A stretch of 64,000 nucleotides of DNA from Vicugna vicugna (Eukaryota), in the NCBI GenBank assembly GCA_013265495.1, contig MU057597.1, positions 622,207-686,206 of the forward strand, in the 5' to 3' direction. The notes under the pieces were generated by a model. It was not told where the DNA came from. It saw only the letters and a program-made list of their open reading frames with translations, and did no database searches. Shown here piece by piece: positions 1 through 64,000 of the stretch. Both the position numbers and the translations under genes were made by a program. Every line of letters begins with the position of its first letter. Position 1 is the first letter of the stretch.

Positions 1-1240
1 ACTCAAAATGCATCAAAGACTTAAAAATTTTTAAGACAAGATACAATAAACCTTCTAGAGGAAAATGTAGGCAAAACATTATCTGACATACATCTCAAAA
101 ATTTTCTCCTAGAAGAAATAAAAGCAAGAATCAACAAATGGGACCTAATGAAACTTACAAGCTTCTGCACAGCAAAGGAAACCATAGTAAAACAAAAAGA
201 CAACCTACGGAATGGGAAAAAATTTTGCAAATGAAACCGACAAAGGCTTGATCTACAGAATATATAAGCAGCTCATACGACTCAATAAGAAGAAAATCAA
301 CAACCCAACCCAAAATTGGGCAGAAGACCTAAACAAGCAATTCTCCAAGGAAGACATACAAATGATCAATAGACACATGAAAAAATGCTCAATATCACTA
401 ATTATCAGAGAAATGCAAATCAAAACTACAATGAGGTATCACCTCACACCAGTAAGAATGGCCATCATTCAAAAATCCACAAATGACAAATGCTGGAGAG
501 GCTGTGGAGAAAGGGGAACCCTCCTTCACTGCTGGTGGGAATGCAGTTTGGTGCAGCCACTGTGGAAAACAGTATGGAGATTCCTCAAAAGACTAGGAAT
601 AGACTTACCATATGACCCAGAAATCCCGCTCCTGAGCATACATCCAGAAGGAGCCCTACTTCAGGATGACACGTGCATCCCAATGTTCATCGCAGCACTA
701 TTTACAATAGCCAAGACATGGAGACAGCCTAAATGTCCATCAACAGATGACTGGATAAAGAAGAAGTGGTATATTTATACAATGGAATACTACTCAGCCA
801 TAAAAACCGACAACATAACGCCATTTGCAGCAACATGGATGCTCCTGGAGGATGTCATTCTAAGTGAAGTAAGCCAGAAAGAGAAAGAAAAATAGCATAT
901 GAGATCGCTCATGTGTGGAATCTAAAAAAAAAAACTAACTAACAAAGCATAAATATAAAACAGAAATAGACTCATAGACATAGAACATAGACTTGTGGTT
1001 GCCAAGGGAGCAGGGGGTGGGAAGAGATAGACTGGGATTTCAAAATTGTAGAATAGATAAACAAGACTATACTGTATAGCACAGGGAAATAAACACAAGA
1101 TCTTATGATAGCTCACAGAGAAAAAAATGTGACAATGAATATATATATGTTCATATATAATGGAAAATTTTTGCTCTACACTGGAATTTGACACAACATT
1201 GTAAAATGATTATAAATCAATAAAAAAGTCTTTAAAAAAA
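1..1240 (+). mobile_element. LINE-1 3' portion (ORF2 C-terminus, 3' UTR, A-rich tail), relatively young
   Basis: ORF 212..895 reads as the L1 ORF2p C-terminus ([53 protein letters not shown]) and ends at a TAG. An L1 3' UTR and AATAAA/A-tail follow near 1219-1239. Confidence 0.95.
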
Positions 1241-1999
1241 TCAAGAGCTGTTTCTTTAAGATGGATAAAATTGATCACCACTAGCCAGGCTAATGAGGAA
1301 ATAAGGAGAGAAGATGCAAATTACCAATATCAGAAATAGAATAAAAAATATCATTACAAATCCAATGGATATTAAACTGATATATAATTTTTAAGTGTCA
1401 TAAACAAAATAATAATAATATTACTGTTATTATTTTTGGAGACATTTTGTCAAACATTCTGTATAGGTTAAAACTTGATTTTTACTCCAGTTTACAAGAA
1501 CTAGAATTTATCTAAAAAGATCACAGACGTATACAAACACATAGCCATAATGTTTAAGCAGTATCTATAATGGAAAAGAATAAGAGAAGTAAGGACAAAA
1601 TGAATCAAATTTGTTGACATTTTGTGCGTCCAGACAAATGGGGACTTTGGACACTTTCAAAGTGATCCTGAAGAAAATATCAATGTCACAGAAATCAAGG
1701 TAATTTTTATTTAGAAAAATCTTATATGCCTATTTGTGGATGACACTGAATTTTTTTAAATGAACTAGAGTGTGAACATACACAACAATATAAAATAGAA
1801 CCATTGGGATTGAATCTTATTTCTTGGAAAAATCTATCGCCTGTGCTGAGGATTATTTTAGAAATTTCACACAGTTCAGCATATATTGCTAATACGATTT
1901 CTCTAAACAGTCGAAAAATACAGGAAAATATTAAGGAAGAGTATGTCTGTGGCATGACTGGGGGGTATAATAGAAACTATCAAAACCCAGGCTTAACTG

Positions 2000-2114
2000 G
2001 AGGGGGAGGGTAGAGCTCAGTGGTAGAGCATGTGCTAAACACGAGGTCCTGGGTTCAATCCCCAGTACCTCCATTAAAATAAATAAATATACCTGATTAC
2101 CTTCCCCCACCAAA

Positions 2115-2157
<43 letters not shown>

Positions 2158-2201
2158 ATGTTTTAAATTTAAAAAAAGAAATGTTTACAAAGAAAAAAAT
2201 G
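2000..2201 (+). mobile_element. tRNA-derived SINE (Vic-1-like) with (TAAA)n tail
   Basis: A box (tagagctcagtggtagagc) and B box (gggttcaatcccc); flanked by TSD aggcttaactg. A second copy at ~3293-3494 belongs to the gap duplication. Confidence 0.9.
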
Positions 2202-2724
2202 AGGCTTAACTGATTAAAAAAAAAAAACAAAACTCCACATACAAAACCCAATCTCTACGAAACACAGTTGAATGTTGTTCTTTCAAAGCCAACAACAAGC
2301 AAAGAGAAACTAAGAAGAAATGCCGTTCCCACATCACTGCTTGGGTATTTTTGGCAAAAATAAGGAAAACATAATCTTAATCTATCATGAAAAAATGTCA
2401 TTTTATGCAAACTTCCATCAATACATACCTCCCCTGTTCTGGATTCTACAGTGCATTTAAATAGTAAGCATTTCTTACCAGTATAAGAGCAGTCTCTCCT
2501 GCTTAACTTTTTAAAAATTTGATTATTCGCTAGAACATCTCTCTTTGTTTCTCAGAACCTTGTGAATAACATTTGACCGCTAAAGTCATCCTGTTCCATG
2601 GACATTTCTTTTCCTGAGAGAGTAGATGTTGCATGCAGTTTAAACAAATCACTCCACCTTCTCCGTTTGCTGAGATCCCCAAACCCAAACCCGTGCCCGT
2701 GGGAACCTTGGATCACAATACTTT

Positions 2725-3142
2725 NNNNNNNNNNNNNNNNNNNNNNNNNNNNNNNNNNNNNNNNNNNNNNNNNNNNNNNNNNNNNNNNNNNNNNNNNNNN
2801 NNNNNNNNNNNNNNNNNNNNNNNNNNNNNNNNNNNNNNNNNNNNNNNNNNNNNNNNNNNNNNNNNNNNNNNNNNNNNNNNNNNNNNNNNNNNNNNNNNNN
2901 NNNNNNNNNNNNNNNNNNNNNNNNNNNNNNNNNNNNNNNNNNNNNNNNNNNNNNNNNNNNNNNNNNNNNNNNNNNNNNNNNNNNNNNNNNNNNNNNNNNN
3001 NNNNNNNNNNNNNNNNNNNNNNNNNNNNNNNNNNNNNNNNNNNNNNNNNNNNNNNNNNNNNNNNNNNNNNNNNNNNNNNNNNNNNNNNNNNNNNNNNNNN
3101 NNNNNNNNNNNNNNNNNNNNNNNNNNNNNNNNNNNNNNNNNN
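2725..3142. other. Assembly gap (418 N) with duplicated flanks
   Basis: N run; 1850..2724 is repeated at 3143..4017 (offset 1293) with only two substitutions seen. Confidence 0.97.
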
Positions 3143-3403
3143 GGATTATTTTAGAAATTTCACACAGTTCAGCATATATTGCTAATACGATTTCTCTAAA
3201 CAGTCGAAAAATACAGGAAAATATTAAGGAAGAGTATGTCTGTGGCATGACTGGGGGGTATAATAGAAACTATCAAAACCCAGGCTTAACTGGAGGGGGA
3301 GGGTAGAGCTCAGTGGTAGAGCATGTGCTAAACACGAGGTCCTGGGTTCAATCCCCAGTACCTCCATTAAAATAAATAAATATACCTGATTACCTTCCCC
3401 CAC

Positions 3404-3450
<47 letters not shown>

Positions 3451-4317
3451 ATGTTTTGAATTTAAAAAAAGAAATGTTTACAAAGAAAAAAATGAGGCTT
3501 AACTGATTAAAAAAAAAAAACAAAACTCCACATACAAAACCCAATCTCTACGAAACACAGTTGAATGTTGTTCTTTCAAAGCCAACAACAAGCAAAGAGA
3601 AACTAAGAAGAAATGCCGTTCCCACATCACTGCTTGGGTATTTTTGGCAAAAATAAGGAAAACATAATCTTAATCTATCATGAAAAAATGTCATTTTATG
3701 CAAACTTCCATCAATACATACCTCCCCTGTTCTGGATTCTACAGTGCATTTAAATAGTAAGCATTTCTTACCAGTATAAGAGCAGTCTCTCCTGCTTAAC
3801 TTTTTAAAAATTTGATTATTCGCTAGAACATCTCTCTTTGTTTCTCAGAACCTTGTGAATAACATTTGACCGCTAAAGTCATCCTGTTCCATGGACATTT
3901 CTTTTCCTGAGAGAGTAGATGTTGCATGCAGTTTAAACAAATCACTCCACCTTCTCCGTTTGCTGAGATCCCCAAACCCAAACCCGTGCCCGTGGGAACC
4001 TTGGATCACAATACTTTCACCTGCTAATCTCTCACAAAGGGAATATGGTCGTTATAAATTATTAATTCTTGGTGGGAATTCTTTATGCTCTAAAGGGACC
4101 CTGGAGGCAGACAATTTTAAGAAACGATTCTGCAAAACGAGAGGAGTATTTTAAACAGCTGATCTTGACTATCACAACAATAAGAAAAGAAGTTATAGAA
4201 AACCACCTCCTTAGGCTGGAATTTCAGGAGCAGAGAACGAAAGGTTTTAGCTTTTCAATCCAAGGCATTTATGGAGGAAGAAAAGATACAGCCTCTGACC
4301 CATGACAGGACATTCAC

Positions 4318-4332
4318 CTGAGAAGCTGCCAT
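4318..4332 (-). CDS. Candidate first coding mini-exon (MAASQ) of a neighbouring KRAB-ZNF gene running off the left edge
   Basis: Minus strand reads gaagaaggggaggaaATGGCAGCTTCTCAG|gtgaat. A purine-rich leader, MAxxQ and a phase-0 donor resemble start exons of KRAB-ZNF cluster genes. No KRAB exon is visible downstream within the window. Confidence 0.3.
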
Positions 4333-6039
4333 TTCCTCCCCTTCTTCCTCTTGCTCTCGGTCATTTTCTCATTGATATTATGTTGAGGAATCACATCAGC
4401 ATCTTGAGAAGATGCTTTCAAAGATGTCAGCACAGCTCCTTCACCTGCTCTGACCATACACAGGCAGGAGGGCCCTGAAGTGCTGAAAAGGCCAACTTCT
4501 CCCTTCCATTCTCTCAGGAAAGATTTAGGAAAGCCAAGCTGTGGATTTATTCTTTCCTGTTTACAGGGGTTTTCTCCCCCAAATACATGCTAGCACGGGC
4601 CTTGTGGGCCGCACTGACAATCCTCGTTCGAGTCCATGAGACAGGAGACTATGCTGCCTCTTCTTGGCCTAACGCCTACGCTCAACTCTTAGAAATGTAG
4701 CCAGGAGACCATGTGATGAACCTTTGCCGCACCCAGGAATCACCTGGAGCCCTGAATTAAAACACTGATGCTCCAACGTGATGGAAAGGGCACAGGTGAT
4801 ATCATTTCTTGAAACTGGTCGTGTGATCCTAATGGAAAACCAAATGGGAACCGCTTAGCTAAACTTTTTTTTCCTGAAGCAATTTACAATGAATACAAAT
4901 CACTTTGTGATCAGGCCTCACTCTAAGAAGTTATGAATCTGCAAATCTGAATTTGAGGTGGTGCCGATAAATGACACCTTGAACAAGTTCCTTGCTGGTG
5001 CTGATTTGGCTCACCCATGAACCATTTTCAGTTGCATTTAGCTAGAGATCACTGAGGAGTGTGAGGATTTGGGGAAGGAACTTCTACCAACATAGACTCT
5101 GTCAGCCTGATTCGCTGTGAAGGACCCTTCCTGGCCGGGGTCTGGCTCTGTCATTGCTTTGTGCATATTGGCTTGGGGAAGAGGAGCTGGGAGTTTAGTG
5201 CTTGGCAGAAATGTCATAGTGGCACTGGGGCTGTGTAAGGCTTTGCTCCCAGAACCCTTCCCAATGCTACCCTGAGTCCTAAGGTCCTTTCATCCCCTCC
5301 CCTCCCCTCCCTGGGGCCACGTGAATTCACAAAATGATTTGCAGTGTGATCACCCGTCTGCAGGTGAAGGCGCCTCCATTCTCAAGACCAGGAGCTTGAA
5401 GGCCTTTGCACCACAGCTTTCTTTGAAGACAAACTAAAGATAGCTACAGAGCATAGATTAGAAGTATGTGTTGAAAAAGGGCAAAAGCCTTTGAAAATGA
5501 TGCCATAGATGTGTATTTGATGATACATCAAGGAGGCCATAATCTGTTTTAAGTAATGCGGAGCATTATAACTGAATTAACACAGAATGTTGTTGCTGCT
5601 CCACTGAGAGCGTGCGTTTTTCTATGATTTTTGAATTGTGTTGCTACAGTGTTTTTTTCCCCACCCTTTGGTACTTGTATTTTGTCACATCTTTAAAGTA
5701 TATTAAAAAATTAAAGAAAACAAACATATCCATTTTTCAAATTTTGAGAGCACTGAATCTTTAAAAATAGCTCCATTAAAAAGCCCCTCAAACACATTCT
5801 TTATTTCTGTTTATCTCTAACATTTCACTTTGACTTTTATTAATATATTACTCTCTGCTTACATTGCCTATCTCTTTATGAATGCTGCATATTTTATCTA
5901 TTCTATCCCTTAGCATCTTAATTGTACTTGTTTTAAAATCCTGACTGAGAATTTTCCCAAATTTTAGGTTCTGCTTCTGTTTTAATTATCAATTCCACGT
6001 TTACATCATTTTTCTCTTCCCCTAGTTTACTGTAAGCAT

Positions 6040-6850
6040 TTAAGAGAAATCAGGCTGTTCTCAACACCTTGCTTAGAAACTTCTGACACCAAGGTTCCAG
6101 TTTCATCGCTCATAAGATCTACCTTGCACAGAACACTAGGGGAAGACTACAATTCAAACGCTTTGTCACATTAAAAACAGCAGTAACCTTTCCACCAGTT
6201 GCCAATAAAATGTTCCTCATTTCTGTCTGAGATGTCATCAGATTGGCCTTTAGAGTGTACATTTCTCCCAAAATGTTGTTTTTGGACAGTAATATTTTCT
6301 CTAAGAAGCCTGAGGTTCTCTCTCTAGCTCTCCTCCTTCCTTCTGAGCGTTCACCAGAGTTGCCCTTAATAATTCTTTCATGGTGATGCAGAACTTTCCA
6401 GCATTCACTTCCAAACTGTTCCATACTCAATCCTTTGAGTTGCAACAAAACTTCCATATTTTTAAGTATTTTTTCAGATATTCCCTTACTTCTCGGTACC
6501 AATTTTTACCTTAGTCTCTTTGGGATGCTTAAAGAGAGAGGGAGAGACTGAGTAGTTTTTTTCTCTCACAGTGACTGAAGCTGAGAAGTCCAAGATCAAA
6601 GCCCGAGCAAATTCAGTATCTAGCGATGGTGCAATTTCTGGTTAATAGGGAGGATCCTCTAGCTGTGCAGTCAGATGAGAGAGGGGGGAAAAGAGCTTTG
6701 GGGAGTTACTATTATGAGGGAACTAGTCCCATTTATTAGGTCACTTCCCTTGTGACCTAATCAGCTCCCAAAAGAATGACTTCATAATACCATCGCCATT
6801 GGAGTTGAGTTTCAACATAAGAAAATTGAAAGGGCAGAAATGTTTACAAC
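6040..6850. mobile_element. MaLR (MLT1-like) LTR with adjacent internal-like fragment
   Basis: Motifs gagaagtccaagatcaaag, cccttgtgacctaatca and tttcaacataagaa are typical of MLT1 LTRs. Confidence 0.6.
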
Positions 6851-9142
6851 ATAGAAGAGGCCAATGAGAAAATTGATTAATTCTTTGCTGCTGAAAGGTT
6901 TGAACACTGTAAATTTGCTTATATAGTCTCAATAAACCTTAGTTGGTAAGCAGGACTCTCAATTTTGTTATGTTTCATGAACTACTCTTACTGGCAAACA
7001 TGTGATAACCCTTTTTGAAGAGATACTAAGAAATCAAGCCTCAACAAATTTAAGAGAATGGAAATTATTTCAAGAATCTTTTGTGGCCACAACAACATGA
7101 AACCAGAAATCAATCACAGAAAGAGAAACAAACAAACAAAAAAAGATTACATAGAGTCTAAAAACATACTTCTAAAGAACTAGTAGGTCAATGATGAAAT
7201 CAAAGAGCAAACTTTAAAATACTTTGAGACAAATGACAATGAAAACACAACCATACAAAATAAATGGGATGCAGCAAAAAATTTCCTAGGAAGGAAGTTT
7301 GCAGTGATACAGGCCTTCCTCAAAACACAAGAAGAATCTCAAATAAAAAACCCATCTTACCACCTAAAAGAATTAGAAAATGAAGAACAAACAAAACCTA
7401 AAGTCAGCAGAAGAAAATGATAAACAGCAGAAAAGGAAATGAACAAACTGATATTTTTAAAACCAATAGAAAAAAATCAATCATACCAAGAGCTGTTTTT
7501 TTGAAAGGATAAACAAAATCAGCAAATCTCTGCCTAGGCTCACCAAGATATCAAAACCAGACAAAGACACTAGCAAAAACATAAAGTTACAAGCTAATAT
7601 CTTTGATGAATATAGATGCAAAAATTCTCAACAAAATATTAGCAAACCAAATCCATTAAAAAAGATCATACATCGTGATTGAGTTGGATTCATCCCAGGG
7701 TCACAAGGATGGTTCAACATACCCGAATCAATCAATGTGATACACCACATCAACAAAAGAAAAGACAAAAACTACATGATCATCACAATAGACGCAAAAA
7801 AAACATGTGATAAAATTCAACATCCATTCATGATAACACTCTGACAAAAGTGGGCACAGAGGGAACATATCTCAACATAATTACAGTTATTTATGACAAA
7901 GCCACAACCAACATAATATTCCATGGTAAAAACTTGAAAGTCTCCCCATTAATACCTGAAACAGGACAAGGATGCCCATTCTCAGCACTTCTATTCAACA
8001 TAGTATTGGAAGTCCCAACCACAGTAATCAGACAAGAAAAAGAAATAACAGGGATCCAAATTGGAAGAAAGAGGTAAAATTGTCACCATAAGCAGATGAC
8101 ATGATACTATATACAGAAAACCCTAAAGACTCTACACAAAAACTACTAGAACTGAAAAACAAATTCAGTAAGGTAGCAGGATACAAAATTAACACACAGA
8201 AATCTGTTGCATTTCTTTACACTAACAATGAAATATCAGAAAGGAAAAGTTAAAAAAAATCCTTTTAAAATCACACCAAAAAAATAAAATAAAATAAAAT
8301 AAAGTAAAATAAAGTAAAATAAAATAAAATACTTAGGAATAAACCTGACCAAAGATGTGGTAGACTCATATGTGGAGAAATATACAACATTGATTAAAGA
8401 AATTAAAGATGATTTAAAGGAATGGAAAGTTATCCCATGCTCTTGGATTGGAAGAATTAATATGGTTAAAATGGCCATATTACCCAAAGCAGTCTACAGA
8501 TTTAATGCAATCCCTATCAAATTACCCAGGATATTTTTCACAGAACTGTAACAAATAATACTAAAATCTACATGGAATCACAAAAGACCCAGAATTGCCA
8601 AAGTAATACAGAAGAAAAAGAACAAAGCTGGAGGAATAACCCTCGCAGACTTTAGACGGTACTACAGAACTACAGTAATCAAAACAGCATGGTATTGGCA
8701 CAGAAACAGAAAAATGGATCAATGGAATAGAATAGACAGCCCAGAAATAAACCCATGCACTTATAGTCAATTAATCTATGACAAAGGAGGCAAATATATA
8801 CAATGGGGAAAAGACAGTCTCCTCAGCAAGTGGTGTGGGAAAACTGGACAGCTACATGTAAAAGAATGGCATTAGAACAGTTTCTCATACCATATACAAA
8901 AATAAACTCAAAAAGGATTAAAGGCCTAAAGGTAACACCAGAAACCACAAAGCTCCTGGAAGAAAACAGAACACTCTTTGACATAAGTTGTAGCAATATT
9001 TTTTTTTAATCTATCTCCTCCAGCAAAGAAAAGAGAAGCAAAAATAAACAAATGAGACCTAATTAAATTTAAATGCTTTGCACAGCAAAGGAAACCATCA
9101 ATGGAACGAAAAGACAACCTACTGAATGGGACAAAATATTTG

Positions 9143-9232
9143 CTGTATCATCTTTTTCCCCCCTTAACAGAGGCATGGGGATTGAACCCAGGACCATGTG
9201 CACACCAGGCATGTGCTCTACCCCACCACCCC
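9143..9232 (-). mobile_element. Short tRNA-derived SINE inside L1
   Basis: ggggattgaacccaggacc (reverse B box); TSD tgggacaaaata(t/c)ttg on both sides. Confidence 0.8.
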
Positions 9233-10076
9233 TGGGACAAAATACTTGAAAATGATATGTCTGATATGGGGTTAATATCCAAAATATATAAACAGCTCAT
9301 ACAATACAATATCAAAAACAAAACCTCAATCAAAAAATAAGCAGAAGATCTGAACAGATATTTTTCCAAAGAAGACCTGCAGATACCCAGAAGGCACATG
9401 AAAAGATGCCCAGCCTCGCCAGTCATCAGGGAAATGCAAATCAAAACTACAATGAGATATAACCTTAAACCTGCCAGAATGGATATCATCAAAACAGCAA
9501 ATGTTGCCAAGGATATGGAGAAAAGGGAACCCTAGTACGATGCTGGTGGGAATGTAAACTGGTATAGCCATTATGAAAAACAGTATGGAGGCTCCTCAAA
9601 AAACTGAAACAAGAACTACCATATGATCCAGCAATTCCATTCCTGAATAAATCTCTAAAGAAAATGAAAACACTAATTTGAAAGGATACACCCACCCCAA
9701 TGTTCATAGCAGCATTGTTTACAATAGCCAAGATATGGAGGCAACCTATCTGTCTATCCACAGATGAATGGATAAAGAAGGTGTGGTATATATATTCAAT
9801 GGAATATCACTCAGACAGAAAGAGAATAACATTCTGCCATTTGCAGGAACAGAGATGGACCTAGAAAAATTATATTTAGTGAAATAAGTCAGACAGAAAA
9901 AGACAAATACTCTATGTTATCACTTACATGTGGACTCTAAATAATAAAACAAATTAATAAGCATAATAAAACAAAAACAGACTCACACATATAGAGGACA
10001 AACTAGTGATTACCAGTGGGAAGAGTAATACACGAGGGGCAAGATAATGGTAGTGGATTAAGAGGTACAAACTATT

Positions 10077-10241
10077 GGGGGGAGGGTATATCTCAGAGGC
10101 AGAGCACATGCTTAGCATGCACAAGGTCCTGGGTTCAATCCTCAGTACCTCGATTAAAAGTAAATAAATAAACCTAATTACCTCCCCCCTCTACAAAAAA
10201 GAATAAAATGAAAACTCACAAATAAATTCAAACGTTAAAAA
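10077..10241 (+). mobile_element. Vic-1-like SINE inside L1 3' UTR
   Basis: ggggagggtatatctcag...gggttcaatcctcagtacctc; TSD aagaggtacaaa(c/t)tat. Confidence 0.88.
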
Positions 10242-10607
10242 AAGAGGTACAAATTATCATGTAGAAAATAAATACAAGGATATACTGTACAGGGAATACA
10301 GTCAATATTTTTAATAACTTTAAATGGAGTATAATCTATAAAAATATTAAATCACTATGCTGTACACCTGAAACTAATATAATATGTAAATCAACTAGAA
10401 TAAAAAAAGAAAAGATTAAAATGGAAAATGCCTTCTCTACACAAAAATTCATAAACACTGAGAGCACTGTTTTATGTTAAACGCCTCTGTGTTTCACTTG
10501 GTCCCATTAGAAGGTAAGTAAAATGTTTACAACAGATGTTAAAGGACCTTCTCTAGTCATCAAACCATAAGAAAAGAGAACAAAAAGAAAAAGAAATAGA
10601 CTTACAA

Positions 10608-10878
10608 AAGATTGCTTTGGCTATTCGGGGTCTTTTGTGGTTCCTTATAAATTCTGGAATTGTTTGTTCTAGTTCTGTGAGGAATGTTGTGAGTATTTTG
10701 GCAGGGGTTGCTTTGGATCTGTGGATTGCTTTGGGAAGTGTGGCCATTTTGATAGTGTTGATTCTTCCAATCCAAGAGCATGAGAAATCTTTCCATTTCT
10801 TTGTGTCATTTCCATTTTTGGAGTATGGGTAACCTCATTGGTTAAGTTTATTTCTAGGTTTATTGTTGGTTTTGATGT
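10608..10878 (-). mobile_element. LINE-1 ORF2 fragment, antisense
   Basis: Minus ORF 10553..10747 ([32 protein letters not shown]). Confidence 0.85.
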
Positions 10879-11248
10879 AATGGAAACGTTTCTGCCAGTT
10901 ATAAAATTCTGGTTTTTGAAGTGGAAAAAAAAAGGAATGAAGGGCTGCAAATGGCAAAATATCCTTTGTTATAGGTGAGTTGTATTCCTTTACATAATGT
11001 ATGCTGCATCTTCATTATCTATTCAACTATTGATGTGCACTTATGTTGCTTCCATATCTTGGCAGCTATAAATAATGTTGCTGTTAATAGCAGGGTGTAT
11101 GTATCTTTTTGAATTAATTCTTATTTTGTGGTTGGCTTTATTCCTTTGATAACTATGTAAGTTTAAAAAGCTAAAGCTCTAAACGTTCTTAGAAACAATG
11201 AACAGTACATATATGTAAATTAAAAAATATATGTGCAGTTAAAAAAAA
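10879..11248 (+). repeat. Unclassified dispersed repeat, copy 1 (copy 2 at 45169-45643)
   Basis: About 360 bp highly similar to 45169..45535, with the same 5' start (aatggaaa) and an A-run at the 3' end. Confidence 0.85.
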
Positions 11249-11760
11249 GAGCTATCAAGCCATGAAAGACACGGAAGAAACTTAAAAGATATTACTAAAT
11301 GAAAGAAGCCAGTCTGAAAAGGCTACAAATTGTACAATTCCAACCAAATGACATTCTGGAAAAGGCATAGCTACAGGAATAAAAAGATCGTGGTTTCCAG
11401 GGGTTTGGGGAGAGGGAGGGAAGGAGGAATGACTAGATGGAGCACAAGGGATTTTTAGGGCAATGAAGTTATTCTCTATAACACTATAGTGGTGGCTACA
11501 TGTCATTATGCGTTTGTCAAAACCCATAGAATGTACAAGAGTGAACCCTAAAGTAAATTATGGGCTTTGGTTGATAATAATGTGCCATGTTGGTTCATCC
11601 ATTGTACCAAATATGCCACGCTTGATGAGTGATGTTGAGGGTAGGGGAGTATATATGTGTAGGTGGAGCGGGATATGTGTGAACTCTGTATTTTCTGCTC
11701 AATTCTGCTGTGAACCTAAAACTGCCCTAAAAAAATAGTCTATTAATTAAAAAAAAAGGA
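11249..11760 (+). mobile_element. Old L1M 3' end
   Basis: gaaagaagccagtctgaaaaggctaca...gtgaaccctaaagtaaattatggg...tgtgaacctaaaactgc followed by an A-tail. Confidence 0.8.
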
Positions 11761-12052
11761 GATATGTAAATCTGTTTAAAATAACAAAACTCTTATGGGA
11801 GACAGGTTAACCTCCAGTATGGAAATAGAGCTCTTTCATGGTAGAGGTGTTAGTAAGACGGAGCGAGAACTTGGCACAAAGTTTGTCACATAGTAGGTAC
11901 CTTAGAAAGTAAATATGAGTACCGTTGACTCACGGCAACAGACCTAAATTAGACCAATTCATAAACAGTATAAAACTGCACGATAGACGAAGAGAACACA
12001 TACGGAAAGATTTCATGGCCTTCCTCGGTGACAACAACGCCTATACTGTAAG

Positions 12053-12470
12053 TGAAGGAAACCAGGTATGTCACCCCAAAATATGTCTCTTTGACATAAA
12101 AATTATTTTGAGCTGAAGGCAATTAAGAAATTATAAACACAGAGAAGATTCCCCTTCCTTGTTGAAAGGTAGGAAATAAATTCTTCTTTTAACGCGCATA
12201 GACTCTTACCAGCCCACAGATGGCACCAGAGGAATCTTCAAACCAACCTCATTAACTGAAGACCGGGGTTAGCAGTTTTAAGGGAACTACCACCAGCCCA
12301 CTGTCCTGGCAGTACTTCACAAATTTATCCGTTCTTGGTCGAAAACATACAATAGCTTCCTGCTCTGGTCACGTCTTCAGGATTTCGTTCCCCTGGGAAG
12401 CTCCTATGCCCCAGCAGGGGTCCCAGCATTTATAAATTCCGCTATTCTGAATTACACTCCCTCTCACGTC
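12053..12470. mobile_element. ERV1-class LTR (MER34-like) directly upstream of the ZNF331 promoter
   Basis: tgaaggaaaccaggtatgtcaccccaaaatatgtctctttgacataaaaattattttgagctgaaggc; a similar head occurs at 33887. Confidence 0.6.
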
Positions 12471-12519
12471 TGTGGAGGAACAGGTCCTCCCCCGCAGGGA
12501 GAGAGGCCTTCTGAAAGCC

Positions 12520-13450
12520 TTGCGGACTACTGAGTCGTGAACTACATTTCCCAGAAGTCTCTGAGGCACAGCTCCGTTAGTGCCGTTGTGGAGTTGCATG
12601 CTGGGAAACAGAGCCAGCACGCTTCCAGCTCCGCGGATTCCCGGTTTTCTGGACTGCATTTCCCAGAGGGCTCTGGGGCACGGCCCCGTCAGGAGCGCGC
12701 GGAGTTGCATGCTGGGAGCCGCGCGTCCTGCGCAAAGGATTTTTTTCCCTCCCAAGCTCTGGTTTCCTGGTGACGCTGTCCGGAGTTAACGCCAACGCTT
12801 ACGATCCCTCCTAACGTCCTGCTGATGGTTGGGCCCCAAGCGGTGAGTTATTAGCATCCCATGAGGAAACACGCGCCGAATGCCGCAGCGATGGTGGTGA
12901 GGGAGAAAGCCAGGGGGCCCGAAACGTACCCTCGGCCTCTGGCTGCGGGAGCGGCTGCGGAGGAAGTGCGAGCGTGTGTGTGTGTGCGTGTCTGTGTGCG
13001 TGTGCTTGTGTGACGGGCTCGGCCGTGTGCATTGACTGAGGTGTGCGCATGAGCGTCGGTCAGGGAGACAGGCCCTATCTTTGTGGTGGTGACGCACTTG
13101 TCTGTTGTGTGTGATGGGGACGCAGCGGGGCCCCGTCCCCAGGGCTGTGCCTCGCGTGCGTGTGAACGTGACTCCGCCACTCTGCTCTGTGTGAGTTACA
13201 CGCGTGTGGGGTCTGCGGGGGTGGCGGGACCCAGTTATGTCTCTGTGGCTGTGAGATGTGCTTTTGCATTTCTGTGGGGTTGGCAGAGCCGTTCGCCGTG
13301 TCTCTGGCGTGGGCGTCAGTCGATGTGACAGAGCCAAGATGTACCTCATGACAGTGTGTACGTACGATTGTTCGGCTGTGACAGGTGCGGGATTGTGCTT
13401 GGGTATGTGGCCACGGATTGAGTCAGCACGGGGCTGTGTGACAGTGTAAC
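12520..13450 (+). promoter_or_regulatory. ZNF331: CpG-island promoter and first non-coding exon of ZNF331, with tandem ZNF143/ACTACA-type motifs
   Basis: High CpG density. actacatttcccagaag at 12541, actgcatttcccagagg at 12653, gagttgcatgctggga at 12591 and 12702. Donor cg|gtgagt at 12842/3. Candidate 5' UTR exons 13897-13965, 14319-14376 and 18569-18654. Confidence 0.8.
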
Positions 13451-14744
13451 CTGTAGCTCTGATGTCTCTGCTGCTCCCTCTGCCTTCACGGCCCAACCGT
13501 GTTGTACTTGTTTGGGCACAGCAGCCCCAAAGGGAGGTCAGAGCCTGAACCCTGTAATGACGATGACTAACAAGAACGGCACAGACATCGTCCTGAGATG
13601 GCAATTTTAAAGCTGAAGGTGCTTTCCATTCAGGCTGCCTGACTGACAGGATGCAAAAGCCTCAAGAATAATATTCATTTTTTGGAGGGGAGAGGCCCCT
13701 TACCTGGGAGGTGGGGGAACCCCGATTACTAGAGCCTAGTCTCCAGGAATCTCTGAAATACTCAGATCTCAGTGCCCTCTGATTTCTGATTGATTGTAGA
13801 TAAGACATGGGACCAGGTGTCCTTAGAGAATATTTTCTGATGTTGTCTGTGCCAGAAAGGCCCTAGTGTCTCATTCTGTCCTCCTCTTTCCTCCAGGCCA
13901 GCGATCCTCCAGAAGAGGCATCTTGAGGAGGAAGAATTATCACACCTTTTAAGATCAAGGTTCCTGTGAGTTATTTTTTTTGTTCAGTAAATGATTTGTG
14001 TTTATAGCGTTTAAGAATATGTGCTTTCCTTGGCCCAAAGTGTCCTCCCTAATAATGACTTATCCAGTAATTTCTTCCCAAGAGTCCTGCAGTATATTCG
14101 CCAGAATATTCCCCACTGACCAGCCCTCTCCAGTGAGTATTTACATATTCATTTGGCAAATTGTTTACATCCTCCTGTGTGGGCTTCTGAGAATCCGCAT
14201 AGGATAGAGGAATACTACTGGGAGGTTAATGTTAGCACTTCTGGGGTGTGATTTGGTAAGGGAAAATAATAATTTTTAGGTGGAATCAAATGCTAAGTAT
14301 CTTTGGTCTTTTCCACAGGGCTGACCTTCAGAATGCAGTAAGAAAGAAGGTTTGATCATTTTAGTAAATCACAAAGGTATCAGCTTTATGAGGCTTTTAA
14401 GAGTAGGGTTTGACCAGAAATTGACATAACAATGTAAACTGACTATACTTCAATAAAAAAGAATGCAAAAATAAAAAGAAGAAGAGGAGAAGGATTTGGG
14501 CAAAGATCTTTATCATTAAAGGCAGGGGTTTTTTTTTTGTAATCAATAAGTAGAAATTTGTTGTATTAGCCAGGTGTTATTTGAGGTCTGACAGTTTCAG
14601 TTGGTTTCAGCTACATTTTTGTGTGAACAATGAAAAGCAGTATGGTTTGATTTTGAATATGAGTCCTGGATCTAGAGCAGGGTTTGTGAAAGGTCACATG
14701 TTAAATATTTGATGCTTCGTGGGCAATGTATGATTGAATATTGA

Positions 14745-15230
14745 TTTTCTTTTTTTGATAGATTTTATTATTTAGAATGGTTTTAGGTTTACAGAAAAAT
14801 TGCAAAGATAGTACGGAGAATTCCAAAGTACCCTGCAACCAGTTTCTCCCATTATTAAGAACTCATGTTAGTATGGGGGATTAGTTGCAATTAGCCAGTT
14901 CTGAAACATTATCGTTAACTGAAGTCCATGCTTTTTTCAGATTTCTTTAGTTTTTCCATAATGCTTTTCATCTGTTCCAGGATCCCATCCAGGATACCAC
15001 ATTACATTTCATTGTCGTGTCTCCTTTTAAGAGCCTCTTGGCTCTGCTAATTTCTCAGACTTCCCTTGTTTCTGATAACCTTGACAGTTTTAAGAGGTAC
15101 TGGTTAGGTGTTTCGTTAAGATGCTGCTCTACTGGAATCTGACGTTTTCCTCATAATTAGACTGTGTTTATGGGTTTGGGGGTGGAAGATCACAGAGGTA
15201 AATTACCACTTTTATCACAGTCCATGCTCT
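14745..15230 (-). mobile_element. Old L1M 3' end, antisense
   Basis: ttttaggtttacagaaaaattgcaaagatagtacggagaattcc...ccaggatcccatccaggataccacattacattt. Confidence 0.75.
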
Positions 15231-15876
15231 ATCTGTCTGCAACCTAACTCCTCTTTAATGTAACGTAACATATTCACAGGTTCAGGCTTAGGACATGGAC
15301 ATCTTAGGGAGACTTGTTACTCCACCCACCACAGGCCTGTCTTTAATAACTGCAACATGCCTGCCCTCCATAACTGTAGTCCTTTTCTTTGTTAATTTTT
15401 TTTTAATTTGGAATTATCTTCAGGTATATTTCTTACAGTGGGATTAATGCAGGCCTGCTGGAAAAAATTCAGTCTTCTAAGGAGCTTATAAAGAAGAAAC
15501 ACAAAATTACCCATTACTGTACCTTCCAGAGATAATTAATATTGATATTTTGGTGTGTATGTTTTCCAGTCTTCCCCTCTCCCTCTAAGCATGTGTGTGT
15601 GGTTTTGTTTCTGGAGCACTGAATCCTGCTAATTGGTCTATAATGAGCCAAAGACTCTCCAGATCTTAGTTTGTAAAAAGACTCCATCTCAGCCAAGGGC
15701 CAACATTATACATGTGTGCAAGAAGAGAGGGGAGAGGTGTGCCAATGATCCCCTTCTTGTTTGAAAAAAATCTCTCACATATTTACACCTTAAAGGATTA
15801 GAGAGACATCATTTGAAACTAATCCCATGGCAACAAATTATCAAGAAAGACAGACTTTCAAAGTTAGATTTTTCTA

Positions 15877-16005
15877 GGAAGGGAGGGTATAGCTCAGTAG
15901 TAGAGTACGTGCCTAGCATGCGTGAGGTCCTGGGTTCAATCCCCAGTACCTCCATTAAATAGATAGATAGATAAATCTAATTACCCCCCCAAAAAAATAC
16001 ATTTT
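15877..16005 (+). mobile_element. Vic-1-like SINE
   Basis: gggagggtatagctcagtagtagag...gggttcaatccccagtacctcc; TSD-like aaagttag(a/g)ttttctagga. Confidence 0.88.
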
Positions 16006-17619
16006 GAAAGTTAGGTTTTCTAGGACTTAAATCCCTAGGACTTAAATCCCCAGGACTTAAATCTATAGATAGATAGATAGATAGATAGATAGAATTGCCC
16101 CCCCAAAATTTTTTTGTTAAGTTTGATTTTCTAGGACTTTAATATTTCTTTCACAGAACATGATGGTGATCACTGATGCATAATAAATGGACTGTCCAAG
16201 TAACATTTCCATAGGCAGATATATGGACAAAATATGACAGTTTAAAATGTTCACATAAATCTTCGTTATCACATAAAGGACAAGATTCAACCACTTAACT
16301 AATGTTCTCAGTTTGGCATCTTCAGTTTAGGTTCTTTGAGCTGGATTTTTGATGTAGAACCATGTCTGTCCCTCTTTTGCTGATGGGGAGGGAATACTTC
16401 CTCCTTATCTATCTTAGACTTTTTTTGCTACTGTTAATTAAAAAGAATTCATTCTTAAGAGGCTCTGGAAGTTTTTAGTTAACAGTGATTATATGGACAG
16501 CAGGTTTGAGAAGTACGTATTTTAGCATGAGGAAAAGGGGAAACAGCAGGCTTGAGTTTGTTTTACAAAAACAAAGGGATGTATAATCTTATTGATCTTA
16601 AATCATAGCAGCTAACTTGAGTTAAATAATTATTACATGTTATTGTGTTTTATGTAGATGATCATCTTAATAGTTGAGAAAGTCATACCTGGTAGGTACA
16701 GTTTTTATCTGAGTCTTACCTGCAGGGGAACAGATCCTGGAGGTTAGTAACTGTCAGAGCAAAGATTCACATCCTAAAGTCAGACCACAGAGCCTTGTAC
16801 TTAACCTCACCAAGACCTCTTGTCCCAAATTATGTACACCTTTTTAAACATACCTTCTCTACTTGGTAATTCATCTTAAATTTCTTTCTCAGTTAATATG
16901 AATCAATATCATTACTGGAACATATATATTATGCCATTATAACAGACCATAATCTATTTAATCTACCCTCTACTGTGAGATATTTATATTTCTACTTTTT
17001 TCATTTTTTTAAATGATTCTCTGGAAACCCTGAATAAAACTGATGGATCATATCAATGTCAATGTCCTGGCTGTGATATTTTCCTATAGGTTTGCAGTAT
17101 ATTTTGCCATTGGGGTAAACTGGGAAAAGAGTACACAGGATCTCTGTATAATTTCTTGCTTATAAATGTATAATTATCTCAATTTTTTAAAAAAGTGTCC
17201 CATTTAAATGTTCTGTGAACATACGTATATTTGTTCCATATTCATGTTCTTTTCCTTATAGATTGCTACAAGATACTGACTATAGTTCCCTGTGCTCTAC
17301 CGAAGAAACTTGTTGTATATTAACTCAGCATTTAATAACCAGTACAACAGCAATGTAAAACATGTACTTTTGCAGTCAGCTTTCCTGGACCCAGACACTG
17401 CCTGGGCAGTTCCTTCTCCACCCTGTCCACCTGCTCTGTCTTGACTGACATCACCCTATCTAGAGGCCAGAGGAGCTTCGAGTTTGCATGGCGCAGCCCC
17501 TCTCCACCCTGAGTGGTGTGACTAAAGGGGGCAGGATGTTCTCAGTGAGACTCAGCACCCTCAACACAGCCAGTCTCAGGTCCAAGCCGCCGCCCCTCTT
17601 CCCAGACTTAGCCGGCCTC

Positions 17620-18260
17620 ACAGTGACGTTTGATGCCACAGTCTCCACACAAGACCACCCTCAGTTCTGATGGTAACTGCAAATCCAAGAGTTTCCCTCA
17701 ACCCCCTTCAGGTTTAATAATTAGGACTGGAAGGACTCAGAACTCACTGAGAGCCACTTTGCTCACGGTTACAGTTAACTATAGTGAAAGGATGCAAGTT
17801 AACGTCAGCCAAGGTTAAACAAGTGCACACGGTGAGGTCCAGGAGGGCTCCCATCATGGAGCTCCCAGCATCTTCTCAGTGCAGTCAGGACTCATTATTC
17901 TGCCGACATCGATGTGTGATAAATCACTCAGAGTATCACCAACCAGGGAAACACACCTGAGCTTCAGTGTCCAGAGTTTTCATTGGTGCTTCATCACGTA
18001 GGCATGATTGATGGATCACATAGACTAGATTGATTGACTCATTGCCCAGACGTTAATCTCAGTCTCCCAAGTCAACTGATTCCCTATGACCCAAAGCCTC
18101 CCACCGCTCCCATTACCTGGTTGGTGTTTCTGGCATGGCCAGGCCCCAGCCTGTCCCTACCCAGAACAAAGACATTCCCATCAGGTGTGATGTAGCTTAC
18201 CTCTCAGAAGCTGAGCCCTCAAAGCTACATATCTCTTTGGACAAGGCCAAGTTCTTTATT
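17620..18260. mobile_element. MER21-like LTR in a ZNF331 intron
   Basis: cacacaagaccaccctcagttctga...ctggaaggactcagaactcactga...tgagcttcagtgtccagagttttcattgg. Confidence 0.6.
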
Positions 18261-18645
18261 CATCGCCCCCAGTAGGGAGCTGGCCAGGATTCCTCCTGCT
18301 AAAATGTCTGGATCTGACTTCAAGGCAAAAAAAAAAAAAAAAAAAAAAAAAAATCAAAGCTCCTCTGCCCTGTCTATTCAGCATTTCCTGGAATTTCAGG
18401 GAGAGCTTTTTTGTTTTTTTCCCAGAAACTTTTTAATCTTCTCCAGATGCATTTATACGCAGATCTTGTGGGGCAAAAAGCTGGGGTTTCTTTCGAAGCA
18501 AAGGTGGAGGAGTGAAAAGATTGTAATTTGGGGAGCGCTTATTTTAATGCCTTTTTTCCCTTGTCTAGATCTGGACTTCTCTGGATTTTGTGTCTCCAGT
18601 AAAGGAAACCCCAAGAGTACCGATCAGACCTTGAAGTCTAAAACT

Positions 18646-23552
<4,907 letters not shown>

Positions 23553-24005
23553 TAAAATGTAATATAACAAAGCCTTTACTGGTCGCCTTCCTGCTTGTAG
23601 AGTACCAGAAGTCATATTAGAGGTGAACTTGGAGAACGAAGAAGTGGCCTTTGCTTGTTGATCACAGCATAATCAGTGTAGTGACTTTTTACTGGATAGG
23701 TTAGTTTTATGAATGCATAGAAACCTTCCGGTACCATTTCATCTCTATCATAGTTCAGGTTTATTCTAGGGTAAAACCCTGTTGATGGAACATAAGTGGG
23801 AGAGCCTTTCCTCGTGGTACAATCCCTACCTGTTGTCATCACTGTCCCACCTCTTTACTCCCTGAGACCTGGGGAAATTAGCTGTTACCCTTGTGCATTG
23901 TGAAGTGGGGCTGATCACACCTACCTAATACTGCTGTTGTGGTGATTAAATGAGTTTGGTACCTGTACACTTGTTGAATGTGTATCTGGAGTATTTTGTA
24001 AGCTC

Positions 24006-24011
24006 AATAAA
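24006..24011 (+). terminator. Candidate poly(A) signal of ZNF331
   Basis: AATAAA about 450 nt after the stop, followed by GT-rich sequence (tgttgttgttct). Confidence 0.5.
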
Positions 24012-25659
24012 TACTAGCTGTTGTTGTTCTCATTATTAGTAGCATTGCTGTTAGTAAATTATTAAAACCCCTGTGGGTGCAGTGAGTTAAGACTTAACAA
24101 ACTTCTAGAAGAAAATACAGATTACTGTCACAACGTTGGGGTAGGCAGCGCTTCTTAGCACACAGAAGACACTAAATGTAACGTTAAAAATTATTAAGTT
24201 GGATTTCATCAAAAGTACAAAGTTCTGATCATTGAATGACACCATGAAGGTGGTGAAAAAGCAAGAAGCAGAGTGGGAGGAGATATTTACATACACCTGA
24301 TGAAGGTTTCACATTGAAAGTACAAAGAATCCTTCAAGTCATTAATAAAATGACAAATCAGTTAAGAGGTAGGGGGAGACTTAAATATGCATTTAAGATC
24401 ACCAAATGGCCAGTAAGTGAAGATGTGTTAAACATCATTGCTTCTCAAGAATATGCGAAATAAAATCACCATGTGATGTCACTGGCCACTTGCCAGAAAG
24501 GCTGACATTACAACTGTATATGAGTTGTCTCTTTGTTGGATATTCAAACATGGCCTCTTAGGAAGGAACAGAACCAGCACAGTGGACCTCTCCAAGTCCT
24601 GGAGGTCCTGCAGCAGCGATACAGAGGTGATACTAGAGGGAGGCAAGTGGGCTTGTCCCAGGGAAGGGGCCAGAGCCTGGGATCAAGTCCTGGAGGAGTT
24701 GAGGGAGCAGTTAGACTTAGGAGGGACTTGAGCTGTCTTAATTAAGAGGGTCAGTCCTAGAGTGAAGGGAGTATGTTGTCTTGGGGAAGGGACTTGAGTC
24801 CATGGTGAGGAATCTGAGACTGTGGGTGAGGGAAGGCTAGAGCCCGTGGGAGTGAGTTTGAAAAAGTACCAGGGCATGGGAGGGCCTGGTACATGGGGAG
24901 TGATCAGCTAGAGCTCAGACAGGTCCTGGGAGACTGGAGAAAAGGGGAGAGCCCAGAAGAGGAGCCTTTGAGAGCTGGAGGAGGACTTGAATGCTGTCCA
25001 TGAGTATAGCCTGGGAGATGTAGGGTTGTTGCTGAAGCCATTGAGAGAACCTTGGCACAGAAGATGACAGTGTGGTTAGAACCCAGAGGAGTGCCCTGTG
25101 GAGGCCAGCAGAGGGTCCAGAATCAGGCTGAAGTAGTGCTTATCTTTGGTTTATCTCAGAAGGGAAATTAGAAAATACATAGGAATGAAAATCAAAACAA
25201 AACACAACTCACGGGATGCAGTGGAAGCCATGCTTTAAAGACAATGTATAGGAGTAAATGCCTACATTTAAATAGAAAAAAGATCTCAAGTAAGTAAACT
25301 AACTCTTCATGGTAAGAAACTAGAGAAAGAGCAAACTAAACCAAGAGCAACAGAAGGAAGAAAATAACAGGGATTAGAGTGGAGAAAAATGAAATGGGGA
25401 ATTTTTCTACATGATAAAAAGAATCGACGGAGCCAGATGTTGGTTCTTTGAAAAGATAAACAAAATGGGCAAACCTTTAGCTAGACTGACCAAGGGGGTA
25501 AAAGTAATTTTGCAGAGAAGTCCAAGATCAATAGAGACGCTTCCAGTCTCTTCTAGGTGTGTGTGGCAGTGGTGAAACATCACGAAAGCACGGAAGCTTG
25601 AACATGCCAACATTGCAAATAACCACGGTAAACCTGGGTACATTCAGTTATACCAGAAC

Positions 25660-26190
25660 AGGGATCGCCAAGGTTTTCCAGTTGAGAGCCAGATAGTAAA
25701 TATTTTAGGTTTTACAGGTCACGTATGCTCTGGGTCACATATTCCTCTACTTTTTTAAATAGCCTTTTGAAACTGAAAACACTCTTAGCCTCCAGACCGT
25801 ACAAAATCAGGGCCACAGGCGAGATTTGAGCTGTGGACTAGAGTTTACCTGACTACTGCACTAAACTAATAGGTGAGCATGGGAGAAAATTCTAGATCAG
25901 CATTATCCAATGTGGTAACAAATAGCGACACAGACTCTTGAGCACTTGAATTGTGGCCGGGTGGTAAAGGAAGTGTAAGATACACACTGAGATTTGAAGA
26001 CTGGAAACACAAAAGGTAAAACATCTCATTAATAATTTGTACTTTCATTACATGTCAAAATGATAACATTTTGGATGTTTTTAGCTAAATAAAGTATATT
26101 ATTAAAGTTAATTTTGTCTTTTTGCCTTTTTAATGTGCCACTAGGAAAATTTTAATTACGTATGTGGCTGTCATTGTGTTTGAACAGGGC
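25660..26190. mobile_element. hAT-Charlie fossils (MER58-like then MER3-like)
   Basis: gccagatagtaaatattttagg...ggccacaggcgagatttg; cagcattatccaatgtggtaac...gtggctgtcattgtgtttgaacag. Confidence 0.6.
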
Positions 26191-27174
26191 TATTCTCAAC
26201 TGCAATTTGGCAACATTTGTCAAAATGTTTAAATGTGTATGTGTCTTTGACTCAGCATTCCCACTTGTAAGAATATACTGCTTTACAGCATTAATTAAAA
26301 ATCTTCCCGTGACATACGCACTTTTCCCAGAGCACTGCCTCTTATTTTGGGGAGCTCCTTAGTGAAAATTGCATTGTTGACTTTCTGTGGAGTCTGGTTT
26401 TTTGTCTGTTTGTCTGTTTGTTTGCAGGGTGTGGGGACTGTTGCAGTATTAGTATGAAGCAAAATTCATGCAAAAATCCATTGAAAACTTCCACATCTGG
26501 TAATACATGGTTGTGCTGGAGGAACAGTCTATCTTTCATTAGACAGAATTCATTTTCTTTAAACTATTATGTAATGAGTGACCCAGCCAACTGTGAAATT
26601 TCAAATAAAGGGAAAAAAGTAGAATATTTAAATACTTTGACGAAAGACTCAGCTGCAGCTAACCAGACTGGCCCACAGGCGGGACCTCTGTGGATGTTGA
26701 AGACATACAGAGTACAGTTGTTCTTCAGGCCTCCAGGTAAACAGAAGAGGTGAGGAGCTGGGGATGGGAAGTGTCTACTGAATTTACGGTCTTCTTTTTC
26801 AGGATATCCAGGGACAGTCTCACTGAGAATGTAACTTTTGAGTAAAATACTAGGTAACTGTGTCTTAGAGAAGTGTTTTAGAGAAAATTTGTAAAAGTGA
26901 ATGATAGATGAAGATAAATATTTAAGCTGAAACATTACAATGTTAAACTGTTCAATAAACTAAATTTAATCACACCGCATCCTCAGCACAACTTCTCCTC
27001 ATTACAGTTCTCCCAGTCTTCTCCTGAACGTGTTTTTAACCTACAGTCAAGGCCATTACAGGTTTCCCCAGCCATACGAAGGTAGTGTTCCTGTGAAACC
27101 TTCCATAAGCTGAAGTGGTGTAAAGCGAAGAAGCAGTTACCTATTACAATGCATTTGAAGTAAAGAGATCAGCA

Positions 27175-27990
27175 ACTTAGCTAATAATCAGGGAAATGCA
27201 AATCAAAACCACTATGAGGTATCACCTCACAGCCGTCAGAACGGCCATCATCAAAAAGAACACAAGTAACACATGTTGGCGAGGATGTGGAGAAAAAGGA
27301 GCCCTGTCACACTGTTGGTAGGAATGTAAACTGGCACAGCTACTGTGGAAAGCAGTATGAAGTTTTCCAAAAAAATGAAAATAAAGCTACCATATGACCC
27401 AGCAATCCCACTCCTGGATATATATCCAAAGAGGAAAAAAAACACTAATTTGAAAAGTTACACACACCCCAGCGCTCATAGCAGCGTTATTTATAGTTGC
27501 CAAGATACAGAAACAACCTAAGTGTCCATCAGTTGTATAAATGAATGACGAAAATGTGATGATAAGATAGAAAGAAAGAAAAGGAAAGAAAGGAATACTG
27601 CTCAACCTTAAAAGAATTGAGACCTGGCAATTTGCAGCAACATGGATGGACTTGGAGGACATTATGCTAAGTGAAAAAAGTCACATGGAGAAAGAAGTAT
27701 TGTATCACGTATATGTGGAAACTAAAAAATATAGCAAGTGAATATAACAGAAGCAGACTCAGAACAAAACAGTGGTTGTCAGTGGGGAGAAGGAAGGGCT
27801 GGGGCAAACGGGTAGGGGAGTGAGAAGTACAAATTACCATGTATAAAACAAGCTACCGGATATACTGCACAGCACGTGGGAATAAATGATTTTAAATGAA
27901 GTATAATCTATAACAAGACTGTTACCACTGTGTTGTACACCTGAAACTAATATAATGTTGTAAATCAACTATACCTTAAAAAAAAAAAGA
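27175..27990 (+). mobile_element. LINE-1 3' fragment
   Basis: gggaaatgcaaatcaaaaccactatgaggtatcacctcac through to tgtacacctgaaactaat and an A-tail. Confidence 0.9.
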
Positions 27991-28062
27991 ATGGATGAAG
28001 ATGGCAGATGTGGATTAAAATATCCCAGTGGAAATACGCAGGTATCAAAAGTCCAGTAAGGT

Positions 28063-28195
28063 GGGTGAGGGCATAGCTCAAGTGATAGAGGTCCTGGGTT
28101 CAATCCCCAGTGCCTCCTCTAAGAATGACTGAATAAATAAAGAATAAACCTACTTACCTCCTCCCACCAAAAAACAAAAACAAAAACAAAAACAC
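28063..28195 (+). mobile_element. Vic-1-like SINE with internal deletion
   Basis: gagggcatagctcaagtgatagaggtcctgggttcaatccccagtgcctcc. Confidence 0.8.
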
Positions 28196-28935
28196 CCAGG
28201 AAGTTTAAGAATCACCGTTTGATGTTATCATCCTGAAAATGAAGGATGAATGTGATAATCTAAAGTCATTCATTTTCCCTATTTTATTTTATTTGTATTC
28301 TACCTTTGCTGAGCTATGATTATAAATTTAAAACTATGTGTATTTAGGGTTTTTTTAACTTTAAAATAAACACAAAACTTCTATTTCACCGGTAACAAAA
28401 GAAAAAATTGCAATAGCATCAAAATTTTAAATCATTTAGGAATAATTCCCACAGATTATTTGGAAATAATAGCAAAGACTTATTGAATGTCATTAAAGAG
28501 GATGAATCAAAGTGGAGAATGAAACCACAAAAAAATAAACACAGTGCAACTCTTGACACAGTGTATAGTTACCTGTGTTTTCTTCCCACATGGCAATCTC
28601 TGTTCTTGCTGGAAAAAGTCCTAAGAAGGCGCTTCTTATATGCAGGTTAGTATTTTATTTCTTCCTCTAGTTGCTGGTTAACTTACTGTACTATCTTTGT
28701 GAAATTTCACCTTGCTGCACACTTCTGAAGCATGAACTATTCTGTATGTATATCATGCTTTTAAAGGCTTACTTAAAAATTATAGAACATTAAAGTCATT
28801 TTGTCCACTGGCAATAAATATAGAGCTTTAAATGAATTCCACCTTCACACTCCATAGAGGCTCCAAGTGTCCCACTGAAGATACCTCCAGTATCCAGTGT
28901 ACGGAGGGATTCCACACAGCATCTATTTCCTGTGG

Positions 28936-33650
<4,715 letters not shown>

Positions 33651-33886
33651 TCTAGACGGAGTTGAGGAGGCTCAGATCTGCTGAGAGAACGAGACAAAAA
33701 ATTATCAAGGATGTCCATCCACCCTTGGCCCTGGGACACAAATTCCATGGAGCAACGGACTTATGGGGAGCAGGTGGTAAAGGGACACACTGAGCAAGTT
33801 CTCCAACTCTGAGCTTTGATTTCTTCAAACATAAAGAAGACTTTTAATATATTTCAAAGTTCCCAGAAGAGCGGCTTGAAGAGAAG

Positions 33887-34330
33887 TGAGGGGGAAAGGA
33901 ACCAGTCTCCCCAGATGTGCCACTTTGGCATGTGGATTGCTTTGAGCCGAAGGCAGTCAAGACCCAGCAGGCTCAGGGAAAGCTCTCTGCCTCTCCCTTA
34001 ACTGCTCAGAATAATTTAGGTCAGGAGGCCCATGCCAGGAAGAGAGCTATTAAGAGAGGTAATTTTTTATTTCAAGGATATGTCTGCATCAAGTGGCAAA
34101 TATTTGTTTATCAAGCATTTGCTCTTCCCACCTTCCTGGAGTTGTCTTCCTCCCCTTTGAAGCCCCAGATCCCTACCTCCTTCTCCTTAGCTCAGGGTAG
34201 CATATAAGCCCCCATTGCCTGGCTGTCTTTGAGCCTCAGTTTTTGTGTCACCTATACATAGGAAATTAGTTAATCTGTCTTATGTCAATTCAACTATTAG
34301 ACCAGGCAAGAAAAGTTTCCCACCCCTACA
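33887..34330. mobile_element. ERV1-class LTR (MER34-like) just upstream of the SLC7A3-like ATG exon
   Basis: ccccagatgtgccactttggcatgtggattgctttgagccgaaggc...ttaatctgtcttatgtcaatt...cacccctaca. Confidence 0.6.
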
Positions 34331-34629
34331 GAAGCAAAAGCTTCCAGCACAGTGCCTGGCACACAGCAGCTGCTTAATTGGGATGAGGTGAGTAGATAAG
34401 AATATTGCTTTATTTTTTTTTAGCAAAATCAGTCAGCCCTGCTGGTTCAGAGCTAGCACTGCTCTGTGTGGCTTTGATTTTTGCACAAGCTGTATACTAC
34501 TTTGTCCTCATTTCCTCCATAAAACAGGGGAAATTATTGCCATTATCCCCTCCCTTCCTTCATGTGTGTGAAGAGACAGTTTAAGGGGCTCAGTGATCGG
34601 ATAAATTGAAAGCAAGTCCCCCCAAAACC

Positions 34630-35365
34630 AAGTTCCCTTGCCAAGTTTATGATTAATCTCTCCACCCAAAACTTTATTCCCTCTCTTGTCCCACCCTTTT
34701 CCCTTCAGGACTGAGGAGTATCAAAGAAAAGGGGGGACTGAAACTGAGCAGGACCCTGCAGGACCCTCCTAGGTACAAAAGTTCCTCTGTGCCCCCCAAG
34801 TTTCTAGAGAAAGGCTCAAGTCTCCTGGGCCTTCCCGGAGTTCCAAAATGCAGGTCCACCAGCACTGATTAGGGAAGTGATGGGACATGGACACAAAGGA
34901 AAAGCAGTGCTAAATGGCCTTGACGGAAAACAAAAACAAAAACAAAAACAAAGCAGCAGGGGGCCAGCTGGAAATGGAAATTCTTAACCTGTCATGTAGG
35001 CTCTAAGTAAATAATAAAATGCCTCAGCCATTGTTTCTGCTCTGTCCTACAGAGAAGTTAAGAGATCACAAGACCATGATTGACTCTTTGGCTTCACAGG
35101 GTCAAACACAATCACCAATGACCCCTTGAGTCACAAAATGGTGCCAGGAAGTCTGCAGCTCAGCTCTTATCTGGAGACTGAAACCACAAAGACCCCTTTA
35201 CACTGTTACCTTTAAAAATCCTTGCAACCCTGCTCACCAGCAAAATGGATTTGAGATAAACCTGCTTATCCCATCTTCTCAAGAGGGCGGTGCCCTCTTC
35301 ATCAGTAAACCTTTCTCTGATCCAAACTTTTTCATTAGTTTGGGCAGGAACTTGGATTCACCAAC
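34630..35365. mobile_element. Cluster of LTR fragments
   Basis: tgaaactgagcaggaccctg (same head as at 43101); agtaaac...gggcaggaacttggattcaccaaca LTR-like end. Confidence 0.5.
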
Positions 35366-35867
35366 AAACTCATGTCCCACACATTTTTATACCAGGAGTC
35401 CTGAAACCTGATAGCTGCCTGTGCCATTGCCTGCAGAGTGAAATGGAACTGGAACTCTGAGTTGGGGCAGAATGAGACGGATTTGTAGGGAGGGACAGAC
35501 TCTAGCCCAGTGCAGTGACAGCATCAAACCAGAGCAGCCTCGCAGTTGCCTGGAGGGAGGGAGGACTAACCTTCTTTCTGAATCAGAAATGACAGGACTC
35601 TGCGTCCTATCCTTTGGGGCTTGGAATGTCTCCTCGCTGCACGGCTCTGCAGGGCGAGGCCGATCCAGGCAACACAAGTTACCATCTCAAGGCTCCACCC
35701 ATGATATCCCGGAAGTCCCAAGTTTTGCATTTTGGTTTAGAGGAAGCAGTTAAAGAGCCAAGAAACTATGATTTGAATCTCGGCCCCTCTACCACCCCTG
35801 TGCCTTTGAACAAGCCATTTACTGCTCCTGGACCTCTGTGCGCCTCCTGTTCAAATGCTGCTGCTGA

Positions 35868-36515
35868 AGCCTCGTGCACTGTTAGTAGGAATGTAAAATG
35901 GTGCAGATGTTGTGGATAAAGCATGAAGTTTCCTTTAAAAATTAAGAAAGGAATTACCATATGATCCAACAATTCCACTTCGGGGTGTACACCCAAAAGA
36001 ACTGAACATAGGGTCTCAAAGAGATATTTGTACACCCATGTTCACAGCAGCATTATTCAGAGAAGCTGAAAGATGCAAGCCACACAAATATCCATCCCCA
36101 AATGAATAGATAAACACAGTCTGGTCTATACACACAGTGGAATATTACTCAGCCTTAAAAAGACGGGAAATTCCGATCCATGCTACAACATGGAGGAAAC
36201 TTGAGGACACTATGCTAAGTGACATAAGCCAGTCACAAATATACAAATATTGTACAATTTCACTTCTATGAAGCACCACAAGTACTCAGACTTCTAGAAA
36301 GCAGAATGGTGCCAGGGGCTGGCGGGGCATGGCAGGGTGGCGGGAGGATGGAGAGTTGTTACCTGGGGTCACAGTTTCAGCTTTACCAGATGAAAAGTGT
36401 TCTGGAGATTGGTTGCACAGCAATGTAAATATACTTCATGTTACTAAACTATACACTTAAAAGTGATGAAGGTGGTTAATTGCATGTTATGTGTACTTTA
36501 CCACCATTTTTAAAA
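35868..36515 (+). mobile_element. L1M 3' end
   Basis: cactgttagtaggaatgtaaaatggtgcag...cttgaggacactatgctaagtg...tacacttaaaagtg. Confidence 0.85.
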
Positions 36516-37257
36516 ATTGCTGCCAATGATAAATAGCAGAAAGAGTTTCAGAGTCACTTGATGTACAAAGCCCATGGGGATTAAATCATCACGGTAATCC
36601 CCCACAGAGACTAATATCCACGAGTGCTCAAGTCCCTTAAGCGCCACCCCCCACCCTGCAGAGGAGGACTCCACAGACACAGAGGGCCAACAGTACACAG
36701 GAGACTGAAATCAGTGGTCCACGTATCATAAACCCTCTATAAGCGTAGTCTTTACTGTCATTTGAACATCAGTCAAATTATGAGTCTCAGAGCCTCCAGA
36801 CACTGATACGATCTCCCCCCACCTTTTCTTCTCACACAAACACACACAGCTCCCAGCTCCTGCTTTCATCCACTTGCCACCCTCAGGCTGAAGCTGGGCT
36901 GACCCAACTGCACACTTGGATGCAGAGGGCTGTTTAGGAGTATCTGAACTCAGCACCCAGTCTCCTACAGCAGAGGGGTTGCCCTAGACTTACAGGATCC
37001 TTGGAGCAGAGCCTGGAGCACTGGGCCGAGTCAGTGGAGTGGAGTTCACGCTCTGTAGGAGTGGAGCTGGTAGATCTCTACAAACCAAATCCGGGAACCC
37101 TTATGCACAAAAGACAACTTTTAACCCCTGGGTGGGAGTGGGCGGGGATGGGTGGGGCAAATCTGCAGTGATAAAATTAGCCAGTTGTTACCCTTCAGGG
37201 GATAGTTCTGAAGTTTTGTGTCGGTGAGGTAAAATACACATAAAATTTATCATTTTA

Positions 37258-38457
37258 AATGGGAGAAAATATTTGCAAATGATGAGACGACAAGGGACTA
37301 ATTTCCCAAATACACAAGTGGCTAGTACAGCTTTATATAAAAAAAAAACAAACAATGCAATCAAAAAATGGGCAGAAGCCCTAAATAGACATTTCTCCAA
37401 AGAAGATATACAGATGGCCAACAGGCACATGAAAAGATGCTCAACATTGCTAAGTATTAGAGAAATGTAAATCAAAACTACAAGTTATCAGCTCATACCA
37501 GTCAGAATGAGCATACTTCGAAAGTCTACAAATAATAAATACTGGAGAGGGTGTGGAAAAAAAGGAAGCCTCCTACACTGTTAGTGAGGACATAAATTGT
37601 TGCAGCCACTATGGAAGACAGTATGGAGGATCCTCAAAACACTAAAAAACAAAAAACAAAAAACAAAAAAAACTGTCATATGATCTAGTAATTCTGCTCC
37701 TAGTTATATATCCAAAAAACCAAAAACACTAACTTGAAAAGATGCATGCCTCCCAATGTTCATAGCAGCACTATTTACAACAGCCAAGGGTGGGGAGGGT
37801 ATAGCTCAGTGGTAGAGCACATGCTCAACATGCATGACGTCCTGGGTTCAATCCCCAGTACCTCCATTAAAAACTAAGTAAATAAACAAACCTCATTACC
37901 CTCCCCCAAAATAGATAAATAAAAATAAATTATACACAATAGCCAAGACATGGAAGCAACCAAATGTCAATTCACAGAGGAACTGATAAAGAAGATATAT
38001 ATATAGTGGAATATTACTTAGCCATAAAAAAGAATGCAATGTCATTTGCAGTAACATGGATGAAACTAGAGATAATCATATTAAGTGGAGTAAATCAGAC
38101 AGAAAGACAAATATCATATGATATCACTTATATGTGAAATCTAAAAAAAAAGACACAAGTGAACTTATTTACAAACCGTAAGTGGACTCACAGATATAGA
38201 AAACAAACTATGACTACCAAAGAGGAAAGGGATGGAGTAGGAGTGATAAATTAATAAGAGTTTGAGATTTACATTTACACACTACCATATATAAAATAGA
38301 TAAACAACAAGGACCTACTGTATAGCACAGAGAACTATATACAACATCTTGTAATAACCTATAATGGAAAAGAATCTGAAAAGGAATATATATATAACTG
38401 AATCATTTTGCTGTACAACTGAAACTAGCATAACATTATACATCAACTACACTTCAG
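37258..38457 (+). mobile_element. LINE-1 3' fragment with nested SINE (37790-37930), between the SLC7A3-like and DPRX 5' ends
   Basis: ORF 37273..37470 ([28 protein letters not shown]); 3' UTR ends catcaactacacttca. SINE TSD acaa(c/t)agccaag. Confidence 0.9.
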
Positions 38458-38463
38458 TGGAGT

Positions 38464-38503
38464 GGGCGGGACTGGGGGTGTGGCTGTCAAGGGATGTATT
38501 TAA
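38464..38503 (+). promoter_or_regulatory. DPRX: Candidate DPRX core promoter (GC box plus TATA-like element)
   Basis: GGGCGGGA at 38464 and TATTTAA at 38497, about 70 nt upstream of the ATG. Confidence 0.5.
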
Positions 38504-38570
38504 GTCCTGATGCCACTTCTGCCAGTTCTTATTACTGGACCAGTGCATGGAAGCACATCTAGGTTACAGG

Positions 38571-41500
38571 ATGTCAGACCCAGGGGACCTTTCTAAAGGT
38601 AAGCCAGAGGAGTGAGAACTGACGGAAAGGGGTGTGAAGAATCTGAGAGCCATTGATGAGGATGGTAGAGACTGTTAAGCAGCTGCCATCGGAGGGCGAG
38701 CCCCATCAGAGGGACAGAGGGGCTCCCAAGTCTCTGCTGAAATTCCAAATCTCCCCTTGTTAACGATCCTAATTCTTCTGATTCTTGAGAAATGGGGACT
38801 CTGATCCCTATTAGGATGATGAAGTTATAAAATGTAAGCTCAACCAAGAGATCTGGTTAAGATTTCTGGAAATTTGGAAAGCTCATCATTTTTTTTTTTT
38901 GAACACTTACTAGATTTCAGGGCTTATGCTAAACCACTTTCAGGTATGATTCAATTATTATAATCTTTTAAGCTGGTAATGGTTAGATGTCTCAATTTTA
39001 CAGATAATGCTGTTTACAGTAAAGTCTATGTATTAAGGGTTTTTTTTCCCCTACTCCCTTAAGGAATCTTTGAATGACATTTAATCATAATATAGTCAAA
39101 TGTATCCATCTTTTTCCTTTAACAGCTTGCTCATTTTATGTCTAATTTCAAAATCCTTCCCTACTTTGGACTCATAAATATATTTCCCAGAAGTGTTCTC
39201 TGTTTTAGGCTGTGCTTTTCTCATTTAAGTCCCCAAAGTTTTAAACTCCTGATTAACTTAATTCATAGAAATCTTGGAGTTTTTTGTTGCTTTGGTAACT
39301 GTCTTCTTTTTTTTCAATTTTATTTCTAGTATAACTAGATATACTAGTTCTATTCTAGTATACTAGAAAACTAGTATAATTAGTTTTAACTAGTAAAGTT
39401 GCTTAACTCTTTGAATAGTTTTAAAAGCCCAGATGTTGATTCTGTTGGCTTTTCTAGGAAATAATCTACAAAGAATCGGTTTCATCTTTTGCCTTCCGAT
39501 CTTACACATTTTTTCCTTTCCTTATAAGCATTACAAGATTACACTGTCATCATGCTTGTAAATATCCCTTCCATGTTCCCGATTCTAAAAGGAAAGCATA
39601 TTATGTTTTTCCATTGAGGAGAGTGTTTCCTAGAGGGATCTGGAATGTAACTTTAACAAAGTAAAGCAAGATGCTTTACTCCCTAATTTGTTAAGATTTT
39701 CTTTTTCAGTTAAAAAAATATTTATTGACGTGTAATTTACTTACAATAAGGTCTACCCATTTTAGGTGTAAAGCTGAATAAGTTTTTACAAATGTATATG
39801 CCTCCCTACCCGCCTCAGACAGACCTTTACTCATAGGGTATTAAAACTAAAACTCCCTGCTCAAATTCCCCATCCCCTTTTCCCTGTTTTTTCCCTCTGT
39901 AGAACATTCAGTGTTACTGAACCAAACTTGGGTCCACTCACCCTCGCACAGTGAAGCCAATCCACTGACATCGGGCTGCGGTGAAGGAAGGTGCAGTGCT
40001 TACTGCAGGGCGCCAAGCAATGAGTGCAGGACAGGTAGTGTTCAAAAAGCTCAGACTCCCCAGTGGCTTTCAGGGAAGCATTTTTAAAGGCAAGATTAAG
40101 GGGGGGTGGGGAGGAGTCCCAGGGTATGTGATCAGTTCAAGCATAATTCTCTGATTAGTTGATGATGAATTAACAGGGCGGTGTCACAGGGGTTAATATT
40201 ATCAGTCTTTAGGCACCAGCAGGTCTGGGGGCTCCACACGTGCTCATGGTCATCAAGGAGCTAATTTCTTCCATTTGGTGGGGGTGTTAGCATCTGTAAA
40301 ACAACGCAGGACACGTGCATCAGATACTGCCACCTAGGCACTTAGAGAGGCGCTGATGCAAAGGATGTGGGGGAGGGCTCTGTCCTGGGACAGCCCCAGA
40401 GGGTCCTGCTCAGTGACATCAGCACTGCGTAATGTAATGTGTATTTTAACACTTTTAGTTTGTGCATATGTGTGTCTCCACTAAAGCACGATATCCACGA
40501 AAGCATTGGTATTGTTATTATCATTAGACTATTTTTAGAGCAGTTTTAGTTTCACAGCAAAACTGAGCAGAAGAAACAGAGATATACCTCCTGCCTCCAC
40601 ACAGGCACAGCTACTCCCAGTGACAACGTCCTGCACTGGAGCGGTTCATCTGACGTGCTGCTCCACCTCACTACCGGTGACGAACCTGCGTTGATAGGTC
40701 CTTGTCACCCCAAATCCATAGTTTACATTAGGGTTCATTCTGGCCTTGTACATTCTATGCGTTTGGGAGGGCAAATTTTGGGGAGGAAAAGTTTTATTTT
40801 TCTATTTCTTTGCTGTATGCTTAAAAGCATACCTGTGCCCGATAAAAGTTATTCAGTAAAATTTGAATGAGCGACAAGGGTAAAGTCATGGGCGTCTCTC
40901 ATTGGATTGAGTTGCCTGTTGCTTTTTTTTTAATTGAACTATAGCTGATTTACAATATTGTGTTAGTTTCTGGTGTACAGCAAATAATTCAGTTTTAGAT
41001 GCATATATACACATATACATACACATATCATTTTTCATATTCTTTTCCATTATGGTTTATTATAGGATATTGAGTACAGTTCCCTGTGCTGTACAGTAGG
41101 ACCTTGTTGTTAATCTATTTTATATATAATAGTTTGTATCTGCTAAGCCCAAACTGCTCATTTATCCCTCCCCTAACCTCTTTCCCCTTTGGTAACCAAA
41201 TTTGTTTTCTGTCTGTGAGTCTGTTTCTGTTTCCTAAATAAGTTCATTTGTGTCATATTTTAGATTCCACATATAAGTGATATCATATAGTATTTGTCTT
41301 TCTGTTTCTGGCTTCACTTAATATGATCATCTCTAGGTCCATCCATGTTGCAGCAAATGGCATTATTTCATTCTTTTTATGGCTGAGTAGTATTCCATTG
41401 TGTGTGGATATAGATATAGATATATAGATATACACACACACACATCTTTATCCACTCATCCATCGATTGACATTTAGGTTGCCTCCATGTCTTGACAGGC

Positions 41501-43032
41501 CTATTTTTTTTCCACACAAAAAATTTAAATCCAAAGCTGACATCCAAGGGATCCATATTTGAACAACCCTTTCTTATGGTGGGTATATGGATTAGCAACC
41601 GTGGCAAGATGAGGCTTTAGGAAAGCCAGCAGCAAAGTCATCCACACCATGTGTAAGTATCCAGGAATCTCAGTCACTTGACAGCAAGCTTGACTGCTGC
41701 GGAGAGCCAGTGGAAGCTCAAGGTTTTGAGACTAGAACTGTCTCGATACCTCATCCATGCCTTTCTCTCCTTTCCAGGAAAGCACCAGAAGTATCCACTA
41801 AGGAAACGAACTATGTTCACAAAGAAACAATTGGCAGCTTTGAACTTCTTTTTCAGTAAAAACCCATACCCTAGCCCCAGCCTACAAAGAGAAATGGCCT
41901 TGGAAATGGAGATACACCCAAGAGTACTGCAGGTCAGAAAATAACACCCCACCTCTCCAAGCCACCTCCCGGAGTACCCTAAACTCAGGGACCCCAGGAT
42001 AATTCCTGAAGCTGGATACCACACCAGTCCCCAAGATTCCTAGCACCCAGACTCCTAGGTATACCCAGTTGCCCTCTCTCCTATCCCCTAAAGCAAGAAA
42101 CAGCAAACTTTTTCTATAAAGGGCCAGATAGTAAATATTTGTGACCCATACTCTCTGCCGCAATCAACTCTGCCATGATCACATAAGAGCAGCCATCGAC
42201 CTTGTGCAAATAAATGGGTGTGTCTGCATTTCCATAATACTTTCGGGACACATGTTTGAAGGTCATATGGTATTCATGTCACAGAATATTCTTATTGTAT
42301 TGCTTTTTTTCCCCCAACCATTTCAAAATGTAGAACCTCTTCGCTCATGGGCCTTACAAAAGCAGGCGGTGGGTCCGATTTGGCCCAGGAGCATTTGCGC
42401 GTGACACCAGCCCTAGAGCATCCCCTGGAGGTGACTGTTTTGCTCTCCTGTCTCTTGCTCTGGGTGTGCTCTGGTCCCTGCCTCGCTTTCTGGCCCCACA
42501 GCCTCTCACTTCTGCTCCTTCCTGGATCTAGGTTGTCAGGGGTTCCACTAATAGACTGTGAGTGGCAGAGGTGTCGGGCAAAATGAAAAGTCTGGTGGAA
42601 CATCACCCGATTCATCAGCCCCTCGCTCCTCTCTTTTCTCCTTAGGTTTGGTTCAAGAACCGTCGAGCGAAACTCAAGAAAGCCAAATACGAGGATTTTC
42701 CACCAAAACAAGAGGCTCAACAAGAGCAATTAGCTGAGGCAGGAGTCAAAATCAGCTCTTCCAAAGGAAATATGGACACACCTCCCAGACCCCCTGTTGG
42801 TGCCTCCCCTATATCTCTAGTTTACACAGATCATTCAGTGCCTTCCTTCCAACTCAGCCTATGGCCCAGGTGGAAGGCTCTCACAGAGCAGTCTGTTGGC
42901 CACAAAATAGTCCACTTTGGCTGCTGCCAAGACCCTAATGTATACTGTCTCTATCCCGTTCTGGAATCCCAAGCTCTCTTTTCCAGCTTCAGTTCTAATT
43001 CTCTTGGCTCTTTGTCATCACAAAGAATTTAG
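38571..43032 (+). CDS. DPRX: Divergent paired-related homeobox DPRX (189 aa, K50 PRD-class homeodomain)
   Basis: Exons 38571-38598 (MSDPGDLSK G|gtaagc), 41778-41932 (RKRTMFTKKQL..NPYPSPSLQREMA..HPRVLQ) and 42646-43032 (VWFKNRRAKLKKAK..GHKIVHFGCCQDPNVYCLYPVLESQ); 570 nt in frame. The intron sits at the canonical PRD position and the C-terminal motif is characteristic of DPRX. Confidence 0.93.
39912..40418. mobile_element. Solo ERV1-type LTR (507 bp) in DPRX intron 1
   Basis: TG...CA termini with perfect 4-bp TSD TCAG (39908-11 and 40419-22). Confidence 0.85.
40922..41497 (-). mobile_element. LINE-1 3' end, antisense, in DPRX intron 1
   Basis: Poly-T head followed by the reverse L1 3' UTR (gttccctgtgctgtacagtagg, ggctgagtagtattccattg). 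Confidence 0.9.
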
Positions 43033-43100
43033 TGTGAGATGCTAGACCCAGAAAGTTACATCTGATAATGATTTGTAATGATTCCCTTACAAGGAAACAC

Positions 43101-43785
43101 TGAAATGGAGCAGGACCCTGTAGGGTCTTCCCAGGACAGACCCCCCCCCATGTCCTCTGCCTGCCTTTTGTCTGTAGAAAAACTTTTGTCAGAGAATAAA
43201 TATAGCAGGGAGGGTATAGCTCAAGTGGTAGAGTGCTCACTTAGCATGTATGAGGTCTTGGGTTCAATCCCCAGTACCTCCTCCAAATATAAATAAATCT
43301 AATTGCTGCACCCTCATAAAGAACAAATGAATAAAAGACTAAGTTTAATCAGGGAAAGAAGAGAATACAGAAACAAGGGGAAATAGCCAAGCTAAACAGT
43401 CATTAAAAAAAGTCAAAGGCTTTTTTGTTCCTCCTCAAAGGCTATAAATAATATTCTGAGCCATGTCCTTTGAGCTGTCTCATAGATACTGAAAGCCCCC
43501 ACCAGGGGGAAGACATTAACTACGTGATGACCAGACTGTGGACGTGACAGAAGCTGCCCCAATTCCAAGAACTGGCCTCAAAGAAATGGGAACAAACAGA
43601 CCCTGGAACCGAAGATTAACTGTTCTTAAAACAGTCAAGATGATCCTGATCAGACCACTGCATGAGTAACCTCAAGACGATTGTCTGAGCTGACAGCTGT
43701 TCTGCGTGTAGCATCCTCCCTCCAAACAAACATCCCCAGACTCCCCCTTAAGAGCTCTTGCCCACTGGTTGGCAGAGGGGAGGAA
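43101..43785 (+). mobile_element. ERV LTR starting about 70 bp after the DPRX stop, with nested Vic-1-like SINE (43207-43335)
   Basis: tgaaatggagcaggaccctg head; LTR-like body (gctataaataatattctgagcc, gaactggcctcaaagaaatgggaac); SINE ggggagggtatagctcaagtggtagag. Confidence 0.65.
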
Positions 43786-45168
43786 CTGGTATATATGTGG
43801 TATATGCGATATACACAGATGAACGCGGTTCAAAAACATGCTGGGTGAAAGAAACAAGACTACATAGTGGATAATTCTGTATAATTCCATCTATGAACTT
43901 GCAGAACATGCAGGAAAAACTACTCTACAGCAGCCAGAAACAGATCAGTCAGTGTCCATGTGGTAGAAAGGACTGAGTTGAAAAAGACACTGGACAATCT
44001 CATTGGGATGATGGAAAAGTTTCATGTCTTCAGTTGCATTTACCTGGACGGCAGTTACCTGGGTGTAAGATTCATCAAAACATAAAATGCTAATACTACA
44101 TTATATGCTTGAAAGTTGCAAGAGACCGGATCCTAAATGTTCTCACTACAAGAAAGAAATAATTATGCGATGGGATGGAGCTGTTAGCTAATGTAATCAT
44201 TTTGCAATACATAAATGTATTAAATCAACATGTTGTACACCTTAAACTTACACAGTGTTCTATTCAATCGTATCTCAATAAAGCTGGAAAAAAATTGTTT
44301 TCATAAAATCCATGCATTTTAATTTATCTGATCCCAAAAATCTCGCTATTTTAAATGAAAGACAAAAGGAGAGGGAAGTTGGTTGATTCAATGAATGGCT
44401 TTCTAGTGCTTTAGGATAAGAGATCTTACATCAAATCCAAACCCCTGCCCTCTCACCACCTGCTGGCCAGGATGACCCAAACCTGCTGATAAGATGATAA
44501 GAAACACCTGGGGAGCTTTCACAGCCCAGATTCCAGGAAGGGAGGGAATGTTTGTTCCTCAGAGAGGCACACTTTTGCCCAGGATTGTGTTTAAACAAGG
44601 GTCAAAGCTCAAAGACACTACCAAAGCCTGAATTGTCCAGAGAGATAGACTTCTTGAGAAGGAAAGAATTTCCCACAAGTCCTCAGGGGAGCAGGAGGGG
44701 GAGGGGTAAGGCTGTGCAGGAGGCTGAGGGCTGGAGCCGGCGGAGCGGGTGAGAGACTTCGAACCTCAGGTTCAGTGTCACAGCCCAGAGAGATGGAAAC
44801 ACTTGGAGACCCCAAAGCTGGGCTTGTATCCTGCCTCCTTTCCTGGCAAACTGTGGACATAAGCCACTTTGGTCCTGATCCTCTCACCTGATGAGTGGGG
44901 GAAATTGTCTCCATGGCGGGGGGCGGGGGGCGGGGGGGAGTTTCTTGCTGTATTGTACACATTCTTATAAAATGTGTGTTCTCAGCCGTCACCTACATTT
45001 CCCCAAAAGGAATCACTGTTTCATCTCATCACCATTGATTCGTTTGCCTGTTGTTGAAATTCAGAGAAACTGAATCATAACCCATGAACGTTTTTGTGCG
45101 TGGCTTCTTTCATGCACCGTTTCATTGGTGAGACCCATTCATGTTAAAGGGAGCACAGTGTTTTTTAA

Positions 45169-45643
45169 AATGGAAATGTTTATGCCAGTTATAAAATTCT
45201 GGTATTTGAAGTGGAAAAAAATAAGTGAATGAAGGGCTGCAAATGGCAAAATATCCTTCTTTCTCATGGGTGAGTTGTGTTCCATTACATACATATGTAC
45301 TGCATCTTCTTTATCCATTCATCTATTGATGTTCACTTAGGATGCTTCCATATCTTGACAAATATAAATAATGTTGCTGTTAATAGTGGGGTGTATGTAT
45401 CTTTTTGAATTAATTCTTATTTTGTGGTTGGTTTTATTCCTCTGATAACTATGTAAGTTTAAAAAGCTAAAGCTCTAAACGTTCTTAGAAACAATGAACA
45501 AGTACGTATATGTAAATTTTAAAAATATGTGCAGTGTATTGTGTATACATGTATTTACATGCAATACATTGTATATGTGTAGTCAAACTGTAACAATTCT
45601 ACCTAATAAAAATGAAAAATGAAAAACAAATAAATAAAAAAAA
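45169..45643 (+). repeat. Unclassified dispersed repeat, copy 2, with extended 3' end and A-rich tail
   Basis: Matches 10879..11239, then continues to aataaaaatgaaaaatgaaaaacaaataaataaaaaaaa. Confidence 0.85.
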
Positions 45644-46957
45644 TTTAAAGAAACCCTTGGTATAACATAATATCGGGTTGTTGCCAAGTCCAAACTTGTT
45701 CTGCTCGCCGCACAACAGGCCAAGAAATCGGGAGATGAGGTGTTGGAGCAAAGAATAGCGACTTTAGCCGGCAGACCTAGAGGATGGCAGACTAATGGCT
45801 TGGAGAACCATCCTGCTCTAGTCAGAATACAGGCTCCCTTTGTATGAAAAACAAGGGAGGGGGTGAGGTTGATTGTTGCAATCTTCTTGCTGCAGGCATT
45901 CTTTGTTCTTGGCCCCGTGGGCCAGGTCATGGTGTCCCTGTAAACCTCCAACAAAACAAAGGTTAGTCGCTACTATAGGGTGATACTCAAATTTCCCTAA
46001 TGGTCCCTTAAAGTTGGTTGTTTAAGTCAACGCTGAAGTAATATCATCTTAGAAAGGCTTACAAATGCATGTTAACTAATTCGATCATTCCTTCCACAAT
46101 TATTAGAGACAAACCTTCTGCTTGTAAGCACTTTGCTTCATCTATTATTACTATCCTCAATTATTACTAGTAGGAGAGTAAAAATTGATGAGGCAATAGA
46201 ATTCATACAGGAAATATAAACACTTAATTCTCTTTGTGTCCAGTGGTGACCCATAAGTCCAATTATCTCTAAGCATTTGGAATACTGGGGCTTTTTTATT
46301 TTTCAAAGAATGTAGAATATTCCTTGCCTGGGACCTCACGCTGGAGCATAAACCTCACTTGAGCTGGGATTTCATCTTATTTCCCACCTATCCTCAGGTC
46401 CCAGAATAATGTCTGTCACAGAATAGATCTTCAAAAAAAATTCTAGAAAAAAAGAAAGGAATGGTTTCTTAGTGTCCTCAGAACGAAAGCCTTTTCTTGC
46501 ATCAAATCCTGCCTGATCCCCTCCCACCACCTTCAAATCCAGAGTTTCGCCAAATTGCCTGATGATGAAAATCACATGAGAAGCTTCTTAAATCTGATTC
46601 TAGGACATCTCACCTGCAGAGTGTGTGTTAGACATGCATAATACATGTGAGTATCTGTGTGTATATCTAACATGTATATGTGTGTATAGACTTCTGTGTT
46701 AAACAGGTGATGGGAAAAATCAGAAGCACTGGGAAAAATACAGACACATATTTTCATTTAGTTTTACAAATACACCAAACTCTATCCCACCTGAACTCCT
46801 CCTTCCATTCTTTTCCTATCACCCTGACTTCTCTTCTCACCTGTTTCCCCCTCCTTTCTACCACGTCAGTGCACTTAGTGGCTCCTAACACTTCCCTGTG
46901 GCTGCCATCGCTGAAACACCAGAAGTCAAAATGAAACTCAATCCCTTTGTGACTTCC

Positions 46958-47138
46958 GAGGGAGGGTCTAGTTCAGTGGCAGAGCACATGACTAGCATGC
47001 ACAAGGTCCTGGGCTCAATCCCCAGTACCTTGATTAAATAAATACATAAATAAGTAAACCTAATTACCTCCCCCAAAAAGAAGAGAATTGTTTTAAATGT
47101 GTGAAATAAATGACAGCTCAAAAAAAGAAGAAAAAAAA
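46958..47138 (+). mobile_element. Vic-1-like SINE
   Basis: gggagggtctagttcagtggcagagcacatg...gggctcaatccccagtacc. Confidence 0.85.
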
Positions 47139-47374
47139 GACACACATTGTATTGCATTTGATTAGATGTAAATCACCCTGACCAGCAGATCCTCTATGGA
47201 ATCCCAGAAGACAGTTCTGCACAATGTATGTTTGGGCACCTCTGACACACCCAGGTTCCCAGGGACAGAAGTAAGGGGTCTCCCCTACCCCACTTAAGGC
47301 ATCTCCCTACAATGCTCTCAGAACAAATGCCCGCCTATTTATCTGTCATTCTGGTAGAGCCAATTCTATGTTCT

Positions 47375-47474
47375 CTTCTTTTCTTTTTATTTTTCTTTTT
47401 CTATTTTTTCTTAATTGAAGTATAGTTAATTTATAATGTTATGTTAGTTTCTGGTGCACAGCATAGTGATTTAG

Positions 47475-47512
<38 letters not shown>

Positions 47513-48335
47513 CTTTTCATTACAGGTTATTAAAGGCTACTGAATATAGTTCCCTGTGCTATACAGTAGGAACTTGTTTATCTATTTTGTATATATAGTA
47601 GTTTGTACCTGTTAATCCCAAATTCCTAATTTATCACTCCTGCCCTTTCCCCTTTAGTAACCATAAGTTTGTTTTCTGCCTGTGAGTCTGTTTCTGTTTC
47701 ATAAATAAGTTCATTTGTGTCGTTTTTATAGATTCCCCATATAAGTGATATATGACATTTGTCTTTCTCTATCTGACTCACTTCACTTAGTATGTTAATC
47801 TCTAGGTCCATCCATGTTGCTGTAAATGGCATTCTTTCATTCTTTTCATGGCTGAGTAGTATTCCATTGTATATACGTACCATAACTTCTTTATCCAATC
47901 ATCTGTTGAGGAACATTTAAGTTGTTTCCATGTCTTGGCTATTATAAATAGTGCTACCATGAACACTGAGGTGCACATATCTTTTCAAATTAGAGTTTTC
48001 TCCAGATATATGCCCAGGAGTGGGATTGTTGGATTATGTGGTAATTCTGTTTTTAGTTTTTTGAGGAACCTCCATACTTCTTTCCATAGTGGTTGCACCA
48101 AACTACATTCCCACCAACAGTGTAGGATGGTTCCATTTTCTCCACACCCTATCTAGTATTTATCATTTGTGTACTTTTTAATAATGGCCATTCTGACTGG
48201 TGTGAGGTCATACCTCATTGTAGTTTTGGTTTGTATTTCTCTAATAATTATCGATATTGAGCATGTTTTCATGTGACTATTGACCGTCTGTATGTCTTCA
48301 TTGGAAAAATTTAGAACTTATTCCCATTTTTTGAT
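47375..48335 (-). mobile_element. LINE-1 3' end, antisense, with (TA)n microsatellite at ~47476-47510
   Basis: Minus ORF 47626..47898 (MPFTATWMDLEINILSEVSQIEKDK); poly-T head. Confidence 0.92.
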
Positions 48336-48689
48336 TTTTACTGAAGACACCCAGTCACGTGTTTAAAAAAAATAACTCCCTAAAAAAAGATAAAAATAAT
48401 AATAATAATAATCAAATAAATAATTCCCTACATTTGTAATTTTGATTCCTTATCAGATAGCCATACATTGGGTTCCAAATGGAAGACAGAAAAGAGGTTT
48501 TGGGCAAGTGTGATGACTTCACACCATGATCGCACTCCAGTCAGCAAGGGGGAGGCAGCAGAATAAAGGGAAGAGAATGGCTCATTATTTCCTTTTTAGA
48601 GTTTGACCTGGAGTTGCGTACTGAATTACCGCCTATATTGAAGACTTGAATGTCCTCATGTGGTCATACAAAGCAGACTGAGAAATGCA

Positions 48690-49115
48690 GCCTTAAGTCT
48701 GTACAAGCCGCTATAACCAAACATGACAGACTGGGTGGCTAATATACAAAAGAAGTTTACTTCTCACAGTTCGGGAGCAAGCTCTCTGGGATTTCTTTTA
48801 ACATGGCGCTAATCTCTGTATGGCACAGGGAAATATATTCAAGATCTTGAAGTAGCTCATGGTGAAAAAGAATATGAAAATGAATATATGTATATTCATG
48901 TATGACTGAAAAATTGTGCTGCACACCAGAAACGGACACAACATTGTAAACTGAGTATAACTCAATCAATCAATCAAATGGCACTAACCCCATTCCTGAG
49001 GGCTCCATCTTCACAATCTCATCACCTCCCAAAGGCCCCACCTGCTGATACCATCACACTGGCCATTAGGTTTCAACATATTAATTTTGGGGGAACACAA
49101 ACATCACACGTTAGC
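48690..49115. mobile_element. MLT1-like MaLR LTR interrupted by a short L1 3' tail (48820-48978)
   Basis: gctataaccaaacatgacagactgggtggct...cacctcccaaaggccccacc...tttcaacatattaattttggggg. Confidence 0.7.
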
Positions 49116-50361
49116 ATCAGGTACCAGCTAAAATGAAGGGTCTTGGAATAAGAAGGGAATGGTAGAGACAATCAAAGGTCTCTCACATTCTGGCCAGAGG
49201 AAATTCCCCAGAATGATGATAGCGCTCTTGTCAGGAAAAGGAAGTGAAACGTGGCAGTAAAAAATTTTACATAACCCGTTATAGCAGGTATTCAGTAAGT
49301 GACCCTCATTGTGGTGATTATTGCAGAGCTAAACCTTGGGGACCAAGGAATGAATAGTCCTCAGCGGAACGAGTCCAGTGGGGTCGACTCTCACTGCTGT
49401 GCTGAAGAGGAAGAAGAAGGAAAGAAAATGAGCTCAGTCCAGTCTTCTCATATCCCACTCATGGGGAAAAGTAAGCAAGGAAAGAAAAAGAAAATTTTAC
49501 CAAAGCTTTACCCATAAATAAGTTCCCTTGAGCAAAAGTTAGAAGGAAGTTGAGTTAATCAGCCCCTTAAGAATGATCAGACGTTTTCAAAGTTTTCTGG
49601 GTCCCTTAGGCCTTACCCTTCTGCCTCCTGGGAACTCCCTGGGTAAGAAGAACTGGGGAGGAGAGAGAATTCCTCACCTTTCCATGTGGGGTGTGACCTA
49701 GTATCTGAAATAACGGCGACCTCTGGGGACCAGCAGAGCTCCATTCTTACCAACGATCTCAAAGAACTCCTCAGTGTTCAAAACTCTGGCTTGCTCGTCA
49801 TCTCTTTCTGGTCCCTGATTTGCTCTATTTCTGTCTTTCCCTTTGTCTCTCTTGGTCCTGTTTTTCTGGCTTTATCTGTCTTTCCTCTCCTGCCTGTCTC
49901 TCTCCTTTGTCTCTAGTTCTCTGACTGTCTTTCTTTGTCTGTCTTCATCTGTGTCTTCCCCAGTCTGTACCCTCGTTCTCCCTGCATTTCCCCCTCCTTC
50001 TGTGTCTGTCTGTGTTTAATATGTTTCTCTCTTTTCCCCTCCAGGGCCTCCCCTTGTCTCTGTCACTTTTGTTGGGTTTGTGGATTACCTTCTCCTTTGT
50101 CCCTGTTCCATGCCATATGCCTCTCTAAAAAAGTCCAGAATCAGGACTTGGACCCTTTGTGATAAAAAGGACTGTAATGCCAGGTAAATTGTCATCACCT
50201 GTTGTCTGTGCCTTTCACACCATCCTCTAGGAACCTGGGGACAGAGCAGGAGGAGACGCTGAAGGTGTGGAAGAAGGAACTGAGGTTAGTGGAGATCTTC
50301 CCGATTCTGAGAGAAACAGAATTAGACTGTAGACTGAAGGAGAGCCTTGGGGGAGCTAGAC

Positions 50362-50718
50362 CACAGCTGTCCAATGTGGTAGCCATGAGCCACCTGTGGC
50401 TACTGGGGACTTGAAATGTGGACGGTCGGCCATGGGATGTACTATGGGTGTGAAACCAGATTTTTAAGACAGTCCCAAAAGAAGAATATAAAGCAGCTCA
50501 TGTATAACTTTTTCAGCTCATGTATAACTTTTTCAAAATGATTGCATGTTGAAATGATAATGCTTTCGATATACTGGGTTAGATAAACTATATTGCTAAC
50601 ATTGCTTTCACCTGTTTTCTTTTATTATGTCTTTTCATGTGGCTACTAGAAAATCTGAAATTATATATGTGGCTTACATTGATGGCTGACGTTATGTTTC
50701 TGATTGGACAGTGCTGGT
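50362..50718. mobile_element. MER3-like hAT fossil
   Basis: Inverted termini cagctgtccaat...attggacagtg; contains a 20-bp tandem duplication cagctcatgtataacttttt. Confidence 0.65.
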
Positions 50719-51289
50719 CTAGGCAAATGAATCTGCATTTCACATGAAGACTAAGGAGGCGTCTACGCGTCACATGATGCAGACAGAATAGATGTGATAA
50801 AGCAGTTCATAGTAGCTCAGAATTTTCAAGAATTCTCCAGCTGCCAAACTCCTCATCCGTCTCCCCCCTCTCCAGTTCCTTCAGTTGTGGTTGCCTTTGG
50901 GAGAAGGGGTTGTGACCATCGGGGGCGTGGGGTGCTGCTCATATTCCGTTCCTTGCTCTGGGTGCTGGTTGTACCTGTACATTCTATTTGAGAAAATGCA
51001 GCAAATGGTACAGTAATGACGTGTCCACTTCCCATAATTTGTGTTGTATTACAATTCAAAGACACAAGCAAACAAATTCTTGCAAGAAGCAAATCACAGA
51101 TTCTCTACCTTAACCTCTCTGGTTCCAAACTGCATTAACTCTTTCTGTATAACATAGAATCCCTGCAAGAAATAGGTCTCACCCCTCCGCGGATTAAAAA
51201 GTGTTTACCCAGCACGTAACAGGCTTTGTGGGGGCAAGAGGAAAGTTCTTCTGCTGAAAATGAAAATGATACTTTTTACATTACACAAA

Positions 51290-51505
51290 AATAACAGCTA
51301 ACATTTGGGAGAGTATTAATCATGGGCCAAGCCCTGTTGTAAGTTTTCTTCTTTCATCCTCACAACAGCCCTGTGGCCGGGGCGGGGTGGGGGATTCTCC
51401 TACATCCCTGTGCTACTGGTGAAGCCCCTGAGACCCTGAGGGGCCAAACCACAGAGCCAGGACGGGAGCGGGTGCACTGACGGCCCCCCCCAAGCCCCGG
51501 GCTCT
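51290..51505 (-). mobile_element. MIR SINE, increasingly GC-shifted toward the CpG island
   Basis: ataacagctaacattt...tcatcctcacaacagccctgtg is recognisable reverse MIR; the distal part is G/C-enriched. Confidence 0.6.
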
Positions 51506-51544
51506 GCTGCCGTCACAGCCCGCGCCCCCCGCCCCGGCTGCTCG

Positions 51545-52460
51545 TCCAGCGGCACCGCAGCGCCGGGGTTCGTGCGCCTGGGGGGCACCGACGCGCGGGG
51601 ACTCCAGCCCCTTCTCCCCGCTGTGCGCCTGGTCACTCCCGTGCTGACCCTCCCGGGGAACCTGCTCATCGTCACCCCGGCCGTGGCCGACCGCCGCCTC
51701 GCCACCCCGAGGCTCCGCTCCTCCGGCACGCCTCGCTGCGGGAGCCGGGCTGCACCGCCGCCGTCGCCCCGCAGGCGCTGGTCCCCCCCCTCCCTGGACG
51801 CGGGACCGTCTCCGAGCCAGACGCTTCGCCCAAACGGGGCTCTACTTCATCCTGGGCACCGCGGAGCCCCTGCTGCCGGCGGGGATGTCCGCGGACCCTA
51901 CCTGGCCGTCTGCCGGCCCCGGCGGCGCCCCGCCCTCAGCACCGCTGGGGTCTGCCCCGTCCTCGTGCTGGGCTGCGGGGCGCAGCCTCCTCTTCCTCGC
52001 CGGGCCCAGTGTCTGGGTGCGCTCCCTCCCCTTCTGTGGCCCCGACGTCCTCGACCACTTCTGTGACAGCACGCCCTTGCTGGAGCTGGTGTGCGCAGAC
52101 ACCAGGCCCCTGCAGTCCTGGTGTCCTTCCTGGAGGCCGTGTGCGCCCTGGCCTGTGCCGTGGTGGCGACCAGCCTGTCCTGCGGCCGCGGCATCGGCAC
52201 CGTCCTGCACCTGCCTTCATCCCGGGGCCGCCGCAAGGCCTTCTCCACCTGCCCCTCCCACCTCCCGGTGGTCCCGCTCACCAACGGGAGCTGCCGCACC
52301 GTGTTCCTGAGCCCCCGGCAGACAGGGCGGCTGAAGCTCAACAGAGGAGTCGCTTTCTTCAGCACCATCGTGTCGCCCCTGCTGAACCCCTTCGTCTGCT
52401 GCCTTAGGAATGAGCTGGTCCAGAAAGTGAGCAGGGATTTGCTGATCAAGGTGGGAGGCG
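51545..52460 (+). pseudogene. Olfactory receptor pseudogene (family 6-like), several frameshifts, extremely GC/CpG-rich
   Basis: OR motifs are spread over three frames: GNLLIV..ADRRLATP; MSADP/YLAVCRP; LPFCGPDVLDHFCDSTPLLELVCADT; SSRGRRKAFSTCPSHL; LNRGVAFFSTIVSPLLNPFVCCLRNELV. Confidence 0.9.
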
Positions 52461-53037
52461 TTCCTTCTAAGACGCTCAGGGCAGAAGGCTTCCAGACGGG
52501 CCGCCTGTCAGTTGCTCTCTTTTCTGTCTCACTGAAGGCATTTTTTCCCTACTTGAGCAGGGAAGAAAGCTTGCTGGTTCCCAAGCTGACTGTGCCTGTT
52601 TCTGCATTCCAGGAGAACGGAAGAGGGAGTGAATTGCTCTCCTGCTCAGGACAACGCAGCCTTTTGGCCACAACGCTGGAGACTGCTAGTCATCCTGCTT
52701 ATCCAGTCTCCACGTTACTAACAGAACACTTTGAATTTTATCCGGGCACGTGACGTCCAGCTAGAGACATTTCCCATCCTCCCTTGCAGCTACCTTGGCG
52801 ACATGACTAAGTTTTAGAGGCTGTGGTGTAAGTGGAATGATCTGTGTAATTTATGGATTGTGGTTTCCTAAGAATATTGCATTCTCTCCATTTTTTTTTC
52901 CCTTCCATCTTCCTGCTGCCTAGGGTACACGATCACTGTGGTGGCCACCTTGGGACAAGGGATGGAAACAAACCAACCAAAAAATACATTGTTTAGAGAA
53001 ATCCCATCAGCCTGGGTCCCTGGATGAGCTTGTGTAA

Positions 53038-53056
53038 CAGCGCCTCCTGCTGGCCG
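53038..53056 (-). promoter_or_regulatory. CTCF-like motif
   Basis: Reverse complement cggccagcaggaggcgctg is close to the CTCF core consensus. Confidence 0.45.
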
Positions 53057-53596
53057 TGCATCAACCACAGACTTCCTTTGTGAGGGGGGAATTAAGGTCT
53101 GTCTTAATCTCGCCACTGTGGTTTGTGGATTCTTGGTTACATCAGCTTAGCATAAATTTCTCTGCTAATACAGATATAAAAGAAAATTCTCAGAACATAG
53201 CCTGAAATGGGGAAGCCAAGCTAAAGGGGCAGAACTGCTGTGGAAAGTAAAGTAAAAATGTGTGCACTCGGGGGTGGAGAGGGTGTTACAGTGCCAAACG
53301 GACTGGGTTCCAGAGATAGCAGTTGTATGAGAATCCCGAAGCTCGAGGAGAGAAGAGAGGAGATCAGATCTGCTCAGGAAACAAATCGGCCCTAACATCA
53401 CGGTGGACATAAGGCAAGGATACAAGGTGGACGGTAGCAACCAGACAGAGATCCCAAGGAATGGGTTTTGTCTGATGCAAGCTGTGAAGGAGGATCTCTG
53501 ATATTCAGGCTTAAGCTGTTTCTTGTTCTATGCTGTTATCCCCTGTGTCTTCCTCACACAGTCAGAAAACCTCTACTCCACAATGAACTTAGTGTC

Positions 53597-54065
53597 CGAG
53601 AGTAAACAATCTTATGGTTACCAGGGAAAGGGGGTGAGAGGGGATAAATTTGGGAGTTTGAGATTCACAAATTATAACCAATATATATATAATAGGTGAA
53701 AGACAGATTTCTTCTGTACAGCACAGGGAACTATATTCGATATCTCGTAATAACATTTAATGAAAAAGAATATGAATACGAGTATATGTATATATATGCA
53801 GGACTGGGACATTGTGCTGTACACCAGCATAATGGACACACTGTAACTGACTATACTTCAATAAAAAAAAATCAACAATTAACTTAGTGTCTGGCATGAA
53901 GAATACAGAAGAGGGGAGAGGGTATGTAGCTCTAGTGGTGGAGCACATGCTTAGCATGCTGGATGTCCTGGATTCAATCCCCAGTACCTCCATAATAAAT
54001 AAATAATCCTAATTACATCCTCCCTCCAAAGAGCAAAAACAAAACATATAAACAAAGAAAAAACA
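53597..54065 (+). mobile_element. Short L1 3' end (53597-53872) followed by a Vic-1-like SINE (53912-54065)
   Basis: ggttaccagggaaagggg...gactatacttcaataaaaaaa; gagcacatgcttagcatg...ttcaatccccagtacctcc. Confidence 0.85.
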
Positions 54066-54625
54066 CAGGAAAGGAAGGGCTGGGACACATTTTTGGAGGA
54101 ACGCAGGCTGAAAGGAGATGGAACAGCTTGGAGAGATGAGATGACAGATAAAAATTGTTAGAGGTGGCAGGTCCTAATGTGAGAGTGAGAGGGAAGCCCT
54201 GCCAGCAGCTTCTGGTTTAATTTCCCTGAGACTGAATTTCCTGAGGCCAAATGTCTGTTAAGGATCCAAGTAAAACTTGAAACTATTAGAGGCAGAAAGA
54301 ATCTGGGGACGCATGCATCACACTTTCAAAGGAGAAGTTCATGTGTCAAAGAGGGAGTGAGGTTTAGGCTGGTTCTTAAAAGGCAATTAATTTTTCAGGC
54401 AAGGAAGAAGGAAGGAATGAGAAGTAAACCTGTAAGAATTGTAGTCTTGGGAATAAAGGTGTTTAAAAGAAAGAAAGAAAGAAAAAGAAAAAATAAATTA
54501 AATAGGAATCCTTCAACACTCAAAAACAAAAAGAATGGTGGTCTTAGAGGGGAGGGTAGAGCATGTGCCTAGCACATGCAAGGCCCAGCACTCAAAAACA
54601 ACAGCAACAAAAAGAATGGTGGTCT

Positions 54626-55136
54626 TGTTATGGAAATGACAGGCCAGCCAAGAAACAAGCACCACTCGGAGGGTTGGAGCACTCAGATTTATTACACCGG
54701 CGGGCTCAGAGGGGCTTCTGCTCCGAAGCTCTGAGCCCCTCCAAGACGTGCACATGAGGTTTTATAGGGTTAATTACAAGTATGGGGCTATTAGCCAATA
54801 AGGTTCAAACAAAAAGCAAGGAATCAGTACACTGGAGCTTATCAATTTGGAACAGATCACGTTACTGACACTTGTTGAGCTTGGATTTACGAGTTAGCTT
54901 GTTAGCCCAGTAAACTGACACTAAACTTTAGATTTACAAGTTAGCCCGGCAGAACTTATATCAGTAAACCGACACTTATCACACTTAGATTTGTGACTGA
55001 GCTCGTTAGCCCAATAGACTGACACTAAACTTCAGATTTATGAGTTAGCCCAGCAGAACTCAGATCAGTAATCCGACACTTGTTGCACTTAGATTTGTGA
55101 CTTAGCTTGTTAGCCCAGCTGGGCTTTCCCTTCACA
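54626..55136 (-). mobile_element. Young solo ERV1-type LTR (511 bp) with tandem U3 repeats
   Basis: TG..CA termini and perfect TSD GTCT (54622-25 and 55137-40). Reverse TATA (ttttatagg, ~54760) and reverse AATAAA (~54688). A ~105-bp unit is repeated in 54865-55120. Confidence 0.88.
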
Positions 55137-55143
55137 GTCTTAG

Positions 55144-55272
55144 AGGGGAGGGTAGAGCATGTGCCTAGCACATGCAAGGCCCTGGGTTCCATCCCCAGTA
55201 CTGCCATTAAAATAAATAAATCTAATTACCTCCTCCCTACAGAACATAAATAAAAATTTTTTAAAAAGAAAA
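55144..55272 (+). mobile_element. Vic-1-like SINE
   Basis: ggggagggtagagcatgtgcctagc...gggttccatccccagtac with AT tail. Confidence 0.85.
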
Positions 55273-57179
55273 TAAATTGGCCTCAGACATTCTAAAAGTT
55301 ATGTTCTAGGTATGTTCTTTCATGAACAGTTCCATTTCCTACCAATATGGGAGCAGTCCTACAATTCATAGAACCCAAAACAGCTGCTGATCAAACTACA
55401 GGAAAAAAGACCTAACCAGGAGCGGTGATTTCTATGGGAATGAAAGCTAATGAAATGCAAGGTACAACTTCCCAGAAAATAAAATGTTTTTCCCTTGGTG
55501 TTGGAAAGAGTTAAAGTACTGAGCATGGCTAGGGTGGAAGTTAGGATTCTAAAAGGACTTGTGTTCCAATCGGCATTGCAAACACAGAATTACAGATGAG
55601 CTGTCAGTTCAAATTGAACTGGAGGAACACAAGCATTAGATACATGGGTTTATGGATGCCCTAGTAATGGATGGTGGGGTGTGGACGACCTCCAAGCCTT
55701 ACCGAAAGAAACCTGGTCACCCAAGGCTCAACGAAAACATGGGACACGGAGTTTTAGTGGTTTTCATGGATAACAGATGCATTCTAGATTCTAAGACCAC
55801 AGGAGATGGACATGAATGATAAAAGAAAGTGGCTCTCCACAGGAACGCAGAAGGTGACAGCAATGGCCTCTCCAAGACAATAGGCACTGAGCCCTCACAA
55901 TGCCTTCCACCTGCTTCGTGACTTCCGAAGTGGGCGGCTCAGTGGAGGAGTGGAGATGACAGCACATCTAGCAAGCTGAAAAATAGATTCTTTAAGTGGG
56001 AGCTTCTGGAAATGTACTCCTGGAGGAGGGGGATTCATCCGCCATTAGGTCACATAATCGAGCTTGAGGATGGAGAAAAGTCAAGCACTATGTGAAAGGG
56101 TGCCCTTTCCCTGTTCCCGTGTGGCTCATTAGCATGCAGTTCGGCATTCACTATTTGGCTGGTGATGAGAGAAAAATCAACGGGCACAGAGTGAACTGGG
56201 GTGGGTGTGGGAGCAGCTATCCTGTTCTGGTCGGTCACTCAGACCTCAGCATTGGAGCTGAGTCCTCCGTTCATGAAACAGGGCATACACCATGCATGTT
56301 GGAGGAAGTTAAGGAAAAAGTGGGGGGCGGAGTGTGGGGGGATGGTGGTGATGGAGATTGATACAGGGGTTTGGAAGCCAGCAGGAAGCAGGTTTTGGAC
56401 AGACACCCAGCCAGAACCAGCCAGTTCCTCCAGCCCAGCCATCCTTCCTGCCCAGAGTTTAGATCTTGTGGAAAATTCAAGGATCTGGCAGGGGTTCTGA
56501 AAGGTGATGAAACATAGTGAGAGTCTAATCTCTTAGCTGAGATTTCCACATCCCTAGTTCCTGCCACAAGCACAAACCATCTGGAGAGACGCCTCACTGA
56601 ATTCCCAAGGGGCACTCTCCACCAAAGGGTGCCAGATTGAGCAAATAAATCACAGGACATCTGGTAAAAACTGAAATTCAGATAAGCAGTGGATAATGTT
56701 TTAGTACAATTATGTCCCATATATACTGCATACTTGGGACACACTCATAGGAAAAAGCGATTTGCCACTGCAGTGTGGCAATCACTATAACATGTGACAA
56801 TACTGCCTCGACTAACAGATGATACGTTGTTTACTTGAAATCCAAGTGTAACCGGACATCCTGGATTTTATCTGGCTGCCTATTTCCACCGCCCAGGGGC
56901 CGGTGAGGGCCCTTGTCTGGCAGAACTGTCTCCCCGCCTTTGCTGATGTGGCCGGATGGTTCTTCGTCTCACACAGGAAAATTTATCATGCATTTTTCAG
57001 AGAAGGGATTGAGAAAAGTTTTGCGGCAGTACCCCATGCCAAACAGTGTCCTGCTGTTTGGATGGTGAACTCGAGAATAACATGTGTCCTCAAGGAACTC
57101 AGGACCCCAGGAGGACACAGAAACACAGCATTAAGTAAAATAGAGACTGGTGGACACCACAGTAAAGAAGTCATATGGA

Positions 57180-57348
57180 GAGAGGAGGGTATAGCTCAGT
57201 GGGTAGAGTGCATGCTTAGCATGTAGGAGGTCATGGGTTCCATCCCCAGTACCTCTGTTAAATTGTTGTTGTTATTAATATTAATAAACAAACCTAATTA
57301 CCTCCTCCCCAAAAAAAGACCCCCCCAAAAAACCACTTTAAAAAAAGA
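57180..57348 (+). mobile_element. Vic-1-like SINE
   Basis: A and B boxes; 17-bp TSD taaagaagtc(a/g)tatgga. Confidence 0.9.
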
Positions 57349-58317
57349 TAAAGAAGTCGTATGGACATAATCTTCCCATTTTTTTCTGTTGCTTCTCCAT
57401 CACCCAGACCCTTCTCTCTAATATTAGATTCCCTTTGTTACAATCTATGTTGTAGAACCTGAGCCTTGTGACCCAAAAGAGTGTCCCACAGACTGCATTT
57501 TCCTGGTTGCACCTTCTTGGAACAATAATCCTATATTGTCTTTATTTCCAAACAACTGATAGCAAAATCAGGGACTGGTCCAAACTCAGCATAGCCAGTA
57601 TGTTCTAGTTCACTTTGTAACATTTGAGTTCCCTTTCTTTCTTTCTTCTTCTTCTTTTTTTTAATTTCCTATTTTTAAAAAATCATAGCTATAAAAGAAG
57701 TTTCTGAGTATGATTTTTTAAATTGTGGTCTGTTGTGCAAAAAAGAGGGGAATTTGGTCTCAACAGAAACATTTTTTTTTTCCTGAGGAGATGACATTTA
57801 AGTTTAAAAGGATACACAGGCTGGTGAGTAGCTAGCAAAAAGCATTCCAGGCAGAGAGACTCATAAGCTGACGGCTCTCCTCTGAAAAGAAGGACAGTCA
57901 GCGTGGCTGAAGTGTAATGAGGAGGCAGAGAGAGTCATTACGATGAAGAGCTAACAAAGGCAAGGTTATTCAGGTCTCCCTGCAAGCGCTGGGAAGAATT
58001 GGTCTTTACAAGGGCACTGGAGACCATTAAAGTCTTTTTAGCTGTGCTTATGTCAGGGTAATTACCTGCGTTTTGAAAAGAACATTCCGGTCTAGCTCCA
58101 GGACATTTCCCGGAGAAGCTAGAGCGGATGTAGGGCGAGCGTATAGGACACTAATTCGTCATCCCAGGTGAGACATAGCCACCCAACGGGAGGCAATGGG
58201 GCCAAGGGACAAGTTTACAGGGGTGATGTTTCAGCAGGCGAAATCACAGACTTAGAATAGCAGGGGAGATGGAGTGGTCTACCAGCAGTGGGAGTGTATA
58301 TAAAATCTATTATGGGG

Positions 58318-60985
58318 TGCGGGGTGGGGTGAGGCTAGCGCGCATGGGGTAGAGCGCATGCTCAGCATTCAAGAGGTCCTGGGTTCAATCTAGTGCCTCC
58401 TCTAGAAATAAAGCTAATTACCTCCCCCCAGATAACATAGTTAAATAATACAATAATAAATAAAATAAAATATTATGGATGCAGATTAGTAAACCAAATT
58501 TGACCTAAATTCAAGTTGACTTCTCTAAAGTGCTGCGCGCACCTCATAAACACAATAAATGGCATTAACCAGAGACGCGCTTTTCCACCCCGACCACCAG
58601 GGGCCGTGCCGAGCAAAGCCATCCAAGGGAGATGCTGTCCCTTAAATGCACGATGAATGAAACCAGGCTTGCAAAGGCTCTATGACGTGGTGGATAAGAA
58701 CCCGCTAGTGCCGGAGTCCTGGGTTCAAAACCCAACTCATCTATAATTCAGTGCTTGCAATTCTGACTTTGCCCACCGCTTGGCGTCACATCTTTAATAG
58801 CTATTTTCATTTTCTCCTTTTATAAACTGGGGCCAATCAAACCATGCAAGTATTAGCAGTTTGTTATTATAACGCAGTAACCTTGGGGGAGGGCATAGCT
58901 CAGTGGTAGACTACGTGCCTAGCATGCACGAGGTCCTGGGTTCAATCCCCAGTAGCTCCAATAAATAAATAAATAAATCTAATTACCTACTCCCCAAGAA
59001 AAATTTAAAAAATAAATAAATAAAACCGGAATGACCTTAAAACAGCCCCGTGCCCGGGCCCTTTGGTGACCAGGTGACTGTGCTAACTGCCTTTCATGAA
59101 ACTCTTTCCCCAGACTGAGGTCTGTAGGATGCAGAATGACCTGCAGAGAAAGACAAAAAACCAGAGTGTTCCTAAAAGGAATTTGCATACAGTCTATACA
59201 GGGAACTATATTCAATTTCTTGTAATAACATATAATGGAAAAGAATCTGTAAAGAAAACATATGTATGTGTAAGTATAACTGAATCCCTTTGCTGGACAC
59301 CTGAAACTAACTTTGTGAGTCAACTACACTTCAAGCAAAAAAAAATTAAATCAATCAAAATTTGGAAAATGAAGAAAGCACACAAGTTTGTTTTTCCTTC
59401 CTCCTCAGACCCTGCAGGACACTGAAATGCAGCCCTGTGACTTTCCAAAAGGCAGAATGTGGGCATGCATGAGGTCTGGAGTTCAATCCCCAGTATCTCC
59501 ATTACAATAATAATTAAAAGAAAAAGATTTCCTTGGAAAGGCATTCCAGAGTCTTTCAGATTAAGTTCTTTATCCTGTAAATGTGAGTTCTTATCTCCTC
59601 TTCTTAGATACCCCCCTTACTCTACTATGCTTGCCTGTCTTGTAATAGAATTACCCCCAAATTATCTTTTTTTTTTTTTAATGGAGGTACTGGGGGTTGA
59701 ACCCAGAGCCTAGGGCTAAGCATGTGCTCTGCCACTGATCTATTTCCCTCCCCCCACTCAAGCTATCTTTATCCCAAAGGGAAAACATTTGAGCTACAGA
59801 AGATGCAGAAAGAAATTTTCGATAAGCTTCCCTCACCTGCCTCCCACAAAAAACAGCTGCCCTTCACCCCCTCCGACGGCAGTTTCCTGCCAGCTCAGCT
59901 GCCAAAGCAGACAGCTCACTCCCTTAGCATCAAAAAGCCCAGCAGAACTTCCCTCCCACTGAAGCCCTCACACGCCGTCCTTTAGTTAAATTGATTAAAA
60001 AAACCTCCAGGCTGTTCCTCCAGGTTCTCATTACCGGGTGGTCCCTCATGCACATGTAAATAAAACCTCTTTTCACCTGATAATCTGTCCTTTGTCAGTG
60101 AATTTTCAAGCCTCCAGCTACTGGAACCATTTGGAAGAGGAAACGGTTTTTCCTCCCAATGCTTTCTTTAGAATGCCTTCCGAGGATCCCAGATCACTGG
60201 GAGCTACCCCCGCGCTGAACCCCTCCACCCCACTCTAGTACCTCCTGGACTTCTCAGGTTCTGAACCCTTGACCCCCAATTACTAAGGAGTTACACCTCC
60301 CTTTCTTACCAATGAATCCTAATAGACCTGGAAAATAGAGTTCAGCTAATACCTAATTAACAAATAAATTCTTCACAAGAATCTTTTAGGAATATTTAGC
60401 AAAAGTGGATCTGGGAAACTAAAAAAATAGTCCTGCCTAGCAAATCCTAAACAGGTAGAGAAAATGAGATTATGGCCCACCCCAACCCTTTTAAGGAGTC
60501 TACAGTAATCCGACGAGGAATTCCCTGTTATTAAGTGACCTATTACTGCTGTATATGTATATGTTAAAAATATCTTTGTAGAGGGGTGAACATAGCTCAG
60601 TGGTAGAGCACATGCCTGCCATGCACCAGGTCCTGGGTTCAATCCCCAGGACCTCCATTAAATAAACAAATAAAACCTAGTTAACTCCCCTCAGCAGTAA
60701 TTAATTAATTAAAATAACATTTTAATTACAAAATTAAATTAAAAATGTTCTGCAGGGGAGGATATAGCTCAGTGGAAAAGTGCATGCTTTGCACACACAG
60801 GGTCCTGGGTTCAATCCCTAGTACCTCCATTAAAAAAAGAATATGTATCTTTTTACATCAAGCTCATCTGAACCTATTCTTTTTGTTTGTTTGTTTTTCC
60901 CCTTTAACAGAGGCACTGGGGATTGAGCCCAGGACCTTGTGCGTGCCAAGCAGGCACTCTGTCATTGAGCTATACCTTCCCCACC
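58318..60985. mobile_element. Dense cluster of Vic-1-like SINEs (~58318+, 58884+, 59455+, 59665-, 60582+, 60755+, 60880-) with L1 tail and LTR fragments
   Basis: Repeated atagctcagtggtagag / gggttcaatccccag cores in both orientations. Confidence 0.85.
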
Positions 60986-61969
60986 CAAGAACCTACTCTT
61001 TGAGGTGCCCCAGGCACCTGAAGTCTCTTTTCCAGGAGCTGCAATGCCTTGGAATCTAATCACATCTCCAGCCCTCACTGCAATTTCCATTCCCTTTGTG
61101 ACATCCTTCCTGATCTCCCAGACCTGACTCTTTCCATAGAAGGAATTTTACAGATCAGCGCTGTCCAATAACATTGTCTGTGCAGGACACAGATCCTGCG
61201 TATCTGTACTGTCCAATACGGCAGCCAAGAGCCACTAGCATCTATTATGAGCCCTTGAAATGGGACTCCAGCTGCTGAGGGGCGATTGCCCGATTTAGGA
61301 CAAAAAAATACAGGATAGCCTGTTAAATGTGGATGTAAGATAAATATGCACTCTTTTTATTAATTCTTATTTTTATTGAAGTACAGTTGATTTATAATGT
61401 TACTTTCAGGAGTACAGAAAATCAATTCAGATATATATATCTCCACATAAACACACACACACACACATATATATATATTTCAAATTCTTTTCCATTACAG
61501 CTCATTACAAGAAATTGAATATTGTTCCTTGTGCTATATGGTAGGTTAAACATGTACCCTTTGGGACATACTTATACTTAAAAATTAGACAAAAAGTCAT
61601 TGTTCATCTGAACTTCAGATTTACCGGGGCATCCTGTATTTTGCCTGGCAGGTCTAGATTAGGGAGCTGAATACTCAACAATTAATTTAAGTTTAAAGAG
61701 CTACCCGTGGCTAGTGCCCAGCGTATTGGGCAGCACAGAGTAGGTGGTAAACATGAGTCCAGAGGTTGGATGATGGGGCCCAGATTATTGACATGCTGGT
61801 TTCCCAGTGCTAACCAGACAGGTCCTTCACGGCCCATCTTTTTCCTTCCCTGCGTCTCCATTGCATCACCACTTTGGCATGGACTCATCAGCTTTTTTTT
61901 AAAAAAGTATCCCATCAGTAAAACACATCTGAGCATGGAATCCTAGAACATGGGTGGCTCTGAGAGTTT

Positions 61970-63480
61970 GACAGTGCAGGCTATGAAACAAGTGTTAAAG
62001 AAAAACATTAGCCACCGGGCACTTGTTAAAATTGGTAAAGAAAAAATGAAAATAACTTTACAAAAGGAAAAAAAATACAATAAAACATTTAATTAAAAAA
62101 TAAGTAAAAGAAAAAAAGGGGAAAAAATTGGTAAAGAAGACTTTATTCAATTTCTTTTTTTTAAATAGTTTTTTCCATCCTTTTTTTTTTTTTGGTGGAG
62201 AGGGGAGGTATTTAGGTTTATTTATTTATTTGTTCGTTTTTAGAAGAGGTAGTGGGAGTTGAACCCAGAACCTCATGCATGCCAGGCATGTGCTTTACCA
62301 CTTCAGCTGCACCCACCCCCTCAATTTCTTGTAATGAGCTATAATGGAAAAGAAATTGAAAAAATATATATATATGTATGTATGTTGATGTATAACTGAA
62401 TTGCTATGCTGTACACCTGAAACTAACATTGTAAATCGACTACACTTCAATAAAAAAAATAAGAATAATGATTTTTTAAATGTTTAAAGGAAGACTTTAT
62501 TCAGGGCACATGAGTAGGAGTTGTGGCCATTACCATAGGGGGTGAGATTGAGCGTAACTCCAAATACATAAAGGAGCAAGGGAGCCATAGCCAACAGTAA
62601 AGGGAGGGGTTGGTGGGTGGAAAATTACTAGAGGAGATGTCTTGGGTGGGGAGTTTTTACTCAGTGGCTTAACAGGATTCTTACTAAAGGCAGGCCAAGG
62701 ACTTAGACATCAAGGCAGTAGCAAGAGGAACTTGATCAGCCATCAGGAGTTATCAGATGTCAAGGGTGGGGGTCTACTTTGTAGCCATAGTCTTTGTTAA
62801 GGCTGGACTGGATGGACCGCAGGCAGGTCAAGGGCCAAGGTCAAGGCCTAGCTAAGAGGCCTCAGGGAAAGCTGACTGAAGTCTGGTCCAAGAGAGAGTC
62901 TTGGTTAAGTATTGTCCAGGAGAAAGAAATGTTCCTCTACCTTTCTAGGTCCTGGCCAGTCCAAGAATGAAATTTGACATCAGGCAGGTTAACAGGAGAA
63001 AATCAAATAAAGGTTGAGTAATGTGTATACATGGGGGAGACCCAGGAAGGCAGAGGAACTTGCCGAAAGGGCCAAAAACTGTCCTTGTAAAAGCCATCTT
63101 CAGTTAAAGACAAAAAAGGATGCCGAGGCTAGGGGTTTGGGATGTCAAAGGGGAGGAGGGCAATTGACATGGAGATGGAGAAGGATAAGTTTGGTGAACA
63201 AATGTTTGCTGGGCCCTGCAGAGGCGGGGCTCTGGTCTCCAGGCCCTGCCAGCTTTCCCAGGCTCCCCCTGCCACGTGTAGCCCATATTCTTTGCACACA
63301 TCCCTGGTGGCAGCTCTATTATTCCAGGAGCAGGCCTTCTACCTAAATTCTTTAGGAAGTTAGGGGAAGGTCAAATGTTCTTGCGGAGTCTTTGGGGCCT
63401 CTGTTATGTTCTGCTCCAAATAATCCACATGCCAAAGAGACACATTTTGGGGTGGCCAGTTTTGCTCCCCTGCAGGGCTC
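61970..63480. mobile_element. Nested LTR fragments with a SINE (62150-62320, minus) and an L1 tail
   Basis: gaagactttattca recurs around the insertions; gccaaggacttagacatcaagg; ataatccacatgccaaagagacacattttgggg is related to the MER34-like head in reverse. Confidence 0.6.
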
Positions 63481-63519
63481 AGGGGAGCCAGACTAAAGTC
63501 TGGTCAAGGAGAGAGACTT

Positions 63520-64000
63520 CATCACTACATCAGCATGTCCCCTTGAAATGTGATGAAAATGGCATTTATGTGTGCGGACTTCCTCCCCAAAACCCATGAC
63601 CCAGTCTTATCACAAGAAAAACAAGAGACCCATCCCAGCTGAGGCACATGCTATGAAATACCTGACCAGAATGTCTCAAAGCCGTCCAGGGTATCCACAA
63701 TAAGGCATAGCTCAGTGGTAGAGTATGTGCTTAGCATGGGGACCTGGGTTCAATCCCCAGATCCTCCATTAAATAAATAAACAAACCTAACTTACCCTAC
63801 ACAAAAAAGAATTCAATTTTTAAAAAATGTTTGAAAAATAGAGAAACTTAAAAATATATATAAGGAAAGTCTGAGAAACCATCACGGCTGAACAGAGCCC
63901 GAGAAAACATGACAAGTACATGTAATGTGGTGTCCTGGATAGGAACCTGGAATAGATTAAAAAAAAACAAAACTAAGGAAATCTGAATAAACTATGGGTT
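63520..64000 (+). mobile_element. Old L1M 3' region with nested Vic-1-like SINE (~63704-63860)
   Basis: aaaacccatgacccagtc...taaggaaagtctgagaaacc...gtcctggataggaacctggaa; SINE gcatagctcagtggtagag. Confidence 0.7.

Follow-up and report, generated by a model that had tools for sequence, protein, structure and literature searches.

A CpG island over a dead OR6AL olfactory receptor gene in a camelid as a probable scar of GC-biased gene conversion

Default recombination hotspots at hypomethylated loci operate in the majority of placental mammals (39/52 mammals; Joseph et al. 2024, PMC11161765), and a text search of the main text of that study returned no mention of camel, alpaca, or horse. Episodes of gene conversion biased toward GC (gBGC) confined to single exons or lineages load proteins with deleterious A/T to G/C (W→S) changes; these episodes are described as short and followed by compensation (Riffis et al. 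2025, PMC12290510). Among olfactory receptor (OR) genes, rat Olr1 is named Or6al1 in the unified nomenclature, and the nomenclature table assigns three members to 6AL, all from rat; human, chimp, orangutan, dog, cow, mouse, and horse have none there (Olender et al. 2020, PMC7160942). An imprinted CpG island lies near a comparable position in human, where the gene order is ZNF331-DPRX-C19MC-NLRP12-MYADM and the C19MC island occupies chr19:53,647,823-53,648,987 (PMC10404189). The surrounding C19MC DMR spans 5 kb (chr19:53,647,261-53,652,354, hg38; supplement of PMC9163035), contains short tandem repeats (PMC9163035), and is maternally methylated in placenta (C19MC literature including PMC3975056).

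Here we describe a CpG island that coincides with a dead OR6AL gene in a window of Vicugna vicugna DNA (the whole stretch analyzed, 64,000 nucleotides). On the strength of sequence comparison, we hold it highly probable that this island is the scar of strong and lasting gBGC over OR6AL at a long-lived hotspot.

The GC peak and the receptor pseudogene beneath it

The bounds of the island were set by a 200-bp sliding scan of the window, and its GC profile was taken in 100-bp bins. It is the most GC-rich of the three CpG islands in the window, with a maximum of 71 to 82% at 51,500 to 52,000, and the flanking 100-bp bins have 28 to 56% GC. An initial annotation had described a frameshifted OR pseudogene richer in GC and CpG than its flanks, and this description was upheld (Table 1). 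GC rises into the island over an upstream repeat (38, 53, and 68% across the successive 100-bp bins of 51,201 to 51,500), which we take to be a MIR element as recognized by eye; nhmmer and blastn aligned no other MIR copies in the 64-kb window as in-window controls, and the shift ascribed to this MIR is visible only as that gradient. The three ZFP57 hexamers noted earlier at 51,549, 52,188, and 52,292 are correctly placed, and their number is at chance level, as had been implied (3 observed versus 1.76 expected from 1000 dinucleotide shuffles, P = 0.27). No CCAAT, ETS (GGAAGT), or TATA hexamer occurs in the island, none of seven motifs tested is enriched in it, and TRF found no tandem array of note there, returning a single 22-bp row at the score threshold.

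Table 1 Features of the island and its neighborhood (positions in the window)
Feature	Position	Strand	Remarks
KRAB zinc-finger gene	19.7-23.5 kb		Upstream of the island
Cationic amino-acid transporter-like (SLC7A) gene	29,700-33,700	-	Between the zinc-finger and homeobox genes
DPRX-like homeobox gene	41,657-43,035	+	Exons with homeodomain; name presumed from position
Probable MIR element	51,280-51,480	.	Label assigned by eye; GC climbs across the element toward the peak
CpG island / GC peak	51,401-52,420	.	73% GC, 99 CpG, o/e 0.75
OR6AL (rat Or6al1/Olr1 orthologue) pseudogene	51,500-52,486	+	7tm_4, frameshift-aware alignment, tree
Frameshift 1, in PMY motif	51,710-51,716 (about 51,713)	+	Both Camelus models read through in frame
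Frameshift 2	51,808-51,824 (about 51,811)	+	Not present in Camelus models
Frameshift 3, removes R of DRY motif	51,895-51,899 (about 51,897)	+	Not present in Camelus models
Frameshift 4	51,975-51,984 (about 51,977)	+	Stretch skipped by Camelus models
Frameshift 5	52,114-52,118 (about 52,116)	+	Not present in Camelus models

Pfam recognized the OR domain in the 3' piece of the pseudogene (7tm_4, E 3e-7). Frameshift-aware alignment to the hippo, beaver, and opossum orthologues showed five frameshifts and the loss of one codon, with no stop in frame; the missing stop codons weigh little (P = 0.10 to 0.18 under neutrality). The consensus start Met is absent, and the sequence ends at a TAA at about 52,468, or a few codons beyond, as in Camelus. 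GC at the three codon positions is 0.69/0.58/0.91, GC4 is 209/228, and CpG o/e in the coding part is 0.78. The shift of consensus motifs toward GC-rich codons that had been proposed is real, and stronger than the initial annotation could show, but two of its three motif comparisons were misread: the orthologues have the consensus EFVLLG and MSVDRY where EFILLG and MSYDRY were quoted, and the peptides given as "PRLRSS" and "MSADP" are reads across frameshifts.

By sequence, the pseudogene is identified as the camelid orthologue of rat Or6al1 (Olr1), of the OR6AL subfamily. In a 36-row tree, its read-through falls in an OR6AL clade of 15 rows (support 100/100), apart from OR6E/6T/6C/6S, and is sister to the hippo sequence (99/97), with a branch length of 0.53 versus 0.18 for hippo; the topology within OR6AL matches the species tree. 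OR subfamilies are delimited at 60% identity or more to a named member, and the identity of the pseudogene, lowered by erosion, is 58% (173/298) to rat Or6al1, 70% to hippo, 66% to desman, and 64% to beaver. The closest protein is a Camelus gene model, which differs at 39 of 213 comparable codons. With the hippo protein as query, the best 120 of 1,558 matches included a group at 64 to 74% identity from desman, beaver, squirrel, muroid rodents, and six marsupials, followed by OR6E1 at about 50 to 54%; no primate sequence stood in the OR6AL group among these 120. Rat Olr1 falls within one cluster of OR6AL relatives. Open-frame relatives occur in rodents, desman, hippo, and marsupials. Intact OR6AL orthologues are rich in Ala, Arg, and Gly; the Camelus and horse sequences are broken gene models, and hippo retains an open frame of 333 aa. 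Several OR6AL copies each were seen in voles, lemming, and cotton rat. The horse remnants (P0006/P0092) and the eroding open frame of hippo (P0002) are missing from the published OR nomenclature (PMC7160942); GC-eroded copies thus escape OR catalogues.

Indirect evidence ties the gene to NLRP12, which lies outside the window. The two are placed on contigs of equal length in C. ferus, hippo, and Nannospalax, and their models carry near-consecutive accessions in dromedary and beaver; the dromedary model three accession numbers from the OR is a C-terminal LRR piece of NLRP12, which gives no orientation. In hamster, one gene model (P0170) fuses OR6AL to NLRP12 LRR exons, a hint that rodents and camelids differ here in gene order or orientation.

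Upstream in the window, the genes that we presume to be ZNF331, SLC7A-like, and DPRX are named from Pfam and position. The sequence beyond 53.5 kb, up to the window end, is mostly repeats, and the Rfam tRNA matches in the window are tRNA-derived SINEs. At 54,640 to 55,120 an LTR-like insertion, richer in GC and containing a 104-bp tandem duplication, is flanked by a duplicated SINE fragment (54,520 to 54,620 and 55,140 to 55,180). Rfam detected no hairpin of the miR-371/290 type in the window, nor at a relaxed E-value in 43,000 to 64,000. The same sequence occurs at 1,931 to 2,700 and 3,224 to 4,000, on either side of an N gap (2,725 to 3,142), and is probably an assembly duplication. A small CpG island (19,301 to 19,780, 58% GC, o/e 0.74) directly precedes the KRAB exon. 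Another CpG island, at 12,501 to 13,500 (60% GC, o/e 0.81), has repeated actacatttcccag-type motifs, lies upstream of the KRAB zinc-finger gene, and is likely a ZNF331-like promoter. Because a maternally methylated island is known at human ZNF331 (PMC3975056), conserved imprinting is more plausible for the 12,501 to 13,500 island than for the one over the OR.

Polarity of the substitutions and its course across lineages

Polarity was scored at the 203 codons that 10 or more of 13 intact orthologues conserve, and all polarity counts rest on protein comparison. Changes were found at 51 of the 203 codons, comprising 50 W→S, three S→W, and five GC-neutral base changes, with two codons ambiguous. 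The balance of AT→GC against GC→AT changes, which the initial annotation had singled out as informative, is therefore 50:3 and not even. Per-site rates were 0.245 for W→S versus 0.021 for S→W, and GC* was about 0.92. The ratio was 48:3 after the variable N-terminus was dropped and 23:3 when CpG-forming changes were left out, and 15 of 48 W→S changes were transversions. W→S changes were denser in the 5' half (30 in 89 columns) than in the 3' half (18 in 113), and all three S→W changes are also present in hippo.

Neutral simulations, with or without CpG methylation, were passed through the same classifier in four settings of 300 runs apiece. Their mean W→S fraction was 0.27 to 0.57 versus 0.94 observed, a value reached in 0 of 300 runs per setting; by contrast, 2 of 300 runs reached it at GC* 0.7 and 92 of 300 at GC* 0.9. 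With explicit fixation bias (30 runs per cell), B = 3 to 6 fitted the data, whereas B ≤ 2 failed, with a probability of three or fewer S→W changes of at most 0.03. GC-neutral changes, five in the observed data, numbered about 17 in simulations at B = 1 and 4 to 7 at B = 3 to 6. Under B = 1 without CpG decay, S→W changes averaged 24.7 versus three observed. When tenfold CpG decay was added, three or fewer S→W changes occurred in 67% of runs at B = 4 and in 100% at B = 6, and the CpG o/e was reached in 3% and 17%, respectively. In these models, a B of 3 to 4 with little CpG decay fits best, and B of 4 to 6 with tenfold decay is also compatible. The earlier proposal of hypomethylation, gBGC, or both is thus narrowed: gBGC is strongly supported (50:3 overall, 23:3 outside CpG), but hypomethylation by itself is insufficient (24.7 versus three S→W changes).

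At the protein level, the W→S lean is found on the stem of the camelids and on both branches within them, as well as in hippo and horse. Polarized by branch, W→S:S→W was 11:0 on the camelid stem (with 13 differences unpolarized), 18:1 on the window branch, and 7:0 in Camelus; against the consensus it was 17:6 in hippo, whose frame is still open, and 19:2 in horse. The Camelus and horse counts come from automatic gene models whose in-frame parts were picked by eye. The 13 intact orthologues pooled gave 36:52, with no W→S lean, and the decayed OR6E1 controls gave 4:11 in orca and 6:13 in Nasalis; pooled counts are partly non-independent, as the window and hippo share stem changes and the rodents are kin. 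At some columns the window, hippo, and horse carry different derived residues (Y318 became C, D, and H, and I356 became R, P, and A, respectively), so part of the erosion is independent in the three. Both Camelus models read through four of the five frameshifts, so the radical W→S changes of the stem would have preceded most frameshifts. From these sequence comparisons, four of the five frameshifts appear to postdate the split from Camelus, and missense erosion would have come before most of them, in keeping with the open but eroding frame of hippo.

NLRP12 also leans toward W→S relative to other mammals (21:8 and 25:6 in camelids, 24:8 in donkey, and 37:18 in banteng; proteins P0368, P0432, P0423, and P0421), so some of the bias is regional, and its sequence suggests raised gBGC across the chromosomal region. 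However, the NLRP12 branches after the camelid split are balanced (7:4 and 4:6), and the summed 11:10 differs from the 25:1 of the OR over the same interval (Fisher P = 0.001).

Gene conversion as the probable cause, and its alternatives

As a cause of this pattern, we envisage meiotic breaks that would return repeatedly to a tract of roughly 1 kb, whose center is the 5' half of the former coding sequence, with mismatch repair in the heteroduplex favoring G/C. Because of this repair bias, A/T→G/C alleles would be fixed several times faster than neutral ones, and G/C→A/T changes, CpG decay included, would be held back. A GC-rich intact gene could have seeded the island, which conversion would then maintain. 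We infer recombination as the cause, together with hypomethylation and PRDM9 independence: a single persistent hotspot, most likely of the PRDM9-independent "default" kind, would sit on a germline-hypomethylated island and feed itself. The persistence of the bias over several lineages would suit such a hotspot, although PRDM9 hotspots following one another in a region of high recombination would produce a similar footprint. The existence of the island needs no promoter or imprinting role. gBGC may have caused the loss of the gene or may have followed relaxed selection; both are compatible with the data. It is a tentative and rather doubtful extension that one hotspot, more than 70 My old, drove the parallel loss of the receptor in camelids and horse and is eroding the hippo copy.

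Two other processes could in principle produce a CpG-rich relic. An already GC-rich OR could have kept its CpGs merely by being unmethylated in the germline, with no conversion bias; the Ala/Arg/Gly-rich intact orthologues indicate that the ancestor may have been GC-rich, and the CpG o/e of the coding part is matched most easily without CpG hypermutation. Such an origin predicts near-balance, with a W→S fraction of 0.48 to 0.57 in the no-methylation nulls, and it is at odds with the observed fraction, the non-CpG ratio, and the W→S transversions reported above, which leaves it barely credible. Hypomethylation as the sole cause is refuted by the substitution polarity and could act as a cofactor; in the models, germline hypomethylation is possible and compatible with the data but is not needed to explain the polarity. 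Selection for a camelid- or laurasiatherian-specific CpG-island regulatory element, which would serve DPRX or miR-371, early-embryo genes of the neighborhood, as enhancer or promoter, is also improbable, if somewhat less so. The island is a discrete 1-kb element, and early-embryo genes are reported in the neighborhood (PMC4904359 and PMC4182485). Yet the changes are scattered, involve different bases in each lineage, and are accompanied by many indels, which fits drift with bias rather than conserved motifs; in addition, the seven motifs tested and the Rfam search of 43,000 to 64,000 for a miR-371 hairpin were negative.

The initial annotation had gone further and suggested an exapted OR-derived promoter or germline DMR predating C19MC, so that the camelid island would be orthologous to the human C19MC promoter/DMR and exapted in primates. 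Its geography was sound: the island does lie about 8.5 kb downstream of DPRX (8.4 kb from the DPRX-like stop at 43,032), and its placement of the human island agrees with the published coordinates. The human distance is about 10.8 kb. The sizes are likewise similar (1.0 kb in the camelid and 1.2 kb in human), but a similar distance across repeat-filled intervals says little. A retrocopy-derived imprinted island reportedly exists at RB1, which counts in favor of such an origin. When three oligos of known spacing, distributed over the human island's first 600 bp (a small part of the 5-kb DMR), were placed on the window, their joint collinear score was 41/72 against a null mean of 39.9 (P = 0.28; 200 shuffles). 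This test, which assumes no gaps and spacing within 20%, has a power of 0.93 at 65% identity and 0.65 at 60%. An oligo targeting the repeats of the human DMR matched at most 14/20 anywhere in the window, and the camelid island lacks an array like the short tandem repeats of the human DMR. The ZFP57 sites are at chance level, and the island has none of the promoter hexamers sought, although placental DMRs have few ZFP57 sites, which makes their enrichment a weak criterion (PMC3975056). No primate OR6AL stands among the best 120 matches or in the nomenclature table (human, chimp, orangutan); catalogues can, however, miss GC-eroded copies, as with the horse remnant absent from the 6AL row. In hamster P0170, OR6AL lies 5' of the NLRP12 LRR exons on the same strand. 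In the human and mouse orientation the 3' end of NLRP12 faces miR-371, which would put the rodent gene on the side away from C19MC, and the camelid position would then need a rearrangement or a second copy. In the open full-text literature, we found nothing that links an OR remnant to the C19MC promoter or describes this locus. Taken on sequence, orthology of the two islands is unlikely, and we give it only a slight chance; the broader scheme of a self-sustaining, germline-unmethylated OR6AL hotspot island in the boreoeutherian ancestor, in which gBGC repeatedly destroyed the receptor and the primate remnant, no longer recognizable, was co-opted as the imprinted C19MC promoter, seems to us just as improbable. 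If the human C19MC promoter did derive from OR6AL, a primate imprinting center would gain an origin, but the evidence leans against it.

Significance and relation to known systems

gBGC at a hotspot over OR6AL, our preferred explanation, makes the locus a clear example of a known process, and its mildly interesting part is the recurrence across lineages. It offers a clean, dateable instance in which a non-adaptive process built a CpG island on a dead gene; hippo supplies an open-frame intermediate, and camelids and horse supply two end states, broken separately. Having an intermediate and two end states, it is a usable locus for asking whether gBGC causes gene loss or only follows it.

Compared with the human C19MC DMR (PMC9163035, PMC3975056, PMC10404189, and PMC6346411), the camelid locus shares a CpG island of about 1 kb located 8 to 11 kb downstream of DPRX, but it differs in having no sequence match for the three oligos, no tandem array, and no miRNA cluster downstream in the window. 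With rat Or6al1 (PMC7160942), it shares the strongly supported clade, a topology that follows the species tree, and the linkage to NLRP12; unlike that gene, the camelid copy has five frameshifts and no start Met, and the catalogue has the subfamily in rat only. The default hotspots with gBGC peaks (PMC11161765) resemble it in a GC* peak of about 1 kb over a CpG island and in activity common to distant mammals, whereas the camelid island sits on a dead OR coding exon instead of a known promoter, and breaks and hypomethylation are here inferred. Finally, the exon- or lineage-specific gBGC episodes (PMC12290510) show the same clustering of non-synonymous W→S changes at conserved residues; the OR6AL case differs from them in extending over camelids (stem and both branches), hippo, and horse, and in ending in gene loss.
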